From Bdellovibrionota bacterium (lineage in GTDB: Bacteria > Bdellovibrionota_C > UBA2361 > CALJRW01), in contig JBGSMD010000011.1 in assembly GCA_041740355.1 (NCBI GenBank), positions 1-64,000 on the forward strand: a stretch of 64,000 nucleotides of DNA, given 5' to 3'. Positions 1-64,000 of this stretch are shown in pieces (within the stretch, counting starts at the first letter, position 1; every line of letters begins with the position of its first letter). Under the pieces are notes generated by a model that did not search any database, had not been told where the DNA came from, and worked only from the letters and a program-made list of their open reading frames with translations. Made by a program: the position numbers and the translations under genes.

Positions 1-135
1 CTACCACTAATCCTAGTCACCTATTCAGGTAAAGACGATATACCAAAAAAATTTAGGAATTAATTCACAAACTCAATTCGTCAGATTGCTTTTGAAAGCT
101 TATCCTCTCTTAACGTAATTTATTTTTTGGACTCC

Positions 136-720
136 CTATAGATCATTAAAGATATCAGCATACCCAAAGTCATTACGGTCTGCCAATGTCCTATAAAGTT
201 CACACAAGAAACGAGTATTTTCGGTGATTTGATCTAATGTGCAATTTTGATCCCTGACTAAAGCGGGCTCGGCATTCTTAGAAAGATGAGGTCCTAATAT
301 CAGGCATTGAGCAGGTGAAACAAGAGGCAAGAGGTATTCTTTACAAAAAGATTCTAGCTCCTGCGCGCTTTCAACTAAGACCTCTTTGCAAGTTTTACCC
401 TTCTTTTTAAAAGCTAAAGAGCGACAGTCCACTTCCCCTAAAGCAATAGCAATGTAATCCGGCTTCTTTTTATCAAAATCAGCAAAATATTTTCTTTCTG
501 GATGAACTAGGTCGACCAAGTATTCGTTATTAAGAAATCTTCGAAAAAACAAATTTGCTCCAGAGGAAGAGTCAACATTCATTAAGCCGTAAGCCGTAGC
601 AGATTGCCGCACACACAGCTTTGTTTCTATGACGGATGATTTAAGTTTCGTGCAATATCCCGCATGGGAATCGCCTAAAATTAGGATCTTTTTCCTTGTA
701 AACTTATCGATATCATTCAT
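136..720 (-). CDS. SGNH/GDSL-hydrolase-like protein
   Basis: 194-aa ORF; N-terminal ILILGDSH (block I-like) and IALGEVDCR (block III-like); no clear C-terminal DxxH, so possibly truncated. Confidence 0.5.
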   Translation of the reverse strand: MNDIDKFTRKKILILGDSHAGYCTKLKSSVIETKLCVRQSATAYGLMNVDSSSGANLFFRRFLNNEYLVDLVHPERKYFADFDKKKPDYIAIALGEVDCRSLAFKKKGKTCKEVLVESAQELESFCKEYLLPLVSPAQCLILGPHLSKNAEPALVRDQNCTLDQITENTRFLCELYRTLADRNDFGYADIFNDL

Positions 721-966
721 TTACGTTTCCAGGCAGTCAGCTAATACTTAATGGGTTTTAGTATACAATACCTCACCTTTATTAATAAAGTATCTATTAA
801 CTTAACTAATGCTTTGGCGCGATAGGTATGCTAGGTGGAAGTTTTTCCCCAAAGTAGTTAGGTCAATACTTAATCGGTTTTACTATATATTATTTCTTAG
901 AAAATTAGGGTCAGGCTTAAGAGAAGATTTAATATTAGGTTATAAAGACTTCTATTCCTAAATTGC

Positions 967-1064
967 TTACTATCCCCCGGAGGGATAATAAAATTATATA
1001 GTTATGACAAAAAACACAAAACTTACTTTAAACATTCGGAAAATACTTTTTGTCATAACTATAT
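967..1064. repeat. Dispersed hairpin repeat, copy 1 (5'-truncated: hairpins 2 and 3 only)
   Basis: TATCCC/GGGATA hairpin (971-987) and perfect 18-bp inverted repeat ATATAGTTATGACAAAAA (996-1013)/(1047-1064); similar to 28941, 42061 and 60450 copies. Confidence 0.8.
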
Positions 1065-1133
1065 CTTGTTTACTCTTCTAGGCTATTAACCAAAGGATCA
1101 TTTTCTTAGCCGATTAGTTCAGTCTGGCGAAGT

Positions 1134-3074
1134 TTATTTGAGGGTTTCAATTTCTGGAAAGACATCTCTAAACCAATCTTCCGGAGCATGATCGGAACCT
1201 TTAAAGAATAATTTTGCATTCCAATCATCATCTTTAAGGTTTAAAGTTTCCTGCTCCAGATCAACAGCGAATGCCCAGTTAATAACATTACGCTCATTTT
1301 TCTGTTGAGCCCGAGCAATTTCTTTAACTCTCGTTTGATATACTTCTAATGGTATTGCTTGAATCCCTGAACCCCAAGAATAGCGCTCGATTTCACTTTT
1401 GTGATTAACCGGCGTTTTTAGATCCCGTTCTTGCTGATCGTTAGGGTGTGGATTAATAATTAAAACTAATTTATTTTCTGGATCATAACCCTGAAAGGCA
1501 ACTGCATGTAAGGAATAACCATCTTCGTTTTGGTAATGCGCTTTAGTTCCTCCTTTTTTTTGGATTAATTTTTCAGTATCCTGTTCTGATAGCTGTCTCC
1601 AGGCAAGTGAAAGTATTACAGGTTGGGTCTCCGCAATCTTAGCAAGATCTTGAATATCTTCTTCCGTAATTGGAGGAGCATAAACAGAATATTTATGTTT
1701 GGTAATTAGAGTAAGAATGCTAGACATTGCTACCATTGAAGATCCATGCCCATGCTTTTCTTGAAGGTTTGCTGAATAATGACAATCTTCCGCCAGAATG
1801 TAGACGCCTGTTCCATTGGCATATTCCATGAATGAAGCTTGAAGCAATACTTGTAAACTATTCGGACAGTTATTAATTTCTTTAAGCTGTTCTTTTGTAA
1901 CCAAAATCTGAGTATTAGATAACATTTCGGGATAATCTGGATCGCTAATATCCTGATAATTTGCTTGCCCCCTAATATACAAATTGCTAATTAACTGAAG
2001 TAATTCTAAAGGATAGTGCTCCACGAGTTCTAGGCTTACTGAAGTTGGGGCGCAAGTTCCAATATCACCTTGTTGAAAGTTTGCTTGCCAATTTGCAAAG
2101 TCATTAAAAATCTCCCCAATAGCTTTAATTGGGGACATCTTCAGATCGGCAACTGGTCCTTGTTCAATCATTTGCAAGAGTAAGTTCAAACATTCTTTAG
2201 ATTTAGAGCCTGCTAATAATTTTCCAATACCCTCATCCGGATTAATTATTGAAAATAAATTGCGGTGAACATTACTGGTATCAATCTGATTATTTTTAAT
2301 AAGAGCAGTAAAGATTTTAATAATCCCTTCTTTGTGACCTAGATTTAACTCCTGATAGCTCGAGCTTTCAATCATCTGAGATAGAGATAAATTATTTGCT
2401 AAACTACTGCTAAAGATCAGATCTAATTTTTGCAATGAATCTTTGGATAATTCGTTTAAAAAGGGATGTCCCACGAACATTTCTAGTTTATTTTGATATC
2501 TGGGAAAAAGGAGGGTATTTCCAGCAACAATCTTGTCCGGGGAATTAATGATAGCCGCCGGTATATTAATAAGGTTATTAAATTTAATGAGAGCAGCTGG
2601 AGTCAAGCAATCTTCGGGCTGCAACTCTTTATTTATTGACTGAAGAATTTTTGTAAATTGATCACCACGTTTAATTTTATAATAAATAATGTTTCCTTCT
2701 GCAGGAATGTACGTAGTACGATCGGAAAATTTGGTGGCTTCAATTTTCTCCCAATCTTTAAAATCATTCTGGCTAATATTAGCAGTAACTTTAAGTTGCT
2801 GATTTATAAGTAACTGCTTTGCAGTTAAGTAACGATAGAGTGAGAGGTAAGAAGTATTTAAATCTAAGTTTTGAGCTACTGTAAAAACACTATCACCAGC
2901 TTTAGTCTTATATTCTAAGTTACGATTGATTTGAGTATTTTGTTCTGTAGGAAATGGTGTGAATGCTTTTGTCTTTAGACTTACTTCAGGTGTAGCTTCG
3001 GCGCTAAAGATTGTCGTAGCAATGGCCAGGGACTGAGTTACACGAGAAAATGAATTGGTACCTCTAAATATCAA
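1134..3074 (-). CDS. LysM-domain protein with C-terminal papain/calpain-like cysteine peptidase domain
   Basis: LysM-like segments YKTKAGDSVFTVA and YYKIKRGD...PDKIVAGNTLLFP; catalytic-triad-like QQGDIGTC, HAVAFQGYD, IINPH. Confidence 0.65.
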   Translation of the reverse strand: MIFRGTNSFSRVTQSLAIATTIFSAEATPEVSLKTKAFTPFPTEQNTQINRNLEYKTKAGDSVFTVAQNLDLNTSYLSLYRYLTAKQLLINQQLKVTANISQNDFKDWEKIEATKFSDRTTYIPAEGNIIYYKIKRGDQFTKILQSINKELQPEDCLTPAALIKFNNLINIPAAIINSPDKIVAGNTLLFPRYQNKLEMFVGHPFLNELSKDSLQKLDLIFSSSLANNLSLSQMIESSSYQELNLGHKEGIIKIFTALIKNNQIDTSNVHRNLFSIINPDEGIGKLLAGSKSKECLNLLLQMIEQGPVADLKMSPIKAIGEIFNDFANWQANFQQGDIGTCAPTSVSLELVEHYPLELLQLISNLYIRGQANYQDISDPDYPEMLSNTQILVTKEQLKEINNCPNSLQVLLQASFMEYANGTGVYILAEDCHYSANLQEKHGHGSSMVAMSSILTLITKHKYSVYAPPITEEDIQDLAKIAETQPVILSLAWRQLSEQDTEKLIQKKGGTKAHYQNEDGYSLHAVAFQGYDPENKLVLIINPHPNDQQERDLKTPVNHKSEIERYSWGSGIQAIPLEVYQTRVKEIARAQQKNERNVINWAFAVDLEQETLNLKDDDWNAKLFFKGSDHAPEDWFRDVFPEIETLK

Positions 3075-3160
3075 TTTTTAAGAACAACATTAAATCTTAA
3101 TAGTTTAGAAGTATCTTACTTAAAAATTAAAGTTAATCTACAAAAATTTAGCAATTCGTT

Positions 3161-6100
3161 CTAAAAAGCACTTCCCACGCTAAAATGTACTCTCCAGCTT
3201 GATTCATCGTCCTGACGATCGAGTGGGTGGCCAAAATCTAAGCCAATAGGACCAATCGGAGATTTAAAACGAAAACCTAGTCCGACACTTTCCCGTAAGT
3301 CTGAGTAGCTTATAGAACTTTGATCCAGAAAGACATTTCCAAGATCGTAAAAACTATGTAGTTGTAGATACTGATTTAAACTATAGCGTAGTTCTAGGTT
3401 ATTGCTAATGCTTAAATCTCCCCCAATTACAGCACCATCAGATCCACGAGGTCCTAAGGAGTTTTCTCGGAAACCACGAATTGAGTTTCTTCCTCCCAGA
3501 TAATATCTTTGTGATATAGGAATCTCAGGAGTTTCGTCATAAGTCCAAGCTGAACCAACAGCCATATTATTTGCGAGTGTTAATGGAGAATTAAGAATTG
3601 GGGCTGTCCAAGAAGCACGCCCCATGAGGGCAGAAAAACTAGCATCGGACTCAATTGATTTGCTGGCAAGTTTATAGTCAAGTCCAAAAAAGAGACCATG
3701 ATCGGGGTGGGATGATATGTTTCGCAAATCGAGATTTAAGCTTCCGTAGATATAGCTTAAATTTAATTCACCCTGATCAAGCTCCGAAATTACTGCGCCG
3801 GGAGTAACATTATCTAACTGTTCATTTAAAAAGGAGTAGCCAAAGGTACTAGATATCGAGCGCCAACTTTTTAGAATGGATTGATCAAGGATAATTCGAT
3901 CTAATTCGAATTCTAATGTTGGATTATTAAACTTTTGGTATCCTAGGTCACTGGAATATTTTAGATCTTGATCAAGGAAATAAGGATCTTGATAACGAAG
4001 ACCAGCAACACCTTGATTGATTTCAGAGGTAGCTTCATCGACATAAAGATCGAGTCTAAGACCAAGACTTCGACCATCTTTAAAGAGGCTACGATCAACA
4101 GCTTCACTAAATACATGGAATCCTAATTCAGAGTTCACACCAAATCCCAAATCAAGTGAGGTAAGTTGCTTTTCTATATTCCTAATTTTTAAATCTTGAG
4201 AAGTCGGATTAGTATTATTAGGAATCAATTCCAATGTTACTTCCTCAAAAAGCCCCGATTTAAGCAAGTTCGCCTTGATTGCATTCAAAGATTTGTTACT
4301 AGCGATTTGATTTTTGGGAAGATTGATAATTTTTAGAATATTAGCACATTCTATTTCTCTATCTTGTTGACAATCAACATGACCAATCATTTGTGGTTCT
4401 CCTGGTTGAACAGAAATTTCATATTGCTTGGCAGTAGCTAAGAAGTTTTTACTGACTTCCGCTTGAAGATAACCATTGCGATGTAAGTTAGTTTTAATAG
4501 ATTCCTCCAAAGAATTAATCCTTTCTAGCGAAAGCTTTTCTTCACTGCTTTGAACTTCTAGTGCTTCCGGTATTCCAGTAATCATGACTGAATACAATTG
4601 AACTTGAGGTTGAATTTTGAATTGATAAGCAATTTCATAATCTAAGTTAGTAATCGCCTTTAGCCCAAAGCTGACATCTGAGTTCAAATAGCCTAGTTCC
4701 GTAAGAATCCCTTTTAAGATAAAACAATTATTTTCGAGTTCTTCATCTAAAATTGTTTTTGGTAAAAACAGATTGTCTGCAAATTCGACATCATATTCTT
4801 TTATTTTTTTCTTTAATGAGCGTAGCAATGCCGGATCAATCTCATTAAAAGTAACAGAAATACTTTGAATTGGTTCTTCTTCAATAATCGAAATTTCAAT
4901 AATTAAGCGATTATCCTTGTCTGGGTATTGGGTTGTATTAATTACCGCAAATAGATAACCGGCTTCTCGGTAAATCTTTTCAATATCTTTAATTAGAATA
5001 TTAACCGAATTATTGCCAAATAGTCGGCGAGATTTTAAGAGATTTGTTTTCTCTAATATGTCCTCTACAGTGAAATACTTATTACCAGAAAAAATAAAAC
5101 TTACGGGCTGTCCCAGCTCTAATTCTACAAGGAGCACAGCTTTAGGTTGTTCTTTGCTAAGCGAAAATTTGGAATCGATCCTTGCTTGTAAGTAACCTTC
5201 TGATCTTAATCTCGAAGTTAATTCTTCCGTGAACTCACGCTTTAATTTTTGAGTAGCAGCTTCTCCGGAAGTTTCAATTAACTTATTAAAGATTGCCTCT
5301 GGTAAAGCATCCCCAATTATTTCAATGTTAGAAATTTTAAACTGTTCCTTAGAATCTATTGCTAACTCCAAATTTTGACAGTACTTCAGAGCGGATTGAC
5401 AACTAAGTGTGACTTCTGCCTGAAAATATCCAATGGACTTATAATATTTAGCGAGTCGTTCAGTTAAATCGGCAATATCTGCATCGTTCAGTCGAGAACT
5501 TGGATTAAGTCTTAAATGATTTAAAATTTCTTCTTCGCTAATTCCTAAATTTCCTTTAAATGTTGTATCTAAATATTTTCGATTTCGGGAAAGTAGCGTC
5601 AAACTAGTATTAAATTCTAAAGCAGTGTTTTTTTGAGTTGTTGCAGTATCGGCCAGTGCCGTAAATCGAATCCGAGGTGTTAAATCATAGTTCGCCACAA
5701 ATCTAGTGTCATTGGTACTACCAGCTATAAATGTTTCGCTACTAAGGCTTAACTGGTTATTTAATTGTCTAGTTCTTGTTAAGCTTGGTTCAATTAGCCC
5801 AGAACGATTATTAAAAGCTGGTTCGATTGAAATTGAATCGAGATCGGTGAGAGCGGAGAAAATATCTTTAATTAGGCCTTGTTTTTTGATTTCCTGATAA
5901 TCATCAATCCGTTCTCGTATAGTTGTACTAGACTGACTACGAGTGCGATAAAGGCCACGAGTAGTAAGTAGCGTCCGAATATCTTGCTGATTTAAATTAG
6001 AATCGGAGTCAAAACTAACAGTGGGAGATAGCAGCGGACCATGAGCTTCCATCGAGATATAAACTGGCTCACCAATTCGGTTAATAACATTAGTATCTGC

Positions 6101-8800
6101 TAAAACATTCACTACAGGCTCAGGGGTATTAGGAGATATTATTACTTGTGCTTCGATTAAATCGAAACGACTATTACGGAGCCCAACCCAACCGTAGAGA
6201 GATTCAACTTTGCCAGTTACTAAAGGTTTATCGATTGTCCCAGAAATATCCAGTGATCCTTTCAGCTCAGCTTCTAATAAACTACTAATAATAAATAGAT
6301 TTCTAGAAGCTTTAATCTCAATATCTAAAAGTAATTCACTTAAATTTCTAGTGACAGCATTAGATTTTCTTTTACTAAATAGATATTCTCGCAAATAATT
6401 GATTGCAGTGCCTATGCCAATCTCTTTATTAAAGATTGCTTCGTTTACACGAATTAATCCAGTTAAGATTGGAGTTCGTGATTCATCCAAAGTCATTCTG
6501 AGTTCTCCAGATGTCTCTAAATAGAAATCCGAGCTTGGCTCATACTTGAAGTTGTTATATTTTAATTTCAGTTCCGAGCTTGCAAGTTGTAGGGGATTAA
6601 TTTCTCCTTCTAATTCCACTGGTGAATTATTAATTAAACCGGAAATTGATTCAATTTTAACCAGATTGTCGACAAGTTTTACTTTGCCAGCAAAGCGCTT
6701 ACCGTTTAAATCTTGATTGGCAAAGGTAAATTCGGTTGCGCTAAGTTCAGCATTACCTTGGACTTTTGGTTGGGCAAAAGTTCCCCGCAGATTTAAGTTT
6801 GCAGCTAAATTGCCACGTAGATCACTTAACCATGGAGTTAGTAGTGTTAAGGCTTTAAGTTCGAGATCGCCATTTAGATCTATATTTAGGGAAGAGTCTA
6901 AGGAGGCATTACCCTTGATTATAACCTCAGAATTATTACCGTTTAATTCTAAATTAATATTAGCCAACATTCCCTCGACAATCTTGATTTGATTAGGGGC
7001 AGTTAATTTTAGGGCATACTGATTACAACCAACATCTAATTTGCTTATTTTTAAACTACCATTTCCGGCAGAAAAATTGGTCGGATTGAACTGATAATTA
7101 GTTTCTAATGTAGTCTTTAAGCAGTCATACTCGGGGTGATAATCACTTGTTTGAAAATCAGTCAATTTCAAATTAAATTCACTGTTGGTGTTATTTAACA
7201 AATCATATTTTAGCTGAGCACTAAGGGAGTTTGTTTGATTCAACAAATTTAAATCTATTATTCCAGCCGCAAGCTTGATTTTACCATTTAACCCGGATTC
7301 TCCAGCAAAAAATTTTGTACTTAGACTTAATGTGCCGTTTCCAACAAGCTCACTAAGCTTAGCCGCTCCAGCAATCTCACCTTGTCCGCTGAGGTTAAAA
7401 TCTTGTAAGCGATCGAATTTCTTATTCTGAAAAGTATAATTCTTAAAATTATAGTTTAGTTTCTGTATCGATAACTCCTCTGAATCCTGCGGCAGGGTTA
7501 ACTCTCCCGATACTTGCATAGCACCTTGGTTGCTAGGATTAAAATGTTTGAAATCGAATTTAATTTCTTGATCAAGGCGTGCAATCTCCCAATTTGTGTC
7601 TGGGAATTCGAAGTCGTTAATTAATAAATTGCGCAATTGCCCGGTAACTTGAAAATTTGGATTAGTCACTTTACCGGTAAGTGCAACCTTAGCGGTAATA
7701 TTTTCTAGTTTATATTTATCAAACTGTAGTGCTTCAATTTGTAAATTAACATTACCCATTAAGCCATTCCGGTCATATAGCAGCCCATCCTTGATATTAA
7801 TCTTGAAGTTGTCGTTACTTAGACTCAAGTTATCTAATTGAAATGAAGAATTAGGCTCCAGATGTTTAAATGTATAGCTGCTTGTGAACTGATCAAAATT
7901 TAATTTTGGAAGCTTGGGAATGTTTATCGCTAATTGCGAATCCTTCGCTAGCTCAAGTTCTCCTTGAATTAAGGCATCTTCAACTTTGCCTGTAGCCTGA
8001 GCTTTTCCGACAACTTTTCCTTCCCAATCTGTTAATCCGTAATCTGAGGCCTGAATTGAATAGTCGGAATTGAAATCAAAAATATCCGTCAGCTTAACTA
8101 GGTTTCCTGCTAAGTTGAAGCTGGATTTGCCACGAGCAATGGAAGTATCGGAGAAGTTTACTGCTTGATCTAAGATAGTAACTTTTCCTCGGCCCTTGCC
8201 CGTCTCGAGTAGATCATTAAAGACAATACTTTTAATTCGTGGTCTTAAAACAAAATCATCAGCATTATCTCGCTGCATATCTAGCTCACCACCTGAGAAG
8301 TTAATTTTTTGCCCGGCAATTGTCTCTACTGCCGCCAACTCTCTAATTCTTAATTCTATCAATTTAACTTTCCAACGATTTGGATTTTTTAATTTTTCTG
8401 GAGAAGGAGGCTTAGTTAGTTGTTTAATGAATTTGTAGGTGGTGCTTTTGCCGGTGACTCCATGAGAAAAGCCGTCAATTAAATCTAAGCGACTAAGGTA
8501 AATCTTTTTTTGCAGAATTTCATGAATATCAAAGGTTAATTTTAAATTCTTAAATTCTAAATTTGTTTTTCCAGCTTCTCTGATTCGTGCTCCTTTTGCT
8601 GTGGCCGAAAGAGTTAGTAGAGAGAGCTTTAATTTATCTACTTCAAATTTACAGGAGAGGCAGGATTTTCCCGTTTCTTCTTCTAAGATTTGAATTAATT
8701 CCTTAGCTAGATAATATTCTGTTGCTTTAAGAGATAGACCAATAATGACCCCAAGAAATATTCCTGTAATTAAAATTAGGTTTCTTTTTGGTCTCCTCAT
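3161..8800 (-). CDS. Fused TamB/AsmA-like + POTRA + Omp85 (TamA/BamA) beta-barrel protein
   Basis: 1879 aa; N-terminal TM anchor, beta-rich AsmA/TamB-like repeats, DUF490-like segment (LEAELKGSLDISGTIDKPLVTG), POTRA-like repeats (YYKSIGYFQAEV, LRSEGYLQARI, YREAGYLFA), loop-6 motif RYYLGGRNSIRGF, SPIGPIGLDFG and terminal Phe. Confidence 0.85.
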   Translation of the reverse strand: MRRPKRNLILITGIFLGVIIGLSLKATEYYLAKELIQILEEETGKSCLSCKFEVDKLKLSLLTLSATAKGARIREAGKTNLEFKNLKLTFDIHEILQKKIYLSRLDLIDGFSHGVTGKSTTYKFIKQLTKPPSPEKLKNPNRWKVKLIELRIRELAAVETIAGQKINFSGGELDMQRDNADDFVLRPRIKSIVFNDLLETGKGRGKVTILDQAVNFSDTSIARGKSSFNLAGNLVKLTDIFDFNSDYSIQASDYGLTDWEGKVVGKAQATGKVEDALIQGELELAKDSQLAINIPKLPKLNFDQFTSSYTFKHLEPNSSFQLDNLSLSNDNFKINIKDGLLYDRNGLMGNVNLQIEALQFDKYKLENITAKVALTGKVTNPNFQVTGQLRNLLINDFEFPDTNWEIARLDQEIKFDFKHFNPSNQGAMQVSGELTLPQDSEELSIQKLNYNFKNYTFQNKKFDRLQDFNLSGQGEIAGAAKLSELVGNGTLSLSTKFFAGESGLNGKIKLAAGIIDLNLLNQTNSLSAQLKYDLLNNTNSEFNLKLTDFQTSDYHPEYDCLKTTLETNYQFNPTNFSAGNGSLKISKLDVGCNQYALKLTAPNQIKIVEGMLANINLELNGNNSEVIIKGNASLDSSLNIDLNGDLELKALTLLTPWLSDLRGNLAANLNLRGTFAQPKVQGNAELSATEFTFANQDLNGKRFAGKVKLVDNLVKIESISGLINNSPVELEGEINPLQLASSELKLKYNNFKYEPSSDFYLETSGELRMTLDESRTPILTGLIRVNEAIFNKEIGIGTAINYLREYLFSKRKSNAVTRNLSELLLDIEIKASRNLFIISSLLEAELKGSLDISGTIDKPLVTGKVESLYGWVGLRNSRFDLIEAQVIISPNTPEPVVNVLADTNVINRIGEPVYISMEAHGPLLSPTVSFDSDSNLNQQDIRTLLTTRGLYRTRSQSSTTIRERIDDYQEIKKQGLIKDIFSALTDLDSISIEPAFNNRSGLIEPSLTRTRQLNNQLSLSSETFIAGSTNDTRFVANYDLTPRIRFTALADTATTQKNTALEFNTSLTLLSRNRKYLDTTFKGNLGISEEEILNHLRLNPSSRLNDADIADLTERLAKYYKSIGYFQAEVTLSCQSALKYCQNLELAIDSKEQFKISNIEIIGDALPEAIFNKLIETSGEAATQKLKREFTEELTSRLRSEGYLQARIDSKFSLSKEQPKAVLLVELELGQPVSFIFSGNKYFTVEDILEKTNLLKSRRLFGNNSVNILIKDIEKIYREAGYLFAVINTTQYPDKDNRLIIEISIIEEEPIQSISVTFNEIDPALLRSLKKKIKEYDVEFADNLFLPKTILDEELENNCFILKGILTELGYLNSDVSFGLKAITNLDYEIAYQFKIQPQVQLYSVMITGIPEALEVQSSEEKLSLERINSLEESIKTNLHRNGYLQAEVSKNFLATAKQYEISVQPGEPQMIGHVDCQQDREIECANILKIINLPKNQIASNKSLNAIKANLLKSGLFEEVTLELIPNNTNPTSQDLKIRNIEKQLTSLDLGFGVNSELGFHVFSEAVDRSLFKDGRSLGLRLDLYVDEATSEINQGVAGLRYQDPYFLDQDLKYSSDLGYQKFNNPTLEFELDRIILDQSILKSWRSISSTFGYSFLNEQLDNVTPGAVISELDQGELNLSYIYGSLNLDLRNISSHPDHGLFFGLDYKLASKSIESDASFSALMGRASWTAPILNSPLTLANNMAVGSAWTYDETPEIPISQRYYLGGRNSIRGFRENSLGPRGSDGAVIGGDLSISNNLELRYSLNQYLQLHSFYDLGNVFLDQSSISYSDLRESVGLGFRFKSPIGPIGLDFGHPLDRQDDESSWRVHFSVGSAF

Positions 8801-8840
8801 AAGGCATTTTTTGGATTTGGAGAATAACCCGGCTTAGTCT

Positions 8841-9740
8841 TTAATCGAAAGGCTTTTCGACACTGTGTTTCCAGGCATGATAAGAACTGCGAACCAATGG
8901 ACCTGACTCAATAAATTTAAAACCTTTTTGTCTGCCAACATCTTCATACTCCTTAAATTCCTCAGGAGTTACAAAGAATTTAACCGGCATTTGCTTTGCC
9001 GAAGGACGTAAATATTGTCCAATCGTCATGATATCCACACCACAATCTAGTAGATCGTCCATCAGATCAAAGACTTCTTCTTTTGTTTCTCCAAGTCCTA
9101 CCATGATACCTGATTTAGTAAGTGTTTGGGAACTAAGTTCTTTTGCCCAACGTAGGATACTAAGTGATTTAATATAACCAGCTTTTGGTCGAACTTTGCG
9201 ATAAAGCCGGGGAACAGTTTCCACGTTATGATTTAAGATATTGATGTTTTCTTGCATGATAATAGCGAGGGCAACTTGATCGCCATTCATATCTGGAATT
9301 AGAAATTCAATTCTACAATCTGGCGCTTGTGCCTTAATTGCCCGAGCTGTTTGCGCAAAGTGTCCAGCACCATAATCGCTTAAATCATCTCGATCAACAG
9401 AAGTTACAACAGCATGTTTTAGTCCCAGTCTTTGGATGGCAGTGGCGACGCGATGAGGTTCAAATTGATCCAAGGCAACCAGATTATCCGCTGTACCATC
9501 TTTAACATTGCAAAAGTTGCAACGTCTTGTACAGAATTCGCCCATGATCATAAACGTTGCCGTGCGATGAGCCCAACATTCTCCAATATTGGGACACATT
9601 GCTTCTTCGCAGACTGTGACTAAGTTTAATCCTTTAACAGTTTCCCTTGTTGCTAAATATTCTGGAGACCCAGGTGCTTTAACTTTTAACCAATTTGGCT
9701 TAACAATTTGTCCTGGTGTTCTAGGTACGGGAATACTCAT
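8841..9740 (-). CDS. lipA: Lipoyl synthase
   Basis: CEEAMCPNIGEC auxiliary cluster motif, CTRRCNFC radical-SAM motif, C-terminal RSSY. Confidence 0.97.
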   Translation of the reverse strand: MSIPVPRTPGQIVKPNWLKVKAPGSPEYLATRETVKGLNLVTVCEEAMCPNIGECWAHRTATFMIMGEFCTRRCNFCNVKDGTADNLVALDQFEPHRVATAIQRLGLKHAVVTSVDRDDLSDYGAGHFAQTARAIKAQAPDCRIEFLIPDMNGDQVALAIIMQENINILNHNVETVPRLYRKVRPKAGYIKSLSILRWAKELSSQTLTKSGIMVGLGETKEEVFDLMDDLLDCGVDIMTIGQYLRPSAKQMPVKFFVTPEEFKEYEDVGRQKGFKFIESGPLVRSSYHAWKHSVEKPFD

Positions 9741-9756
9741 GTCAAAAAACTTCTAA

Positions 9757-11082
9757 TTAAACTAAAAGCAGTGCTGGAAATTCCAAAGCTTCTTTTAAAT
9801 GTGCTAAGAACTGTGCAGCAGTTACACCATCAATTATACGATGATCAACGGAAAGTGTTACTTTCATTTCTAACCCGATCTTAATTTCACCATCTACTAC
9901 GATTGCCTTTTCCTTCATTCCGCTTACAGCTAAGATACCACCCTGACCTGGGTTAATAATAGCAGTGAAATTTTCCACATCATACATTCCCATGTTGGAA
10001 ATACTAAATGTTCCACCAGAAAGATCGGCTGATGTTGGGCGTCCAGCTCGAGCACGGGAGATTGCGGCCCTTGTTTCAAAAGCAACATCAATCAATTTCA
10101 TTTGATCAACTTCTTTTAAAACCGGAATTAATAATCCACCATCAATTGCAGTAATAATTCCAATGTTTATTTGTGCTGGCTGATAAAGCTGTTCGCCATG
10201 CATTGCCGCATTCACGCCTGGTTCTTTTGAAAGAGCGTAGGCAGTTGCTTTGATTATGAAGTGATTTAAACTTAGCCCTTTGAACTTCTCTTTAACTTTT
10301 AACCCTTCTCTTAACTTCTTAGCTTCCCCCATGTTAATTACATTCGTCATGTAAAAATGAGGAGAAACTTGCATTGATTCCTGCATCCGCTTAGCAATTG
10401 TCGCTCGCATTTTTGTAAGGTCAGTACGTGTGCCTCCAGTAAAAGCCTTTGCAGGTACAGGAGGAAGTTTAGTTTCACTGACATTTGGAATTGAAGCAAG
10501 AGATACGGGAGCAGACGTTTTTATTGTTTCTAAATCCTTTTTAACGATTCGTCCGTTAGGACCAGTTCCATTAATATTAGTTAAATCAATTTTATTTTCT
10601 TGGGCAATTTTTTTAGCTAGGGGAGAAGCTTTTAAACGATCGGAATTTGTATTTTCAGTATTTGTAGCTGGTACTGAAGAAACTGGAGTTTCTATATTAG
10701 CTTCAGCAACATTTTCAGTCTTCACAGCAACTTGCGATGTTGGATCTGGGGCGCTGGCAGAAGCTGTATTTTCGGTCCCACTAGTTTCTGATTGAGGCGC
10801 AATTTGCGAAGTTGAATCAGGGGCACTTGCGCCGACTGTTTCTCCAGCATCACCTAAGACAGCAATGATTTCACCAACTTTGGCTACAGAGCCAGCTGGG
10901 ATAGCAATTTTTAATAAAGTGCCTGTATCAAATGATTCAATTTCAAGATTAGCTTTGTCGGTTTCAACTTCAGCCAAGATATCTCCTCTAGTGATTTGGT
11001 CACCTTCTTTTTTTAACCAAGTAAGGATTTTACCGGAATCCATCGTATCACTAAGTTGAGGCATTTTAATATCTTTGGCCAT
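9757..11082 (-). CDS. pdhC: Pyruvate dehydrogenase E2, dihydrolipoamide acetyltransferase
   Basis: Lipoyl domain ETDKA, E3-binding ASPLAKK..GTGPNGRI, catalytic DHRIIDG, FSISNMGM. Confidence 0.88.
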   Translation of the reverse strand: MAKDIKMPQLSDTMDSGKILTWLKKEGDQITRGDILAEVETDKANLEIESFDTGTLLKIAIPAGSVAKVGEIIAVLGDAGETVGASAPDSTSQIAPQSETSGTENTASASAPDPTSQVAVKTENVAEANIETPVSSVPATNTENTNSDRLKASPLAKKIAQENKIDLTNINGTGPNGRIVKKDLETIKTSAPVSLASIPNVSETKLPPVPAKAFTGGTRTDLTKMRATIAKRMQESMQVSPHFYMTNVINMGEAKKLREGLKVKEKFKGLSLNHFIIKATAYALSKEPGVNAAMHGEQLYQPAQINIGIITAIDGGLLIPVLKEVDQMKLIDVAFETRAAISRARAGRPTSADLSGGTFSISNMGMYDVENFTAIINPGQGGILAVSGMKEKAIVVDGEIKIGLEMKVTLSVDHRIIDGVTAAQFLAHLKEALEFPALLLV

Positions 11083-11373
11083 ATCTCTGTCAAAATAAAA
11101 TAGAAACTAGTTTATAGGACATATAGTGACTAAATTCAAATAACTAGGGATAGATATAATTAATTCCTCCGTTTTCTTCGATTTTAGATTTCGATATTCT
11201 CTTAGTTTTGATGAGAGGAACAAAGTCATTGAAATGATTAAAGATTGTTGTATTAAGGGAGGAGGATAGGATCAAAGTATTGTCACTTTTCTACAGATTG
11301 TCTGAGGAAATCGCGTGAAACGCCTAGCCTTTGTGAGACAAGTCGACTCGATTGTACAAGTTAACTGTCTCCA

Positions 11374-12156
11374 TCACCTACTTAGCTTAAGTGGTGCTGC
11401 CAGACGTTCCACCAGAGGTCTTTTCTGAAGTAAGACAATTAATAGGATAGCACTAAACATTATGTATTGATTGTAATATTCTTGTAACAGAAAGATACTT
11501 ATTGTTCCCACAAAATGAGTGACGCGAAGAATAATAATTGGAAAGATATAATTTGAGATAGTTAGGATATTGTGCAGGTTAGGACGCTCTTTCCTTTTAT
11601 TTAATTTGATAATGTTTAAAATGATTGGACCGCAGGCAAATATTACAACTAAAGTTTGCATAAACAATTTAGCCGGGGGGTAATTATTTTCTGCTAACAA
11701 TATAAACTGGATCGCAGTTGCAAAAACAAATAAGACTAGGATTATTAAGAGTAATCCTTTGGCGCTAATTAGATTTCGCTTACTAGGTTTAGAAAACTTG
11801 GCAAATACTTCCCAAATCATCATGAAGATTAAAAAATAGGTAGACCAAAGAAATACCTGTTGAAAGTTAATTTGCTCAGTAACTTGTGCAAAAAGGGAAT
11901 AGTGAGGCACTAAGAAGATCAGATAGTCCAACAGGAGGGTACTAGTTAAAAATACTTTGATTCTGTTAACATATAGAAAATAAAAAAAAGCCAGATAGTT
12001 GTAGTAGTTAACTTTTTTAATAAATTTTTGGCGGCGCAGTTCTTCCTCCCAAGCGAGTACTTCGGCGGGTGGCGATTTTCGCCGTTTATCGTTTAGTGCA
12101 CGCCGAATTAGTTTTCCACCAATTTCATCTGCTAAACGTTTAAAGATATTATTCAT
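11374..12156 (-). CDS. Hypothetical multipass membrane protein
   Basis: 260-aa ORF with ~6-7 hydrophobic segments. Confidence 0.55.
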   Translation of the reverse strand: MNNIFKRLADEIGGKLIRRALNDKRRKSPPAEVLAWEEELRRQKFIKKVNYYNYLAFFYFLYVNRIKVFLTSTLLLDYLIFLVPHYSLFAQVTEQINFQQVFLWSTYFLIFMMIWEVFAKFSKPSKRNLISAKGLLLIILVLFVFATAIQFILLAENNYPPAKLFMQTLVVIFACGPIILNIIKLNKRKERPNLHNILTISNYIFPIIILRVTHFVGTISIFLLQEYYNQYIMFSAILLIVLLQKRPLVERLAAPLKLSR

Positions 12157-12277
12157 TTAGTTCTTCTTAAGTATTGCCTAATTCATGGTTCATGGTTTTA
12201 ACACTGTGGTTGTCAGCAAGATAAATAGTTAATAATTGCCTTTTATCTAACTCCTCATTACTGTAATCTCTTAAGCA

Positions 12278-13591
12278 ATGAAAACCGATCCACAATACTT
12301 AACTATTACTAGACTTTGCCAGTATTATAATACGGTACTAGAGCAGTATTGTGGAACTGTGTATTTCGAGGGTGAGGTTTCAAGTGTCAGTGTCGGGGCT
12401 AGACACCACCATTATATCAAAATAAAGGATCAAAACAGTGCTGTTTCTGCAATTATCTGGGGCAGTTATGCCCAGACGTTGAAGTTTAAATTGGAAGTTG
12501 GACAAAAAGTACTCTGTCAAGGAAGTCCTCAAATTTATCCGGCACGAGGAGACCTTTCCACAATTATCACCAGTATTAAATTAGCGGGACAAGGTGATTT
12601 GCAGCAAAAATTTTTAGAACTAAAAGAGAAACTTCAAGCCGAAGGTCTTTTTGATCTGGCACGCAAGCGAAAATTACCTTTTTTACCCACCTCAATTGGA
12701 ATTATTACTTCGGCAACAGGTGCAGTCATTCATGATATGTCTGTAAAATTTGCGGAACGTTATCCAAGTATTAAAATTTATTTGTATGATGCTCGAGTTC
12801 AAGGCGAGGGAGCTTATCGGGAGTTAATTTCCGGACTACAATATTTCAATCAGCAAAATAAAGTTGATCTGATAATTTTAGCTCGTGGGGGAGGATCTTT
12901 AGAGGACCTCTGGAATTTTAATGAAGAAGCTTTGGTTAGAGCAATTTTCGCCTCAAACTTGCCTGTAGTTTCAGCAGTCGGGCATGAACCTGATATCTCA
13001 CTATCAGACTTGGTTGCAGATTTACGAGCACCAACTCCTACCGCCGCTGCTGAATTTACAGTTCCAAAGTTGAAAGACTTATTAATACATCTTGAAAAAC
13101 AACTTAATCGTTTAAACCAGTTTGAGCGGTGGGTAATGAACTATTGGCAAAAATTTGAGTATTTGTCAGAAAAGTTTTTTAATTCTAAATCTAATTACCT
13201 TCAAGGACTTCAACAACAGCTACTGCATTTTCAAAGAATTTTAAAATTAGTTGAACCTCGAAATCTAATTTATAATAAGAAGCAGCAGCTAACGAATCAG
13301 CTTAAAAACTTAAATACGAGTTATCAAAATATTCTACAAATTAATCAAAGAAAATTTTTGGTACTTGGTAATTTGGCTGAGCACTTCAGAAAGTCATTAA
13401 ATACTCAACAACAATATCTTCTTGAAAAGGAAAAGCACTTGGCGGCTATTAATCCCATTAGTATTTTAGCTCGTGGTTTTAGTATTGTGAAGAAAAAGGG
13501 AAATTACATTCGCGAAGCTTCGGAAGTGAGTGTGAACGATCAATTAGAAGTGCAATTAGCGAAGGGTACGATTAACGTTATTGTAAAATAG
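12278..13591 (+). CDS. xseA: Exodeoxyribonuclease VII large subunit
   Basis: OB-fold N-terminus, ARGGGSLEDLW, SAVGHEPD, APTPTAAAE, LARGFS. Confidence 0.97.
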   Translation: MKTDPQYLTITRLCQYYNTVLEQYCGTVYFEGEVSSVSVGARHHHYIKIKDQNSAVSAIIWGSYAQTLKFKLEVGQKVLCQGSPQIYPARGDLSTIITSIKLAGQGDLQQKFLELKEKLQAEGLFDLARKRKLPFLPTSIGIITSATGAVIHDMSVKFAERYPSIKIYLYDARVQGEGAYRELISGLQYFNQQNKVDLIILARGGGSLEDLWNFNEEALVRAIFASNLPVVSAVGHEPDISLSDLVADLRAPTPTAAAEFTVPKLKDLLIHLEKQLNRLNQFERWVMNYWQKFEYLSEKFFNSKSNYLQGLQQQLLHFQRILKLVEPRNLIYNKKQQLTNQLKNLNTSYQNILQINQRKFLVLGNLAEHFRKSLNTQQQYLLEKEKHLAAINPISILARGFSIVKKKGNYIREASEVSVNDQLEVQLAKGTINVIVK

Positions 13592-13593
13592 GA

Positions 13594-13842
13594 ATGAATA
13601 TGGAAAAAAATATAAATATTGAAGGTTTGTTAAAGCAAGACTTTGATAAAATTAAGAACAAGATTAGCTTTGAAGTAGGTACAGAGTTATTGGAAGAGTT
13701 AATTCAAAAAGTGGAATCAGGGGAGTTGCCACTTGAACAAGCCGTTGCTTCCTATGAGTTAGGATCCAAGCTTCATCAACATTTAAAAGGGTTGTTAGGG
13801 GATGCCGAGAAGAAGTTAGAGATTATTAAGGTGAATGAGTAG
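13594..13842 (+). CDS. xseB: Exodeoxyribonuclease VII small subunit
   Basis: SFE...LEELIQKVESGELPLEQAVASYELG; directly after xseA. Confidence 0.92.
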   Translation: MNMEKNINIEGLLKQDFDKIKNKISFEVGTELLEELIQKVESGELPLEQAVASYELGSKLHQHLKGLLGDAEKKLEIIKVNE

Positions 13843-13890
13843 ATTGAATGATCCTTATTATAGGCAGAACTTAGTAAGTCTTATTGGCAA

Positions 13891-15327
13891 TTAATGGATC
13901 ATCTGCTCCATAACTTTATCTAGATCCGCTGTCTGATTTAAAAAAAGATAGAGGTCGATAATTTTTTTATAATAATTAAAATACAATTGGTTTCTTTCCA
14001 GCTCTAAGTCAAGAAGCATGCCATTACGTTGGTTAATTAGAAATAAATTGAGGTTACCGCTTTGATAGCTAATCAATTCAGCATCAAGTAATCTTCTAAT
14101 TATGTTGATCTCTCGATCTGTAATGTTTATTAACTCTATGTTAGTTTGCAGATCTTGAAGATATCCAAATAACTCAGTACTAAGATTTTGTTCAAGTAAT
14201 TTTAAGCTCAATCCAATATTCTCTAATCTAATCTTGGCAATTGATAAGTCTGCATTAGCTTCTCGATTAAATATTGGAAAGTTAAGTTGTATAATATTCT
14301 TTAAGCTATTTCTAGTTTCTTCTTCTGGGCCATCACCATTTGCTTTGCTATATTCTAGGCGATAGTTCAATTCAGGAAGGGTTTGATTGTTAGCAAATTG
14401 CAATTCAATATTAGCAAGCTTTAATTGTTCTAAGATTATCAAGAAGTCTGGGCGATTTGCAAAAACATCCTTCACAAGCTCTCCAAAAGAAGCCGACTCT
14501 TTGTAAAGTTCTTTTTGGCTTTTCGGCAATTGGCATTTAGTAATATTTTCTCCAATATTTCCCAGATAAAGTTTATTAATCAAATTTAATTGCTTATCTA
14601 ACTCGTTGTTTTGAACTTTCATTAAACTTTGGTTCTTAAGTAAAAACCGTTCAAATTCAATTAGGTCATTCTGAGGACTTAGTCCTGATGTAACTTGTTT
14701 CTCAATTAGATCTTTTTGTCCTTTTAAATTTACTAATGATTTGTAAATGATATTTATATTTTCATTAGACATTACGGTACTAACAAATGTCTCGCTAAAA
14801 GCACTAGTTAGATTGATTTGATTGTTAAAAACTAAAAGGTTGTTAATTTTAATATCAATTTCTCTCTGCTTCTCTTGTAAACGCTTTTCATCAATTCGCA
14901 TATTGCGAAGTAAGGGAATAGTAATCCCCGTGAAGAATTCCCCGCGGCTCGCTGTTTGGTAAATATTTTCATATATCGGAAAACTACCTGAGCCATCTCG
15001 ATAGCCCATATCAATAGTGCTCCCTAACAATCGATTCTTTTTTGAAAGAAATAGTTGATTTGAAGTTCCACTATAGTAACTATTCCCATAAAATCTTGAA
15101 TCAAAACCAAGTAATGGGTCAAACGATGCGGCCGAGATTTTTAATTGCTCTTTACTAAGTTCTAAATTGTTCTCAGCAATTTTAATACTAGGAAAATTTG
15201 CAGTCAGGTCATTAATCGTCTCTTGAAAACGTTTTGAACCAAAGATAGAACATTCGGCATTTATTTTACTGCTGAAAAAAATAAGAATAAATATTAATAA
15301 TATTTTATACAATTGGTGGCACTCCAC
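13891..15327 (-). CDS. TolC-family outer membrane efflux protein
   Basis: Signal peptide, twofold internal repeat (ITIPLLR / LNFPIFNR), NRPD and NQTLPEL motifs; downstream of a HlyD-family gene. Confidence 0.85.
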   Translation of the reverse strand: MECHQLYKILLIFILIFFSSKINAECSIFGSKRFQETINDLTANFPSIKIAENNLELSKEQLKISAASFDPLLGFDSRFYGNSYYSGTSNQLFLSKKNRLLGSTIDMGYRDGSGSFPIYENIYQTASRGEFFTGITIPLLRNMRIDEKRLQEKQREIDIKINNLLVFNNQINLTSAFSETFVSTVMSNENINIIYKSLVNLKGQKDLIEKQVTSGLSPQNDLIEFERFLLKNQSLMKVQNNELDKQLNLINKLYLGNIGENITKCQLPKSQKELYKESASFGELVKDVFANRPDFLIILEQLKLANIELQFANNQTLPELNYRLEYSKANGDGPEEETRNSLKNIIQLNFPIFNREANADLSIAKIRLENIGLSLKLLEQNLSTELFGYLQDLQTNIELINITDREINIIRRLLDAELISYQSGNLNLFLINQRNGMLLDLELERNQLYFNYYKKIIDLYLFLNQTADLDKVMEQMIH

Positions 15328-16315
15328 TGATTAGTCTCCATATTTCCCACCAGACAGGTACTCTTTTTAGCTGAATCCAGCCCTCAGCTTTAGTCCCCAT
15401 TCGGAGAAGATCTTCTGGCCAAGAGGGATTTCCATTAGGAAGAACTATAATTCTAAAGTTACCTTGACCATCATCGCCAGCATCAATTATTTTAATCTGT
15501 CCTTCAAAAGTGCCGACTGCAATTGATGGCCATCCAGCAACTTGCACAGCTGGCCAACCATCAAAAACTAACCTGACTTTTTGTAGCTCTTTGATTAATG
15601 CCAAATCTTTACCTTTAATTACAAGCTCAACAGCGAGTTGATTATTACTAGGTATGATTTTTGCTAGTTTCTCTCCTAAAGATATGAAACTGTTTTGTTC
15701 TTGTGCCAAGATTTGCATTATCGTTCCGTCAAATTGTGCTAGGACTTCTTGGCTTTCTTGTTTAGAAAGTTCTGAATCAATTTCTAATTTTGTTAGTTCT
15801 AATTGATTAATTTGATTATTTACTTTTAGTAAATCAATTTCTGCGAGTTCTAGTTCACGTTTTGACTCTGCTCCATATTTTAGCAGTTTTTTAATTCGCT
15901 CAACATGGATTTGAGATATTCTTTTATTCTCATTCAAAGTACTAATTTTATCCTCGATGGTATTCTTTTTGGACTGTATTCTTTCTAGTCTTTGGGGATC
16001 TAAAGCAACTATTGTTACAATAGGATTTCCTTTCTTTACTTTATCGCCCTCATTGACATGCCATTTTTTTATTCTACCCTCGATCGGAGATTCAATCATT
16101 TGACGGCGCATATTTGGATCAAAGGCGATCACACGACCTTGCCCCTTAACTATTGGCACCCATCTTGCAAATAGCATTAAAATTAATGCTAGTATGATTA
16201 TTAACTTGAAGTAACTTAATATTTTTCGAGAAATTGAAGATGGATCTAGGTACGTATTGATCTTATAGTCTTTAATTAATTCCTTGTAAGACTTAATCAT
16301 TACTTTTAACCTCAA
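15305..16315 (-). CDS. HlyD-family membrane fusion protein
   Basis: N-terminal TM, IESPIEGRIKKWHVNEGDKVKKG lipoyl-like half motif, coiled coil, FDGWPAVQ..GWP. Confidence 0.9.
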   Translation of the reverse strand: MRLKVMIKSYKELIKDYKINTYLDPSSISRKILSYFKLIIILALILMLFARWVPIVKGQGRVIAFDPNMRRQMIESPIEGRIKKWHVNEGDKVKKGNPIVTIVALDPQRLERIQSKKNTIEDKISTLNENKRISQIHVERIKKLLKYGAESKRELELAEIDLLKVNNQINQLELTKLEIDSELSKQESQEVLAQFDGTIMQILAQEQNSFISLGEKLAKIIPSNNQLAVELVIKGKDLALIKELQKVRLVFDGWPAVQVAGWPSIAVGTFEGQIKIIDAGDDGQGNFRIIVLPNGNPSWPEDLLRMGTKAEGWIQLKRVPVWWEIWRLISGVPPIV

Positions 16316-17255
16316 TTAAGGAGTGAAACTTATCAAATGATACGATAACACTTAAAATACTATCAAGGTTTGTAACTAGTTTATGGATGCTGGCTAGAAT
16401 GTAAGTAAGGACTAATTCGGCAGATACGAATTGTCCAATAGACAAGGTACCATCAAATATTAATTTGGCACTTATATAAATAAAAAATGCCTGTACAAAT
16501 GGTATTAAGAGAGCAATCAGGCAATTTTTAAAAAAAATAATCTTGAAGTATTTGGAGCTATTCTTTAAGTAGTTTTTAGACATCCTTTTAAAGTATGCTT
16601 CGGTTGAGCTGGGCGTTTCATTAATGTTCTTTATTTCTTCAGCTCTTTGTATTAAATGCTCAACAATTCGATACTTGATATCCGACATATGGCTTTTATA
16701 TGCCAAAGCATCAGCTAGAAATAGTCCAAACAACATAATTAAGACTAGGATCAGGGATAAAGCATAAATAAGATAGTAAGGATGGTAGGATACTATAATA
16801 ATTAAGCCAAAAAAGAGCACGATCAAGGTATGACTTAGTTCATAGATCAGCTTAACGATATTTTCTCCGACCGGAACAAGCTCAAGAAATCTTGAATATT
16901 GCCTGCTCGAGATCGCAGTATTCAATTGTTTATCTAGGGCATTTAAGACTCTATACAGGTTATTAATAAATATTCTTCGACAGATTAATTCCGAAAAATA
17001 GTAATTTAATACAACCATGAAATAAGCTGAAAGTAATAATCCAAAGATGATTATTGATATCAGTATTATTGGGCTTTGCAGGTTTAGATTTAAGTAATTT
17101 CCAACTAGATATTGGATAAAGAAAGGAACTATTAGCAAAAATATATTTGATAGTAGGACACCAAAAATAATTTTTCCGATTAAATTTTTCTCAGACCTTA
17201 GAAATTCCTTAAGAAGTAACAAGATTCGATAATAGGCATCTTTTTTCTCAATCAT
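16293..17255 (-). CDS. ABC exporter transmembrane domain only (no ATPase domain)
   Basis: 320 aa, ~6 TM; LIVPFFIQYLV and GTLSIGQFVSAELV typical of type I secretion ABC TMDs; no Walker A/LSGGQ. Confidence 0.75.
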   Translation of the reverse strand: MIEKKDAYYRILLLLKEFLRSEKNLIGKIIFGVLLSNIFLLIVPFFIQYLVGNYLNLNLQSPIILISIIIFGLLLSAYFMVVLNYYFSELICRRIFINNLYRVLNALDKQLNTAISSRQYSRFLELVPVGENIVKLIYELSHTLIVLFFGLIIIVSYHPYYLIYALSLILVLIMLFGLFLADALAYKSHMSDIKYRIVEHLIQRAEEIKNINETPSSTEAYFKRMSKNYLKNSSKYFKIIFFKNCLIALLIPFVQAFFIYISAKLIFDGTLSIGQFVSAELVLTYILASIHKLVTNLDSILSVIVSFDKFHSLIEVKSND

Positions 17256-17340
17256 GACTCTTTTTGGATTAGTTTAATGGCCTTTCTTATTGCCCTAGGG
17301 GACAGAATGAGAAGGCTTTATCAGTTGGCCTAAAGGACAA

Positions 17341-17748
17341 TAAATTAAATCACTTCGTTCTTCAATTTAAACTTCGCATTTAAGAAGTATAGGCCTTAAT
17401 TCTCTCTACTACGTATCGGAATTAAGTACGGTCACATAAGTACAGTCAATGTGACAGGTATCTAGTACCGCTTAATTCTCTCTACTACGTATCGGAATTA
17501 AGTACGGTCACATAAGTACGGTCAATGTGACAGGTATCTAGTACCGCTTAATTCTCTCTACTACGTATCGGAATTAAGTACGGTCACATAAGTACAGTCA
17601 ATGTGATAGGTATCTAGGACCGCTTAATTCTTATTACTTCGTAATAAAATTAAGATTTTAGGCCGATAAATTGAATCACTTCGTTCTTCAATTTAAACGC
17701 GCTTTAGAAAGTAGGCCTTAATCCTCAATACTTTGTATTGGAATTAAG
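17341..17748. repeat. Composite palindromic (REP/BIME-like) array containing a 76-bp x3 tandem repeat
   Basis: 76-bp units at 17395-17470, 17471-17546, 17547-17622; each starts with CTTAATTC...GAATTAAG; two further degenerate copies of that palindrome and two copies of TAAATTRAATCACTTCGTTCTTCAATTTAAAC. Confidence 0.92.
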
Positions 17749-17750
17749 AT

Positions 17751-17804
17751 GCCTTTCATCTTTTTTAGGTATACCTATCGGCATACCTAAAAAAGATGAA
17801 AGGC
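17751..17804. terminator. Perfect 22-bp inverted repeat at the tRNA-Cys 3' end (terminator/processing hairpin)
   Basis: GCCTTTCATCTTTTTTAGGTAT (17751-17772) / ATACCTAAAAAAGATGAAAGGC (17783-17804), 10-nt loop; terminator function is inferred. Confidence 0.55.
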
Positions 17805-17873
17805 CCGAGTGGGAGTCGAACCCACGAATGATGGTTTTGCAAACCATTGCCTTAGCCACTTGGCGATCGAGCC
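17801..17873 (-). tRNA. tRNA-Cys(GCA), CCA not encoded
   Basis: GGCTCGA/TCGGGCC acceptor stem, ATGGT-TTGCAAA-ACCAT anticodon arm, GTGGG-TTCGACT-CCCAC T arm, U discriminator. Confidence 0.97.
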
Positions 17874-17885
17874 GATACTAATCAG

Positions 17886-17913
17886 AGTATATTAAAATTC
17901 TTATTTTTAGCAA
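17886..17913 (-). promoter_or_regulatory. Putative sigma70 promoter of tRNA-Cys
   Basis: TTGCTA-N16-TATACT, 12 nt upstream of the tRNA 5' end. Confidence 0.55.
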
Positions 17914-18452
17914 ATCTCAACTCTTCACGTAATTTGTAAAAAGTGGATCCCCTTGGAGGAGGGCAATTTACATGTAAATTTGCTGTTCTTGTCCTTCGGA
18001 GCATTTTTTGTCTGCTAACATGGCTTTCAAGCTTCAGCCAAGGTGCAACTTTAGCAGGTGAGGAAGCAAAATAAGAGACACTAGCGGTTTACATTACAGT
18101 AGAAAATCATTTCCGCGGTTGCACTTTGTACTAAGGAGTGAGGGGCAGATTTTGACCATGGAACGAGTTAGTTTTTTGCTCTTTAAAAATCTTTTCAAAT
18201 GACATTTGCTTTCCTCGTGAACGGATACCGCAAGTCTTACAAATCGGATGTAATTCTTTCCATTCACTTGCCTGATATTTGCATGAATATTCTAAAACCA
18301 ATTAGGTAGTACTAAGCCGATTTGAAAATGCTTCCAGCGAGCTGCGCCTTGATACTAGATGACTAATTTATGAAAACTATAATTTCAATCTCGCCTAGTA
18401 TAAATAGCCGAATTCACTTATATTAGATTGACTTCTTAATATTAAAGATAAA

Positions 18453-20435
18453 ATGTCCAGTTCCCACGCCCATCATTCACATTCCGATCCCTTAACTGCA
18501 TTTCTAGGAAAAAATGCCGAAATAATTTTTAGTATCCTAGCTGGAATTTTATTAGTCTTTGGATACATCTTAGAAAATTTTTTAGATGCTCCTAAAATCA
18601 TAAGCTTAACCTGTAATTTAACTAGTTATTTTTTTGGTGGTTACTATACGATTCAAGAAGCAATTCACTCATTAAGACATGGAAAGTTTGAAATAGATTT
18701 CTTGATGGTAGTTGCTGCAATTGGTGCTGGCATTCTTGGTGCTTGGTCGGAAGGTGCCTTATTATTATTTCTTTTTAGTATGGGCCATGCGCTTGAGCAT
18801 CGAGCTTTAGATAAAGCCAAAAAATCGATAGCCGCACTTTCGGGACTTGCTGCTAAAACTGCTCTTTTAAAGGTTGGCAGTGAGTTCCAAGAAATTTCTG
18901 TTAAAAAATTAGTTATTGGGAATATCATTTTAGTCAAACCAAATACTAAAATTGCAGCGGATGGAGTCGTAGTTAGTGGCAGCAGTAGCGTTAATCAGGC
19001 TCCTATTACTGGTGAAAGTATGCCAGTAGAAAAAACAGAAATTCCAAATCGAAATTTTGAAATTTCGGAAGTTTCCAGACTAGATCCAAAATATCGAGTA
19101 TTTGCTGGAACAATTAATGGAAATTCTTCCTTGGAAGTTAGTGTTTCAAAATTAGCGGAAGATTCTACCCTGTCTCGTCTGATTAAGATGGTGAACGAAG
19201 CGCAACAGCAAAAATCAGAGACTCAAATCTTAGCTGACAAAGTCCAGAAGTATTACGTACCAGCGCTGCTAATTTTGGTTGTCTCATTATGTTTTGCTTT
19301 CTTAGTAGTGGATGAAACCTTTGCTCGAAGTTTTTACCGAGCAATTAGTGCTCTAGTCGCAGCTAGACCTTGCGCTTTGGCGATTGCCACACCGAGCGCC
19401 GTCTTAAGTGGAATTGCCAGAGCAGCGCGCGATGGAGTATTAATTAAAGGAGGGCGTCCACTTGAGGAACTTGGAAAATTAACCGCCTTGGCCTTAGATA
19501 AAACAGGGACAATCACTGAAGGTAAACCTAAGTTAACAGATGTGATCACTTTTAATAACATTTCTGAAACTGAGTTATTAAAGTTAGTAGTTGCGGTGGA
19601 GAGCTTGAGCAATCATCCTTTAGCACGGGCGATAGTCAATGATGGTAAGTTAAAGCTTGTGGATCAACAAGTTCCTGTGGCAACTGAATCTCAAGAAATT
19701 AATGGGAAGGGTCTTTCGGCCGAAGTCTCAGGGCAAGAAGTTTATATTGGCAATTTAGAATTATTTACTACGGGCAGCTTACCTGAGCCAAGTCCAGAGG
19801 TCCTTGCAAAAATGCAAGAATTACAGAGAAATGGTCGAACTTCAATGCTTGTTATGCAATCCAAAGTTTATGTCGGACTACTTGGAATGATGGATGTGCC
19901 GAGAGCAGAAGCTAAAGAGGCTATCGCAAATTTAAAAAATTTAGGCATTAAAAAAATTATAATGCTTACTGGCGATCATCAAGAAGTAGCTGAGGCGATT
20001 GCTAAAACAGTTGGCATTACGGATGTCTATGGAAGTCTTTTGCCGGAAGAGAAAGTTATCGCAGTTAAAAAATTACGGGAAACAGAGAAAATGTTAGCAA
20101 TGGTTGGGGATGGTGTAAATGATGCTCCAGCTATGGCTAATAGTACGGTGGGCATTTCCATGGGGGCCGCTAGTAGCGATGTTGCTTTAGAAACTGCGGA
20201 TATAGCCTTACTTGGAGACAATTTAAAATTACTTCCCTTTGCCATTGGGCTTAGTCGGCAGGCACGTTTAATTATCAGACAGAATCTTGTAATTAGCTTA
20301 GGAATGGTAGCAGTTTTGCTACCACTAACTATCTTTGACATTGCGTCCATTGGCCCTGCGGTGATTGCTCATGAAGGTTCTACTATTGTCGTAGTCTTAA
20401 ATGCATTAAGGCTTCTCGGCTATCAGAAACAATAG
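18453..20435 (+). CDS. Heavy-metal-translocating P1B-type ATPase (P1B-4-like)
   Basis: TGES, DKTGT, NHP, GDGVNDAPA, HEGST in the last TM, His-rich N-terminus; TM metal motif reads RPC. Confidence 0.93.
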   Translation: MSSSHAHHSHSDPLTAFLGKNAEIIFSILAGILLVFGYILENFLDAPKIISLTCNLTSYFFGGYYTIQEAIHSLRHGKFEIDFLMVVAAIGAGILGAWSEGALLLFLFSMGHALEHRALDKAKKSIAALSGLAAKTALLKVGSEFQEISVKKLVIGNIILVKPNTKIAADGVVVSGSSSVNQAPITGESMPVEKTEIPNRNFEISEVSRLDPKYRVFAGTINGNSSLEVSVSKLAEDSTLSRLIKMVNEAQQQKSETQILADKVQKYYVPALLILVVSLCFAFLVVDETFARSFYRAISALVAARPCALAIATPSAVLSGIARAARDGVLIKGGRPLEELGKLTALALDKTGTITEGKPKLTDVITFNNISETELLKLVVAVESLSNHPLARAIVNDGKLKLVDQQVPVATESQEINGKGLSAEVSGQEVYIGNLELFTTGSLPEPSPEVLAKMQELQRNGRTSMLVMQSKVYVGLLGMMDVPRAEAKEAIANLKNLGIKKIIMLTGDHQEVAEAIAKTVGITDVYGSLLPEEKVIAVKKLRETEKMLAMVGDGVNDAPAMANSTVGISMGAASSDVALETADIALLGDNLKLLPFAIGLSRQARLIIRQNLVISLGMVAVLLPLTIFDIASIGPAVIAHEGSTIVVVLNALRLLGYQKQ

Positions 20436-21497
20436 TTAGTCATTCTCTAGTTTGTAGACAACTTGGGGAATGCCTGAATAAAGATTCAATTGATTAAATA
20501 TAAACCGATGCTTATCGATATTAATTCCCGATTTAATTTTGGAAATTGGATCCGCCTCTGCTAGTGCTACTGCTAGTAATTTCAGGGCATAATATCCTAA
20601 ATCGGCATTAAGGTATGGCTCCTTATTATATTTGGCTCTGAATTTTTCAATAAACGTAAGATCAAAAGCGGCTCGCTTGCTGTAGTAAATATTTTTAAAA
20701 GGAGCAAGATCTACTAGTTTATCACGCTGAACATCCGTAGCTATTGAATTTGTAATAATATTTATTTCAGTTAGACCAGCTTCCTTTAATTTTCTAAGAA
20801 TAGTTGCAAGCCCGGCTGGTTGTCCATCAACATACACAACATCGGGGTTTAACTTTTTAAGCTTAAGGACGATATCACTTGCGTTGGGAATATTAATGTC
20901 AGTATATTCAAGTGCGCCAAGAAACTCTCTACTATCTTTTGAAAAAGTAGTTTCCATTGACTTTGCTAGCGTTGCGCCAAATCCAGAGGTGTAGCGAATA
21001 ATGGCACCTTTCTTCCAGCCCTGCTTTTTTATCAAGGGCTCATAAACATTAATCCATTCTCGCAAATCACCTTGTAGTAGAAAATAATTTTTCCCAGAAA
21101 TTACATCCGCATTGTAAAGAGTTTCACAAGACATTAGTGGCAATTTATCTTTTTCTGATTGTTTAACTATAGAGTTAATCCACCAGGATCCACCAATAAT
21201 TCCTTGCACCTGATTAATATTCTTTAATTTGTTATAAGCTAATGCCGTATTTTTAGTTAGAGATCCATCATCCTCAACTTGTAAGTCGATAGTAATACCT
21301 TGAGCATTGAGTTCGTCAACGGCAAGCTTGGCACCTTCTAAAACGGCATTTCCGTAATTTGCAGCAAAGGAACTTAATGATCCGATAAATCCAATTTTGA
21401 TTTCCTGATTAGTATTTTCTTTCTCAGCCCAGGCGGTGTTTAAATTTGGTAAAATAATTAGGAAGGTTAAAATAATTCCTAGTCGTAATTTATTCAT
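20436..21497 (-). CDS. LivJ/LivK-like (type 1) periplasmic substrate-binding protein
   Basis: Signal peptide, IKIGFIGSLS...YGNAVLEGAKLAVDELN..VEDD. Confidence 0.85.
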   Translation of the reverse strand: MNKLRLGIILTFLIILPNLNTAWAEKENTNQEIKIGFIGSLSSFAANYGNAVLEGAKLAVDELNAQGITIDLQVEDDGSLTKNTALAYNKLKNINQVQGIIGGSWWINSIVKQSEKDKLPLMSCETLYNADVISGKNYFLLQGDLREWINVYEPLIKKQGWKKGAIIRYTSGFGATLAKSMETTFSKDSREFLGALEYTDINIPNASDIVLKLKKLNPDVVYVDGQPAGLATILRKLKEAGLTEINIITNSIATDVQRDKLVDLAPFKNIYYSKRAAFDLTFIEKFRAKYNKEPYLNADLGYYALKLLAVALAEADPISKIKSGINIDKHRFIFNQLNLYSGIPQVVYKLEND

Positions 21498-21625
21498 AAT
21501 TCGATTCCAAAACTTGATTTAGAGTGAATTTAACAGATTAATTTATAAATCACAGCAACAAATATTTATTAATTAGCAACTTGAGTCCAACGTTTTCGAT
21601 TTAATCTTTTTAATTTGTTTGGATC

Positions 21626-22300
21626 ATGAGATTACTTGATTATTTACTTCCAAGTCGCTGTCTAGTTTGTAATCTAGAATGTTCTGCAAGTCTCTGTGCT
21701 CAATGTTATCCTGAAATTGTGGATTATAAATTGAAGCGCTGTCCTAAATGTTTTCGACTCTGGGACTTATTTGACGATCGAGAGACCTGCGTAAAATGCC
21801 AGTTAAAACCATCATTAATTAATCAACGCAGATTCCTCTGGAATTATGGAGCAGTAACTAGAGATTATCTTAATACATTAAAGTATCGACCCAGTCGAAA
21901 GCTTTGTCAGATAGCAGCCGTTATTCTAGCCAACAATCAAAATAACTTATTTCCTAGTGTCACATGGAACTATAAACTAGCGGTTCCTAGTGATCGAAAG
22001 ATGCTTTGGAAGCGTGGATTTAACCAAGTAGAGTTATTAATTAAAAATCTGGATGGTGAGGATCTTACATCTCGAATGCAACATTTAGGATATAAGACGC
22101 CACAGTCAAAACTTAACCATCATGAACGGCTACAAAACGTTGCCCATATCTTTAAGTTTAAGGAGCGTTTGGATGGTAGTAATATATTGCTAGTTGATGA
22201 TATGGTAACTACAGGTGCCACAGTAGAGGCAATTAGTGCTCAGCTCGTGCACGCTGGAGCACAGGAAATTTATTTATTATCATTATCATCAAAATATTAA
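21626..22300 (+). CDS. comF: ComF-family phosphoribosyltransferase with double zinc ribbon
   Basis: Four CxxC pairs, RGFNQ, ILLVDDMVTTGAT. Confidence 0.9.
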   Translation: MRLLDYLLPSRCLVCNLECSASLCAQCYPEIVDYKLKRCPKCFRLWDLFDDRETCVKCQLKPSLINQRRFLWNYGAVTRDYLNTLKYRPSRKLCQIAAVILANNQNNLFPSVTWNYKLAVPSDRKMLWKRGFNQVELLIKNLDGEDLTSRMQHLGYKTPQSKLNHHERLQNVAHIFKFKERLDGSNILLVDDMVTTGATVEAISAQLVHAGAQEIYLLSLSSKY

Positions 22301-22307
22301 ACAACTT

Positions 22308-23069
22308 ATGAATGATCAGAAATTTACAGAACTAGTTGAGATTTTTAAAAGACTTAGAGATCCAGAAAAAGGTTGTCCTTGGGATATTAAACAAACACAT
22401 GAGTCACTAGTTCAATATTTAATCGAAGAGAGTTATGAATTAAAAGATGCCATTCAAAATCATCCTGAAAAAATCCAGGAAGAATTAGGGGACTTGTTAT
22501 TACAAGTAATGCTTCATAGTCAGATTGCCGACGACCAAGGGCGTTTTTCAGTTTATGGTGTTATTACTACTTTGTCCGAGAAACTTATTGAGCGTCATCC
22601 ACATGTTTTTGGTGAACTAGTAGTCACTGATGCGGAAGAAGTTAAAAAGAATTGGGATAAAATTAAAACAGAGAAGAATAAGACTAGTCGCTTAGCTGGA
22701 ATACCTAAATCTGCGCCAGCATTATTTCAAGCTGAATTGATCGGTAAGAAAGTTGCAGCAGCCAATTTTGATTGGAATGAGATTTCCGAGATAAAAGCTA
22801 AAATAAAGGAAGAACTTATAGAGTTTTTGGATAGCAAAGAAGGCAGTGCTCATGAAGCTGAAGAATTTGGAGACTTACTTTTTACTCTCGCTCAATATAG
22901 CCGTAAGTTAAACCTTTCTGCGGAAGATTGTTTGGTGGATGCTTGTAATAAATTTACAAAACGCTTTCAGGCAATGGAAGTAATGGCAGGTCAAGATTTA
23001 TCAGAGTTAGCTAAAGCAGATTTAGAAAAATTGTGGTCAAAGGTAAAACTCGCTGATTGTGGAAAATGA
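22308..23069 (+). CDS. mazG: Nucleoside triphosphate pyrophosphohydrolase MazG
   Basis: GCPWDIKQTHESL, IEESYE, EELGDLLLQV, RHPHVF, EEFGDLLF; start moved to ATG 22308 to avoid overlap with comF. Confidence 0.95.
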   Translation: MNDQKFTELVEIFKRLRDPEKGCPWDIKQTHESLVQYLIEESYELKDAIQNHPEKIQEELGDLLLQVMLHSQIADDQGRFSVYGVITTLSEKLIERHPHVFGELVVTDAEEVKKNWDKIKTEKNKTSRLAGIPKSAPALFQAELIGKKVAAANFDWNEISEIKAKIKEELIEFLDSKEGSAHEAEEFGDLLFTLAQYSRKLNLSAEDCLVDACNKFTKRFQAMEVMAGQDLSELAKADLEKLWSKVKLADCGK

Positions 23070-23995
23070 AAGCGATCAATACTTGGAAGCGTAGAAGCTG
23101 AATTTAAGTTCCAAAATTTATTATAAAAAATATGATCAAGTTTAAGATTGATTAGATAGCTATCAGCTTTCCATGTTTGAACAAGACCTTTTCCCCAGAG
23201 TGAATCGTAAGCACGTTCTTTCGTTGTAAACCAATTGTAACATTGACTGTGTGGAGTCGCTAAAAAGCTACCAACTACGATATGTGGTTCTTGGTTGTTC
23301 TTGACTAAAGTGGCTAATCGTCGGCAGTAGGCTTTGTTCGTATGAAAATTATCTTCGATTAAAGGATCAAGGGCATTAAGAAATAATAGTTTTGTTTTAG
23401 TTTCCTGATTTAATTCGATCCTTGCCACAAAATAACTAGGAAGGCTTTGTTGCTGATCGAAATTGTCTTGAATAATTTCCCATTTGAACTCGGTCAGCAA
23501 TAGTAAATCAAAATCAGCTTTGTGATACTCTAAGATTTTCATTTCAGCCGAAGTTCTAAGGGCTGAAATTAAATTTCCTGTGATTGACGGGTTATAATTT
23601 TTAATAATTAATACGTTAGCTTTTGTATCACTAATTTGTTGCTTCAGATTACTTAGCGAAGAAAGTGAATTTAACTTTGCAAAATACAAGTTAAGTGGTG
23701 GAGCTTTACTAGCCTGTGAGCTAGGGTAAGAATGTTTAAAGAAATAAAAGTTCTTTATTTCTGAAAAGATTCGAAAGTTAAGAACTAGTAATATTATTAC
23801 AGCAAAGAAAATAAATTTTTTACGATACCTTACAAGTTGGTAGGCTAGGAAAATTGTGAGAATTAACTGAATGCAAAGTAAATAGCTTTGCAAATTTGTC
23901 ACCAGATCTAAATAGAAGGAAACTGGTGGAGCGTAAGTTGCCAGATTTAAAAAAAGGCAAATAATTAAGGCTAGGAGAATTAAGATTTTTTCCAA
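22991..23995 (-). CDS. Membrane-anchored endonuclease/exonuclease/phosphatase (EEP)-fold protein, degenerate active site
   Basis: Three N-terminal TMs; IVVGSFLATPHS (GDFN position), TW, KLDHIFY, HFP. Confidence 0.65.
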   Translation of the reverse strand: MEKILILLALIICLFLNLATYAPPVSFYLDLVTNLQSYLLCIQLILTIFLAYQLVRYRKKFIFFAVIILLVLNFRIFSEIKNFYFFKHSYPSSQASKAPPLNLYFAKLNSLSSLSNLKQQISDTKANVLIIKNYNPSITGNLISALRTSAEMKILEYHKADFDLLLLTEFKWEIIQDNFDQQQSLPSYFVARIELNQETKTKLLFLNALDPLIEDNFHTNKAYCRRLATLVKNNQEPHIVVGSFLATPHSQCYNWFTTKERAYDSLWGKGLVQTWKADSYLINLKLDHIFYNKFWNLNSASTLPSIDRFHFPQSASFTFDHNFSKSALANSDKS

Positions 23996-24342
23996 TCAAA
24001 CACACCTTTTCGCCAAACATAAATTAAGCCTATTGCCAGAACCCCAATAAAACTCAGGACTCCTAAAAAGGCACTCCACCCTAGATTTAGGATGTTTACA
24101 GCCCAAGGGTACATAAAGACAATTTCGATATCAAAAAGAATAAAAAGAACTGCAATTAAATAGAAACTAATATTAAAGCGAGTTTCACTCACTGATCCGA
24201 CAGGATTTGAACCACATTCGAAGGGTCCTTGTTTGGTCTTAGTCTTATTTTGAGGACCCAGAAAAATTGATAATAACAACATCGTGATAAGAAAGCCGGA
24301 GGTGGCAATGATTAGAGTTAAGATTCCCGCATATTCGTTCAT
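23980..24342 (-). CDS. nuoA: NADH-quinone oxidoreductase subunit A
   Basis: PFECG, FYLIAVLFILFDIEIVFMYPWA, YVWRKGVFDW. Confidence 0.95.
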   Translation of the reverse strand: MNEYAGILTLIIATSGFLITMLLLSIFLGPQNKTKTKQGPFECGSNPVGSVSETRFNISFYLIAVLFILFDIEIVFMYPWAVNILNLGWSAFLGVLSFIGVLAIGLIYVWRKGVFDWKKS

Positions 24343-24348
24343 ACAGGG

Positions 24349-24377
24349 AATATAATTTTAGCAGTGAAATCAGTCAA
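24349..24377 (-). promoter_or_regulatory. Putative sigma70 promoter giving a leaderless nuoA mRNA
   Basis: TTGACT-N17-TATATT ending 6 nt before the ATG. Confidence 0.55.
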
Positions 24378-24451
24378 GGCGAGCACTGGGCCACGACAAG
24401 TCAAGGAAATTAAGTCACTAATTCAAGACTTCCTTCATAATAGACAGTAAG

Positions 24452-24712
24452 ATGAATCCGACACCAAGTACATTAATAAAAAGATTATCTCTACCAGTTA
24501 TATTTACTGCAGTTGCTTTAAGTCTTGAAAATCTTGCTTCAGGATCTAATCCAGTAGATTTATCTCAGACAAGTTTCCAAGAACCTAGACAACAATTTAC
24601 AGAATCTGCTTTTAAAACCAAAGTCTTTTCAAGAGTAATGGCGACTTTTGGACTTGCAAGTATTATCATTGTTGGAGCAGTTTGGAGTATAGAGAGAAAA
24701 CAAAACTTATAG
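24452..24712 (+). CDS. Small hypothetical membrane protein
   Basis: 86-aa ORF filling an intergenic gap, two hydrophobic segments. Confidence 0.5.
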   Translation: MNPTPSTLIKRLSLPVIFTAVALSLENLASGSNPVDLSQTSFQEPRQQFTESAFKTKVFSRVMATFGLASIIIVGAVWSIERKQNL

Positions 24713-24792
24713 TATGCTACCCTACGTGGCGTCCCAATTAATTAGTTTCATACGTTTGTTGTATTTCTTTTCAGATTTTTTAATAAATTATT

Positions 24793-25842
24793 ATGTTCAA
24801 GTTATTATCCCTTTGCACATTAGTTCTAATAACAACAAATTTATTAGCGCAGCCCGAATTTAAAATTGGAGCAGTCCTGCCATTGAGTGGAGATGCACAA
24901 GCTTTTGGTCAAGAAGCTAGGATGGCACTGGAACATGCTCTGGCCGATAATCCTGGAAAGAAATATCAATACAAACTAGTTCTTGAAGATGATGAGCTCT
25001 CTCCAGCAAAAGCTTCTTTAGCAGCAAAAAAATTATTGGATATTGATGGTGCCAAGGTGATCTTCTCCAATTGGTCATACGGAGGAAATGCAGTTGCAAG
25101 TGCCCTGAAGAATAAAAAAGTACTAAATTTAGCATTTGCTTGGGATCAAAAAATATTAGAAGTTGGCAATAATAACTTTATAATGGCAGGTCCCCCCGAA
25201 GATTTGGCCCAAAAAATAATTCTAAAAATTAAAGCCGAAGAAAAGAAAAGTATTATCCTAATTGGATTTCAAGAAGCCGGAGTTGAGTTTGCATTTAATG
25301 CAATTGAAGATTTTGCACAAAAAAATGGGATTAAGGTCATAAAGCGTATTGAAATTAATCCTGCGGAGCAAGCTGATTTTCGAAGTTTACTAATGCAAAT
25401 TAAATCTTTGCAGCCGGAATACTTAGTGACCTGTTTGATTTATCCTCAAATGCTAGAGTTGCTTAAGCAAATGAAGATATTAAAAATTGATTTACCAATT
25501 GGAAGTATTGGCCAACCTCCTTTTGGCCCTGAGCTAAAGCCATTTCTCCCGAAGATTTGGTGGACGTTTGATTACTTTGCAAATCTTAAAGATCAGATCG
25601 CAATTTCGAAAAGGACAGGATTAAACGATATATCAGGCTATCCAAGTTATTATGAAGGATTGAAAGCGATTATTAAAATTTCCGAACAATATTCCTCCGA
25701 GGAAATACCATCGAATGATTATCTGCAAGAGGCACTGGAGAATTATAAAAGTGATAAATCTATACTCGGACAAATATCCTATGAAGGACGTCGTTTCCGC
25801 AGTGAGAATGCTCTTATGATTGATCAACTCGCTCGTTACTGA
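24793..25842 (+). CDS. LivJ/LivK-like periplasmic substrate-binding protein
   Basis: Signal peptide, FKIGAVLPLSGDAQAFG, LVLEDD, DFRSLLMQIK. Confidence 0.85.
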   Translation: MFKLLSLCTLVLITTNLLAQPEFKIGAVLPLSGDAQAFGQEARMALEHALADNPGKKYQYKLVLEDDELSPAKASLAAKKLLDIDGAKVIFSNWSYGGNAVASALKNKKVLNLAFAWDQKILEVGNNNFIMAGPPEDLAQKIILKIKAEEKKSIILIGFQEAGVEFAFNAIEDFAQKNGIKVIKRIEINPAEQADFRSLLMQIKSLQPEYLVTCLIYPQMLELLKQMKILKIDLPIGSIGQPPFGPELKPFLPKIWWTFDYFANLKDQIAISKRTGLNDISGYPSYYEGLKAIIKISEQYSSEEIPSNDYLQEALENYKSDKSILGQISYEGRRFRSENALMIDQLARY

Positions 25843-27364
25843 TCTTGTCAATCCAAAAGGCATCTCGTCCAATTAGAAAATAGTTGGTTATACCCGCATG
25901 TAAATTTAGTGATACAGGAGCCACATTTAGAACAACATATTCTTTAGAATAATTTTCGCTTTTACAAGTTAAACTTTTTCTAAAAAGAAATTCCAAACTT
26001 GGCTCCACACAAATATTTATACCTTGCTTATAAAGTTCTAAAATTAAGAGGGCGGTTATATTCCATGATTCTAAATGGGGCATTCTTAAACGATAGTTGA
26101 TCGTCGGATCAAAAATTTTAGTTTGCTGAGTAACGCTTTGTTCTAATTTGCAGTTCTTCGGTTCGTATCTACGAGAGAAATTGTAATTTGTCAGTCCGGC
26201 AACTAAGCAAGAACTTAAAATTATGTTCAATAACGGCGAACTTAAGACTTTCCATTTATTGCAGGTGAAAGATAAATTAGGAATTCTAAGCAGGTTTGCA
26301 ATTAATTTTTGGTAAACAATTATAGCTAAGGTAAAAGTTAATACTTGAGCCACGGCATAAAAGCTGAATAAATATCCATAATCATTACCTTTTAGACCAT
26401 ACGCAAAATAAATCGCAATTACATTAAGTATTAAGGTTAGCTGAGTTAAGAGTTTAAATTCGAAATCGAGCCGATGATAAGTGACAATGATACTTAACCA
26501 AATAAGAGAGAACCAAAGTGTGGAAAATGTAATATGTAGTTTTTTTGGCCAGAGATGATTAATAAAAATTTGGATGGTGTCTTGAAAAGAATTGGAATGT
26601 TGATTCAGGGAAAGGTAATTCCAAACCTTTAATGGATTCGAGTTGTCTTGATTAATTATTAAATCTAAAACTAGGGGAGCAGTAGAAACCAAAATGAGCG
26701 TGATGCTTAACAATATCGATCTTGACCAGACAAAATTATAGTTTCGCTTAAATAAATAATGTATTAATCCCCAGACAAAGAAAACTACGGCAATCATTGC
26801 ACCGATTAAATGATTAGAGGATACAAATATTGAGCTGATTGTGACAATCGGCAAATAGCCTTGTCCATAGATTATTAATGCGGGAAAGCTAATTGCTAAT
26901 AAAAGTAATGGTGCCGGCAGTGTACTTGGCCCCCAACTTCCAATGAAGTATGTCCTTAAAAAACAACAAATGACTGCAACTAGTAAAATTAAACAGTAAC
27001 TATTTTTTTTAGTTAAGCGCTTAAAAATTATTAAGCTTGCTAAAATACAAAATGAGTTAATTAAAAAACTAATTAATTGATACTTGCTCATCCAGTATTG
27101 GCTGAACCAAACGTATGGTTCCAGTAAGGCGTAGATATAAAAATAAGTTGGCAGTGGATGATTAAACTCAAAACGACTGTAAGGGCCAGAAAAGACAATC
27201 CCATCTTTAGCTTGCTCCACCGAGAGTGCTAGTAGCGCATAATCACCACTCTGAGGGCAAAAATATAATAACTGTTCCCAATTAAAATAAAGAAGCATAC
27301 CCATAAATAGAAATCCCAGGACGGGCACAGCAAAATTAAGTTTTTGGATATCTTTTGTGAACAT
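25814..27364 (-). CDS. Multipass membrane protein, possible GT-C-type glycosyltransferase
   Basis: 516 aa, >10 TMs, first loop SGDYA...GPYSRFEFNHP. Confidence 0.5.
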   Translation of the reverse strand: MFTKDIQKLNFAVPVLGFLFMGMLLYFNWEQLLYFCPQSGDYALLALSVEQAKDGIVFSGPYSRFEFNHPLPTYFYIYALLEPYVWFSQYWMSKYQLISFLINSFCILASLIIFKRLTKKNSYCLILLVAVICCFLRTYFIGSWGPSTLPAPLLLLAISFPALIIYGQGYLPIVTISSIFVSSNHLIGAMIAVVFFVWGLIHYLFKRNYNFVWSRSILLSITLILVSTAPLVLDLIINQDNSNPLKVWNYLSLNQHSNSFQDTIQIFINHLWPKKLHITFSTLWFSLIWLSIIVTYHRLDFEFKLLTQLTLILNVIAIYFAYGLKGNDYGYLFSFYAVAQVLTFTLAIIVYQKLIANLLRIPNLSFTCNKWKVLSSPLLNIILSSCLVAGLTNYNFSRRYEPKNCKLEQSVTQQTKIFDPTINYRLRMPHLESWNITALLILELYKQGINICVEPSLEFLFRKSLTCKSENYSKEYVVLNVAPVSLNLHAGITNYFLIGRDAFWIDKISNERVDQS

Positions 27365-27419
27365 GATTGGTCAAAGTCTAGCTTAAGCTAAGTGCGAGTA
27401 AAAGTGTTTTCTCGTTAAT

Positions 27420-28577
27420 TCAGGAACTTCTAAGCCAATAGAAATTATTCGGAAGTTGGTGAATTAAAACTAATAGTTTCAAAAGACTTTTTTGGGCGTA
27501 AGGCTCCTTAATCGAACCATATAAAATTGAATGTGTGACAGCTTGAATAATAGTTTCTTTCTGCTTTACTAAAAAATTATCCTTTAGTTCTATAAACAAG
27601 TCATTATAATATTTTTCAATAAAATGATCTAACTTCACTTGCCAGGAAAGTAATTCCGAATAGGAACTGACAGTATAGGCAAATCGCACAAACTCTTGGC
27701 AACCTTTTGATATTGGAGAATCGAATAATGGGAGTAAGATAAAGATTGATATTAATTTTAATCCTGAAATCTTTATAACTTGATCTGGATTCTTGCCTTT
27801 ACGACGCTGTGCTTTATACTGATCGGCTATAAATACAGAGAAAAAGTCATTAATTGCAGACTTTTCAGAGATCGTCATTTTATTTGCTAAATCAAAATCA
27901 CCAGCCATAGCTAATAATGTCGCATAACTAAATTCTAATCCCAAATGTGGTTGGATTGCTTGGCAAAGCTGCTGATAAGTTTTGTCAGCAAATAATGAAT
28001 TATTGACACGAGAAAATGCCCTGAGATTTTCTCTATTAATTGGTGCAAAAATTATCTGAGCGTCTAGGTCTGGAATTAACATAGAAATATATTTTTGGCT
28101 TGCGATGGTACTAAAGATACCTAATTGGGCCCTAAAAGAGCGACCTGTTTTTAAGATTGAGGATATTTTAGGACTTGGATCCAGTACTTTTATTACCCTA
28201 TTAAATTGCAGTCCTGTATGGGAAAGTTCTAATGATAAAGAATCAGTTGTTGGGAAATGACTACCAACTTTTAAGTTCTTTAAGGCATTCATTTTAGAGG
28301 CAGGTTCGAGTAAAGGAAGAAAAGTGAAAATATCACGATCTCCGATCCACTGTATCGGAGCAATCAGGGAGTTAATTGGAGCGATTAGCTCTGCTTCCAG
28401 TAGTTCATAGGTTGTTGATTCTCCAGACCAAACTAGTGAATCATCAGGTTTAAATTGATCACAAAACAAATCCTCAGGATCTGCAAATAGTAAGGGACAA
28501 GAAAAAAATGTAGTTAATAATACTAAGCAAACTTGGCTAAGAGACATGAATTTCAACTTTTTCTTAAATCCCACCAA
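27420..28577 (-). CDS. Hypothetical exported protein
   Basis: 385-aa ORF, signal-peptide-like N-terminus (alternative ATG start at 28547); divergent from the RT locus. Confidence 0.55.
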   Translation of the reverse strand: MVGFKKKLKFMSLSQVCLVLLTTFFSCPLLFADPEDLFCDQFKPDDSLVWSGESTTYELLEAELIAPINSLIAPIQWIGDRDIFTFLPLLEPASKMNALKNLKVGSHFPTTDSLSLELSHTGLQFNRVIKVLDPSPKISSILKTGRSFRAQLGIFSTIASQKYISMLIPDLDAQIIFAPINRENLRAFSRVNNSLFADKTYQQLCQAIQPHLGLEFSYATLLAMAGDFDLANKMTISEKSAINDFFSVFIADQYKAQRRKGKNPDQVIKISGLKLISIFILLPLFDSPISKGCQEFVRFAYTVSSYSELLSWQVKLDHFIEKYYNDLFIELKDNFLVKQKETIIQAVTHSILYGSIKEPYAQKSLLKLLVLIHQLPNNFYWLRSS

Positions 28578-28692
28578 GCTTCGATAATTAATTGATCGAG
28601 TTTCTTGTACATTTTAATCAACAAATTTTGAGAGTTTAACTTTAATTGGTTTTAGGACACTAATAAGTATAGTAACAAAGATTTTAATTGTA

Positions 28693-28698
28693 TATAAT
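28693..28698 (+). promoter_or_regulatory. -10 box of the putative RT-associated ncRNA
   Basis: Perfect TATAAT; the expected start site (~28704-28705) coincides with the 5' arm of the closing stem; -35 is weak. Confidence 0.5.
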
Positions 28699-28702
28699 TA
28701 AT

Positions 28703-28837
28703 ATGCTGGGCAGTCGCCGAAAGGCTTCCCCATTAAACTTGGGAAACTACTGTTAAAAGCTTGCGGGGATAGGTAGTGGTTTCTAGAGTGTTTAGGTGTT
28801 GCCTTTCTTAGCAACATTCAAAATTAATGCCCAGCAT
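28703..28837 (+). ncRNA. Putative structured RT-associated ncRNA (retron msr/msd-like or DRT-like topology)
   Basis: Closing stem ATGCTGGGCA (28703-28712)/TGCCCAGCAT (28828-28837); internal hairpins GCC-GAAA-GGC, TTCCC/GGGAA, GAAACTACT/AGTGGTTTC, TGTTGC/GCAACA; GC-enriched island upstream of an RT. Confidence 0.65.
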
Positions 28838-28940
28838 TTCCTTCAATCTGCATTATTCTATTAGTAGTGATTAAGTCTTGCCCTAGCAATAATTTTTCAC
28901 CTCAACCAGATGAGGACTGAAGGACTTCAAGGATCATTAG

Positions 28941-29084
28941 ATAGAACGTCCAAAAAGTAAATTATGGAAGAAAATTACTTTTTGTGACTTTATATTCCCC
29001 AGAAAGGAAACCCCATATTTTATTACAAAAAACAAGTTGCCCTATTTTATTGTTAAGTAATCTATTTTTTGGAATAACAATATA
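28941..29084. repeat. Dispersed hairpin repeat, copy 2 (in the RT leader)
   Basis: ATAGAACGTCCAAAAAGTAA...TTACTTTTTG...TTTTTTGGAATAACAATATA; both ends match the 42061 copy. Confidence 0.75.
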
Positions 29085-29113
29085 TTGTTGAACTAGTTAA
29101 CACTTACTATGCT
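29085..29113 (+). promoter_or_regulatory. Possible promoter directly upstream of the RT
   Basis: TTGTTG-N17-TATGCT ending 9 nt before the ATG; no Shine-Dalgarno. Confidence 0.35.
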
Positions 29114-29122
29114 ATTGCTCAG

Positions 29123-30397
29123 ATGAATTTTTATCAACAATTACTATCCCCAGAAACCTATCAGAGTATTTTTAGGGAGTTAGAGAAAAAATCAAAAAAT
29201 GATTTTTTGCTACTTAACAAGGCACCTATCTATAAAAATTTAACTTTACGGTGGTGTCTTAACAATCAAAATAAACTGATTAAATATTTTCAGGAACAAG
29301 TTCGAAAGCAGACTTATGCGCCACAGCTTCGTCATCAAAATATCATTTCAGTGGATAAAGAGAGAACAGTCTATAGTATCAATTGGGTAGATAAAATTTT
29401 CGAACAGGCCTTAAGTAGGTTATTATTTAAACATGCTAGTGGTAATTTTAGTAGCTCACTCTATTCTCATCGCCCGGGATTTTCTAACAGACTAGCTCTG
29501 ACTAATTTAGCAAGCTATTTCAAAGCCAATTTAACCAGAAGGCATTTTATTATCAAGAAAGATATTAAAAGCTATACAGATACAATTAATCCAGAACTAT
29601 TTGTTCAACAATTTGCCCAGCAATGCCCCAATCAACACCCATATTTTTGGACAGTTTTACGATCCTTTATTTCTCCGGATTATTTAACGCTTCATACGAA
29701 ACAGCCCGCGGCACTATCCTTAGGGGCACCAACTGGTTCAAGTCTGACTAATTTTATCGCAAATTTTTATTTGCAGGATTTAGATTTTCAGCTTGCTGAG
29801 AAAGTGGATTTTTATATTAGGTTTGGAGATGATTTCTTCTTAACAACTCAAAATTTGGATTCTATTTTGGAATCTGAAAAACTTTTATCTCAAACTATTA
29901 ATGAGCGTGGGTTAAATTTTAATACCAAAAAGACACAACGCATCATTTTCAATGCGGAAGAGGAGGTGGAAGGCTTTACCCCCAAACATACATTAGAATA
30001 TTTGGGATATAAACTAAGTCACAAGGGCAGTATATTTCTTGATAGCTCTAAAGAAATAAAATTAAAACGTAACTTGCAGTTTTTAATTCGTAAGGGGATA
30101 GCTAGTAAAAAAACCTTACCAAAAGAACAATTATTGATACAGACCATTCAGCAGGTTAATTTCATCATTAAAAATTACCAGATCAGTAATTATCTAGGTG
30201 ATTTGATCTTTTTTTGTGATGATTCGCTAAGAATTAAACGATTAGATGCTTGGCTTGCTTCTACGATCCTAGCTTTTGTATTTAGAACTAATAAGAAAAA
30301 TGCCTTTGTCCGGTGTAATTTTAAAGAAACACGTAGCAAAGGACTATTATCTTTGCAATATTTCAAACATTTAAAATTTCGCGGACATGAATTTTAA
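29123..30397 (+). CDS. Reverse transcriptase, group-II-like/unclassified, stand-alone
   Basis: RT motifs in order: KERTVYSINWVDKIFEQAL, LYSHRPG, KKDIKSYTDTI, GAPTGSSLTNFIANFYLQDLD, YIRFGDDF, NTKKT, LEYLGY; short thumb-like C-terminus, no endonuclease domain. Confidence 0.93.
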   Translation: MNFYQQLLSPETYQSIFRELEKKSKNDFLLLNKAPIYKNLTLRWCLNNQNKLIKYFQEQVRKQTYAPQLRHQNIISVDKERTVYSINWVDKIFEQALSRLLFKHASGNFSSSLYSHRPGFSNRLALTNLASYFKANLTRRHFIIKKDIKSYTDTINPELFVQQFAQQCPNQHPYFWTVLRSFISPDYLTLHTKQPAALSLGAPTGSSLTNFIANFYLQDLDFQLAEKVDFYIRFGDDFFLTTQNLDSILESEKLLSQTINERGLNFNTKKTQRIIFNAEEEVEGFTPKHTLEYLGYKLSHKGSIFLDSSKEIKLKRNLQFLIRKGIASKKTLPKEQLLIQTIQQVNFIIKNYQISNYLGDLIFFCDDSLRIKRLDAWLASTILAFVFRTNKKNAFVRCNFKETRSKGLLSLQYFKHLKFRGHEF

Positions 30398-32600
30398 GAG
30401 TCTACTTAAATCAAGCGAACGTGATCGAGAACGCGGAAAGCAACTTCAAAACTTAATTACGGGCCAAGATCTCAAATCTTATTTGCAATACTTATTATAT
30501 CGTATTCGGTTTCCAATTATGGGAAAGCTTCTTTTCAGATTTATTACAATCTTTGAATTAGCCTTAATTTTTCAATTATTTTCATTTACTACTTTCACAG
30601 ACTTGTCGTTATTCCTATTCGTTTATTTTCTTAGCAGGCAAATTTTAAAGAATATATACAATTATTCACGCGTTCAAATAAGCAATTTGCTAAAGCGTAA
30701 TAAATTATATGCAGCGCAGCAAAAGTTCAAATCATTAATCTTCTTAATAATATTTTGCTCTGTTGTTTATGCAGCAATGGCAGCCTTGGTTATTTCATTG
30801 CTAGCAGCAACAAATGACCTTAATTTTTATTATACCTTGATTCTTGTAATTCTTTTGCCTTTGGAGCTGATCTCCGGTCTACTTTGGAGTATCGTCTATT
30901 TAGAAAGTCGATTACCAAGAAAATTTACTCTTCTTTTGGGATTAAGATTAATACCTATCCTCACGATGGTTTTAACTTATCAATTAGGCCCAATCCTTTA
31001 TTTGTCGGCAGTACTATTAAGTAGAAGTCTAGAAAAAATTTATTTATTACAGGTTGCTTGGAAATTTCTCAAAAAACAGGGATTTTGGGAGTCCTATGGT
31101 CAAGTTAAGGTAAAGTATCAAATTCGCTTATCAAAATTAGCTATTAAATATTTTATTGTTAGTTCGGTACGACCTTTCTATTATTTGCTTACGGGGATTA
31201 TTGTTTTTAGTAGTGGGGAACAAAATTGGACAATCTATTTAACCTATTATTTTCTGCTGAACTTCAATCTTTTTTTCCTAACTCAACCAAGCAGATCACT
31301 GGGTTTTGACTATTTTAAATTTATCCAGACTGGTCAGGAAAAATTAGCAGCTCGCCTAGCCGCGAGATTAATGACAATCACATTTTTTTGTTCATTACTT
31401 CTTATCTTGGCTTCTTATTTAGTCTTTGTTAACTCACCATATTTGAGTTTAATACTTCCTAGTTCAGTAGCTGAATATTTCCTCTATTTTTTAGCAGCTT
31501 TAGTTTTACAATCAAGATATCAAGTAATTTTTAATTTAGCTCAAATCATCGGCCAAGAAAAGTATTTCACTAAAGGTTTGCTTGCTATACAGCTAGGCTT
31601 AGCACTTAGTTCGAACTATATTTTTCTAATTTATTTCGATTATAATTTACAATCAGTTTTCTTAATAGAAGCAATAGCTTTTTTCATAGCAACTATTTAT
31701 TTATCCCACAAATTTAAGCCAATACTCAGCCCCATTTTTCATGAGCAAGTAAGAAATCAGATTACAATGGCACCGCTACTTGCAAATAGTAACTTTGAGT
31801 TGTTAGTCAAAGGCTTAGTCCTCTCCGAACGTCCTTATAATTTTTATTTAGTTGTGTTCTCGGAGCAATTTATTCCTGAAGATTTAATCAAGAGATTCTC
31901 ACTTCAAAAAACATTTTATAAAAGATTTTTAGCTAATTCATATTTATTTATAGTTGCGGAAGATCAACCACTCCCTGATTTAATGATCCCATATCTTAAA
32001 TTCATGTATAAGATTGATTTAGATAGTAATACTGAGCACCTGATTGATGAAATATATCAACTATTTCATAAATATGAATTTTATAAGCCAGCGAATCACC
32101 GAAGATTTTTAAAATTAAGTAGCAAACCAGAGGAGGAAGAACTTCAAAGATTTTATGGATTAAAGAATCCTACTGCAATAATATCTAACAATCGCTGCAA
32201 GTATTTAATCAATGATTCGAAAAAATGGTTTGAGAAATATCATTTATATTACTTAAGGGGGAGTCACACAAAACAAGTCATTAGTAGTGAACTTAAGGGT
32301 GGTTTAGTTTGGAAAAGTTCCGATTGCTGGAAAATTTTTAATTTAAATCAATATAATCCTGCAGAACAAGATCAGCTAAGAAATACTGCTAATTATCTTC
32401 ACTTAAAAGATTACATTAACTCTTTAAAAAGCTCCGAGATAATAATAAAGTTAACAATGTTAGAATATTTAAGTTTTATTAAAAGTTTTAGAGATATTCT
32501 TCCCTTAATTGTGACAAAGAAATCTAATGGCAGAGAATTTGCTGTAGCTTCGGATCCAAGCTCCCCACGTTATTTATCAATTAAGAAGGTGATTTGTTAA
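30387..32600 (+). CDS. RT-coupled multipass membrane protein (~12 TM, MATE/MOP-flippase-like layout) with soluble C-terminal domain
   Basis: 737 aa; hydrophobic segments over aa ~45-440 in two similar halves, then ~290-aa soluble tail; start overlaps the RT stop by 11 nt; the flippase fold is inference. Confidence 0.6.
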   Translation: MNFKSLLKSSERDRERGKQLQNLITGQDLKSYLQYLLYRIRFPIMGKLLFRFITIFELALIFQLFSFTTFTDLSLFLFVYFLSRQILKNIYNYSRVQISNLLKRNKLYAAQQKFKSLIFLIIFCSVVYAAMAALVISLLAATNDLNFYYTLILVILLPLELISGLLWSIVYLESRLPRKFTLLLGLRLIPILTMVLTYQLGPILYLSAVLLSRSLEKIYLLQVAWKFLKKQGFWESYGQVKVKYQIRLSKLAIKYFIVSSVRPFYYLLTGIIVFSSGEQNWTIYLTYYFLLNFNLFFLTQPSRSLGFDYFKFIQTGQEKLAARLAARLMTITFFCSLLLILASYLVFVNSPYLSLILPSSVAEYFLYFLAALVLQSRYQVIFNLAQIIGQEKYFTKGLLAIQLGLALSSNYIFLIYFDYNLQSVFLIEAIAFFIATIYLSHKFKPILSPIFHEQVRNQITMAPLLANSNFELLVKGLVLSERPYNFYLVVFSEQFIPEDLIKRFSLQKTFYKRFLANSYLFIVAEDQPLPDLMIPYLKFMYKIDLDSNTEHLIDEIYQLFHKYEFYKPANHRRFLKLSSKPEEEELQRFYGLKNPTAIISNNRCKYLINDSKKWFEKYHLYYLRGSHTKQVISSELKGGLVWKSSDCWKIFNLNQYNPAEQDQLRNTANYLHLKDYINSLKSSEIIIKLTMLEYLSFIKSFRDILPLIVTKKSNGREFAVASDPSSPRYLSIKKVIC

Positions 32601-32656
32601 AAATATTTTTATTCTAAATTAATTCATGCGTCACTTTTAAAAAATTACTGTTTTTA

Positions 32657-34381
32657 ATGCCTTACATACTATTATTCTTTTTTATTCTGCTCTTTAATCA
32701 GCAATTTTTGTTAGCCGAAAATAAGCCAATGGTTTCCATCTCGGCTAAGGATTTACAATTTAAATGCTCAGGAACCAATAGCGATCAAATCTTGATTATT
32801 ACTAAGCAAAATAAACGAATCGTTAAGTTTCCATATTTTTTTAGTACGCGATTAATTAACAAAAGTCTTGTTTGTCAAAAATTTGAAGAATATCTTAAAG
32901 CAACAAACTGGGATTTTGATATGCAACTAGAGGAGGTAATTGACCCCAACGGTGAAAAAGTTTTTCAGGACATAACTAACAATCTGCTGAGTAAGTGTTT
33001 AGAAGCAGGGTTGTGCTATCGCACGTTCTTAGACCTTCCATTGATAAATCCTAATCTTTTGAATTGTCATGAAAATCTAACTTTTGCAAGATTACTAGAG
33101 AAAGCTAAGCCAAAACAAAAAATCAAAAGTATTAAAACAATTCATGATTTACAAATTAAAGCCCATCCTGAATTTCCACTTAGTAATATTACGTTAGAAT
33201 ACCTTAACGATCGAACAGTTAACGACCTATATTTATCAACTATGTCTCTTGGGAATTTCTCCTTAACACAATTTATTAATGCTGCCCGAAATGGAAATAA
33301 TAAAAATATTTATTTTAACTATGATCTGGGCATTGTTTTACCAGAGTTACAAACTAGGGCCCTATTGTTTTCAACTAATCAAATTGAAAGATTTTTTCAA
33401 ATCCCCAATTTTGGTGGGCAAGATTTTGAAATGGCTTATCATTTGAAGTTTATTGCATCCCCGCAAAAAAATACTAGTATTCTTTCCAGTATGAACTTTG
33501 CCTCATCAGCTAAAACTAATTACATTGATTTTAGCTATGCCTTCGAAGATTTAGGGATTCGCGATGAACTAATCTCACTGTCTGAACGGAATCAACAACG
33601 CTTCTGTGCCTCAAAAGAAGATTACACCTGTTTGTCAAACTTAATTGTCGATTCGCAGGAGTCTCAACATAAAGCCCTGAAAGAAATTTATCGTAAGTCA
33701 TGTCAAGTATTGCCAGCTTCCCACTATAAATCATCGGGATATCTTTTCCTTTCCGAGTTAGGAAATAGTGAAGACTTTATTATTGATAAAATTAATCAAG
33801 CAAAGTTTGAGTTGGTTTTACTCGTTTCTCAAATTACTAATAAAAATATCTATCAGGCCTTAAAACTTGCTCAGGATCGTGGCGTAAAAGTTTATCTTAG
33901 TTCGGCTAATTATTCAGGTCAGTTTAACTCCACCTTTGATTTTTATTATCCCAATGTAAATTCTAAGGATACTTGGACATTAATTCCCCACATGAAAGTA
34001 ATGGTAATAGATCGCAAATTAATGGTCTTTGGAACGGGAAACTTTTCAATTAATGGATTGCGACATAATAGTGAAGTATTTGCTCAGACTGATAATCCCG
34101 ATGCGATAAAGACTGTCTATGACTATTTAGCGGTCTTTGCCCAAAATGCTAATCCAAGCCTGGCGAGAGCAGTATCTCCCGAACATAAAAAGTTAAATTA
34201 TTTAGTTTGGGGAAATGTAACGGATCCAGAGATGCATGGGACAGAGAAGTTTACTGAATCTCATTTGCAAAACTATCGTCGCTTTAATCAAACGGGTATC
34301 CAGTATATCGAAAAGTGCCGTTTAAACCACTTATTATTTATTTCTAAAAGAAATTATAAGGCTTGTTTGTCTCAAAACTAA
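32657..34381 (+). CDS. Exported phospholipase D-superfamily protein (two HKD-type motifs)
   Basis: Signal peptide; HLKFIASP..SSMN (H262, degenerate) and HMKVMVID-x6-GTGN..NSE (H445, canonical). Confidence 0.85.
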   Translation: MPYILLFFFILLFNQQFLLAENKPMVSISAKDLQFKCSGTNSDQILIITKQNKRIVKFPYFFSTRLINKSLVCQKFEEYLKATNWDFDMQLEEVIDPNGEKVFQDITNNLLSKCLEAGLCYRTFLDLPLINPNLLNCHENLTFARLLEKAKPKQKIKSIKTIHDLQIKAHPEFPLSNITLEYLNDRTVNDLYLSTMSLGNFSLTQFINAARNGNNKNIYFNYDLGIVLPELQTRALLFSTNQIERFFQIPNFGGQDFEMAYHLKFIASPQKNTSILSSMNFASSAKTNYIDFSYAFEDLGIRDELISLSERNQQRFCASKEDYTCLSNLIVDSQESQHKALKEIYRKSCQVLPASHYKSSGYLFLSELGNSEDFIIDKINQAKFELVLLVSQITNKNIYQALKLAQDRGVKVYLSSANYSGQFNSTFDFYYPNVNSKDTWTLIPHMKVMVIDRKLMVFGTGNFSINGLRHNSEVFAQTDNPDAIKTVYDYLAVFAQNANPSLARAVSPEHKKLNYLVWGNVTDPEMHGTEKFTESHLQNYRRFNQTGIQYIEKCRLNHLLFISKRNYKACLSQN

Positions 34382-34674
34382 AATTTATTTGTTTTAAAAA
34401 TGCAAATCATCTTGTTGTGAAACGATTTTAGTTCGACAAGTATTAGGATAAATAATTTATCAAATGGAGTAAAACACAAGGAAGGTATATTAAAAAGTTT
34501 TGGCTGTTAGTATCTGTATAAGATTTATCAAAACAAATTCGTTTTTCCAGTTCTTATTGTTAATATAGAATTTAACGCTTAGGGCCTAGCGATTAATCAA
34601 CAAGTTCTTAGTGAGTTTTCGTCGATGTCTAAGATTATCTTTAGTAGTTATTAGATTTATGCTATTTTTAAATT

Positions 34675-35559
34675 ATGCTATCAGAAGTACAACGATTCCA
34701 AAATCTCCCTCAATTTAGTCACGAACCACTAGAAGTGAATCTGATTCGACATGGATTATCAGCGGGTAATCTTTTTAAACAGCTGCTCAACACAGGTAAG
34801 CTTCCTCCTGAGAAAGCAGCAAAGTTAATGGACCTGATTAGGATCGATTGGGATATTCCTTTAGTCCGTAAAGGTCACGAGCAAGCTAAGCAATTAGGAT
34901 TAAAACTTAAAGCGGATCCCTTCTTTGATCCAAAATCCATTGATGTGGTAGTTGTCGCCAACTGTCGCCGAGCACGAGAAACTGCTTATGGGGTGATGGA
35001 TGCCGCCGGGATTGATCCTAAATTAATTATTGAACTTAATCCTAGGATTGGAGAGCGAGATTGGGGCGATCATCATTTACAAGACAAGGATTTAATTGCT
35101 CGTGCTGAGAAGCTAAGAATTGAGGATCCTTTTTGTTGGTCGCCACATGAGGGAGAAAAGATGCGCTACACAAGTGAACGAGTAAATCATGCTTTCACAA
35201 CTTTTAATCGACGTTTTGGTGGAAAACGTGTTTTAGGCTTTACCCATGGAGAGTTTATTGTTTCAGCTAAAGCCGAAATTAGTCGAATTTATGATCCGCT
35301 TGATTTTAGTGAGTTATTAAAACAGGGTATTCCTAACTGTGGGTTGCTACAAATTTCTAGACTTTCTCCAGAAGGAAAAGAATCAAATGGCTATACGCAT
35401 CTGAGACAATTTGCAGTGGAATCATCGGCGCGACAGGGGGATTGGTCTGGAAAGTGGCAAGAAATTATTCGTCCGAAGTATGATTTAAGTAATATTGTTG
35501 CACCACCGACAGATCGTTCGAAGGAAATTCTAGAATTACTAGGGGAATATTTACCCTAG
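34675..35559 (+). CDS. Histidine phosphatase (phosphoglycerate mutase-like) family protein
   Basis: LIRHGLS, RARETA, IGERDWG, GE, FTHG, IPNCG. Confidence 0.9.
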   Translation: MLSEVQRFQNLPQFSHEPLEVNLIRHGLSAGNLFKQLLNTGKLPPEKAAKLMDLIRIDWDIPLVRKGHEQAKQLGLKLKADPFFDPKSIDVVVVANCRRARETAYGVMDAAGIDPKLIIELNPRIGERDWGDHHLQDKDLIARAEKLRIEDPFCWSPHEGEKMRYTSERVNHAFTTFNRRFGGKRVLGFTHGEFIVSAKAEISRIYDPLDFSELLKQGIPNCGLLQISRLSPEGKESNGYTHLRQFAVESSARQGDWSGKWQEIIRPKYDLSNIVAPPTDRSKEILELLGEYLP

Positions 35560-35570
35560 AATCAACAGGA

Positions 35571-36839
35571 TTAGTGCCGAGCACCAGTATATCTTAAGGT
35601 TTCTACGCCACCATTATTTTGAGAGAGAACATTAGCATTTGTTCCATCAAACTGAATTTTCATAACCATACCTTGATCGTTGAAACTATCAGTGATCGTT
35701 ACAAATCCACTGGAATTCAAGAAGATAAAAAGCTTATTACCTTCAGGATTGATGTGTTGTTTAATAGCTGCTTGGCAGACCTGACATGGAAAACATCGCT
35801 GTTGATTAACTTCTGGATCAGGGTGCGCGTTATAACTTCCTGAAAAAAGGATCATGCCATCTATTAAGCCTTGAGGTTTCTTTTTAAGCATATCGCTCAT
35901 GGAAGCACGCTCACCACAAAATCCTTGTCCATTATTTCCATAATATAGATTAGTTCCAGCAAAAATTTTATTTTCACCCATAATTGCAGCTCCATAGGCA
36001 GTGCCACCAGAGGCAGAGCGGTGGTGTTTAGCAAATGCAGAAGCCAGGACGGCGGAATGATAAGCCGATCTTAAGCGTTTCTTTTCAAATGTTTCTCCAA
36101 AGTTATTTAATACAACGTCATAAAAAGCATCAAAGTCAACATTTGTTATTTGCTCAATCACACTTGGCGGAGTTACGCTTAGTAAATTTTTTAAAGATAA
36201 ACCTTCCTTGTGGAGTTTATCTTTAGGAAGAATGCTTTCTAACTTTCGCATAATATGTGAAGGTGAGGCTGGATCGGCTTGAAAGGATGGGTTTCTAGCA
36301 GTAAGAATATCCGTTGTACCAATTTGAATATTTCTTCCATGATCGATTAATTTGATATTATGAACTTCTTGATAAAATTCACACAGCATTAAGTCTTCAC
36401 CTCCTTCAATACAGTATCCATTTTGCGATAACGTAAGGACTGCTAATTTTTGTTTGTTTGAAGAGTTGTATGATCCGGACATATTGATTTCTCCAAATGC
36501 TGTCATACCAAGTGGTAAGTCAGCAGTGCCCATTCCGCGTTGCACGCGTACGCCAGCAGAGACCTGTCCATCATTGCTAATTAAACAAAGACCATATTTT
36601 AAATGATGAGGATCGAAGGCTTCTCCAAAACTTGTTTCTTTGGAATGAATACAGTTAAGGATAGCCTGACGAATTGCTTTTTCAGGTATTGGGTGACTAA
36701 AGACCTTTTGCAGTCGGGCTTGCAGTTGTTCCACTAGCTGGGGAGTAATTAATCCAGCACGCCCGTTAGATTTACTTCCTCCCGAGAATCTTTCACCTTC
36801 CAGTGGGGACATTAATGGAGGTCTTGGTATAAACAACAT
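35571..36839 (-). CDS. Cytidine-deaminase-fold protein with extended/duplicated N-terminus
   Basis: C-terminal YGAAI...FAGTN...CGERASM...FPCQVCQ zinc motif. Confidence 0.7.
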   Translation of the reverse strand: MLFIPRPPLMSPLEGERFSGGSKSNGRAGLITPQLVEQLQARLQKVFSHPIPEKAIRQAILNCIHSKETSFGEAFDPHHLKYGLCLISNDGQVSAGVRVQRGMGTADLPLGMTAFGEINMSGSYNSSNKQKLAVLTLSQNGYCIEGGEDLMLCEFYQEVHNIKLIDHGRNIQIGTTDILTARNPSFQADPASPSHIMRKLESILPKDKLHKEGLSLKNLLSVTPPSVIEQITNVDFDAFYDVVLNNFGETFEKKRLRSAYHSAVLASAFAKHHRSASGGTAYGAAIMGENKIFAGTNLYYGNNGQGFCGERASMSDMLKKKPQGLIDGMILFSGSYNAHPDPEVNQQRCFPCQVCQAAIKQHINPEGNKLFIFLNSSGFVTITDSFNDQGMVMKIQFDGTNANVLSQNNGGVETLRYTGARH

Positions 36840-36868
36840 ACTTTGCCAGTCTTTAAATTAAGACTGGA

Positions 36869-36896
36869 AGTATAAGCGATTGTGGTTCTTAGTCAA
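36869..36896 (-). promoter_or_regulatory. Putative sigma70 promoter of the deaminase-like gene
   Basis: TTGACT-N16-TATACT ~30 nt upstream of the ATG; adjacent 8-bp inverted repeat CCAGTCTT/AAGACTGG. Confidence 0.5.
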
Positions 36897-37079
36897 AAAA
36901 GACTTTATTTAAGTAATTGATTTCTAAACTAGTTTATTCAGAGACAAGAACGGCTTTAATATTTGCTACGAGGCTTGTCTGCCCAACATAAATTTAAGAT
37001 TTGAAAATGAAAAAGAATGATTTTTCAAAAACAATATACTAAAATTGTTCTCGAACTTCTCGATATTTTTAAGAAAAAA

Positions 37080-38144
37080 TTATCTTTGAGAATCATTATA
37101 ATCCACTACGATGACCTTTGAAGGTATATAACGATCAGAGCTAAATTTAAAGTCTCCAAAGGTAACAGTTTTAAACTGATTGTTTAAAAGATAGCTTTGG
37201 ATTTCAGTTCCGGTTTGTTGACCACTTTTAAGAGCTGTGAGTACAGCGTTAATTGTATCATAGGCATTAGAGGCTGTTAGGATTGGCTCATGCCCAAAAC
37301 GCGCTACAAATTTCTCTTGAAATGTATCATCACTTAACAAGAACTTACTATAAATTAATTGCGGTAGGTAAGGTAAAAAGGCTTTGTTTTTTAACCAGCC
37401 CTCGCCATCATGTACTGAAGCAATTTTTACTTTTGGTAAATGCTGTCGAATTTGTTTTAGAAGTGCGGAAAGCGATCTTTCATCCCAGACAAAAAGTATT
37501 AAAACATCAGGGATATTTTTTTTCAGCTTTAATAAAGCCGCATTAAAATCAACTTCTCCTGATTGCATACCTAAATCGATAACTGGGGCAGGAACATTTT
37601 GTAACAAAAGTTTGCGAATCATTTCGGCAAATGGCTCTTGCTGATAAATTAAACCGATCTTCTCTAAGCCTCTTTTTTTAAGCACATCAACTAAAACCTT
37701 AATTTCTAAGGTAGAATTGTGATAATAAGTGATTGGCCACTCGGCATTCTCTTTAGTAAAGGATTCTTTGGAAGCACTCGGTGTTACTAAAAGAATACCC
37801 TTTTGCTTTGCCAAGGGGACAACTGCTTGATAGGTGTCGAGCCATGTTGGCCCTAAGATGACCGGTGGATTATTAAGTGCAAGTTTTTGAAAAGCGGATA
37901 AGATTTGTCTTTGATTTGTTTGGGTATCTTCCAGCTCTAAGGAAATCATTTTGCCGTTTAATCCACCCTTAGCATTCCATTCTTCAATTGCTAAGGTGTA
38001 AGCTTCAAGTTCAACTTTACCAAAAACAGCCGAAGCTCCGGTCAGTCCAACCATTGCGGGAATTTTAAATTCTTCGGCAACAATTGAACTTGTTAAGATT
38101 ATTATAATTAGAAAAAGATTCAGGAGCGATTTGATTATAAACAT
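37080..38144 (-). CDS. LivJ/LivK-like periplasmic substrate-binding protein
   Basis: Signal peptide, LTGASAVFG, WNAKGGLNGKMISLELEDT, AYD. Confidence 0.87.
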   Translation of the reverse strand: MFIIKSLLNLFLIIIILTSSIVAEEFKIPAMVGLTGASAVFGKVELEAYTLAIEEWNAKGGLNGKMISLELEDTQTNQRQILSAFQKLALNNPPVILGPTWLDTYQAVVPLAKQKGILLVTPSASKESFTKENAEWPITYYHNSTLEIKVLVDVLKKRGLEKIGLIYQQEPFAEMIRKLLLQNVPAPVIDLGMQSGEVDFNAALLKLKKNIPDVLILFVWDERSLSALLKQIRQHLPKVKIASVHDGEGWLKNKAFLPYLPQLIYSKFLLSDDTFQEKFVARFGHEPILTASNAYDTINAVLTALKSGQQTGTEIQSYLLNNQFKTVTFGDFKFSSDRYIPSKVIVVDYNDSQR

Positions 38145-38232
38145 AAGTAATAACTTTATTTTCTAGTTTGAATAGTTAATGCTACTAGATTATTCTAAAC
38201 TGGATAATTTTCAAATAGAAATGTTGAATATG

Positions 38233-39411
38233 CTAATTACGATTTGTTTTGATAATTTCAATAATAGAATCGGCTTCTGCTCCATGCAGATCGGCTAGTC
38301 TTTCAGGTAAGCCGTCTCGTGACTGTAAGAAACGAATAGCATCATTCACTACAGGGACAATCTCAGGCCAATCCGGTCTAATAGCGATTGATTCTTCAGC
38401 TAAGTCTAGTAGGGTCTCTTTCCTATTAAAGATCGCTTGTAAGTCTTTAGGTTGTTTCTTTGCTGTTAAAATCGCCGTCATCGAGTTTGTAAGAAATAAA
38501 TGCGCCGGGCGATTTAGCCCTCGAAGCGTCACTCTTTCAATGCCTTCCTCATCTGAGGAGCAAAGGATTAATGATTCATCAGATCTTTTTAGTTTAGTAT
38601 TAGCGATTAGGTGGGGGAGTGAATTTCTAAGAACAGCAATCTTATATTTCTCATCACGAAGTTCTGGAATAATTTTTGGTTCTGGTAGATCTGATAAATC
38701 AGTACTTTTTCTTTTACGCATGATTGCGGAAATACCTAAACGATAAATTGGTAGCGAAAAATGTATTTGGGAACCAAGATTTGGCACGATCATAGTGGGG
38801 CCAAATAAATCAATTTGCCCCGAAGCTAATTTAGCTCGGTATTCAGCAAATGGAACATACACTAGTTCAATTTCTTTTTGTAAAGCAAGCCCTAGCATCT
38901 TACAAAACTCTGGATAGAAGCCAGTGTGCTTATTGTCACTAGGTGGAGTTTGCGATCCAAAAAGCCAATAGTGATTATAGTTCACGCCCATGCGCAGAGG
39001 TCTTCCCGTCAGCAAGTCCTTAACATTCTTCTGGTGCATTTCACTGCGTACTACATTTCGAATTAAATTAGCAAAGCTATCAGTATTAAAATTTAGTGAA
39101 ATTAATTCGTTGGCAGCTTTATTTTTTTCGGTAATAGTTAAGTTGGCTAGGTAAGGAAATTCTTCTTCGATTCGAGCAGCTGAAAAAATTTGCTGACCAC
39201 TAACATCTAAATTAAATGCTAGGAGGACAAGCACTGAGCGACCTGGGATTCTCCCGTAAGTTTTAAGTTGCGAGAGGTAAGCAGGTGTTACTCCACATTT
39301 TTGAGCAAGCTCAGTATAATCACCCTTTTTCTTTTTCCATTCTTCTAGGGGGTCAGCTAAAAGTTGCTTTAGCTCATTAGAACATTCGAAAGTTAATTTT
39401 TTGGTCTTCAT
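38233..39411 (-). CDS. XRE-type HTH regulator fused to a type 2 (SBP_bac_3-like) ligand-binding domain
   Basis: ELAQKCGVTPAYLSQLKTYGRIP HTH; GFYPEFCKMLG..LASGQIDL..IHFSLPIY binding-protein motifs; no signal peptide. Confidence 0.7.
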   Translation of the reverse strand: MKTKKLTFECSNELKQLLADPLEEWKKKKGDYTELAQKCGVTPAYLSQLKTYGRIPGRSVLVLLAFNLDVSGQQIFSAARIEEEFPYLANLTITEKNKAANELISLNFNTDSFANLIRNVVRSEMHQKNVKDLLTGRPLRMGVNYNHYWLFGSQTPPSDNKHTGFYPEFCKMLGLALQKEIELVYVPFAEYRAKLASGQIDLFGPTMIVPNLGSQIHFSLPIYRLGISAIMRKRKSTDLSDLPEPKIIPELRDEKYKIAVLRNSLPHLIANTKLKRSDESLILCSSDEEGIERVTLRGLNRPAHLFLTNSMTAILTAKKQPKDLQAIFNRKETLLDLAEESIAIRPDWPEIVPVVNDAIRFLQSRDGLPERLADLHGAEADSIIEIIKTNRN

Positions 39412-39681
39412 ATTAAATAGGTTTGTTTCGGACTTTGTCTAGATATTAATTAACTATAGATGCAACTAGTTAGTCAATAATTTGATTATATTCATAATTA
39501 TATCCTACTTACTATCATATAATCTACTTAAAGTTTTATTTTGCATAATTTATATAAATTATATCAAAATAATTTTCATTTAGTAAGAGCAGGTTTTCAT
39601 CTAGAAATGCCTTAAGAGAGGTTAGTAAAGCTCCAATTCAGAAGCCGATCAAACCTAAGATTAACTTTTAAAGGATAAATA

Positions 39682-40461
39682 ATGTTACAACATCAAGGAC
39701 CAGTAGAAATGTCACTAAGGGATTTCTTTTTCGGGTCAGGATCCAGTAAAAAAACAAGTACTCAGGCGGTAGCAGCTCCATTACTTTCTAGTTCTCAAGT
39801 CCAAGAAGCTAGGATATTAGATGCTAAGTTGCAAAATTTTGAGTTCCCCGAACCTGGACTCACTAATCGTTTGCTTGAAGAACAAGGCTGGAGCAAGCAG
39901 TTTATTGCTAAGGCAAAGCAGGAGTATTTAAGGTTTATGGTGCTAGCCGCATCCGCACCAAATGAGGTTACTCCTTCACTAGTAGTAGATGAAGTTTGGC
40001 ACACACACTTAATGTTTTCTAAGTCATACATTGAGGACTTATGCCTTAAAAATATTGGCAGGATTATCCACCATAGCCCAGGCACCGGAGAAGCAGCTCA
40101 TGATGCCAAATATCAAGGACAGTATCTAAAAACTCTGGCGACATATAAACAAGTTTTTGGAGAAGATGCCCCCGTTGATATTTGGATCCGACCAAAACAA
40201 GAAATAGCTACTACTAGAGAAAGTTCTAATAATAACTATGCTGCAACTGATAGTGGTGCAAGTGCCGGTAGTTCAACTACGAATGATTCCTGGTTTTGGC
40301 AGTCACTTTTCTCAAGTGGTTCTAATGACTGTACCCATGATAGCTCAAATGACTCTGGTAGTAGTGGAAGTGACAGTGGAGGAAGTGGTGCTTCATCTTG
40401 CGGAGGCGGCTCTTCTTGCGGAGGAGGTGGTTGTGGGGGTGGAGGATGTGGTGGAAGCTAA
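39682..40461 (+). CDS. Glycine-rich-domain protein (GRDP/TIGR04222-like) with Gly/Ser/Cys tail
   Basis: EYLRFM, PSLVVDEVWHTHL, IHHSP, TLATYKQVFGEDAPVDIW; ends SSCGGGSSCGGGGCGGGGCGGS. Confidence 0.8.
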   Translation: MLQHQGPVEMSLRDFFFGSGSSKKTSTQAVAAPLLSSSQVQEARILDAKLQNFEFPEPGLTNRLLEEQGWSKQFIAKAKQEYLRFMVLAASAPNEVTPSLVVDEVWHTHLMFSKSYIEDLCLKNIGRIIHHSPGTGEAAHDAKYQGQYLKTLATYKQVFGEDAPVDIWIRPKQEIATTRESSNNNYAATDSGASAGSSTTNDSWFWQSLFSSGSNDCTHDSSNDSGSSGSDSGGSGASSCGGGSSCGGGGCGGGGCGGS

Positions 40462-40534
40462 CCTCTCAAACGTGCTTGACCTCTCATTTTAGCTAACACT
40501 CCTGTTAGCTCTATTAATTAAATCAACTGATAAA

Positions 40535-42001
40535 TTAAACTTTCCTTTTATTACGGAGGACCTCAGCTATTTTTCTGCGAAGCAAGTTTTCCTTATTTTT
40601 TATTTTTCCACTAGTTTCCGCAAACCATTCTTCACTATTTAAGTGAATTACTGAATATCCCCGGGCCGTAAATATTTTATCTTGTAAGATGTCATTTCCA
40701 ACATGCCCTTCGGAAACTTGTCGATTAATAAAGTGATAGGGCACGCCGTCACATTCAATAATTAATTTTAAATCAGGATTCTTTATTGTCACCACAAAAT
40801 CTACGACAACTCCATCAATGTTTTGGTATTGATTGACGTTAATTTTATTACCTTTTTGATTTCGAACACTTAGGTTTTTTAGAACCTTTTTTAAGGTATT
40901 ATTTACTTCTAGTTCAAAGCCATTTACTTGGGATAATTGCTTTTCTTGATCTTTTAAAGAGAATTTAATTGGAAAGGGATCTTGTCTAACTCCAAGAGCC
41001 ACCACTGTTTGGTGTAACTGTAGATTGCCAAAAACCGAATTTCCTTCATTCTTAATCGCAGACATACTTTGAAGTAGAAAGATCTTTGCCAAATCTTCAT
41101 TTAAAATTGTTAAGCACCAGGCAGCATTTGCAATAACTTGAGTCCAGTTTTTTTCGGGACTTTTTGCTAGCTGATCAGTAATCACATTCGTAAGTTTTTC
41201 GGTAAGAGCCAGATCCGTAATACGCAGAACTGCTAAACTGCGCAGGGTTTCGGTCACTGTTTTAAAAGATAATACTTCGACCTTTTCCTTTAAACCTTTT
41301 ACTAATGATTGTGAAAATTTTAAATCTCTAAAATTTGCTTTTGCAAAGCAAATTTGCAGTTTAGCAAAATCTTCAATTTGATTCGATCCTTTATCATTAG
41401 TCAGCATTTGCTGCGCAGCTTCGGCAAGGATTTGATATGCTTTCAAGTTAAAATGACCAGAATTTAATAAGCATTTAGAAAATTGTTGTAACTCTTTAAC
41501 TGAAGATGCTTTAATTGTGGGGGCATTATTCTCAATATACTCGGCGACAGTGATACCTAATATTTTATAGGAAATGTTTTCTTGTTGAAGAATATTTAGA
41601 ACTCCACAAAGTTTTTGAGTAGACCATTTTGTTGATTGATCTTTAATTAAATTAATTGTCCGATCGATTAATGTACTCTCTAATTTTAGACCGAGTGCTT
41701 GATAGGCAGCTAAGAAATTAGGAAATTCTTTGATCGTGGTTTTGTCTAAAAATGTAGCTTGAGCAAAATGCGCGCCAAGATTTAAGTTTTTAATTTTCTC
41801 TCCAATTACTCTTTTAAATGTTTGTTTATGCTTGTCAGTCAAACCTAGATAATTATTATAGATTTTAGCAACAAAAGAGATGATTGTTTGTGGCGGAAAA
41901 ACTGCTCGTGTCTGAAAAGTTTGGAGTTCTAGTTCAAAAGCTTTAGGATTAAATGCCGAATGATCAGGGGGCAGATTGTTAGGGTCTATTTTTGCCGACA
42001 T
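40535..42001 (-). CDS. Helical-repeat protein with C-terminal RAP (FASTK-like) domain
   Basis: Alpha-helical repeats (CFAKANF, SLAVLRI, IANAAWCLTIL, QLHQ) then VVDF...IIECDGVPYHF...QDKIFTARGYSVIHLNSEEW. Confidence 0.7.
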   Translation of the reverse strand: MSAKIDPNNLPPDHSAFNPKAFELELQTFQTRAVFPPQTIISFVAKIYNNYLGLTDKHKQTFKRVIGEKIKNLNLGAHFAQATFLDKTTIKEFPNFLAAYQALGLKLESTLIDRTINLIKDQSTKWSTQKLCGVLNILQQENISYKILGITVAEYIENNAPTIKASSVKELQQFSKCLLNSGHFNLKAYQILAEAAQQMLTNDKGSNQIEDFAKLQICFAKANFRDLKFSQSLVKGLKEKVEVLSFKTVTETLRSLAVLRITDLALTEKLTNVITDQLAKSPEKNWTQVIANAAWCLTILNEDLAKIFLLQSMSAIKNEGNSVFGNLQLHQTVVALGVRQDPFPIKFSLKDQEKQLSQVNGFELEVNNTLKKVLKNLSVRNQKGNKINVNQYQNIDGVVVDFVVTIKNPDLKLIIECDGVPYHFINRQVSEGHVGNDILQDKIFTARGYSVIHLNSEEWFAETSGKIKNKENLLRRKIAEVLRNKRKV

Positions 42002-42060
42002 CTTTTTTTACAACTTAAGCTAATCAAGTTATGAGCAGTTAGAATAAAGTGTGTGATCAT

Positions 42061-42203
42061 ATAGAAAGTCAAAAAGTAATATACGTTAGTAAATTACTTT
42101 TTGGGTGTTATCTCCCGCGGAGATACAATAAAATCATATAGATAATACAAAAAAATTTACTGAATTTTATAAATAGATCATCAATTTTTTGGAATAACTA
42201 TAT
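42061..42203. repeat. Dispersed hairpin repeat, copy 3
   Basis: CAAAAAGTAAT/ATTACTTTTTG, TATCTCC/GGAGATA, long imperfect third hairpin ending TTTTTTGGAATAACTATAT. Confidence 0.8.
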
Positions 42204-42280
42204 AAAAAGCGATTATGCGTGTTGATGCAAGTGCCAATTTGAACACTAAAACTCCATCTGATTTACAGGCTTGTAGTGAA

Positions 42281-43426
42281 TCAAACTGAAATATAAAGAA
42301 AGCTTGCTCCAGTTGTAGTATGAGGCGTAAGTTCCTGGATTATTCTAGTTTGTAGAGCGAGATCTAACATGTAAAATGTTTCATTAGCTCCATCCGTTCC
42401 GACAAATGTTCCATTATTTGTTTTAGAAATTACCATTACAGCACCAGAGGATAGTTTTGCGCTAAAAGCTACGGCATCTAAGCCTAGTCCTCCGCTGCTT
42501 GTAGTAAAGTTATGGAAAATTTTGTTAAGTTCAGTCGATTCTAATGGTTTACCACGTGTTCCCTTTGTGTTTTCTGCACCATCATAAACACCCAGTCCAT
42601 CATCAATAACCGCTAAAACTTTTACATGCGCAATATGGAGAACTTCACAGATCACATTTTCTTTGGCAAATCGTTTAGCGTTACGAAGAAACTGATGCAT
42701 TGCAAAATGCTCAGTTGAAGTCAATTCGGCAATTTCAGGTTTAATTTCAAATGTTAAATTAATTCTTTCAATCTGAGAAGATCCGAGGTCAGTTTTTCGT
42801 CGATAACGACTAGTGTATATATCTTTTTGAGGGGCATATTCCTTTAAATCCTTAATTGGGACAACGCCTTGAAAATTGGACATACCTTCACTTAAGATAA
42901 AACTTATTTGTGTAATAAGGGTTTCATAAAGCGGAAGGTTTTTGATAATTTTGGGTAAGCATAATTCCTTTATTGACCGTAGATTCTGTTCGGAGGTTTT
43001 TTTGATCTTTAATTCCTCAATGAAATTTTCGAAAGCAGCTAAGAAGATAGCTAAATTGGTCCGAATATCATGTCCTGGGATAGCTAATGCAATTCGCAAG
43101 TGATTTGGACATTTAATTTCTTCACTATCAAATTTTTTTGTTTGCTTAATGCTCCAAGAAATAATTTCAGTTGTTACTTCTTTGATTTGATCGTGAAACT
43201 TTTCTAATTTGTGGAGTGATTTTTTCTTCTTACCTGTTAATACTTCTTCAATCGCATTATCAGCTAAAGCAATAAGCTCTTGAACAGTTGGAAATTTTGG
43301 TGCAGCTAATAATATTTTTAAGCCCTTAGTAATCGCAGTTTTAATATCTTGAGAATAAGGAGAGCGGTTTAATCTTAAACTCTTAAGTTCTGTAGATCGG
43401 GAATCCTTTTGAGGGGCAGGTTTCAT
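42281..43426 (-). CDS. Protein with C-terminal GHKL/HATPase_c-like ATP-binding domain
   Basis: N-box QFLRNAKRF, G1 VIDDGLG, F-box KIFHNFTT, G2 GGLGL; no obvious H-box. Confidence 0.65.
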   Translation of the reverse strand: MKPAPQKDSRSTELKSLRLNRSPYSQDIKTAITKGLKILLAAPKFPTVQELIALADNAIEEVLTGKKKKSLHKLEKFHDQIKEVTTEIISWSIKQTKKFDSEEIKCPNHLRIALAIPGHDIRTNLAIFLAAFENFIEELKIKKTSEQNLRSIKELCLPKIIKNLPLYETLITQISFILSEGMSNFQGVVPIKDLKEYAPQKDIYTSRYRRKTDLGSSQIERINLTFEIKPEIAELTSTEHFAMHQFLRNAKRFAKENVICEVLHIAHVKVLAVIDDGLGVYDGAENTKGTRGKPLESTELNKIFHNFTTSSGGLGLDAVAFSAKLSSGAVMVISKTNNGTFVGTDGANETFYMLDLALQTRIIQELTPHTTTGASFLYISV

Positions 43427-44220
43427 GGAAATAACTTTTCAACATTAAAAAATCTTAGCGACTAGATGTTACAAGTATTTTGGTTTTAATCAACACGCCA
43501 GCTAGATATTATCATTCATATAAAGCTCCAGACTGGCATACTTAAAAGAACTGCATAATTCCGAAATTAGCCTTTGATTCATTTAATTTATTTATATAAA
43601 TAAGTTTTTATCTTTAACTTGATTATAGAGAAGCTGATTACTTTGAATTCTATCAATCTTAAATTTTATCATCCAAGGCTGTATGTTGGTAAGTTTATAT
43701 AAGTAGTGTTAAAGTTTGTTTTCAAATAAATGCTATCGATCGGTAATTTTCTTAGTTTTGGTAAAGTCAAGTATTATTGGATATTGCTTTAGTAATTGAT
43801 CAGGCAGATAGGGCAAACGATATGGTAGATAAATACTGCGATTTAAAATTTTATATCATTTTAAAATAATTATCTTGGCGTCAAAATACTTCTAAAATAA
43901 CTTATTTGATTATAAGAAATTAAAACTACTTGTAAAACGTGAGCTACTAATAACTTCAAAATAAGCAATTTCTTGTAACAGGCAACTCGCTCGCAAGAAA
44001 GTTGAGTCTGACTTAATTCAATCATACTGAGACAAGCGGCCATTAGAGGAAGAACTAGAGAATTGTGAACCTTTGTAGTGTTTAAGACATGAGGTAAAAA
44101 TATAATATTATCCGAGTTGTTTATGAGTAGTATTAATTGGAACTGCATTATTTTGGATATCTAGCGCTCACGGCTAGTGTCAGGTAATCTCAAAAGGACA
44201 ATAGTAAGCGTAAATAGAAA

Positions 44221-45489
44221 TTAAAAATTCATTATTTTCAATAGCTTTTTACTACAAATAACAGGTTGTGACTTTGAGATTGACCATAGTTTTGATTCTG
44301 GATTTATTAATAGAGTTTTATTAAAGCCACAGGGATAGATCGAAACTCCCAAAATTTGCATATATAATGAGATAATTAACAAAAGAGTAAATATTAATTT
44401 CTTAAATTTTGTTAACAACATTCCTGATTGAGTGCTTATTGCTAAAGCAATTATTAAACTTGGAATTGCCTCAATCATTAAACGATACCCATAAGTATGA
44501 CCTCCCCACCACACGAACCATTGTGCATTGATACAAAGCAATAATAGAGAGCCAAGTAGAAAAGATTTTATTAGTGTGTAATTGGCCTGTTGAAAGAATT
44601 TCGGTAAGGAAACAATACTGAGAATAAAAATAGGTGTATAAACAAATATTCCTCGGCTAGGACTAACTAGTGTTCCTGCCAATCCATTAATAAAGTTGCC
44701 ATTAAAAGCAGATATGCCGTAGACGCCAGTATTGCGATATTCAAAAAATGAGCCAAGGTATACGTTTGCATACCAGATCATCAATAAAACAGGTAGTGTT
44801 CCGCCAATACAGAAGAAGCTTACACTCTTACGATCTGCCATCATCAAATAGATTATTAGTGTGATTGCAAAACATATATTAGTTGGACGATTCCAAACAG
44901 CAAACCCTATCATGATACCAGCGAGAAGTATTAAGTAATTCTTTTTGGTAAGTAGTAAGAGGATGCCTAGATTTAGAAAACACAAAGAAGGTGCATGTTG
45001 CCATAATGATTGGCTAGCAACACTCCAAATGTTTGTAGTAAAGGCATAAATATAGGCAAAGAAAATTGCAATCCTGAGATTAACAAAATGTACTAGAATT
45101 AAGAATAACAAACTGACTGAGATTGCGGACAGGCCTGTTGCTGTTATGTGCGAAAGATAAAGTTGATTTTTTTTAAGTTTGAGATCTAAGCCAAGTTTAT
45201 GAGCAAATAAATACACAGGTACGTTTAGTATCCCAGGAATAATTGAATAAGAGGAGACTATCCGATTGTTTATACTCTTATATTGATAAGGGAGTGTTTC
45301 TTGTCGTTCAAAAAATTCATCAAAGTCTAAATCCATTTCATTAAGAATACTTACTGGTAGTCTTTCTGCTGGTTCAGTGTCTCCTGATTGTAGATATTCT
45401 CCAAATTGTAAATAAAAAAAGAAAGTAGAAAGAAAAATAACGATCGTTAAAAAACTATTACTAGGAGCATTCATTTTATTATAAAGCAA
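44221..45489 (-). CDS. GT-C-fold (ArnT/PMT-like) membrane glycosyltransferase
   Basis: ~11 TMs, SGDT in the first loop, SQSLWQH, RPTN, LVSPSRGIFVYTP, WWGGHTYGYR. Confidence 0.65.
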   Translation of the reverse strand: MLYNKMNAPSNSFLTIVIFLSTFFFYLQFGEYLQSGDTEPAERLPVSILNEMDLDFDEFFERQETLPYQYKSINNRIVSSYSIIPGILNVPVYLFAHKLGLDLKLKKNQLYLSHITATGLSAISVSLLFLILVHFVNLRIAIFFAYIYAFTTNIWSVASQSLWQHAPSLCFLNLGILLLLTKKNYLILLAGIMIGFAVWNRPTNICFAITLIIYLMMADRKSVSFFCIGGTLPVLLMIWYANVYLGSFFEYRNTGVYGISAFNGNFINGLAGTLVSPSRGIFVYTPIFILSIVSLPKFFQQANYTLIKSFLLGSLLLLCINAQWFVWWGGHTYGYRLMIEAIPSLIIALAISTQSGMLLTKFKKLIFTLLLIISLYMQILGVSIYPCGFNKTLLINPESKLWSISKSQPVICSKKLLKIMNF

Positions 45490-45622
45490 CTATAGCTGGA
45501 TGAATGTAAATTTTCATTCAATGAATTTAGGTTAAAATGAAGAACCAGTGAAGCATGAAATTCAAGATGCGCTTGGAACTCTTTTCCGCTTTGTTAAGTA
45601 ATTGGTGTAAAAGGAGAAAAAA

Positions 45623-45696
45623 TGCGCCCGCCGCGATTCGAACACGGGACCCTCTGCTTAGAAGGCAGATGCTCTATCCAACTGAGCTACGAGCGC
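45623..45696 (-). tRNA. tRNA-Arg(TCT), CCA not encoded
   Basis: GCGCTCG/CGGGCGC acceptor stem, TAGCTCAGTTGGATAGAGC D arm, TCTGC-CTTCTAA-GCAGA anticodon arm, GTTCGAATC T loop. Confidence 0.97.
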
Positions 45697-45895
45697 ATAA
45701 ATATTGGTTTTAATTGAAGTTGAAAATAAAATCTAATAAAATTAGTTACTTATTATTATCACACTTATGTAAAAACTATATATAACAGTTAATTATTAAT
45801 GGATCAATTCAAGGATTAGAATTGATAGGTCGATAGAATTGTATTCATGGATGAATCTGTTGTAATTAACTGTTGTTGTTTAATGCTGTATTTTA

Positions 45896-47623
45896 ATGGC
45901 TGATTCATCTCAAGCTACACCTAAAGGAAAGATTTTTGACTCCCGCTATCAAATTTTTGAGATAGTAGGTCGGGGTGCAAGTAGCGTTGTATATCGTGCT
46001 AAACACGTTCTGAATGACGATAAAGAAATTGCCCTCAAAGTTTTACTTCCCAACAAAGGCAAAGAACACAACTCTGATTTATTACGTCACGAATCATTAG
46101 CCTTAATTACGGCACGTCATAAAAATGTCATTCGCCTAGAAGATTTCCGTTCGGTTGATTCTATTTGTTATTTAGCAATGGAATATGCACCCGAAGCTAA
46201 CTTAAGCGTTTACTGTCAAAAACAAGAGACTAGAATTCCAGTTGCACAAGCGGAAAGATTTTTTATGCAAATTACGGAAGCCTTAGCGTTCTTGCATAAC
46301 ATCGGAATGTTACATCGGGACATTAAGCCTGAAAATATTCTAGTAATTAATAATCGCCAAGTTCGTTTATCAGATTTTGGGGTTGCGACTCTGCCTGGAC
46401 AAACAACAACGTCGGATGAATTACAGAAAGGAGTTGGAACTCTTGATTACATGGCACCAGAAATTTTCAAAGGCGAAGCCTCAGGACCTGGTTCTGATGT
46501 GTATTCATTAGCCTTAACATTCTATGAGATTTTTTCTGGACATCATCCATTTAAGAATTTATCACTGGCACAAGCAATGGATGCGCGTGAACAGATGTCG
46601 ATTGCACCACTTCATGTTATTAACAAGGAAATCCCAGTACATCTTTCTAAAGCGATAAGTATTGCTTTAGAAGGAGATTTAGAGAAACGCTTTTATAATG
46701 CGATTGAGCTTTTAAATTTCTTAAAAAACAAAGATCAGATAATTGCGGAAGAAGCTGCGATTGCTGATCCGCTTGGCGAGTTAGTTCAAGAAGTTCCCGT
46801 TGTTCCTGTAAAGCCAGTTGTTAGCAAAACTCCAACTGAGAAAATTCAAGTTAAGTTGGCCCCAGAGCCCAGATTTGAATTTGGAGCACCAGAAAAGAAT
46901 CAAGTTGAAGTTGAGGAACAAGCCGAAAATTGGGATGACTATGATGAAGAAGAATTCGCTGATTTGGAAGATCTAACAATTGATTCTAGTTCTGAAAATA
47001 ATACAGATTATGTTCATGTTTCTCCTCCCGAAGTTGTAGAAGATTTTTATGACGAACTCGAAACAGCACAAGAAGAAGTTCATGGACATGCCGACCGTGA
47101 TACACCAGCAAACTACAATGATTTTAATTATCAACAACCAGTTTTAAATGATCGCAGGACACCACTTTGGCAGACCTTGCTGTTTTATTTGGTTGCCATT
47201 GGTGTTGGATATTTTGCTTACCAAAGTTTTTTCGCCGGATCTGCTGAGTTAAGTCCAGAGTCGCAAGTAGCAGGTAATGAAACTACTAATGATAGCGAAT
47301 TGAATTTCCCTTTATTGCCAGCAGGGATTTACTCTGGAGCAATCAATGGCTTAACTTCGCAGGGAAGTACGCCTTTAACTTTAATTTCTTTACCAAATAG
47401 TAATCAAATCGCGGTACTAGTCGGTATTCCAGGATGGCAGCCAGTTTTAATTGATGCCGAAACTTTAGAAGCTAAGGGCACAAGTGGCCTGTTAAGTGTA
47501 AAATCAAATGGTATAGTTTTACATTTGCAAGGATCTGTTGTTGATGGAATAATCAGTGGTACCTATAAAAATAATACTAATAATACTGAAGGCACATGGT
47601 CGATCACTCCTGCACAAAGTTAA
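45896..47623 (+). CDS. Hanks-type Ser/Thr protein kinase, membrane-spanning
   Basis: GRGASSVVY, ALK, HRDIKPEN, DFG, GTLDYMAPE, DVYSL; acidic linker, one TM, extracytoplasmic beta domain. Confidence 0.95.
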   Translation: MADSSQATPKGKIFDSRYQIFEIVGRGASSVVYRAKHVLNDDKEIALKVLLPNKGKEHNSDLLRHESLALITARHKNVIRLEDFRSVDSICYLAMEYAPEANLSVYCQKQETRIPVAQAERFFMQITEALAFLHNIGMLHRDIKPENILVINNRQVRLSDFGVATLPGQTTTSDELQKGVGTLDYMAPEIFKGEASGPGSDVYSLALTFYEIFSGHHPFKNLSLAQAMDAREQMSIAPLHVINKEIPVHLSKAISIALEGDLEKRFYNAIELLNFLKNKDQIIAEEAAIADPLGELVQEVPVVPVKPVVSKTPTEKIQVKLAPEPRFEFGAPEKNQVEVEEQAENWDDYDEEEFADLEDLTIDSSSENNTDYVHVSPPEVVEDFYDELETAQEEVHGHADRDTPANYNDFNYQQPVLNDRRTPLWQTLLFYLVAIGVGYFAYQSFFAGSAELSPESQVAGNETTNDSELNFPLLPAGIYSGAINGLTSQGSTPLTLISLPNSNQIAVLVGIPGWQPVLIDAETLEAKGTSGLLSVKSNGIVLHLQGSVVDGIISGTYKNNTNNTEGTWSITPAQS

Positions 47624-48126
47624 TTTTAACACTGCTAATATTATTAATTACCAACACTGTTTTGGCAGATGTTCGTATTTTTAATCTTAATTCTTATGAA
47701 GAACTTCCCTCAGCAGGACAAAGTATGGAGTTGTTCTTTGAGGTGGAGAATGCCGAAGCAGGTGAGGAATATTATTTACTCTCAAATTTGGATGACCAAT
47801 CTAGTATGCTTAGTCCAGCGGTTAAGGATCAGACTGATACTGGGGTTAAGTTAAGATTTGATTTGCCAGCTCCGATTCTTAGTCTAAGTTACAGTTTAAT
47901 TGTTAAGAGTGGATTAGAAATAGTGGCTGGAAGTGATACGGTAAAACTAGAACGGGATTGTTTTCCAATCTTAGGAAGTGCAAATTCAAAAGCTGAAAGT
48001 GTTGGTAGTTCAGCTCAGGCTGAAGATCTTTTTCGCCAAGCTAAAAGTTTGGAGAATGATTTTGCAAATTACTCACAGATCTTTTTTCAGTTAGATTATC
48101 TAAAGGATGTTTTAAAAAAAGAATAA
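47596..48126 (+). CDS. Hypothetical exported protein
   Basis: 176 aa, signal-peptide-like N-terminus, overlaps the kinase end. Confidence 0.6.
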   Translation: MVDHSCTKLILTLLILLITNTVLADVRIFNLNSYEELPSAGQSMELFFEVENAEAGEEYYLLSNLDDQSSMLSPAVKDQTDTGVKLRFDLPAPILSLSYSLIVKSGLEIVAGSDTVKLERDCFPILGSANSKAESVGSSAQAEDLFRQAKSLENDFANYSQIFFQLDYLKDVLKKE

Positions 48127-48129
48127 GCC

Positions 48130-48699
48130 ATGATTTTAAGACAATTATTTATCTTATTTGTTTTAGCTAGTGGCTTATCAGCTGAGATGATTGAGCTGAA
48201 AGCTAAAATTAATTTCTTACCCGAAAAATCAATTGGAATTATTTTTAATCAAGCAGGAACTAAGTACTACAACGAAACAAATATTAATGAGATTAAAAGT
48301 GGGGAGACAATCGTTAGCTTTCGTGTGGAAGAGTATCCGGAAGATTCATTTGCAAGTGCTTTGGTTTTAGGCAAGGATGGACAAGTGGCGTTTGCTTCCG
48401 TTCAAAAACTAGCGAACATAAAGGATTCTGCTGTAGTAAATTTACCAGAGTGTAAAGAACCTGTTGATCAAGATTACGCTTCTCAACAGGGCCTACTGGA
48501 TGAATTAGTTAAGTTACGTTTGCAACGCCAAGACTTACAAAAACTTAAATTAAAAGAGTATTTAAAACCTGAATTCGTTAATGAATTAATTGCTTTAGAG
48601 AAGAAATATGGAATTCAAGAAATTGAGCTAATTACTCCCAATACGGCACCAGAAGTGCTGAACCTTCGACTTTTTCGCTTAATTAATGCTATTAAGTAG
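48130..48699 (+). CDS. Hypothetical exported protein
   Basis: 189 aa, signal peptide, C-terminal coiled coil; 3 nt after the previous stop. Confidence 0.6.
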   Translation: MILRQLFILFVLASGLSAEMIELKAKINFLPEKSIGIIFNQAGTKYYNETNINEIKSGETIVSFRVEEYPEDSFASALVLGKDGQVAFASVQKLANIKDSAVVNLPECKEPVDQDYASQQGLLDELVKLRLQRQDLQKLKLKEYLKPEFVNELIALEKKYGIQEIELITPNTAPEVLNLRLFRLINAIK

Positions 48700-48704
48700 T
48701 AATT

Positions 48705-48954
48705 ATGTACTAAGCCCATTAGGTTTTATTTAACGGCATGGAAAAATGCATCCACCTTCGCTAAAGCTCCCGAGGACAAGAAGTGCATTTTCAGATTGTT
48801 GGGCTTGAGTACATTTGTCTTCCCTAACATTTAGCCTTATAAAATAAGACTAAATGCCTAAGCGACCCCCAAGGGTCGCTTCAAGCTCTACGAGCTTGTT
48901 ATACTAGGCGACTAGTAATTTAAAAAATATTAATATCGAATGTCGCCTAGTATA
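48705..48954. repeat. Cluster of intergenic inverted repeats (REP-like)
   Basis: ATGTACTAAGCCCA/TGGGCTTGAGTACAT enclosing AAAATGCA/TGCATTTT and TCCACCTTCGCTAAAGCTCCCGAGGA; AAGCGACCC/GGGTCGCTT; TATACTAGGCGAC/GTCGCCTAGTATA. Confidence 0.7.
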
Positions 48955-49893
48955 TTCCCCGATTTGCAAAGAATTAAAGATTCTTTAAGTTCCATCTATC
49001 ATTGCTTTGTTTACTATTCGGAAGCACCCAGTACTCTTCTAATAGCTTTAAATAAAGAGTTGCCAGAGATATCCAAAGATAGTTGGGAAGAACGAATGTC
49101 TTGGGGAGGAGTCTACATTAATGGCAAGGTTGCTTATCAGGACGTTCCCTTAAAGACTCCCATGAAATTGGAGTATTACCAACCAAAAGTTCCTGTAGAT
49201 CAACAAGCTAGTTGTTATCCAAAATTTTCTAAGGATTGGATCATCTATGAAGATTCTGATTTATTAGTTTGTTTTAAGCCAGCTGGGCTTTCTTGTCAGA
49301 AAGCCAAAGAACAGCAAAAAATTAGTTTATATCAATATCTAAGCGATCATTATGGAAGGCCAATTCACTTACCCTCCCGCTTAGATTTTTCTACTTCAGG
49401 GTTAATCCTTTGTAGTCGTAATCCTGATACTCATGGGATAGTGCAAGAACTTTTTGTAAGTCGCTCGATCGTTAAAAAGTATTTATTAAAAATTTCTAAA
49501 CCAGTTGATTGGGAAGAGATTACCATCGAGCAAAGAATTGGACGCGATCCTAGGCACCCTGTTTTGCGTAAGGCTGTAGAAGATCGGGGCAAGCCTGCTC
49601 TAAGTCATTTTCAGTTGTTGGATAAAGGCGAAGATTATTCCGCCATTATTGCTAAGCCTTACACAGGGCGTACCCATCAGTTAAGAGTTCATGCCAAGTA
49701 TGGTTTGGGTTGTGCGATTGTAGGGGATAATTTTTACTCCGGTGAGCCTGATGAAGAACTTAATCTTTGTAGTTATTTTTTAGACTGCCAACATCCAATT
49801 TTAAATACACGGTTGGCTCTGATGCTTCCAGAAAATCTTTTTCCAAGTTGGGTAAAGCCAGAATGGGTAGAGAAAATCAGAACGGGGGATTAG
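48940..49893 (+). CDS. RluA/RluD-family pseudouridine synthase
   Basis: FKPAG, SRLDFSTSG catalytic Asp motif, TGRTHQLRVH, IVGDNFY. Confidence 0.93.
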   Translation: MSPSIFPDLQRIKDSLSSIYHCFVYYSEAPSTLLIALNKELPEISKDSWEERMSWGGVYINGKVAYQDVPLKTPMKLEYYQPKVPVDQQASCYPKFSKDWIIYEDSDLLVCFKPAGLSCQKAKEQQKISLYQYLSDHYGRPIHLPSRLDFSTSGLILCSRNPDTHGIVQELFVSRSIVKKYLLKISKPVDWEEITIEQRIGRDPRHPVLRKAVEDRGKPALSHFQLLDKGEDYSAIIAKPYTGRTHQLRVHAKYGLGCAIVGDNFYSGEPDEELNLCSYFLDCQHPILNTRLALMLPENLFPSWVKPEWVEKIRTGD

Positions 49894-50189
49894 GCAGCTT
49901 TTTTAGATTTTAATTCTTTTAAGTTCTTTTGTATTTGATCTAACTTAGCTTTTAAATCCTTTCGATTGTAACCATTAGGAAATAAAATAAACGCAGGGGA
50001 AACACCTAAAGCAGTCGCTAAGATTATAGCCCGCTCTTCGCCAATATTTGAAATCCCTCGCTCAATATTAGATAAGTTAGGGACTGCCATACTGACTAAG
50101 TTCGCCAGGGTTGATTGACTCCAACCTTTTTTCTCACGTAATTCGCGAACGACTTCTCCTGGGGTTAAAATTATATGTTGAGTATTCAT
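49890..50189 (-). CDS. higA: HigA-like HTH antitoxin
   Basis: TPGEVVRELREKKGWSQSTLA...NLSNIERG XRE HTH; downstream of a RelE-fold toxin. Confidence 0.75.
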   Translation of the reverse strand: MNTQHIILTPGEVVRELREKKGWSQSTLANLVSMAVPNLSNIERGISNIGEERAIILATALGVSPAFILFPNGYNRKDLKAKLDQIQKNLKELKSKKAA

Positions 50190-50201
50190 TGTTTATAATA
50201 A

Positions 50202-50488
50202 TTAGTATTTATGTGGCGTAATTTTTAAGATGTTAATCACGGTGAATTTACTATCATGATCAACTGAATAAATTACTCTCCATTGTTTGTTCAGTCTACT
50301 TGAACGATAATCAGCTAATTCTCCTTGCAGTTTTTCGTCGTGGTATCCTGGGAAGTCCAGTAATATTGAGTGACCATGTTCAGCAAGCAAATTGCACCAA
50401 ATCTGATATTTTTTACTAAATAACTTGGCATCCTTTTTAGTTGCTTAAGAGCAGTCTTGGACTCAACTATTACTGTATCTTTAGACAT
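50202..50488 (-). pseudogene. higB: HigB/RelE-family toxin, frameshifted in an A6 run
   Basis: N-terminal frame MSKDTVIVESKTALKQLKRMPSYLVK from ATG 50488 joins YQIWCNLLAEHG...GYHDEKLQG..RSSRLNKQWRVIY only if one A is added at 50409-50414, giving 95 aa. Confidence 0.8.
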
Positions 50489-50828
50489 CTTAGCAGATTA
50501 ATTATTATATTAAAATATAATTATACCAAAGTATAACAACTGTTCTACTTTGCTAAACTTTGAAAAATCAATATCGAACAGAAAGTGTAATTATTGTCCC
50601 TTACCTTGATTTTAAAATATACTAGCAATTTATCAGGGGAGCTTAAGTGCGTCGTTAATGCTTTAGCTATTGATAAAAATATAGTAATTCCAGTGTTTTA
50701 TTGGCTTTACGAGGAAAATTAATAGTTAAGATTTACTCATTTAGACTGAGTTCATGATTCTGGTAAAAACTCCTAAAATCGCTTATAAGTTCTTTCTCTA
50801 ATTATTTTGTAATTTACAGTTTGATCTT

Positions 50829-52223
50829 ATGACCATCGAAAATAAAGATTTAATCGTTCTTGGTGCTGGCCCTGGTGGTTACACTGCTGCAATTCGTGCT
50901 TCACAGTTAGGAAGAAAAGTTACCTTAATTGAAAAAGAAGCTCTTGGTGGAGTCTGTCTAAATTGGGGATGTATCCCATCCAAAGCCCTACTTCGCACAG
51001 CACAATTATATACTGATTTTAAACATGCCAAAGATTTTGGAATTAGCGTTGAAAATTTAAAGTTTGATTTCTCAGCAATTATTCAGCGTTCCCGTGAAGT
51101 CGCTGCTAAACTTAACGGTGGTGTTAAGTACTTAATGGGTAAAAATAAAGTTGAAACTATTTTTGGAACTGGAAAAATTTTACCTGGAAAAATTTTAGAA
51201 ATTAAGAATTCCGAAGGAACTAAGCAGTACAGTTTTAAAGATATTATTATTGCAACTGGTGGATCGCCACGAACTATTCCGGGAGTTGAGATCGATGGTG
51301 AAGTTTTTCATACTTCTCGTACAATCTTAGAAAACAAAAGACTCCCACAGAAGATGTTAGTAGTTGGTGCTGGAGCAATTGGAATTGAGTTTGCTTATTT
51401 CTTCAATGCTCTTGGTGTTCAAGTAACTGTTGCGGAAATGCTGGATCAAATTCTTCCTCCAGAGGATACTGAAATTTCTAAAGCCTTAGAAAAAGTTCTT
51501 GTTAAGAACGGGATGATTATTAAGACTGGTGTTAAGATTGAGAATCTAAAGAAAGCTGGGAAAACAGTTACTGCCAGTATTATGAGTAACGGACAGGAAG
51601 AAAAATGGAGTGGAGATTGCTGTTTAATTGCCATCGGTGTTTTAGCTAATACAAATAATATTGGGTTGGAAGAAGTTGGAATTAAAACAGATCGTGGATT
51701 TATTAAAGTCGATGGTTATTTACAAACGAATGTTCCCAATCACTTTGCAATTGGAGATATTATTGGACCTCCACAATTAGCACACAAAGCCAGCCATGAA
51801 GGAATTTTAGCTTCCGAAGTTGCTTGTGGAGTTGCTGAGCATCCGATGGATTATTCAAATATTCCAGGGTGTACTTATTGCCAACCACAGGTTGCTTCTG
51901 TAGGTTTAACTGAACGTGCTGTTAAAGAAAAAGGCATTGAATATAATGTTGGTAAAATGCCATTCTCCGCAGTCGGTAAAGCAATTGCTATTGGTGAAAC
52001 TGATGGGATGGTCAAAGTTATAACTGATAAATCCACTGGTGAAGTTTTAGGAGTTCATATTCTTCATAGCGAAGCAACGGAGATGATTTCAGAAGCAGCC
52101 ATTATTCGTTCGCATGAAGGTATTGCGACCAGTGTTATTGAAACTATCCACCCGCACCCAACATTAGGGGAAGCTTTGATGGAAGCAATGGCAATCGCTG
52201 AGGGAAGACCGATTAATTTCTAG
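50829..52223 (+). CDS. lpdA: Dihydrolipoyl dehydrogenase (E3)
   Basis: GAGPGGY, GGVCLNWGCIPSK, GAGAIG, HPHPTLGE. Confidence 0.97.
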   Translation: MTIENKDLIVLGAGPGGYTAAIRASQLGRKVTLIEKEALGGVCLNWGCIPSKALLRTAQLYTDFKHAKDFGISVENLKFDFSAIIQRSREVAAKLNGGVKYLMGKNKVETIFGTGKILPGKILEIKNSEGTKQYSFKDIIIATGGSPRTIPGVEIDGEVFHTSRTILENKRLPQKMLVVGAGAIGIEFAYFFNALGVQVTVAEMLDQILPPEDTEISKALEKVLVKNGMIIKTGVKIENLKKAGKTVTASIMSNGQEEKWSGDCCLIAIGVLANTNNIGLEEVGIKTDRGFIKVDGYLQTNVPNHFAIGDIIGPPQLAHKASHEGILASEVACGVAEHPMDYSNIPGCTYCQPQVASVGLTERAVKEKGIEYNVGKMPFSAVGKAIAIGETDGMVKVITDKSTGEVLGVHILHSEATEMISEAAIIRSHEGIATSVIETIHPHPTLGEALMEAMAIAEGRPINF

Positions 52224-52365
52224 GATTGATTGAAAATCAATCCTAGAAATTATCACGCCAAAGCCATCATCGCTGATAGGAATCCTAAAGGTGATCTGTG
52301 GCGACGGTGGATTGTTGGAAAAAAGAATTTTTTAGTGATTGATTGAAAATCAATCCTAGAAATTA
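52214..52365. repeat. 18-bp perfect hairpin over the lpdA stop plus a 29-bp direct repeat
   Basis: TAATTTCTAGGATTGATT-GAA-AATCAATCCTAGAAATTA (52214-52252); GATTGATTGAAAATCAATCCTAGAAATTA at 52224-52252 and 52337-52365. Confidence 0.85.
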
Positions 52366-52468
52366 GCATGTTCCTGCTCTGATAATCATCGTGTTGATAG
52401 TTAACTGTTAAGCAGGGATGGACTGCTTGGAGTCGAACTCTTAAGATTATAATTTAATAGGTAATCCT

Positions 52469-53146
52469 TTGCTTAAAATAATTGACTTAGGCCTCTGCGA
52501 CTACCAAGAAACCCGCGATCTACAAAAAGAGCTCCAACAAAAACTAATCGCTGGTGACCCAGATGACTATCTAATTATCTGTTCCCATACTGCGGTAATA
52601 ACCCGCGGAAAAAGTTCCAAGGAAAATCAAATTCTGGCTAGTGAAGCGGAATTAGAAGCACAAAAAATTTCTGTTATTGAAGTTGAACGTGGAGGTGAAA
52701 CTACCTATCACGATCCGGGACAGCTAATTCTTTATCCAATTATTAATTTAAGTCGCCATAAAAAAGATGTTGCTTGGTATCTAAGACAACTAGAGGAAGT
52801 GATAATTCTTAGCCTTCAAGAATTTGGTGTGCGAGGGCTTAGGATTCAAGGGAAAACAGGTGTTTGGATTGGATCGGGCGGTGGTTTTCCCGATCGCAAG
52901 ATTGCTTCTTTGGGCGTCCGGATTTCTCGTTGGTGTACAATGCATGGTTTAGCCGTAAACATTTATAATTCTGACAAATTCAAGGTTATTGTTCCTTGTG
53001 GGATTGATGGGGTTATGATGACAGATTTAATTACTGAAACGAGAGTGGATTCGCAACTCTCAGTTGATCTTTTTGTAAAGTTTCAAGATAGTATTGTAGC
53101 TAATTTCCAGCGAGTTTTTAAGTCCCCAGAACTTCCTAAGCTATAA
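52469..53146 (+). CDS. lipB: Lipoyl(octanoyl) transferase
   Basis: ERGGETTYHDPGQL..YPI, RKIASLG, HGLAVN, IVPCG; exact start uncertain (TTG). Confidence 0.95.
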   Translation: MLKIIDLGLCDYQETRDLQKELQQKLIAGDPDDYLIICSHTAVITRGKSSKENQILASEAELEAQKISVIEVERGGETTYHDPGQLILYPIINLSRHKKDVAWYLRQLEEVIILSLQEFGVRGLRIQGKTGVWIGSGGGFPDRKIASLGVRISRWCTMHGLAVNIYNSDKFKVIVPCGIDGVMMTDLITETRVDSQLSVDLFVKFQDSIVANFQRVFKSPELPKL

Positions 53147-53225
53147 ATTCCAGCGCTTGAGGATTATCGCTATAACTGATAATTTACCTATCTAAATAAA
53201 GTCTACTAATAATCAATATAAAAAA

Positions 53226-54548
53226 ATGAAAATCGACATGTTAATGCCCCAGATGGGCGAGTCAATCACCGAAGCTACAATTTCTAAATGGCTTAAGAAA
53301 GCTGGTGATTTTGTTAATAAAGACGAAACAATCTTAGAAATCACGACAGATAAAGTTGATTCTGAAATTCCAGCGCCGGCTTCAGGTATCTTAACTGAAG
53401 TATTGTATGCTGAAGGTGATGTTGTACCAGTCAAAAATAAAATTGCGGTAATCGATTCTGAGGGTAAAGCTTCTGCTGCTCCAGAGAGCCATGTGACTGT
53501 TGAAAAAAATATTGCTGAGCCTAAGAAAATGGAGAGTGCCCCAGTTGCAAGCAAACAAGAGGTGATTGATGTGACTGAAGAATCTGGTGATTCCAAATTT
53601 TACTCGCCATTAGTTAAAAGTTTAGCAAATAAACATAACTTAACTATGGCGGAATTAGATTCCCTTCGAGGATCTGGAACTGCAGGAAGAGTTACCAAAG
53701 AAGATGTTCTTGATTATGTTGAGCAAAAAACCAAACCTCAAGCAGCAGCGCCAGTTGCCACTCAAGTCATAGCTCCTGTTCAGCCAATTGCCTCAAAACC
53801 AGCAGCACCATCTAAAGCAGACTTGCCGACTAACCAATGGTTGCCTGATGGTACTAAGCGAGTTCCGATGGATGGTATGAGACGGGCAATTGCTGATCAC
53901 ATGGTAAGATCAAAACATACTAGTCCTCACGTTTACACTGTGCAGGAAGCTGATGTAAGCAAGGTTTCTAAGTGGAGAGCTATCCATAAAGATGAATTTA
54001 AAAAGCGGGAAGGCTTTGGTTTAAGTTTTACTCCTTTCTTTTTAGAAGCAGCAGTAAAAGCCTTACAGGAATTTCCAATTGTTAATGCCAGTATCGAAGA
54101 AAAAACAATTGTTTATAAGAAAGATGTCAATTTAGGTTGCGCAGTTTCTATTGGTAACACTGGATTAATTGTTCCAGTTATTAAGAAAGCTGATGAGCGT
54201 AATTTAGTTGGACTTGCCCGTAGCTTAAATGAATTAGCACTAAAAGCTCGTGATAAGAAGCTTACTCCTGATGAAGTAACAGGCGGAACTTTCACTATAA
54301 CTAATCCTGGAGTTTTCGGAACAATGATTGGAACACCAATTATTAATCAGCCACAGTCAGCAATCCTGTGCCTTGGTGCAATTGAAAAACGACCAGTTGT
54401 GGTTGATGATATGATTGCTATTCGGGAGCGTTGTTACATAACTCTTTCTTACGATCATCGAATCATTGATGGAGCGATCAGCGCGCAGTATTTAGCATTT
54501 ATTTGTAACTACCTAGCTAACTGGGACATGGAACGCGGATTGTTTTAG
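53226..54548 (+). CDS. 2-oxoacid dehydrogenase E2 (SucB/BkdB-type dihydrolipoamide acyltransferase)
   Basis: MPQMGESITEATI, TDKVDSEIP, GSGTAGRVTKED, GGTFTITNPG, DHRIIDG. Confidence 0.9.
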   Translation: MKIDMLMPQMGESITEATISKWLKKAGDFVNKDETILEITTDKVDSEIPAPASGILTEVLYAEGDVVPVKNKIAVIDSEGKASAAPESHVTVEKNIAEPKKMESAPVASKQEVIDVTEESGDSKFYSPLVKSLANKHNLTMAELDSLRGSGTAGRVTKEDVLDYVEQKTKPQAAAPVATQVIAPVQPIASKPAAPSKADLPTNQWLPDGTKRVPMDGMRRAIADHMVRSKHTSPHVYTVQEADVSKVSKWRAIHKDEFKKREGFGLSFTPFFLEAAVKALQEFPIVNASIEEKTIVYKKDVNLGCAVSIGNTGLIVPVIKKADERNLVGLARSLNELALKARDKKLTPDEVTGGTFTITNPGVFGTMIGTPIINQPQSAILCLGAIEKRPVVVDDMIAIRERCYITLSYDHRIIDGAISAQYLAFICNYLANWDMERGLF

Positions 54549-54579
54549 TCCCAAGCCAATTTTATATTAGGTAAATACA

Positions 54580-55131
54580 TTGAGAGTAATCGCAGGAATC
54601 GCCAAAGGTCGTCGCTTAGAATCAGCAGTAGGGGACGAGACTCGTCCAATTACTGATCGAGTTAAAGAGGCATTATTTAATATCTTAATGCCATATTTAG
54701 AGGGTGCCGTTTTTTTAGATTTATTTGCTGGCACAGGCTCTGTTGGTATTGAAGCTTTAAGTCGTGGCGCAGAGAAGTGTTATTTCTTAGAAGTTAATCG
54801 CAAGGCTTACGATGCTTGTCGTAAGAATATTGATCATTGTGGATTCTCCGAACAAGGGGAACTTCGGAACGCCGATGCTTTTGCTTATTTAAAATCCGCC
54901 AAAAAATCTTTTGATATTATTTTTATTGATCCACCACAGTTTAAAAACATGTGGGTGGAAGTTTTAAAAATGATTGCCGAGCGTCCAAATCTTTTAAAGA
55001 ATGAAGCGATGGTGATTGTGAAAATTCATCCAAAAGAATACGAAGAGTTTTCCTCTTCTACCTTAGAAGAATATCGTGTTAGTAAGTATGGCAACAATAG
55101 CTTGGTTTTCTACCGATTGAAATCACATTAA
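54580..55131 (+). CDS. rsmD: 16S rRNA m2G966 methyltransferase
   Basis: MRVIAG, TRPITDRVKEALFN, LDLFAGTGSVGIEALSRGA, DPP. Confidence 0.95.
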   Translation: MRVIAGIAKGRRLESAVGDETRPITDRVKEALFNILMPYLEGAVFLDLFAGTGSVGIEALSRGAEKCYFLEVNRKAYDACRKNIDHCGFSEQGELRNADAFAYLKSAKKSFDIIFIDPPQFKNMWVEVLKMIAERPNLLKNEAMVIVKIHPKEYEEFSSSTLEEYRVSKYGNNSLVFYRLKSH

Positions 55132-55161
55132 CGGAAAACAATAATAGTCGTCATCTTTTGA

Positions 55162-55728
55162 TTAGGCTTGGTTTCTTCTTTCATGATACGCTTTGGCAGC
55201 TTTTAGTATATCAGATGTCATTTTATCATCTTCCCAATAATCAGGCCTATCAATAATAGAATTGATAACTTCAGGGGCTAGTGGTTTACCATCGCCATCT
55301 TGAAACCCAAGCTGAGCAAAGATTTCTCTTAGTCCCGCCTCTAATTTTTCGGGAGTCATGAAAGCAAGAAATACCTTTTGCTTGCGCTCTAGCGCAGCTT
55401 CAGAAAATACTGGTACAGGTGGAAGAACTTCTCTCTCAGGGGCAGATTCAACAGCAGAAGCAATAGGAGCTAATCTTTCATAAGCCGCCCTTAGGTTAGC
55501 TGGGACAATTGGATTCCCGCTGTTTAACATCTTACTTACACCAATCGTCTTGGTATGATCTATGATTCCCAAAGCCAATAGTGCAGTAACAATTTCGCGT
55601 ACTTGATCAGCTTGCGGAGTCGCTCTCAGTTTCGTCGCTAACTCTGTGTCTTTAGAAAGAGCTTCAATCATATTAATAATTTGATTGAAGACCTCTTCTT
55701 TGGGTTGCCGTTCAGATACTAAGTCCAT
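55162..55728 (-). CDS. Hypothetical protein (paralog of 55874-56446)
   Basis: Shares NP.(I/V)PA.L...Y, LPP.PVF and P.YWED with the neighbour. Confidence 0.65.
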   Translation of the reverse strand: MDLVSERQPKEEVFNQIINMIEALSKDTELATKLRATPQADQVREIVTALLALGIIDHTKTIGVSKMLNSGNPIVPANLRAAYERLAPIASAVESAPEREVLPPVPVFSEAALERKQKVFLAFMTPEKLEAGLREIFAQLGFQDGDGKPLAPEVINSIIDRPDYWEDDKMTSDILKAAKAYHERRNQA

Positions 55729-55764
55729 AATTACATCTTTAAATTTTTATAATTGTTGTATGAA

Positions 55765-55793
55765 ATAATAAGAGCATTTTTAAGCTTAAGCAA
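55765..55793 (-). promoter_or_regulatory. Putative sigma70 promoter of the first paralog
   Basis: TTGCTT-N17-TATTAT. Confidence 0.45.
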
Positions 55794-55873
55794 ACTTATT
55801 TTCAGCAATTTTATGAAAAAAACTTAGGTTTTAATAGGCACATGTTCTTACTCTTAAGAGAAGACTAATTATG

Positions 55874-56446
55874 TTATTTTTTGTACTTAGCACGCAGACC
55901 ATCGATTAATGAATCTGCTAGTGTGCTATCTTCCCAATAAGAAGGATCCGTGACTATTCCTGCGATTTCTTCGGAGGTAAGTAATCGGTCTCCAGTTTTT
56001 AATCCAAGTTTACTCATTGCTTTAATTAATTCTTCGGAGATTTGATCAGGTCTAGTAGAAGCGGCCGCAATAACTGCTAACCTACGTAGATCCATATCTG
56101 GGGTAAAGACTGGTGCCGGCGGAAGTGTTTCCACTAATATTTCAGGGACCGGACTTTCTGTTAGTGTCGTCTCGACTACGGGTTTTGGTAAAGCCTGATA
56201 ACGTGTCAGCAATGCTGCTGGGATAGTGGGATTAGCACTTTGTAGGTCTTGAATAACCGGAATAGACTGTTGTCTGACATAAAATCTAGCTTCGACAAGT
56301 TCGTTTGCTAATCTAGTTGCTCGAAGAGAGGCAGATACATTTTCCAGTTCTAAAATACTTGGCTTATTAGTAACTGCAGCCAACATTTTTATGATTTCCA
56401 TTACATTCGGATGGATTGTTGGGGCTTGTGCTGGACCTTGGGACAT
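55874..56446 (-). CDS. Hypothetical protein (paralog of 55162-55728)
   Basis: 190 aa; AAGGAG Shine-Dalgarno upstream; motifs shared with the neighbour. Confidence 0.65.
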   Translation of the reverse strand: MSQGPAQAPTIHPNVMEIIKMLAAVTNKPSILELENVSASLRATRLANELVEARFYVRQQSIPVIQDLQSANPTIPAALLTRYQALPKPVVETTLTESPVPEILVETLPPAPVFTPDMDLRRLAVIAAASTRPDQISEELIKAMSKLGLKTGDRLLTSEEIAGIVTDPSYWEDSTLADSLIDGLRAKYKK

Positions 56447-56512
56447 CTTTACTCCTTAATTATTTGCAGGCTAGGAGGGAAGTTTGACAGAGCCTGCATT
56501 AACGCAGAAGCG

Positions 56513-56541
56513 AGTATAAAGAGATCTTATTTGCTAAGCAA
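56513..56541 (-). promoter_or_regulatory. Putative sigma70 promoter of the second paralog
   Basis: TTGCTT-N17-TATACT, followed by leader hairpin TGCAGGCT/AGCCTGCA (56465-56498). Confidence 0.55.
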
Positions 56542-56817
56542 ACTTTAAATTATTTGTATTATTGTACTAACATATACGAGAAATAACTTTTGATTCGGTA
56601 AGATACCAGTTTGTTTTTAATCATTTCACATACAATTTATTAGCAATTAGTTCCATTGAAAAATTACTGGATCGCTCCTAAGCAGTTTTTTAACATCAAC
56701 TGCTCCAACTATAGCAGGCTAAATAACTGTGTCGTGTTATGTAAACTATAAATACAAATCTAATCGATTATATCTTTTGATTTTTTTTAGTTTCCATTTA
56801 ATACTTAGGAGTATAGC

Positions 56818-59800
56818 CTACTGTTTATATTGCCACATACTATTAGTAAAGCTATCGACACCAGCAAGCGCTTTAAAGCGGTCGTTATATGCAAAAATCG
56901 CAGGATGATTCCAAGCATCTTTTTGTCCCATCAGTTCAGCTGCTAAAACTGTTCCTGCCATTGCTGGCCAGACTACGTGTCTGTAATATACTGCGCCGTC
57001 TTTTAAATGGAAGCGACTATCATCTTTGCTAGGCTCCCAATAATGTCTGATCCCCCAATCAGGTAAGCCAAATTGATCCTGAGTGTATGTTTTATTACCA
57101 AATTCTAAAACTCTTCCAATATCATTACTTTTATCGTGAGTGAAACGATCTCCAACAAAAAAAGTTTCAGTGTCTTCTTGAAAAATAGTTGGATTAGCTG
57201 CAAAAGCTTTTAGTTCAGTGCTATCTGGGTTGTTTCTACTAAGTGCCACAGCGGCAATAAATAGAGGAAATTTACGTCCACACATTTTCCCACCATTATG
57301 ATAAAAAGCTCCCCCATTTTTTAAATAGCCCATAATATCTATTCCAGCTTGGATAGTCTGAATAATTGCTTTCTCTTTTTCCGCATTTGAGTAATTTAAA
57401 TTTAACCACAAACCTACCTTGCCCCATTTCTGAGCGATTTCTCGACCATAAACTGAGGGCACTAATTGACCATTTTCATTAGCTAGTTCTCCAGCAATAT
57501 TTCTCCATGGAATTAGTAGACCTGCAAGTGGATTTGTATGCCATTCCCACCAGGGCAGAGCAGGTAATTTAGCTTCTATCTCAACTTTTGTAGGTGCTCC
57601 ATTTGGAATAGGTAATTTTTTAAATACATCATAATTAATCATGCTTTTGTTCCATCTAACACGACGGTCAGTCCCATATGGAGCGGGTCGAAAACTTCCT
57701 ATTGCTGGTTGGGTTGCTAAGACTGTTAAGACAGCAACGGTTTCATAATAGCGTGGGTATATCTGTGAGTTTGTTATTGAGGATACTAAAGCATCTCCAG
57801 CCTGAAGAACAAATGGAAATGATCTAGCTATGTTCAAGTCCTTATTATAGCTGATCGTATCAAATGTTGATGCAAAATTATCAAAGCCTTGCTTATTATC
57901 CCCAGCAACCGGATTTTTCATCGATCCGCTTGTAACAATTGGCGAGGTGATATTAGTTTTGGGATTAATATCCGTTATAGTCACAGGACCTAAAACCCAC
58001 GGCTCCCCATTTGCAAAAGTTCCCATAGGACGAGGACTAGTAAATGTCCAGGTAATGCCATAATGAGTTACGGTGGACACTGAGTGTCCGTAAACAATAC
58101 AAGAAGTATTGCCAGCGTTTACAAATCCTTCATTGCAGTATTTAACATTACAATCACTCCAACTGCTCCAACTACTGTTACTGCAAGTTCTTACTTGTTC
58201 ACCAGTACCATTAACCATCGGGCAACTTTTTGTATCATCACCAATACAACCTAAAACCGGAGTACTACTCGGTGTTGGAGTTGGGGTTGGGGTAGGAGGT
58301 GGTGGTGTTGGAAGAACAGGCGGAGTTGAAATTGATACAGGGTCAGAGAAATGGGTAATGTTCTGACTTCCAACAGGAGCAAAGTATCCAAAACGGTTTA
58401 ACGCCGAGATTGCACTTTGTGTTTCGCGAAAGGGGTAATTAGTTGCGATCTGAAATGATTGTCCAGTATTATTTTGAATTACTACTGAATAAATTTTATA
58501 AGCCAAATGCACATCCATGGTAACTTGGTATTGTTGACCAGCAACATAATTTACATTTTGAACTGCGGCATAAACATTTCCTTTTCTAGCATCAATAAAA
58601 CCGTTGCTATTAAACCTTAAAGTCGTCGCTAAGGAGTCATAACCAGTAGCATTGTTATTTGATAATCCTGTTAATGAATCAATATTATTGCTTAACGGAA
58701 TTGTCTTATAAGTAATTCTAAAACTACCAGTTTGATTGGTAATATTTTTATTCTTCCATAAATTTGAAGTTACAAGTTCTTCCCCCGGAGGTACTGAAGG
58801 TGCTGGGGTCACTGTCGGAGTTGGAGTAACTGTTGGTGTCGGGTTAACACCAGGCACTGTGAAAACTACTTCACTAAGACTACTAAAGGTGCTTGGATCA
58901 TTTTGATCATAAACATCCTTTCTGGCTCTTATCCAGAACCTATAGGTATTTCCAGCAACAACATTAAGGTTGTAAGAATTCCCTGTGTAGTTAAGTTCAA
59001 ACAATATATCTGTATTAGTGGTAATATTTACTGCTCCAAGTAGAAATTTCGTGTTGGAAGATTGCCAGTTAATAGTTACTAAATTTGTAACATTCTGCAG
59101 ATTAGGCGCAGATAATACTGGGACAGGAAGTTGTCCTGGAGTAGGTACAGGCGTGATGCTTGGAGTTGGTGTTGGTAGAGGTGTGTTAGTAGGATTAGGA
59201 GTTACTGATGGATTTGGAGATGGATTCGTTACAAGAGAATTTGTGGTAACCCTAACCTTTAGTACTGAGGAGTAATCAGATACTAAGTGAACATTTTGCA
59301 AATTCTTAAATGCTACAATCTTAACAAAATAATCAAAGTTAGAACTTAAATCAGATAGGATAACTTTATGATTATTAGTTTTTGCTACTTGTTGATAGCT
59401 TATTCCACCATCTTTGCTTAAATATACAATATAGCCATCAGCATTGCCTCCCCACTTAAGTTCTTTTGTGCTGTTAACAAAGCTAACTCCAGTTGGGGTA
59501 CTAGGACTACTCAAATCTTGTACTTCAGCACAGACTGACTCATAAGCCGTAGCTAAGAGCTGTCCGTAAGTTGTATAAAATAGCGCATATTCTTTAGCTA
59601 GCTGTGCTTTTAAGATCTCTTGATTTACTGTTTTAAGATTAGCCTTATTATCCTTTGCACGTATTTTCTGACGCTTAGCTTCTAACACTCTTAGTTGTTT
59701 CTCTACCTTCTTGGCAATCTTATTATCTGATAAATAAGTAATATAACTATTAATGGAATCGCTAATAGAATATCCCGTAGATTGGTGAGTAGGGTTTACT

Positions 59801-60285
59801 TGTGGTGTAGTTCCACAGGTTAAGATCTGATTATCAAGGAGTAACTTTACTCCTGATTCTAACTTACTTTTGTTGCCACCAAGCACTAAAGGCGGAAGGC
59901 ATTTTTTGGTAGTAGCTTGTGGCTCAACATTTAAAATCTTACCAACTAAGCTAGTAAAACTATCCTTGTTAAAATTCTTTAGTAGTTTAGTCTGAAAAGT
60001 ATTTATTCCATTAAAGATCTTCTTAGCTTCACCTGGTTTCTCAGCAGCTAGATCGATAAACTCATCTGTACAAATACTTAAATTATAGGCACTGGCTAAT
60101 TCAACAGAGGGTAATGTTATTTCAGTTAGTTCTGATTCTGCTTTAATTACTGCTGTGGTGTTTTGAAATAAGGAGAAATTCGGAGATCCAAGAAAGGATA
60201 ATAAACAAACTCCAATGATAAGTGTTAATGCTACCTGTAGTAGGTGATATTTAGTACCTGATATTTTCCTAGAAGAACTATTCAT
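56818..60285 (-). CDS. Large exported modular protein (fibronectin-III-like domains, Pro/Thr linkers, Cys-rich module, C-terminal globular domain)
   Basis: N-terminal TM/signal; PSTPTGVSF..W...Y..Y.VKIVA FN3-like; three PT-rich linkers; C..SWSSWSDC module. Confidence 0.7.
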   Translation of the reverse strand: MNSSSRKISGTKYHLLQVALTLIIGVCLLSFLGSPNFSLFQNTTAVIKAESELTEITLPSVELASAYNLSICTDEFIDLAAEKPGEAKKIFNGINTFQTKLLKNFNKDSFTSLVGKILNVEPQATTKKCLPPLVLGGNKSKLESGVKLLLDNQILTCGTTPQVNPTHQSTGYSISDSINSYITYLSDNKIAKKVEKQLRVLEAKRQKIRAKDNKANLKTVNQEILKAQLAKEYALFYTTYGQLLATAYESVCAEVQDLSSPSTPTGVSFVNSTKELKWGGNADGYIVYLSKDGGISYQQVAKTNNHKVILSDLSSNFDYFVKIVAFKNLQNVHLVSDYSSVLKVRVTTNSLVTNPSPNPSVTPNPTNTPLPTPTPSITPVPTPGQLPVPVLSAPNLQNVTNLVTINWQSSNTKFLLGAVNITTNTDILFELNYTGNSYNLNVVAGNTYRFWIRARKDVYDQNDPSTFSSLSEVVFTVPGVNPTPTVTPTPTVTPAPSVPPGEELVTSNLWKNKNITNQTGSFRITYKTIPLSNNIDSLTGLSNNNATGYDSLATTLRFNSNGFIDARKGNVYAAVQNVNYVAGQQYQVTMDVHLAYKIYSVVIQNNTGQSFQIATNYPFRETQSAISALNRFGYFAPVGSQNITHFSDPVSISTPPVLPTPPPPTPTPTPTPSSTPVLGCIGDDTKSCPMVNGTGEQVRTCSNSSWSSWSDCNVKYCNEGFVNAGNTSCIVYGHSVSTVTHYGITWTFTSPRPMGTFANGEPWVLGPVTITDINPKTNITSPIVTSGSMKNPVAGDNKQGFDNFASTFDTISYNKDLNIARSFPFVLQAGDALVSSITNSQIYPRYYETVAVLTVLATQPAIGSFRPAPYGTDRRVRWNKSMINYDVFKKLPIPNGAPTKVEIEAKLPALPWWEWHTNPLAGLLIPWRNIAGELANENGQLVPSVYGREIAQKWGKVGLWLNLNYSNAEKEKAIIQTIQAGIDIMGYLKNGGAFYHNGGKMCGRKFPLFIAAVALSRNNPDSTELKAFAANPTIFQEDTETFFVGDRFTHDKSNDIGRVLEFGNKTYTQDQFGLPDWGIRHYWEPSKDDSRFHLKDGAVYYRHVVWPAMAGTVLAAELMGQKDAWNHPAIFAYNDRFKALAGVDSFTNSMWQYKQ

Positions 60286-60449
60286 CGAACCAACCTTTAA
60301 ACACCTGCGTAGCGAAGATAACCAAAAAACTTAGGGACAAAAATATCCTGATATTTGTGGATGCAAATAATTTAAAAGCGATTCAAATCAAGAGGTTAGG
60401 AAAAGCCAAATTAGCCATTACTCGATATCAGTTTAGTAATAATACAAAT

Positions 60450-60586
60450 ATAGTAAGTCCAAAAAGTAATTTCCGAAGGATATTGCTTTTTGGGGTTTAC
60501 TATCCGCCGCAAGCGTAATAAAATCATATAGTTATGATAAAAATACCGTTTCAATATTCGGAAATTAGTTTTTGTCAGCACTATAT
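60450..60586. repeat. Dispersed hairpin repeat, copy 4
   Basis: ATAGTAAGTCCAAAAAGTAAT...ATTGCTTTTTGG...AATAAAATCATATAGTTATGATAAAAA...TTTTTGTCAGCACTATAT. Confidence 0.8.
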
Positions 60587-60714
60587 AATCTAGGATTTTA
60601 CAATTTTTTACCTAATTTTTGGGATATTAAGTGAGAAACTGAAAGTAGTAGGTATTACTTTCCATAAATCTAACAAAGATTAGTTTTCATTTTTGAGGCT
60701 TTCTTTTCTAATAT

Positions 60715-62235
60715 TTAGGCTAATAAACTTCTTCCTGTCATTACTTCTGGCTGCTTAAGTCCCATTAATTCTAAAACAGTAGGGGCGACATCGCCCAAAC
60801 AAGCATCTGCCAGCTGTTTAATATTTCTATTAGTATTAAATAGAATTACCGGTACTGGAAAAGTGGTATGTGCTGTGTGAGGACTTCCGTCCGCTTTGAT
60901 CATCTGCTCAGCGTTACCATGATCGGCAATAATTACAGCCTGACCATTCTTAGCTTTTAGTTCTACTAAGATTTCACCAAGACAGCTATCCACATACTCC
61001 ACTGCCTTAATTGCGGCTTCTAAAACTCCAGTATGTCCAACCATGTCGCAGTTCGCAAAGTTTACTACAATCAAATCGTAAGTCTCACTGCTAATCGCGT
61101 TTAAAACTGATTCTTTAACTTCCAAAGCACTCATCTCGGGCTTTAGATCGTAAGTCTTAACATCACGAGGAGATGGTTGTAGTGAGCGATATTCTTCTTT
61201 ATTGATCTCATCCGTTAGTCCATTAAAGAAGTAGGTTACGTGGGGATACTTCTCAGTTTCAGCAATTCTAATTTGTTTCAGGCCAGCATCCGCTACGACT
61301 TCTCCTAGGCTATGAGTAACGTTTTGTTGTTCAAAAAGAAAATTGAGTCCAAAATCTTTTTCATACTCTGTAAAGCAGAGTACTCTTTCCTTTTGAGGAA
61401 GAGAATTTTCTCTGGCAAAACCAGCAAAGTCTTCTAAGCACAATGCGCTAACAAGTTGCCGCATTCGATCTGCTCGAAAGTTCCAAAAGAGCACAGCACT
61501 ATCCGCAGCAATGCTTGGCGCATTATTAATAATGGCAGGTTCAATGAATTCATCAAAAATATCTTGGCTGTAAGATGTTTGAATAAAGTCTGAGGCTCTT
61601 TTAGCTTCTTGTCCTTCGCCACAAACATAACAGCGATATGCTTTTTCAGTTCTGTCCCAACGCTGGTCACGATCCATGCTGTGGTAACGTCCACAAACGG
61701 TAGCGATTTGTACTTGATTTTGGTTTCTTAACTTGTCTTCTAAATCACGGATTTGATCTAGTGATCTAGTAGGGGAAACATCACGACCGTCAGTAATTAA
61801 ATGAAGGTAGATTTTACCTTTAAATTCTTCTTTTAAGATTTCGATTAATTGAATTAAATGATCCTTATTAGAATGTACTCCACCATCGCTAAATAATCCC
61901 ACTAAATGAATATCACGCGCTGTTAATAAGCCATTAGCAAATCTTTGATAGTGGTTATTAGAGTTTAAATAGTTTTGGTTTAAGCGACGAGCGATTAGGA
62001 CTAGCCACTGCTCGATTACTCGACCCGCACCAATATTTAAATGTCCAACTTCTGAGTTGCCCATCTGTCCTGCGGGCAAACCAACTAATTCACCATGGGT
62101 TGTTAAAGTAGAGTTAGGTGAAGTTTTAAATAATTCATCGAGCGTGGGAGTCTTTGCAGCTTTGACGGCATTGCCATAGGTGTCAGGATTTAATCCCAGT
62201 CCATCAAGTACGCATAAAAGTGTAGTTTTTTTCAT
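60715..62235 (-). CDS. gpmI: 2,3-bisphosphoglycerate-independent phosphoglycerate mutase
   Basis: GLPAGQMGNSEVGHLNIGAGR, DGRD, AETEKYPHVT, NFANCDMVGHTG, ADHGNAE. Confidence 0.98.
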   Translation of the reverse strand: MKKTTLLCVLDGLGLNPDTYGNAVKAAKTPTLDELFKTSPNSTLTTHGELVGLPAGQMGNSEVGHLNIGAGRVIEQWLVLIARRLNQNYLNSNNHYQRFANGLLTARDIHLVGLFSDGGVHSNKDHLIQLIEILKEEFKGKIYLHLITDGRDVSPTRSLDQIRDLEDKLRNQNQVQIATVCGRYHSMDRDQRWDRTEKAYRCYVCGEGQEAKRASDFIQTSYSQDIFDEFIEPAIINNAPSIAADSAVLFWNFRADRMRQLVSALCLEDFAGFARENSLPQKERVLCFTEYEKDFGLNFLFEQQNVTHSLGEVVADAGLKQIRIAETEKYPHVTYFFNGLTDEINKEEYRSLQPSPRDVKTYDLKPEMSALEVKESVLNAISSETYDLIVVNFANCDMVGHTGVLEAAIKAVEYVDSCLGEILVELKAKNGQAVIIADHGNAEQMIKADGSPHTAHTTFPVPVILFNTNRNIKQLADACLGDVAPTVLELMGLKQPEVMTGRSLLA

Positions 62236-62273
62236 TTTTAATTATGATAATAAATATTAAAAGAAATATCTGA

Positions 62274-63596
62274 CTAAGGAGTTGAAAATTTTGCTGGAAG
62301 TTGCTCCCTAGTAAAAATAGTTTTATTTTCATCTGTGACCAAGGACTGATCTAGTTTGAAATCTGTTCCACTTAATTTAACCCAAAGCTTAGTTGCTTCT
62401 TGATGTTTACCTAGGCGGTTCAAGCAAATTCCTTTTAAGAAAGTATATTCCTTCTGCAGATTCTTTGTTAAGGATATCAAAGAGTGATCTTTAGCAAATA
62501 AGTCCAATGCCTTTTCGCTTTCTTCTACATTACCAAGAGCTAAATTAACTTTGATCAAATTTAATTCTGCTTGGGCTAGCTCTAAACCACTTAAGTTTTT
62601 TAGTGCTGCTTTTGTAGTAACTAATGCTTTATCAGAATGCCCTTGATCAATAAACATTTGAATTGCCTTGTTCCAATGATCTGGGTTTTTACTAATTTTA
62701 CTTGCTCGTAAGAATAATTCAGCAGACTCAAGATAATTCTGATTTTTCTCTTCTAGCTCCGCAATCGCTAATATTGCTAAGAGATAGTCTTTATATTTTT
62801 TAAGAAATTTTTGAAGTTCTTTAACTTGAGTTATTCTGCCATCTACTGTTTCCGGATAGGCATCAAAACGAATCTTTTGAAATTCCATTCTTGCTTTAAA
62901 CTCTTGATAGTCAGAAACATTGCCAAGTTCCACGGCACGTTCATTATATTCCAAGGCATCAGCTAATCGATTTATTTTTTCAGATAAATTGCGTGCTAAT
63001 AGAGCAGCCTTTTGGTTGGGGTGTTTTACAAGAATCAGTGCTAAGTTGTCTAAGGCAGCAGTATAGTTAGAATTGGCAATATTTAAATCTGCAGCTCGAA
63101 AGAGTACTTCCACATTTTCTGGAGCTGTCATTCTTGCCTGATCAATTCTTTTTAAAGCATCATTGGGTTTTCCTTGTTGTTCTAAGATTTTAGAAATTTC
63201 TACGTTACTTAAAACTTTTGAGGGGTCTAAGCTTAAGATTTTCTCCCAAATACTCTGTGCTTTAGTCCAATCTTTGGCTGCCATAGCTTCGCGAGCTTCT
63301 AGCATTGTCTTAATGAAGTTATCCCTTTTCTTAACATCATATTCGACAAACTTTCTCTGAATCATGCCACGAAGCATCATCCACGAAGTAAATATCCAAG
63401 CGAAGATAAATCCTAAGGAGAAGAAGCCGATGACAATAACACCTAAGTTAAAGTTTTCTAACTTTGTGCCGGATAGTAATCCAGGAATACTGGGAAGCAA
63501 GACAAAGTCGACTGCCGTCGAATTGGCGATAACGAGAAAAGCTACTATCGCAAATACTGAGATGATGGTGAGGATGAAAAGAGTTTTCTTGAACAT
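62274..63596 (-). CDS. LapA-like membrane domain plus tetratricopeptide-repeat protein
   Basis: Two N-terminal TMs (FLVIANSTAV...LGVIVIGFFSLGF) followed by multiple TPR-like helices. Confidence 0.7.
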   Translation of the reverse strand: MFKKTLFILTIISVFAIVAFLVIANSTAVDFVLLPSIPGLLSGTKLENFNLGVIVIGFFSLGFIFAWIFTSWMMLRGMIQRKFVEYDVKKRDNFIKTMLEAREAMAAKDWTKAQSIWEKILSLDPSKVLSNVEISKILEQQGKPNDALKRIDQARMTAPENVEVLFRAADLNIANSNYTAALDNLALILVKHPNQKAALLARNLSEKINRLADALEYNERAVELGNVSDYQEFKARMEFQKIRFDAYPETVDGRITQVKELQKFLKKYKDYLLAILAIAELEEKNQNYLESAELFLRASKISKNPDHWNKAIQMFIDQGHSDKALVTTKAALKNLSGLELAQAELNLIKVNLALGNVEESEKALDLFAKDHSLISLTKNLQKEYTFLKGICLNRLGKHQEATKLWVKLSGTDFKLDQSLVTDENKTIFTREQLPAKFSTP

Positions 63597-64000
63597 TGCA
63601 GTGTAAGCTAAATTTATCTGCCTGATTTATAGCCTACTTTTACAAAGTTGGGTATCTTTTCAGGTGAGCCTTCAGCCTTGGCCTATCTCGAAAGAAAATT
63701 GGTTAAAATACTCGCAGTAATATGTGAAGCCCTGTTTTAATTATATTTTTTTAATTAGACCTAAGCTCAAATTTTAAACGCAGGGAGTGATTGAAAGAGA
63801 TTCAGCCTAGGGCTCAATTGATATTAAAAGTTGATATAAATTAATATAAAACCAATATTTTTAGGTAGTTAAGACTAATCGAGTAGCAATCAAGGTTGAT
63901 TACTTAATCATCAAGATATCTTTAAAGGAAGAGATGAAGCTAGTAAAAACGTTTTTATAATCTTCATTAAATTCAGCTACACGGGCAGTAGTTTCAGCAG

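Follow-up and report, generated by a model that had tools for sequence, protein, structure and literature searches.

A predicted multibranch RNA that accompanies a non-retron reverse transcriptase operon encoding a MOP-fold membrane protein and a PLD-superfamily enzyme

Positions 28703-28837 of the window (the whole 64,000-nucleotide stretch of DNA that was analysed) probably specify, on the + strand, a free-standing non-coding RNA (ncRNA) of about 135 nt. This RNA would be the RNA subunit of a four-part module that also comprises a reverse transcriptase (RT), a membrane protein with a MOP fold (X) and a PLD-superfamily enzyme (Y). We give a probability of roughly 0.6 to this reading, in which the module is DRT-like and the RNA acts as scaffold/template. 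Direct reading of the sequence found every feature named in the preliminary description of this DNA (the stems, the GNRA hairpin, G28713 and the TATAAT hexamer) at its expected place. The parts of the element are the following.

28693-28698, + strand: -10-like hexamer TATAAT, 4 nt 5' of the 5' arm of the closing stem
28703-28712, + strand: 5' arm of the closing stem P1, ATGCTGGGCA, a perfect 10-bp complement of 28828-28837
28713, + strand: G directly 3' of the P1 5' arm, the branch point proposed in the preliminary description
28716-28725, + strand: hairpin P2, GCC-GAAA-GGC, with a GNRA loop
28726-28730 and 28741-28745, + strand: complementary arms TTCCC and GGGAA
28727-28731, + strand: pyrimidine strand S1, UCCCC, which may serve as 5' strand in a pseudoknot or, paired with GGGAA 28741-28745, in a local hairpin
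28737-28740, + strand: P3a 5' strand ACUU, partner of 28786-28789
28743-28751, + strand: P3b 5' strand GAAACUACU (DNA GAAACTACT), partner of 28775-28783
28752-28774, + strand: P3b loop, which in the alignments holds the most conserved single-stranded sequence, UUAAAAGCUUGC, together with S3
28765-28769, + strand: S3, GGGGA, within the P3b loop
28775-28783, + strand: P3b 3' strand AGUGGUUUC (DNA AGTGGTTTC), partner of 28743-28751
28786-28789, + strand: P3a 3' strand GAGU, partner of 28737-28740
28797-28816, + strand: hairpin P4, UGUUGC-CUUUCUUA-GCAACA (arms 28797-28802/28811-28816), a variable region in homologues
28817-28827, + strand: single strand J4/1, UUCAAAAUUAA, between the last hairpin and the P1 3' arm, a candidate template by position
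28828-28837, + strand: P1 3' arm, TGCCCAGCAT, paired over a perfect 10 bp with 28703-28712

The window is rich in perfect 10-mer inverted repeats spanning 90-220 nt (37, whereas 30 block shuffles averaged 18.4), so that a 10-bp repeat by itself is unremarkable. The P1 repeat was the sole one among the 37 with at least 6 G/C (1 observed against 0.13 expected). RNAfold predicted a stable fold for the element (-48.4 kcal/mol, z = -3.64), which none of 200 shuffles equalled. A cmscan of positions 27500-30500 against Rfam with E values up to 10 returned four weak matches of snoRNA type and no known RNA family over 28703-28837.

Covariation in homologues is the decisive evidence that the element is more than a chance fold. 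In the comparison of the window copy with its paralogue L017, 8 of 13 predicted pairs had changed on both sides. For P1, all 36 cells of alignment A5 (window, L016, L017, L018) were paired, and 5 of the 9 pairs had changed on both sides. The inner helices, compared in the four sequences of alignment A8, were paired in 90% of 80 cells, with both-sided changes in 10 of 20 pairs; when the partners were slid by 1-3 columns, only 37.5-47.5% of the cells were paired, and 0 of 500 shuffles matched the observed both-sided changes. P3b was paired in all of its 32 cells in A8 (8 pairs in 4 sequences, 100%), and 6 of its 8 pairs had changed on both sides. P3a had both-sided changes in 3 of 4 pairs and was paired in 75% of cells, because this helix is poorly formed in L016 and L018.

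The preference for the + strand expressed in the preliminary description was borne out. U-G pairs occur in P1 and P3b, and the U-G pair of P3b would become a C-A mismatch on the other strand. The P2 loops across the copies include GAAA, UUCG and GCAA, and GNRA and UUCG loops arise only when the + strand is read. In the homologues, P2 has the form GCC-UUCG-GGC (L016, L018), GAGC-GCAA-GCUC (L037) or GUGG-UAAUA-CCAC (L017), and longer GC stems occupy its position in L039 and L040. A hairpin at the P4 position is also found in L037 and L040, and L017 carries a larger insert there, of about 70 nt. The conserved fold is thus closed by stem P1 and contains the small hairpin P2, the long hairpin P3a/P3b, whose loop is conserved, and P4, which varies; by these comparisons 28703-28837 reads as a real, conserved, structured and strand-specific multibranch ncRNA.

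The sequence comparisons also support the view that the RNA belongs with the neighbouring non-retron RT operon. Five of the six closest RT operons, those in which X and PLD were detectable by tblastn, had the RNA next to them (window, L016, L017, L018, L037). A covariance model built from four sequences (R2) gave four matches in genomes G000 and G001 (E 1.7e-23 to 4.0e-21), each adjoining an RT operon and amounting to one strong copy per RT operon found there; the next best match had an E value of 0.84. More distant RT-X-PLD operons showed an identical order of helices upstream, with unrelated sequences. In two of them, L039 and L040, P1 was 12 and 14 bp long, respectively, and an 11-bp closing stem was present upstream in L043 and, by eye, in L027. 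The long-stem scan found no closing stem of at least 9 bp in L041 and L042. Near L038, a close operon on a 10.8-kb contig, R1 (a model from two sequences), R2, a helix-pattern descriptor and the long-stem scan all found no RNA.

Stems of 9-10 bp were also present in the control regions of GC-rich loci (4 of the 5 with a downstream region: L039, L040, L044 and L045 positive, L043 negative). L044 and L045 were left out of the RNA count because their control regions held stems of like length. R1 and R2 were too narrow, as both missed the L037 copy within 87 kb. The helix-pattern descriptor recovered the known copies, but also many GC-rich matches, and was therefore used as a pointer only. A pattern search of genome contigs with a single RT gave 56 matches and no relatives, and a five-sequence alignment, used as query, returned only the G001 contig. 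A metagenome scan yielded 34 loci with distant RTs (22-34% identity); tblastn found X or PLD in none of the 34, and for this reason they were excluded from the analysis.

The place of the RNA relative to the operon varied. In the window it lies in a 545-nt gap upstream of the RT gene, but in L016 and L018, two of the five close loci, it lies just beyond the PLD gene, the last of the operon, and on the opposite strand; in L017, the PLD gene is divergent from the RNA. An RNA that can precede or follow the operon, and can be encoded on one strand or the other, should have its own transcription signals. The element is not a 5' leader. Of the earlier claim of a multibranch ncRNA upstream of the RT, the ncRNA was upheld by covariation, and the upstream position, true of the window, is not a fixed one. 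As for the claim that TATAAT predicts a start at the 5' arm, the hexamer is there, but the sigma-70 scan listed no promoter at 28693, as no -35 match reached 4 of 6, which leaves the -10-like hexamer as the sole basis of the predicted start. A/T-rich -10-like hexamers were present 1-17 nt upstream of P1 in L016, L017, L018 and L037, which is weak evidence in AT-rich DNA, and a T-rich tract follows the P1 3' arm in L016, L039 and L027. Searches of public sequencing runs for the stretch turned up no RNA run and three DNA-type runs of one study, two of which contained it.

The three protein-coding genes of the module in the window are the following.

29123-30397, + strand: RT, 424 aa, with catalytic RFGDD (Pfam RVT_1, E 5.5e-18)
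30387-32600, + strand: X, membrane protein of 737 aa, second gene of the operon
32657-34381, + strand: Y, PLD-superfamily enzyme of 574 aa (Pfam PLDc_2), third gene

By its profile scores the RT is not of the retron clade, as the preliminary description had also held. The PADLOC retron RT models (RT_I-A, II-A, III-A) reached 33.9-39.2 bits on it, against 103.7 bits for Drt9, 84.1 bits for UG26 and 56 bits for UG17. A PDB profile search gave 115.9 bits for a group II intron RT, 102.8 bits for 9ioa and at most 56.8 bits for retron RT chains. The entry 9ioa (499 aa, titled 'RNA-dependent DNA polymerase'), which we take to be the DRT9 RT, was aligned over positions 36-371 of the RT profile. In the same search, CRISPR-associated and group II intron RTs matched the RT as well as DRT9 did. 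The UG26 model scored 84-104 bits on the RTs of these operons, was the best named DRT model for L040, and reached 388-391 of its 398 positions for the RTs of the window, L037 and L039. On this RT, a generic RT model scored as high as the best named DRT models (Drt9, UG26 and UG17, at 56-104 bits), and so did group II intron RTs. With scores to the DRT models this weak (about 85-115 bits), and equalled or exceeded by those of group II intron RTs, the RT can be placed in class 2 UG only tentatively.

The C-terminal tail of the RT carries a motif LRxxGLxS, the serine of which (Ser410 in the window) lies some 10-15 residues before the end of the protein and was invariant in two sets of RTs (34/34 and 14/14). 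DRT10 RTs are reported to prime from a conserved C-terminal Ser or Tyr (10.1101/2025.10.16.682844, 10.64898/2026.04.29.721553, 10.64898/2026.06.29.735271), and the DRT9 RT from a C-terminal Tyr (PMC12483538). By analogy with DRT10, we infer that the invariant Ser410 may point to protein priming.

X has no match in Pfam or PADLOC, and a word-based homologue search returned only X itself. In the AF2 model, residues 1 to about 460 form a 12-helix MOP (MATE/MurJ/Wzx) fold, followed by an extra C-terminal domain (about 480-737) without an assigned fold. Most blocks of 10 residues within 1-450 had a mean pLDDT of 76-94, with lower values at about 231-250 and 351-360, and the best Foldseek match was 6ids (E 2.1e-6, TM 0.68). 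Hydropathy plots showed multiple hydrophobic helices in 13 of 13 homologues. Y begins with a hydrophobic segment, a signal or an anchor, contains two HxK motifs (His262, His445), and appears to be located outside the cytoplasm, either secreted or anchored. By sequence it matched NucT in the PDB, and its AF2 model (pLDDT 81) matched phospholipase D, PPK1, vaccinia F13 and PLD3/PLD4 in Foldseek; PADLOC gave DrmC-like matches only.

The combination of RT, ncRNA, X and PLD resembles, by analogy, known antiviral RT systems, and phage defence by abortive infection would be the most probable role of the module. Two observations count against this role. The genes around the window do not form a recognisable defence island, and a transporter-like protein together with an extracytoplasmic PLD enzyme would be unusual as defence effectors. 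The open literature searched held no description of an RT-MOP-PLD system, supplementary gene-cluster tables (e.g. Mestre et al. 2022) aside.

Among characterised systems, DRT10 (UG17) offers several likenesses, and the comparison with DRT ncRNAs drawn in the preliminary description was apt. DRT10, as described in 10.1101/2025.10.16.682844, 10.64898/2026.04.29.721553 and 10.64898/2026.06.29.735271, has a separately transcribed ncRNA of about 137-143 nt with a stem that closes its 5' and 3' ends and several stem-loops; its template sits between the last stem-loop and the basal stem, and the conserved C-terminal Ser or Tyr of its RT is the priming residue. A compact RT (about 430-460 aa) and a membrane protein in the operon are further shared traits. 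In contrast to DRT10, the window RT reached only the 56 bits given above on the UG17 model, the membrane protein has about 700-820 aa and a 12-helix MOP fold, in place of a SLATT protein with 2-3 helices, a third gene is present, for a PLD-superfamily enzyme that bears a signal or anchor segment, and the RNA is unrelated in sequence, with no template repeat evident.

DRT9 (UG28) shares with the module a structured ncRNA next to the RT and, as a candidate trait here, priming from C-terminal residues (PMC12483538). Its model is the best PADLOC match of the window RT, but at 103.7 bits this match lies, by our judgement and not by any cut-off, far below the score expected of a family member. Unlike the module, DRT9 has two components, and a universally conserved U tract in its ncRNA templates poly-dA; no such tract is present here. 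The unclassified class 2 UG/Abi group UG26 resembles the module through the scores of its model on these RTs. In Mestre et al. 2022 (PMC9226505), a Vsr-like endonuclease is linked to 9 of 35 UG26 members, whereas an ncRNA, a membrane protein or a PLD enzyme is not mentioned for UG26 there, supplementary tables aside.

In the mechanism that we favour, which is modelled on the class 2 UG/DRT systems DRT2, DRT9 and DRT10, the RT would bind the ncRNA, and the ncRNA would be a scaffold that carries a short template. DNA synthesis would be primed from Ser410 of the RT itself and not from a 2'-OH of the RNA, and the membrane protein and the PLD enzyme would either be controlled by the DNA product or handle it. 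The view of the preliminary description that the RNA is primer/template for the RT is likewise something that we can only infer. Two sites are candidates for the template: J4/1 (28817-28827) and, in the P3b loop, the 5' half, which is conserved. A motif UYAAA(A)UU was found 2-4 nt 5' of the P1 3' arm in four of the five copies (window, L037, L018, L016).

In an alternative reading, which is unlikely but deserves to be taken seriously, the RNA is only a scaffold or regulator, bound by the RT for its assembly or activation, and DNA synthesis either needs no template or takes it from elsewhere, for example from transcripts of a phage or the host. This reading gains from the absence of a convincing template signature. 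For an A-B-A' template repeat of telomerase or DRT10 style in the strand before the 3' arm, 489-1462 of 2000 shuffles were as good, which is chance level. Complementarity between S1 and S3, as in a pseudoknot, was no better than composition (depending on the locus, 79-1225 of 2000 loop shuffles as good); S1-S3 had one covarying pair only, and L016 and L018 are close kin. Moreover, class 1 UG/Abi RTs are reported to make DNA without a template, and two kinds of enzyme that copy other RNAs, the CRISPR-associated and the group II intron RTs, are as close to the RT as DRT9 is. Against a scaffold-only role stand the conserved single-stranded stretches in the P3b loop and J4/1, and the reports that the characterised class 2 systems with such ncRNAs (DRT2, DRT9, DRT10) all use them as templates.

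The likeness of the element to a telomerase RNA core is one of layout only: one helix closes the whole, another precedes a conserved single strand, and a pseudoknot may form. In contrast to that core, the pseudoknot had no statistical support in the shuffles here, and the template is only a candidate. Class 2 UG RTs are reported to be the closest bacterial relatives of TERT (10.1101/2025.10.16.682844). It is a long shot that the module, instead of a conventional abortive-infection system, is a DNA-making export pathway, in which protein-linked repetitive DNA would be made by the RT in the cytoplasm under the guidance of an RNA laid out like telomerase RNA (closing helix, template strand, pseudoknot), passed across the membrane by the MOP-fold protein as DNA or in a lipid-linked form, and trimmed or transferred outside by the PLD3/PLD4-like extracytoplasmic enzyme.

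The preliminary description had raised the possibility of a retron-like msr-msd RNA, in which P1 would correspond to a1/a2 and the RT, with the 2'-OH of G28713 as primer, would make a partial copy of the RNA, resulting in branched msDNA. The RT gene is adjacent, short stem-loops are present, and the terminal inverted repeat is followed by a G that is kept in five AT-rich copies, invariant in the four of alignment A5 and, by eye, in the UAGAC junction of L037. The closing inverted repeat does not discriminate in favour of a retron, since it is also common to DRT10 ncRNAs. The distant homologues L039 and L040 have junctions after P1 (UCA and CCA) without the unpaired G, the RT is outside the retron clade by the scores above, and its invariant C-terminal Ser suggests protein priming. 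The long msd-type hairpin, the absence of which had been noted before, was missing from every fold and every copy. Retrons have the gene order msr-msd-RT, unlike L016 and L018, where the RNA comes after the whole operon and on the opposite strand. Retron-style priming at G28713 thus gained no support, and we consider a retron very improbable.

A still more doubtful idea is that the element acts in cis on the RT operon, as its leader, attenuator or terminator, or else that it is the end of a repeat or mobile element without RNA function. The 545-nt gap of the window and the T-rich tracts 3' of the closing arm in some loci would suit a cis-acting element. The two close loci with the RNA past the last gene and on the opposite strand largely refute it, however, and the divergent PLD gene of L017, the preservation of four helices by compensatory changes, and a copy number that equals the number of RT operons found, unlike that of a dispersed repeat, also argue against it. 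Just as improbable is a relic of group II intron RNA (its RT-binding domain) retained by a domesticated intron-type RT. Among solved structures, those of group II intron RTs did match the RT profile best, but the cmscan of 27500-30500 (E up to 10) gave no domain of such an intron, intron boundaries are absent, and the RT lies outside the RNA.

The RTs that copy their own RNA (DRT2, DRT9, DRT10) each revealed a new mode of DNA synthesis. Should the proposed mechanism hold, the module would add a further pair of RT and RNA, in which a serine is the candidate primer. The partners here are of another kind than in those systems, a membrane protein with a transporter fold and a PLD enzyme apparently outside the cytoplasm, and the question would be how DNA made by the RT relates to an extracytoplasmic PLD enzyme and a protein that resembles flippases. 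One 3.3-Mb genome holds three diverged copies, every one accompanied by a co-varying RNA, which offers a natural experiment on the specificity between RT and RNA.

The noncoding RNA (ncRNA) element at 28703-28837 lies next to an operon of three genes, and inspection of the sequence confirmed all the features that the preliminary description had listed for it. Features and genes are as follows.

28693-28698, + strand, TATAAT hexamer (from sequence)
28703-28712 with 28828-28837, + strand, P1, perfect 10-bp closing inverted repeat (from sequence)
28713, + strand, G beside the 5' arm (from sequence)
28716-28725, + strand, GCC-GAAA-GGC hairpin (from sequence)
28726-28745, + strand, TTCCC/GGGAA (from sequence)
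28743-28783, + strand, GAAACTACT/AGTGGTTTC arms (from sequence)
28797-28816, + strand, TGTTGC/GCAACA hairpin (from sequence)
29123-30397, + strand, reverse transcriptase (RT), 424 aa, Pfam RVT_1
30387-32600, + strand, protein X, 737 aa, no Pfam or PADLOC match
32657-34381, + strand, protein Y, 574 aa, PLD domain

A 10-bp inverted repeat by itself is not rare in the window, where 37 repeats spanning 90-220 nt were found versus 18.4 in shuffled sequences. Among the 37, only the repeat of the element has 6 or more G/C, for which the expectation was 0.13. The + strand of the element folds with an energy of -48.4 kcal/mol (z = -3.64), and no Rfam family was matched over it at E values up to 10. The TATAAT hexamer, from which a transcription start at the 5' arm had been predicted, is present, but a promoter scan reported no full sigma-70 site there. 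The public sequencing runs listed for this organism included no expression data set.

A homologous element was found upstream of the RT in a second locus, L017, with 8 of 13 predicted pairs changed on both sides relative to the window and the hairpin loop sequence kept. Copies in loci L018 and L016 were identified with a covariance model, and a further one, in L037, by inspection. In the model-guided alignment of four sequences, 90% of 80 cells were paired, versus 37.5-47.5% with slid partners, and 10 of 20 pairs were changed on both sides, a number reached by none of 500 shuffles (L016 and L018 are close kin among the four, and the shuffle figures are indicative and not probabilities). Every cell of hairpin P3b was paired (100%) and 6 of its 8 pairs showed compensatory changes; the closing stem P1 was paired in 36/36 cells with compensatory changes in 5 of 9 pairs. 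U-G pairs together with GAAA, UUCG and GCAA loops fix the strand of the RNA, in agreement with the earlier assignment from the GNRA loop and G-U pairs. Searched over four whole genomes, model R2, built from the four sequences, gave four matches (E 1.7e-23 to 4.0e-21) in the window's genome and in G001, each adjoining an RT operon; the next best match reached only E 0.84. In G112, the copy of L037 was missed by this search. We conclude that the element is a genuine ncRNA that accompanies the RT and is not represented in Rfam.

The window's genome (3.27 Mb) carries three diverged copies of the whole RT-X-PLD module, with RT identities of 32-36%, on contigs C11 (window), C16 (L017) and C63 (L016). 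A co-varying RNA of its own goes with every copy, and the arrangements of genes and RNA vary from one copy to another. A genome of the same genus contains one RT operon (L018), and two further operons, L037 and L038, occur in other families of the class; homologues of X and the PLD protein were detectable by tblastn in exactly these six loci. The more distant RT loci L039-L045, from the same order, have the same three-gene layout, in which the RT is followed by a protein of 674-760 aa and, where the contig allows (all but L042), by a third protein of 530-721 aa. In L039 and L040, the two cases tested, this third protein contains PLDc_2. RT matches at E up to 1e-45 were present in 12 of 124 genomes searched in the phylum, and an exhaustive protein search with the RT returned 41 cluster representatives at E < 1e-30. 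The related genome G009 had nine RT matches on several contigs, seven of them with identical or nearly identical scores (six at E 3.7e-12, one at 1.5e-11), a set suggestive of a mobile element in multiple copies, for instance a group II intron.

The complementarity and order of the named strands were checked by script in seven loci. P1 (9-14 bp) is followed by a junction of 2-5 nt, the small hairpin P2, the pyrimidine strand S1, a long hairpin (P3a and P3b) with a 22-44-nt loop, a variable region with hairpin P4 (verified for the window, L037 and L040, three of these seven loci), the short single strand J4/1 and the 3' arm of P1. Element length ranges from 130 to 209 nt. L039 and L040 keep the order of the close copies with unrelated sequences, and their closing stems (12 and 14 bp, respectively) both end beside the RT start. 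An 11-bp closing stem surrounds a longer interior in L043 and, by eye, in L027. L044 (10-bp stem) and L045 (9-bp stem) were left out of the count, because control regions gave 9-10-bp stems in four of the five GC-rich loci with a downstream region. The closing-stem scan gave none in L041 and L042, and R2 and stem searches detected no element in the 10.8-kb contig of L038. At about 8150-8185 of L017 (- strand), its RNA shows an extra region of roughly 70 nt with two copies of GCUAACUACUUA, a 12-nt direct repeat with 5 nt between the copies and itself partly palindromic.

By analogy with class 2 DRT systems, the ncRNA most probably acts as scaffold and template, with priming that would be provided by protein; RT affinities to this family are weak, and the system is only a candidate member of it. 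According to 10.64898/2026.06.29.735271, the DRT10 template is flanked by the last stem-loop and the basal stem, a location that corresponds to 28817-28827 (J4/1) in the window. This strand has a UYAAA(A)UU motif in four of the five AT-rich copies (window, L016, L017, L018 and L037), and the flanking microhomology expected of a DRT10-like template was at chance level around it. In 7/7 loci, the P3b loop contains a purine run, S3, to which S1 is able to pair; covariation is seen at one pair (C:G to U:A). Shuffled loops matched or exceeded the helix length in 79-1225 of 2000 trials per locus, and a local alternative exists for S1, with GGGRR at the base of P3b as its partner. The S1-S3 pseudoknot is a candidate only.

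The G after P1, proposed earlier as a branching G for 2'-OH priming (G28713), occurs in all five AT-rich copies but is missing from the junction in L039 and L040. Ser410 of the RT belongs to an LRxxGLxS motif that lies 10-15 residues before the C-terminus, and it is invariant among the RTs compared (34/34 and 14/14). The priming residue is described as a conserved C-terminal Ser or Tyr in DRT10 (10.64898/2026.06.29.735271) and as a C-terminal Tyr in DRT9 (PMC12483538). The lack of the G in L039 and L040, the invariant serine and these precedents together make protein priming a better guess than 2'-OH priming at G28713.

A retron-like reading of the element fails on RT clade, on the missing msd hairpin, and on gene order, which is not fixed. 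That the RT itself is not of the retron kind, as had been noted, follows from profile scores. The best PADLOC models were Drt9 (103.7 bits), a generic RT model (98.5) and UG26 (84.1), versus 39.2 bits at most for retron RT models. Against PDB sequences, a profile of 34 RTs scored 115.9 bits with a group II intron RT, 108.3 with Cas6-RT-Cas1, 102.8 with the 499-aa RT 9ioa (profile positions 36-371), which we take to be DRT9 although its title reads just 'RNA-dependent DNA polymerase', 63 with DRT2, and at most 56.8 with retron RT chains. Judged by these sequence comparisons, the RT is not a retron RT, and it does not fall clearly into any of the named UG groups.

The position upstream of the RT holds for the window, L017 and L037, where the RNA is also on the same strand, but in L016 and L018 the RNA is on the opposite strand, just beyond the PLD gene. 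Such placement is not explained by a 5' leader or attenuator, whereas a separately transcribed RNA can account for the variable side and strand. For the DRT10 ncRNA, independent expression and activity in trans were shown in 10.64898/2026.04.29.721553. The PLD gene of L017 is divergent from the RNA, and in L018 the 3' arm of P1 (2718-2727) shares sequence with the final codons of the PLD gene, which lies on the opposite strand.

Many hydrophobic helices were predicted for X in 13/13 homologues. Its AF2 model, confident over most of residues 1-460 and poor past 544, matched MATE, MurJ and Wzx transporters in Foldseek (best 6ids, E 2.1e-6, TM 0.68, normalised to target length), and a language-model search pointed in the same direction; X is thus modelled as a 12-helix membrane protein of MATE/MurJ/Wzx fold. 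In its C-terminal domain of about 280 aa, mean pLDDT in blocks of 10 residues is about 23-56 from residue 460, and mostly < 50 over residues 544-737. Y has a hydrophobic N-terminal segment in 12/12 sequences. By eye, this segment resembles a signal peptide in the AT-rich group and a membrane anchor in the GC-rich one. Two HxK motifs occur in Y, at 262 and at 445, of which the latter shows the complete HxK-x4-D-x6-G-[ST]-x-N pattern. The Y model (pLDDT 81) matches two-lobed PLD-superfamily folds, namely phospholipase D, PPK1, vaccinia F13, PLD3/PLD4 and phosphatidylserine synthase. Some of the matched PLD3/PLD4 entries contain bound ssDNA; the predicted fold is compatible with either DNA or lipid as substrate. 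A search of an open literature library found no RT described together with a transporter-fold protein and an extracytoplasmic PLD enzyme.

The surroundings of the module, with a P-type ATPase, periplasmic binding proteins, MazG and a deaminase-like protein, are not an evident defence island. Two ORFs on the - strand, divergent from the RNA (25814-27364, 516 aa, and 27420-28577, 385 aa), had no Pfam or PADLOC match and are not conserved beside the other operons. Two further - strand genes, both less than 8 kb from the module, encode a 422-aa protein (35571-36839) with a borderline cytidine-deaminase match just under the cut-off and a 488-aa protein (40535-42001) with weak REase_MTES_1575/DUF559-type endonuclease matches, all under Pfam cut-offs.
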